Part shown: piece after piece, positions 1 through 313 of the stretch
Layout of the letters: each line of letters starts with the position of its first letter
Numbering within the stretch: position 1 is the first letter of the stretch
Source: Escherichia coli
GTDB lineage: Bacteria; Pseudomonadota; Gammaproteobacteria; Enterobacterales; Enterobacteriaceae
Reading direction: 5' to 3' (one strand)
Assembly (NCBI RefSeq): GCF_003334255.1
Contig: NZ_QOWU01000266.1
Length of the DNA stretch: 313 nt
The notes under the pieces: model-generated
Databases searched by the model: none
Told to the model about the DNA's origin: nothing
Seen by the model: the letters and a program-made list of their open reading frames with translations, nothing else
Translations under genes and position numbers: made by a program

Positions 1-2
1 TG

Positions 3-313
3 TCAGTATGCGCGCTGGAACAGCCCGATGCCTTCATTGTCATTTGTCGACGTAATTTCATTACACACCATCCATGACCCCGGAACTGAGGATAGGTTGC
101 CGTCAATGCCATCGGTGTTAGCTTTCATATAGTTTCCGTTTTCGTCTTTGATTAGGGCGCATCGCTTAAGGCGTGAACCCGATACAGTTTCTCCTGGCTG
201 ATAGGTTCTGCCGATGTCGGTTATATACGGGCCTAGTGCGGCAATAATGTATGTTCCGATGCTGTAAATTTCCCCGGGTACCAGCCTTCCGGTTGGCCCT
301 TGTGGTCCCTGTG
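3..313 (-). CDS. C-terminal fragment of a collagen-like-repeat protein, probably a fibre or receptor-binding protein (prophage tail-fibre-like or C1q/BclA-like); 5' end lies outside the window
   Basis: Seen in sequence: reverse-complement frame 3 is open for 102 codons from forward 311 down to 6, with a TGA stop on forward 3-5 (forward tca). Forward 312-313 are the last two bases of a further upstream codon (NCA: Pro, Ser, Thr or Ala). All other frames are interrupted: minus frame 1 by TAG after 26 codons, minus frame 2 by TAA after about 46 codons, forward frame 1 at 130-132, forward frame 2 at 53-55, forward frame 3 after about 24 codons. Translation: QGPQGPTGRLVPGEIYSIGTYIIAALGPYITDIGRTYQPGETVSGSRLKRCALIKDENGNYMKANTDGIDGNLSSVPGSWMVCNEITSTNDNEGIGLFQRAY*. 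Frequent CCG, CTG and GGC codons fit a ~50% GC host. The product call is inference from domain layout, not from a recognised homologue. Confidence 0.75.
   Translation of the reverse strand, partial: QGPQGPTGRLVPGEIYSIGTYIIAALGPYITDIGRTYQPGETVSGSRLKRCALIKDENGNYMKANTDGIDGNLSSVPGSWMVCNEITSTNDNEGIGLFQRAY
282..313 (-). other. Collagen-like Gly-X-Y triplet run at the window edge (GPQ-GPT-GRL), likely the C-terminal end of a longer triple-helix region
   Basis: Seen in sequence: Gly at every third residue for three consecutive triplets, with Pro in the X position twice, then the periodicity breaks at VPGEIY. Only three triplets are visible because the window ends here, so extension upstream is inference. 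Confidence 0.45.

Follow-up and report, generated by a model that had tools for sequence, protein, structure and literature searches.

Probable distal end of a collagen-stalked tail fibre of temperate Escherichia coli phages and its co-inheritance with part of a DUF4376 chaperone

Introduction

The collagen-like proteins EPclA to EPclD are side-tail-fibre proteins of Escherichia coli prophages (Ghosh et al., 2012, PLoS One 7:e37872, PMC3368898). They are built of a PfN domain, a coiled coil (PCoil), a collagen region and a C-terminal domain, which is PfC (PF06820) in EPclA and EPclB and a different one in EPclC and EPclD (PMC3368898). EPclA forms a dumbbell-shaped trimer, and its PCoil and PfC each trimerise, while EPclC ends in a domain called PfC2 that has no homology to PfC and has a PCoil that is short or absent (PMC3368898). 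Accessory side fibres are likely to bring faster adsorption or a wider host range (PMC3368898). Immunolabelling located ORF67 of Sp5, a collagen-like fibre of the 933W/Sp5 type (EPclB), at the end of the tail, and the protein is essential (PMC5155283). A cryo-EM preprint on phi24B described the same fibre layout with a small C-terminal globular domain, and a preprint on phi24B gp61 doubted the role of this protein in triggering DNA release and questioned the proposed BamA receptor.

A second line of work concerns the proteins that assist fibre assembly. DUF4376 proteins are tail-fibre chaperones, whose helical core trimerises like an intramolecular chaperone and whose beta-strands pair with the fibre head (PMC10579305). 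In this study, we analysed a stretch of 313 nucleotides of E. coli DNA (hereafter, the window) and compared its gene, its neighbours and its encoded domain with these systems. The window likely encodes the tip of a tail fibre that is trimeric, has a collagen stalk and belongs to temperate E. coli phages, and we propose a mechanism for its assembly, host contact and exchange.

Results

Reading frame of the window

Six-frame translation gave a sole open frame, which lies on the minus strand, runs from position 311 to a TGA stop at 5-3 and has the translation QGPQGPTGRLVPGEIYSIGTYIIAALGPYITDIGRTYQPGETVSGSRLKRCALIKDENGNYMKANTDGIDGNLSSVPGSWMVCNEITSTNDNEGIGLFQRAY, followed by the stop. Read on this strand, positions 270-313 encode ..Q GPQ GPT GRL VPG E. 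A preliminary description had placed the junction between a collagen-like repeat and a globular C-terminal domain here, with the right coordinates and peptide and the strand left unnamed. The Gly-X-Y register stops at 282/281, where the next expected Gly is a Val (281-279). The wording of the description, with the ORF leaving at VPGEIYSIG, is imprecise; the register stops there, but the ORF runs on for 92 codons after the break and terminates within the window.

Four parts can be assigned, all on the minus strand. According to the translation, the triplet count of the full-length gene and Pfam Collagen, positions 282..313 carry the last collagen-like triplets of the fibre shaft, namely the end of a Pro codon (313-312), a Gln codon (311-309) and GPQ GPT GRL (308-282). 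The complete 92-residue non-collagen C-terminal end domain, VPGEIYSIG...GLFQRAY, occupies 6..281 in the translation, and the TGA stop of the fibre gene 3..5; the matching coding sequence in the prophage of strain EC2 (locus L001) ends at 15311. Positions 1..2 are the first two bases of a 19-nt spacer ahead of a DUF4376 chaperone gene that lies outside the window, the next coding sequence in L001 starting at 15331. Only three full Gly-X-Y triplets are inside the window, which by themselves are not beyond chance. The number of GPQ triplets just before the junction varies between copies, with GPQGPQGPT in the copy of the window (294-311, minus strand) and GPQGPT, one fewer, in L003.

No repeats or terminator were found in the window, and a PADLOC search found nothing. 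One antisense sigma-70-like match on the plus strand at 106-133 (ATGCCA, 16 nt, TATAGT) is at chance level, with 1 match against 0.3 expected. The short plus-strand ORFs of the window were set aside as by-products of the minus-strand gene.

Full-length fibre gene

Six complete E. coli chromosomes, among them that of strain EC2 (L001 14103-15311), carry a 402-aa gene whose 3' end agrees with the window at 100% identity; the gene is already annotated as a prophage tail fibre. The encoded protein consists, in order, of a PF08400 N-terminal domain, a short coiled coil, 58 Gly-X-Y triplets and the 92-residue end domain. PF08400 (prophage tail fibre N-terminal) matched residues 1-134 (E = 1.5e-42). 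The triplets extend over residues 136-310 in runs of 19 and 39, with one extra Gly between the runs, and the single break, GDPGGPPG, is the G-X-P-G-G-P-X-G interruption of E. coli prophage collagen-like proteins. Pfam Collagen (PF01391) matched twice (E = 1e-8 and 2e-8). The upstream extension, which the preliminary description had called for, thus confirms the collagen periodicity, with 58 triplets in a gene whose 3' end is identical to the window. The best PHROG matches were all tail fibre families, with phrog_366 at the top (E = 5e-110). Together with PF08400 and the collagen region, these matches bear out the earlier suggestion of a collagen stalk followed by a C-terminal head as in enterobacterial prophage tail fibres.

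Compared with versions of 493-523 aa (e.g., L002 10740-12311), the EC2 fibre lacks a Pf2-type non-collagen interruption and part of the collagen, and it has one long Col region. Across loci, fibre sizes range from 402 to 705 aa, and the differences in collagen length are multiples of three residues. To judge from these sequences, such variation would fit recombination or slippage inside the repeats.

Genomic setting and distribution

In EC2 the gene lies in a lambda-like prophage adjoining btsSR, in the order tape measure, M, L, K, I, J, lom, fibre and DUF4376. Inspection of the neighbouring genes, which the preliminary description had advised, thus showed a lambda-like tail module in which the fibre follows J and lom and is itself followed by a tail-fibre assembly gene. 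The same order was found in the cultured phage PhiR5_1, where the fibre has 523 aa and the next gene is annotated as tail fiber assembly protein. Within the tail cluster of the EC2 prophage, between the small 'phage tail protein' gene that comes after the tape measure, at the gpM position, and the gene for minor tail protein L, there is a gene annotated as porin OmpC (L001 6078-7241), which is an unusual spot for a phage-borne porin.

The end domain is narrowly distributed. Of 50,697 phage records, just 8 carry it, and each of these is a PhiR5 or PhiR12 phage; a full-text literature search on these phage names returned unrelated papers only. Among complete E. coli genomes, 28 of 5,426 contained the end-domain region, and plasmids gave no match to the window. 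In those 28 genomes the end-domain DNA was present at 86 places, with a median of 3 and a maximum of 8 per genome; in one IMG genome (643348545; L006-L008 and L015), four prophages carry the end domain. The multi-copy pattern suggests spread or gene conversion among the prophages of one genome, as reported for EPclA in O157:H7.

Downstream of the fibre and chaperone genes of L001 we also observed a gene for a YadA-like trimeric autotransporter of the Eib type (16386-17633). It recurs in L002-L004, L007-L010, L012 and L018; with L001 included, it is present at 10 of 10 loci with at least 2.6 kb of downstream sequence, and it is missing at the two examined loci whose fibre has a different tip. 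Such a gene downstream is what we would presume to find in P-Eib prophages. It may be a lysogenic-conversion gene that travels with the tip block.

The preliminary description had left it undecided whether the gene belongs to a prophage, a tailocin or a cell-surface adhesin. That the gene encodes not a phage virion protein but a tailocin fibre, or a collagen-like surface adhesin comparable to Scl, BclA or Lcl, might be argued from the nearby YadA-like adhesin gene and from the NCBIfam models SclB, Lcl and SclA, which match the Gly-X-Y region. However, these matches cover collagen repeats only and reach 137, 99 and 93 bits where the cut-offs are 325, 500 and 400, and what stands at the N-terminus is PF08400 rather than a signal peptide or an anchor. 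Moreover, the gene lies within complete tail modules adjoining head genes, and the PhiR phages that carry it are cultured, plaque-forming and grown on E. coli C and K-12. An adhesin or a tailocin fibre is thus barely credible. Of the options first raised, a virion-associated protein is the one that held, with the same gene present in the cultured Escherichia phages PhiR5_1 and PhiR12_x. Likewise, of the examples that had been listed, the prophage tail fibres are pertinent, but BclA, Scl and C1q are mere analogies, with the NCBIfam scores below cut-off and no Pfam match of the end domain to the C1q domain at E<=10.

Downstream chaperone and the shared block

A DUF4376 gene follows directly downstream in 16 of 16 end-domain loci with sequence there, and DUF4376 maps to residues 72-180 of the chaperone (E = 3e-19). 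Over residues 1-75, the identity is 95-100% in every one of the 16 loci. The full-length DNA of this gene (tfa) was found in 29 genomes, as against 153 for its 3' 59%, which corresponds to the DUF4376 part. Fibres with a PfC-like tip have a partner chaperone that shares the DUF4376 half but is unrelated in its N-terminal half. The G+C content is 65-75% in the collagen region, about 50% in the end domain, about 45% in the N-terminal part of the chaperone and about 57% in DUF4376.

Strain DETEC-S792 holds exact copies of the window in two prophages, one lambda-like and one 933W-like. The former has the order K, I, J, fibre and tfa, and the latter has an N4-gp56-type capsid gene and a fibre of 677 aa, matching 933W L0121 over its N-terminal half and followed by tfa; the DNA common to the two loci is limited to the part from the distal collagen to the end of tfa. 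The N-terminal half of the 933W type is fused to the end domain of the window in L004, L011, L012 and L016. On IMG/VR contigs, a P2 gpH-type fibre located after the baseplate genes V/W/J/I ends in 20 triplets and the same end domain, and its homology to the EC2 fibre begins about 16 triplets before the junction. The same end domain is thus borne by lambda-type PfN, 933W L0121-type and P2 gpH-type fibres, which belong to long, short and contractile tails.

The inherited unit is a block made up of the distal ~16 triplets, the end domain and the N-terminal ~75 residues of the chaperone. Its flanks are common to other fibres; on the upstream side these are collagen and Pf2-type repeats, and on the downstream side the DUF4376 core. 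The linkage between the end domain and the chaperone N-terminus could reflect physical adjacency and not functional co-adaptation. In the P2 gpH-like fibre of L013 (2669-4276), we further noted a globular-looking segment rich in Trp and Tyr, at about residues 340-415 counted from MTQKYKT, ahead of the 20-triplet collagen; it looks as if the collagen-plus-tip block had been added onto an existing distal domain.

In the EC2 copy of the chaperone gene (L001 15331-15905), one base pair is missing at nt 399 in comparison with the intact L003 copy, and the reading frame is shifted as a result. This copy may be non-functional, and the fibre of the exact-match locus may not be assembling.

Relatives and structure of the end domain

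The 92-residue end domain matched no Pfam family even at E<=10 and no NCBIfam model, and searches of the PDB by sequence and by profile gave chance-level matches only. In the PHROGs there were weak matches only, to phrog_17472 (E = 5e-4) and phrog_366 (E = 0.027). A word-indexed search returned partial E. coli proteins only, with 91-100% identity. HMMER over 1.84 billion representative proteins found near-identical copies (at least 91%) and six weak matches (E = 1e-8 to 6e-4), which are large tandem-repeat proteins, probably Ig-like, without a clear Pfam family of their own. Each of these scores is built up from many matches of 5-10 bits, one repeat after another, the repeats being near-identical and centred on a 'KDxNGN' motif. 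They were set aside as homologues; from these sequences one might take at most a weak hint of a beta-sandwich in the end domain.

AlphaFold2 did not fold the end domain. A monomer, computed from a 7-sequence alignment, reached a pLDDT of 37.6, and a pseudo-trimer of three copies with Gly-Ser linkers reached 36.6, both unusable. The low-confidence monomer model is all-beta.

One alternative is that the end domain serves as an intramolecular chaperone and is removed by cleavage once the trimer has assembled, as happens in K1F endosialidase or the L-shaped fibre of T5; the mature fibre would then end at the collagen. Intramolecular chaperone domains sit C-terminal after trimeric shafts, and a C-terminal domain of about 90 residues behind such a shaft is in the usual position. 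Domains of this kind have been discussed along with the DUF4376 proteins (PMC10579305). However, the C-terminus of the fibre gave no match to Peptidase_S74 or any other Pfam family at E<=10, a separate trans-acting DUF4376 chaperone resembling the intramolecular ones is encoded immediately downstream, and the low-confidence monomer model is not of the alpha-helical type. We regard cleavage as very improbable.

Relatives of the end domain are all at least 91% identical, and the copies compared position by position at least 93%; these vary at positions 16, 17, 20, 34, 43, 47 and 48 of 92 and in isolated single changes. Such uniformity is unusual for a receptor-binding tip under host selection and counts against our explanation. 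It also speaks for a second alternative, in which the end domain is solely a folding and registration nucleus and a docking site, and the DUF4376 protein stays in place as a cap that contacts or masks the receptor. The strict linkage of the N-terminal part of the chaperone to the end domain also speaks for a cap, as do reports that DUF4376 chaperones co-purify with fibres and were proposed as transient 'chaperone caps' in Alteromonas phages, and that Tfa of Mu stays on the fibre tip (PMC10579305). In contrast, the N-terminal part of the chaperone is equally conserved (95-100%), and conservation does not separate the two readings; furthermore, the chaperone gene of EC2 is frameshifted. On this evidence such a cap seems unlikely, and we retain the reading of the end domain as the distal tip of the fibre.

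Discussion

The architecture of the fibre agrees with that of EPclC. The full-length protein shows three features of the EPcl group, namely PF08400, an extended (Gly-X-Y)n region that includes the G-X-P-G-G-P-X-G break, and a location in a prophage tail module. The EPclC proteins (ECED1_1681 and ECED1_2081 of E. coli ED1a, and ORF-401 of P-EibA) are alike in the order of PfN, short coil, Col, Pf2-type interruption, Col and a non-PfC end, as well as in the break; the EC2 copy differs in having 402 aa, a single long Col and no Pf2 interruption. The non-collagen residues of the end-domain fibres are 135 + 58 + 92, and the fibres of L007 and L008, with 493 aa and collagen of 106 and 102, correspond exactly to the EPclC entry ECED1_1681 in Table 3 of Ghosh et al. 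By the match in lengths alone, that paper printing no PfC2 sequence, the fibre probably has the EPclC architecture and the end domain is probably PfC2.

EPclA and EPclB (ECs2717; 933W L0121, Sp5 ORF67 = ECs1228 and phi24B gp61) agree with the fibre in the layout of PfN, coiled coil, collagen and end domain and in the genomic slot. However, their end domain is PfC, to which the domain of the window is unalignable; BLASTP against the 933W PfC domain gave no alignment at E<=100, and PF06820 matched neither the full-length fibre nor the end domain. In 933W, moreover, a small PfC-like ORF stands after the fibre gene in place of a DUF4376 gene.

Lambda Stf and Tfa share with the locus the N-terminal family PF08400 and the order J, lom, stf, tfa, with an assembly chaperone after the fibre, and the role is likely the same, that of an accessory fibre for faster adsorption or an extended host range. 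In contrast to the fibre of the window, Stf has neither a collagen shaft nor such an end domain, and Tfa of lambda belongs to the Caudo_TAP family (PF02413), whereas the partner here is DUF4376. The fibre heads of the Alteromonas phages V22 and A5 are likewise paired with a downstream DUF4376 chaperone, and there too the fibre-plus-chaperone module is common to morphologically different phages (Gonzalez-Serrano et al., 2023, PMC10579305). These phages differ in that their hosts and shafts are unrelated, with knob domains and not collagen, and their head domains have no sequence similarity to the end domain.

In lambda-like phages the fibre is a side tail fibre in the Stf position, and in 933W-like and P2-like phages it is a tail fibre. 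The position of the gene, the order of the domains and the co-inheritance of tip and adaptor were observed directly in the loci compared. By analogy with the DUF4376 chaperones of Alteromonas phages (PMC10579305), we infer the steps of folding and receptor contact as follows. The tip-specific N-terminal part of the chaperone would bind the end domain. Three chains would be gathered by the DUF4376 core, which in characterised relatives is made of alpha-helices and trimerises. The end domain might then fold as a C-terminal trimer nucleus that fixes the register of the chains, allowing the collagen to zip towards the N terminus, starting at the C terminus. In the finished virion, this domain would be the distal knob that touches a receptor on the host surface. 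The doubts raised about phi24B gp61, a related fibre, are a point against our explanation. The repetitive collagen DNA and the conserved DUF4376 half may serve as homologous recombination arms for exchange of the block, and a swap between phages of different tail types would change or share the host range.

A bolder proposal, which we offer tentatively and consider possible but doubtful, is that the end domain represents a previously uncharacterised fold or receptor-binding family that is apparently confined to E. coli prophages. It may have a dedicated N-terminal adaptor on a generic DUF4376 chaperone, and the collagen linker, tip and adaptor would then form a self-contained, portable host-range cassette for virions with long, short and contractile tails.

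Nothing in the finding is unexpected. The protein is a known, annotated kind of prophage tail fibre, the architecture of which was published in 2012, and it has long been established that unrelated phages exchange tail-fibre modules. The remaining interest lies in the tip domain, which is narrowly distributed, uncharacterised and accompanied by a matched chaperone. In pathogenic E. coli, many lambdoid and Shiga-toxin prophages have collagen-stalked fibres, which help to set the strains that these phages can reach. Because the end domain comes with a matched chaperone module and is already in use on three tail types, it would be a convenient unit for identifying the receptor or for retargeting phages and tailocins.

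Follow-up and report, generated by a model that had tools for sequence, protein, structure and literature searches.

Which domain ends the collagen-like fiber encoded at this locus of Escherichia coli, and is it a receptor-binding head that is rewritten by hypermutation or switched by inversion? The window, by which we mean the whole stretch of 313 nucleotides (nt) analyzed here, encodes on the minus strand of positions 1..311 the sequence QGPQGPTGRL-VPGEIYSIGTYIIAALGPYITDIGRTYQPGETVSGSRLKRCALIKDENGNYMKANTDGIDGNLSSVPGSWMVCNEITSTNDNEGIGLFQRAY-stop. Translation places residue V1 of the tip at 281..279, residue Y92 at 8..6, and the TGA stop codon at 5..3, so that the coordinates 6..281 and the length of 92 residues given in the first-pass annotation are exact. 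The features of the window are listed below, with tip residues numbered from V1 and the basis of each entry in parentheses.

3..5, minus strand: TGA stop codon of the fiber gene (translation)
6..281, minus strand: 92-residue C-terminal tip domain, V1 to Y92 (92/92 identity to the C terminus of the ED1a fiber)
6..26, minus strand: C-terminal family motif GLFQRAY, residues 86 to 92, conserved as TL(W/F).R(V/I)x at the protein end (family alignments)
63..83, minus strand: family motif PGSWMVC, residues 67 to 73, conserved as PG(T/S)W.C across the family (family alignments)
132..167, minus strand: 12-residue segment KRCALIKDENGN, residues 39 to 50 (alignments and variable columns)
222..233, minus strand: polymorphic loop, residues 17 to 20, with the replacements G17A and I20T/A (variable columns)
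234..260, minus strand: hydrophobic family motif 1, IGTYIIAAL, residues 8 to 16, conserved as (I/V)G(T/S)Y..A.L (family alignments)
282..313, minus strand: terminal Gly-X-Y triplets of the collagen-like stalk, QGPQGPTGRL (translation; Pfam match to Collagen, PF01391, on the full protein)

To judge from the annotated tail fiber coding sequences (CDSs) that match it in complete E. coli genomes and phages, this frame is a genuine gene. At its 3' end, the side (lateral) tail fiber gene of E. coli prophages is 100% identical to the window, which matches annotated tail fiber CDSs at 100% in 6 complete E. coli genomes and at 95.7 to 99.7% in 22 more. It is also found, with the tip, in 8 sequenced phages; the plasmid collection contains no match to it. 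The full-length fiber proteins carry 180 to 330 Gly-X-Y residues, which places a collagen-like stalk before the tip, as had been assumed; the Pfam match to Collagen (PF01391) has an E value of 1e-8, and residues 1 to 134 match the PfN domain (PF08400) with E=1.5e-42. An N terminus of the Stx-phage (podo-) type is found in loci L003 and L007 to L010. The gene occupies either the stf position of lambda (J, lom, fiber, chaperone) or the lateral-fiber position of Stx-phage-like short-tailed prophages. The protein that ends in the window, with its last 92 amino acids (aa) forming the tip, is a collagen-like tail fiber of E. coli prophages, and the tip is indeed the C-terminal end of a collagen-stalked phage fiber.

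By its domain content, this fiber has the EPclC architecture described by Ghosh et al. 2012 (PLoS One): it combines the collagen domain (PF01391), a PfN or Stx-type N terminus, and a non-PfC C terminus, and its tip is identical to that of a fiber matched to a listed EPclC protein. EPclC fibers and the window fiber share a PfN or podo-type N terminus, a short coiled coil, a collagen domain with the G-x-P-G-G-P-x-G interruption, an optional Pf2 repeat, a second collagen domain, and the non-PfC tip, and do not differ by any of the criteria compared. The tip is identical in 92 of 92 residues to the C terminus of a 566-aa fiber of strain ED1a (CU928162.2, at ~1.138 Mb), which corresponds to ECED1_1138 by strain, length (566 aa), and position. 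Ghosh et al. gave ECED1_1138 as “EPclC*” and referred to a variant C terminus by the name “PfC2” only, the paper giving no PfC2 sequence (PMC3368898). From the agreement in strain, length, and position, we infer that the window tip is this PfC2. What is added here for the EPclC tip is a set of relatives, a partner chaperone, a conservation pattern, and evidence of mobility.

The tip was initially left without a family, and this assessment holds: it has no match in Pfam even at E<=10 and none in NCBIfam, and neither strand of the window matches Rfam. A phmmer search with the tip alone against 1.84 billion representatives retrieves only near-identical E. coli proteins and long Ig-like-repeat proteins, and two word-indexed homolog searches retrieve only close relatives. 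We rejected the Ig-like-repeat proteins as homologs, as they score through an “xDxxGNxV” strand motif summed over 6 to 9 stretches, i.e., through low-information repeat matches. Sequence searches of the PDB, with the tip alone or with a small profile, return only noise, such as the water-soluble chlorophyll protein and designed WD40 proteins. The AlphaFold2 model of the tip monomer has a pLDDT of 36, and that of a hand-made trimer linked by (GGS)10 has a pLDDT of 31; models in this range are unusable, and structural matches to them are meaningless.

Profile and motif comparisons place the tip in an unnamed tip family that also ends the tail fibers of Aeromonas and Pseudomonas (Pbunavirus) myoviruses. 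The tip matches phrog_17472 with E=5e-4 and the C terminus of the Aeromonas phage 32 fiber with a BLASTP E value of 6e-9 and an hhalign probability of 89.7%, and a profile built without any E. coli sequences recovers it with E=1.7e-10. Through the Aeromonas tip, 253 phage records are reached. The link between E. coli and Pseudomonas runs via the Aeromonas tips because the E. coli tip and the Pseudomonas (Pa193) tip, compared directly, show no significant similarity. The family motifs found in the tip are (I/V)G(T/S)Y..A.L, PG..V.GS.L, PG(T/S)W.C, and, at the C terminus, TL(W/F).R. Both the Pbunavirus tips (Pa193 gp47, PE1 gp78, and LBL3 gp42) and those of Aeromonas P2-like phages and Chaseviridae (phage 32, phiO18P, and pAh6-C) have motifs in common with the E. 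coli tip along the whole domain, and the family members sit at the extreme C terminus of tail fiber proteins. PDB entry 9b45 (Pa193 gp47), the only related one, was considered as a solved homolog of the tip and rejected, since its modeled part covers residues 1 to ~350 only. Identity between the E. coli tip and its Aeromonas and Pseudomonas relatives is ~24 to 33%, and the E. coli tip has 12 extra residues: the segment KRCALIKDENGN, which contains the polymorphic residues 43, 47, and 48, is missing from the tips of both genera and is a candidate for an exposed specificity loop. In addition, the E. coli tip is mounted on the collagen stalk of sipho- or podo-type temperate phages, whereas its relatives are found on beta-structured myovirus fibers.

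The homology to Pbunavirus fiber tips makes a receptor-binding role of the E. coli tip plausible. In PE1 gp78, an adaptive Thr-to-Ile change has been reported to improve adsorption and lipopolysaccharide (LPS) recognition; it arose together with a baseplate mutation, and its individual effect was not isolated (PMC12635225). The mutated position, PE1 nt 47791, falls into codon 901 (Thr); this codon is within the homologous domain, and its counterpart in the alignment is the polymorphic residue 20 of the E. coli tip, although the alignment of this loop is approximate.

A gene for a tail fiber assembly chaperone had been expected downstream of the tip, and a gene of this kind, encoding a DUF4376 protein (PF14301; E=7.9e-20 for residues 72 to 182 in Pfam), directly follows it. 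It starts 16 to 19 nt past the fiber stop codon in every source locus, i.e., outside the window, and the order tip, DUF4376 gene, and YadA/Eib-like gene is the same in 18 of the 18 independent loci examined. Other DUF4376 proteins, those of phage V22 and of the CJIE1 H-fiber, are experimentally required as fiber chaperones, and by analogy the protein encoded here is probably a fiber chaperone as well. The Pbunavirus and Aeromonas fibers, too, are followed by a protein with homologous N-terminal residues: the first ~60 residues align in five of five cases (BLASTP E=2e-8 to 5e-15), but the C-terminal halves are dissimilar, consisting of DUF4376 in E. coli and of Caudo_TAP or Phage_tail_APC in the relatives. 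The profile of this chaperone family matches Mu Tfa U (5yvq_B; E=4.6e-9). The Stf-Tfa pair of lambda and the S-U pair of Mu, found in the same slot after J and lom, likewise consist of a fiber tip and a downstream assembly protein, and the PF08400 N-terminal domain of lambda Stf is common to the window fiber. However, the stalk in lambda and Mu is a T4 gp37-like beta-structure and that of the window fiber is collagen-like, and the tip sequence has no relationship to any PDB entry, including that of the Mu fiber-chaperone complex. In the one PfC-tipped locus examined, the fiber gene is followed by short PfC-like fragments instead of a DUF4376 chaperone gene.

The presence of a separate intermolecular chaperone gene downstream of every tip also bears on the possibility that the tip is itself a C-terminal intramolecular chaperone that is cleaved after assembly, as in the endosialidase and T5 pb1 fibers, which carry Peptidase_S74. 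Although its position at the extreme C terminus of a trimeric fiber would be the expected one, the tip has no Pfam match at all, Peptidase_S74 included (E<=10), and, with 92 residues, it is shorter than Peptidase_S74 (~150 residues). We regard this explanation as very improbable.

Variation among the E. coli copies is low: only 15 of 279 nucleotide sites are variable, 11 of these 15 columns change the amino acid, and the polymorphic residues are 17, 20, 34, 43, 47, 48, and 62. The dN/dS ratio of the tip is 0.6 to 0.9, an estimate that comes from just 3 synonymous and 6 to 9 nonsynonymous differences. The predominance of amino acid changes within this small variation speaks in favor of a receptor role.

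Overall, the tip is 93 to 100% conserved. Such conservation is atypical for a domain engaged in an arms race and counts against a receptor-binding explanation.

The distribution of the variable sites addresses the proposal, made with low confidence, that the gene carries at its 3' end the variable region of a diversity-generating retroelement (DGR), which a reverse transcriptase would rewrite from a template repeat. The last ~25 residues do look loosely like such a region (GSW followed by GLFxR), and there are three Asn codons of the AAT type. The enrichment in Asn, Thr, and Ser that had been noted in the last residues is marginal, with 7 of the last 25 residues compared to 21 of 92 in the whole tip. 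Against this reading, the window is not repeated, even in part, within 12 kb on either side or up to the end of the phage genome, and, by annotation, no reverse transcriptase is encoded in the prophage flanks or among the 79 annotated genes of the complete 51-kb phage PhiR5_1. Adenines account for 4 of the 15 variable sites compared to an A content of 31%, which is what base composition predicts and shows no adenine bias. Far from being a variable end, the last 28 codons contain only 3 of the 15 variable sites and are near-invariant in every copy; no other part of the tip is as conserved in the 23 E. coli copies read directly. GLFQRAY (residues 86 to 92) is near-invariant in all of them, and this family motif is conserved in other genera as well. 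The Mtd protein of Bordetella phage BPP-1 is comparable to the tip in being the C-terminal receptor-binding end of a phage tail fiber, but the template repeat, reverse transcriptase, and adenine-directed variability of DGR proteins such as Mtd are all lacking here, and the C-terminal stretch of the tip is invariant. The DGR hypothesis is thereby refuted, and we give it practically no credence.

Invertase-switched fiber cassettes exist in E. coli prophage fiber genes, and the tip is modular, so that it could conceivably belong to a set of interchangeable C-terminal cassettes under the control of a Gin/Cin-type invertase, as in Mu, P1, e14, and Rac. However, no invertase gene or inverted alternative fiber segment is present downstream in any locus; the genes found there (chaperone, eib, and small open reading frames) are all co-oriented, and the sole long inverted repeat, instead of bracketing the tip, is contained in the collagen-coding repeats. 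Phase variation by an invertase, which had been raised together with the DGR, can be dismissed for these loci with near certainty. Exchange, the third source of variability envisaged, is borne out by the data: the tip moves as a cassette between phage backbones. The tip, the DUF4376 gene, and the gene for an Eib-like adhesin form one block that is common to unrelated lambda-like and Stx-phage-like backbones, with its left junction inside the collagen-coding repeats. A broader interpretation, which we put forward tentatively and consider somewhat less than an even bet, is that the tip, the tip-specific N-terminal domain of the chaperone, and eib constitute a self-contained portable cassette that spreads among co-resident prophages of different morphotypes through recombination in the Gly-X-Y repeats, which would serve as a universal splice adaptor, and that the pair of tip and chaperone N-terminal domain is an ancient unit of siphoviruses, podoviruses, and myoviruses in three genera. 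If correct, this would explain why there are up to 8 places per genome that match the tip, with 4 complete copies confirmed in one strain.

What, then, does the tip do? In EPclA and EPclB fibers, such as Sp5 ORF67, 933W L0121, and phi24B gp61, the same position after the collagen stalk is taken by PfC (PF06820, Phage_fiber_C), a small globular C-terminal knob for which trimerization has been shown and receptor binding is presumed. EPclA fibers have been shown experimentally to form dumbbell-shaped trimers with a C-terminal trimerization knob, and their PfC is an autonomous trimerization domain (PMC3368898); a homologous fiber with a PfC tip, essential in Sp5, forms six lateral trimers. We considered the tip as a relative of PfC and rejected this option for want of sequence similarity, as BLASTP gives no alignment between the two tips at E<=100 and the PF06820 profile does not match the tip at E<=10. 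The position shared with PfC, the high conservation of the tip, and the doubts of the phi24B authors that a signal can travel along the flexible collagen shaft would all suit a module whose main function is trimerization and registration, nucleating the collagen helix and leaving host recognition to J or other tail proteins. This appears unlikely, though it is the least improbable of the alternatives considered. Members of the family also sit at the distal end of noncollagenous myovirus fibers, where collagen registration is inapplicable; an adsorption-related adaptive mutation lies within the homologous domain of PE1; and exchange involves the whole tip together with a chaperone domain specific to it, as is typical of host-range modules. 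Trimerization and receptor binding are mutually compatible roles.

We therefore favor the view that the tip probably forms the knob at the distal, C-terminal end of a trimeric side or lateral fiber with a collagen stalk, and that this knob is folded with the help of the chaperone and binds a receptor on the E. coli surface; the receptor, the trimerization, and the dependence on the chaperone are what we infer. On this model, the N-terminal domain of the chaperone would recognize the tip and assist the three chains in folding and coming into register, starting at the C-terminal end. The trimer core would consist of the conserved motifs IGTYIIAAL, PGSW.C, and GLFQRAY, and folding from this end would nucleate the collagen triple helix, a function that PfC, though unrelated, has in EPclA. 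Once folded, the knob would attach to a receptor on the E. coli surface, which may be LPS as in Pbunaviruses, and so make adsorption faster or wider. A point against this view is that side fibers are dispensable accessories in lambda. The polymorphic residues 17, 20, 34, 43, 47, 48, and 62 would lie in exposed loops and tune the specificity.

The tip is an ordinary fiber tip, well conserved and moving together with an assembly chaperone of its own. This will not surprise a phage biologist, and it removes the speculative reading of the locus in terms of a DGR or phase variation. The analysis links the non-PfC tip of EPclC to the fiber tips of Pbunavirus and Aeromonas phages and to a matched chaperone domain, which provides a usable annotation for hundreds of phage fiber proteins without a Pfam family at their receptor end, and residues 17 to 20 and 39 to 50 are candidate specificity loops for engineering. 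The collagen-coding repeats emerge as a recombination junction for swaps of host-range modules between lambda-like and Stx-phage-like prophages with eib virulence genes. If the portable cassette is real, it would couple a determinant of phage host range to a bacterial gene for serum resistance and immunoglobulin binding.

The minus strand of the window, translated from base 311, encodes QGPQGPTGRL, then the 92 residues of the tip and a TGA stop codon at 5..3. The boundaries given to this C-terminal domain in the first-pass annotation are exact, and the domain is real and correctly delimited. The remaining ORFs listed for the window are short and unsupported, and no Rfam family was matched on either strand. 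The landmarks of the tip are as follows.

281..279, minus strand: V1, first residue of the tip (by translation)
159..161, minus strand: Cys41, invariant in all E. coli copies and present in most family members
63..65, minus strand: Cys73, invariant in all E. coli copies and across the whole family
8..6, minus strand: Y92, last residue of the tip (by translation)

Within the trimer, Cys41 and Cys73 could possibly form a disulfide or bind a metal.

The full-length fiber starts with the prophage tail fiber N-terminal domain (Pfam ID PF08400, E=1.5e-42), followed by a short Ala/Glu-rich coiled-coil-like stretch and a stalk of 180-330 residues of Gly-X-Y collagen repeats with a G-x-P-G-G-P-x-G interruption; longer versions add a Pf2-type repeat to the stalk. 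The tip itself has no match in Pfam, even at E<=10, in NCBIfam, or in a PDB sequence search. The collagen-like prophage fibers of E. coli have been sorted into the EPclA to EPclD architectures (Ghosh et al. 2012, PMC3368898), of which EPclC and EPclD were stated to end in regions that bear no relation to the PfC knob (PF06820); one variant C terminus was labeled “PfC2,” with no sequence given. An exact-protein look-up revealed that strain ED1a encodes the same DUF4376 protein as phage PhiR5_1. The ED1a fiber gene just upstream of it codes for 566 residues, just as listed for ECED1_1138 (EPclC*). Its tip is identical to that of the window in 92 of 92 positions. Because of this match in length and sequence, the window is assigned to the C terminus of the EPclC architecture, and the tip forms the distal knob of a collagen-like tail fiber of the EPclC type. 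From the same architecture, we infer that it is the “PfC2” of Ghosh et al., a domain previously named and never characterized.

All 313 bases are found at 100% identity in the chromosomes of six complete E. coli genomes and at 95.7-99.7% identity in 22 more (28 of 5,426 genomes in total), as well as in eight temperate phages whose genomes are sequenced, including PhiR5_1/2 and PhiR12_1-5; the window is absent from all plasmids of the plasmid collection. In strain EC2 and phage PhiR5_1, the genes are arranged in the order tape measure, L, K, I, J, lom, fiber, DUF4376, YadA-like, small ORF, and dinI, so that the fiber gene sits where a lambda-type phage has its side tail fiber (stf) gene. Two of the exact tip copies in strain DETEC-S792 lie on different backbones, one terminating a lambda-type fiber and the other a 677-aa fiber of a prophage whose capsid gene is of the N4-gp56 type and which also has a DUF6682/SU10-adaptor gene, i.e., a short-tailed Stx-phage-like backbone. 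Both arrangements also occur among the other loci examined. Carrier genomes contain a median of 3 and a maximum of 8 tip-matching places; DETEC-S792 (NZ_CP116067.1; L003, L004, L012, and L013) carries at least 4 complete tip-chaperone-eib modules on different prophages, and multiple tip-matching places are also seen in NZ_CM129862.1. This multiplicity suggests spread or homogenization among co-resident prophages.

Some copies are decaying. The DUF4376 gene is frameshifted in EC2 (L001:12331-12905), one of the six genomes that match the window at 100%, and the fiber gene is frameshifted in LM996879.1 (L015:2474-3981), where the tip is readable in another frame and has variant residues. The EC2 prophage also has an ompC porin gene annotated within the tail cluster, between the M-like “phage tail protein” gene and L (L001:3078-4241). 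This gene resembles a moron and may relate to superinfection exclusion or to replacement of a receptor.

All 18 of the independent loci examined have the DUF4376 gene next after the tip and, two genes downstream of the tip, a gene for a YadA-anchor trimeric autotransporter, for example:

L001:13386-14633: YadA-anchor gene in the EC2 prophage
L002:9705-10778: YadA-anchor gene in another locus
L003:7717-8832: YadA-anchor gene in DETEC-S792

This adhesin matches the immunoglobulin-binding protein EibD (PDB 2xqh, E=2.9e-21), which identifies the carriers as P-Eib-type prophages. In pairwise BLAST comparisons, the shared block begins within the collagen-coding part of the fiber gene and stays 96.8% identical across the tip and the chaperone gene into eib, where a gap is followed by 89% identity. 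The eib virulence gene moves in the same block as the fiber tip. The podo-type fiber N terminus is present in 186 phage records, mostly from Stx-converting phages, only two of which carry the tip; the standard Stx-phage fiber parts from the tip-bearing one within the collagen region and terminates in the unrelated PfC. Among fibers bearing an identical tip, lengths run from 402 to 690 residues and differ by multiples of the collagen repeat. We conclude that the tip is a rare alternative cassette, exchanged by recombination in the collagen repeats. The first-pass view of the tip as an exchange hotspot holds in that homologous recombination occurs in these repeats, with no dedicated enzyme involved.

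In a standard Stx phage (L020:6440-8022), what comes after the PfC-tipped fiber gene is no chaperone gene but a set of short “tail fiber C-terminal domain” fragments that an IS3-family element interrupts; Mondal et al. (2016) suggested that such fragments are a reservoir for tip variation. Two predicted proteins from short ENA contigs of 641 and 2641 bp (P0006 and P0004) have unrelated N termini fused to the tip exactly at its “GEIY” start, that of P0006 being residues 1-56 of the DUF4376 protein, which contains “GEAGEI”; these are either assembly chimeras or products of recombination at a short motif common to both partners. The collagen-coding region also contains an imperfect inverted repeat of 31 nt (L002:7448-7478 and 7887-7917), probably a by-product of the GGN/CCN-rich repeats.

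Across nine loci, 15 of 279 nucleotides are variable, 11 of these columns being amino acid changing (at residues 17, 20, 34, 43, 47, 48, 62, and 84). Twelve of the 15 sites fall in codons 1-64 and 3 in the last 28 codons; additional copies bear out this pattern, with the last codons the most conserved. The polymorphic residues form two clusters, in the loop after the IGTYIIAAL motif and in a 12-residue segment specific to E. coli. The dN/dS ratio of 0.6-0.9 rests on 3 synonymous and 6-9 nonsynonymous differences. Adenine occupies 4 of the 15 variable sites, no over-representation given 31% A in the sequence. The last ~25 residues had been likened to the distal end of a diversity-generating retroelement (DGR) variable region; they are instead the most conserved part and contain a cross-genus family motif. 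A search for further copies of the window, whole or in part, that extended ±12 kb or to where the phage genome ends found none, and no reverse transcriptase is annotated in the prophage flanks or in the complete, typical lambda-like PhiR5_1 genome. With no template copy, no annotated reverse transcriptase, no adenine bias, and conservation where variability was proposed, a DGR is refuted. Phase variation by an invertase is refuted as well: the loci lack an invertase gene, an alternative cassette in inverted orientation, and inverted repeats on either side of the tip.

With only the tip as query, an exhaustive phmmer search of 1.84 billion representatives matched near-identical E. coli sequences; matches to Ig-like-repeat proteins were discounted, since their scores summed many weak stretches of repetitive proteins. 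Two weak matches were to phrog_17472 (E=5e-4), a tail protein profile of 872 positions, at its C-terminal end, and to Aeromonas phage 32 (tblastn E=0.2), at the extreme C terminus of an 868-aa protein in the P2 “H” fiber position; the gene after it, of 136 aa, takes the “G” chaperone position. Compared directly, the E. coli and Aeromonas phage 32 tips align with a BLASTP E value of 6e-9 and an hhalign probability of 89.7%, and the first 57 residues of the downstream proteins are 40% identical (E=3e-15). Used as a query, the Aeromonas tip retrieved 253 phage records, including about 218 Pseudomonas Pbunavirus (PB1-like) fibers, with matches covering the whole domain. The fibers of LBL3, phiO18P, vB_AhydM-H1, pAh6-C, and PE1 are matched over their last ~84 residues, and a gene of 141-158 aa comes directly after each. 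Direct comparison of the E. coli and Pseudomonas tips alone is not significant, so this link is transitive via the Aeromonas tips; a profile lacking any E. coli sequence recognizes the tip of the window with 27 bits (E=1.7e-10, single comparison). The family shares, in order, the motifs (I/V)G(T/S)Y..A.L, PG..V.GS.L, PG(T/S)W.C.G(Y/F), and TL(W/F).R(V/I)x, the last forming the C terminus; an additional segment of 12 residues, K39-N50, is particular to the E. coli tip. No family member matches any Pfam family. Judged by sequence, the tip is not an orphan and belongs to a wider, unnamed fiber-tip family with a matched chaperone.

The tail fiber assembly chaperone gene anticipated downstream is indeed present, directly after the tip. 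The E. coli protein has its DUF4376 domain at residues 72-182, and its N-terminal ~60 residues are common to the downstream proteins of all five relatives (E=2e-8 to 5e-15); the C-terminal halves differ, with Pfam assigning three of the proteins to Caudo_TAP, two to Phage_tail_APC, and one to DUF4376. The N-terminal domain goes with the tip type in three genera and three virion morphotypes, regardless of the C-terminal domain; conversely, PHROG families matching only residues 60-191 of the E. coli protein combine the DUF4376 half with other N termini. The profile of the downstream proteins matches the phage Mu tail fiber assembly protein U (5yvq_B, E=4.6e-9), and experiments have shown post-fiber DUF4376 proteins to be necessary chaperones for the Campylobacter CJIE1 H-fiber and in Alteromonas phage V22. 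These data fit the chaperone model that one of the DUF4376 papers credits to North et al. Just outside the window, at the start of the chaperone gene (L001:12326-12350 and equivalents in L002-L010), overlapping ATGs (ATGAATGTGG) precede an adenine homopolymer, either A7 or A6. Translation begins at the second ATG in A7 copies (MWKK...) and at the first in A6 copies (MNVEK...), which keeps the gene open when the homopolymer slips by one base.

AlphaFold2 modeling of the tip from a shallow family alignment gave a mean pLDDT of 36, compared with 31 for a linked-trimer construct. In the PDB, the family profile hits 9b45 chain 2 (Pa193 gp47, residues 879-962; E=2.6e-19); this entry does not provide a solved structure of the tip, because only about the first 340-350 residues are built, according to the structure's paper. 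For the sister PfC-tipped fiber, which is essential in Sp5, immuno-EM indicates a position at the tail end, and cryo-EM of phi24B reveals six lateral trimers. Produced recombinantly, EPclA forms dumbbell-shaped trimers, and its C-terminal knob trimerizes autonomously.

Biofilm-adapted Pbunavirus PE1, with improved adsorption and recognition of truncated LPS, carries a Thr-to-Ile change in fiber gp78, placed by the authors at the tip of a C-terminal loop, as well as a baseplate mutation (PMC12635225). The reported nt 47791 corresponds to codon 901 (Thr) of the deposited gp78 gene (L027:291-3179), a five-residue offset from the “T896”/“T896I” numbering of the paper. This codon sits in the loop after the GSY..A.. 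motif and, in an approximate loop alignment, is matched to the I/T/A-polymorphic residue 20 of the E. coli tip. The most likely mechanism, which we regard as quite probable, is that chaperone-assisted trimerization would start from the C terminus and that the receptor would then be bound through the two polymorphic loops. The genomic context, the homology, and the exchange of the cassette are demonstrated here, and folding, trimerization, and binding are inferences. The tip is a piece of ordinary phage biology.
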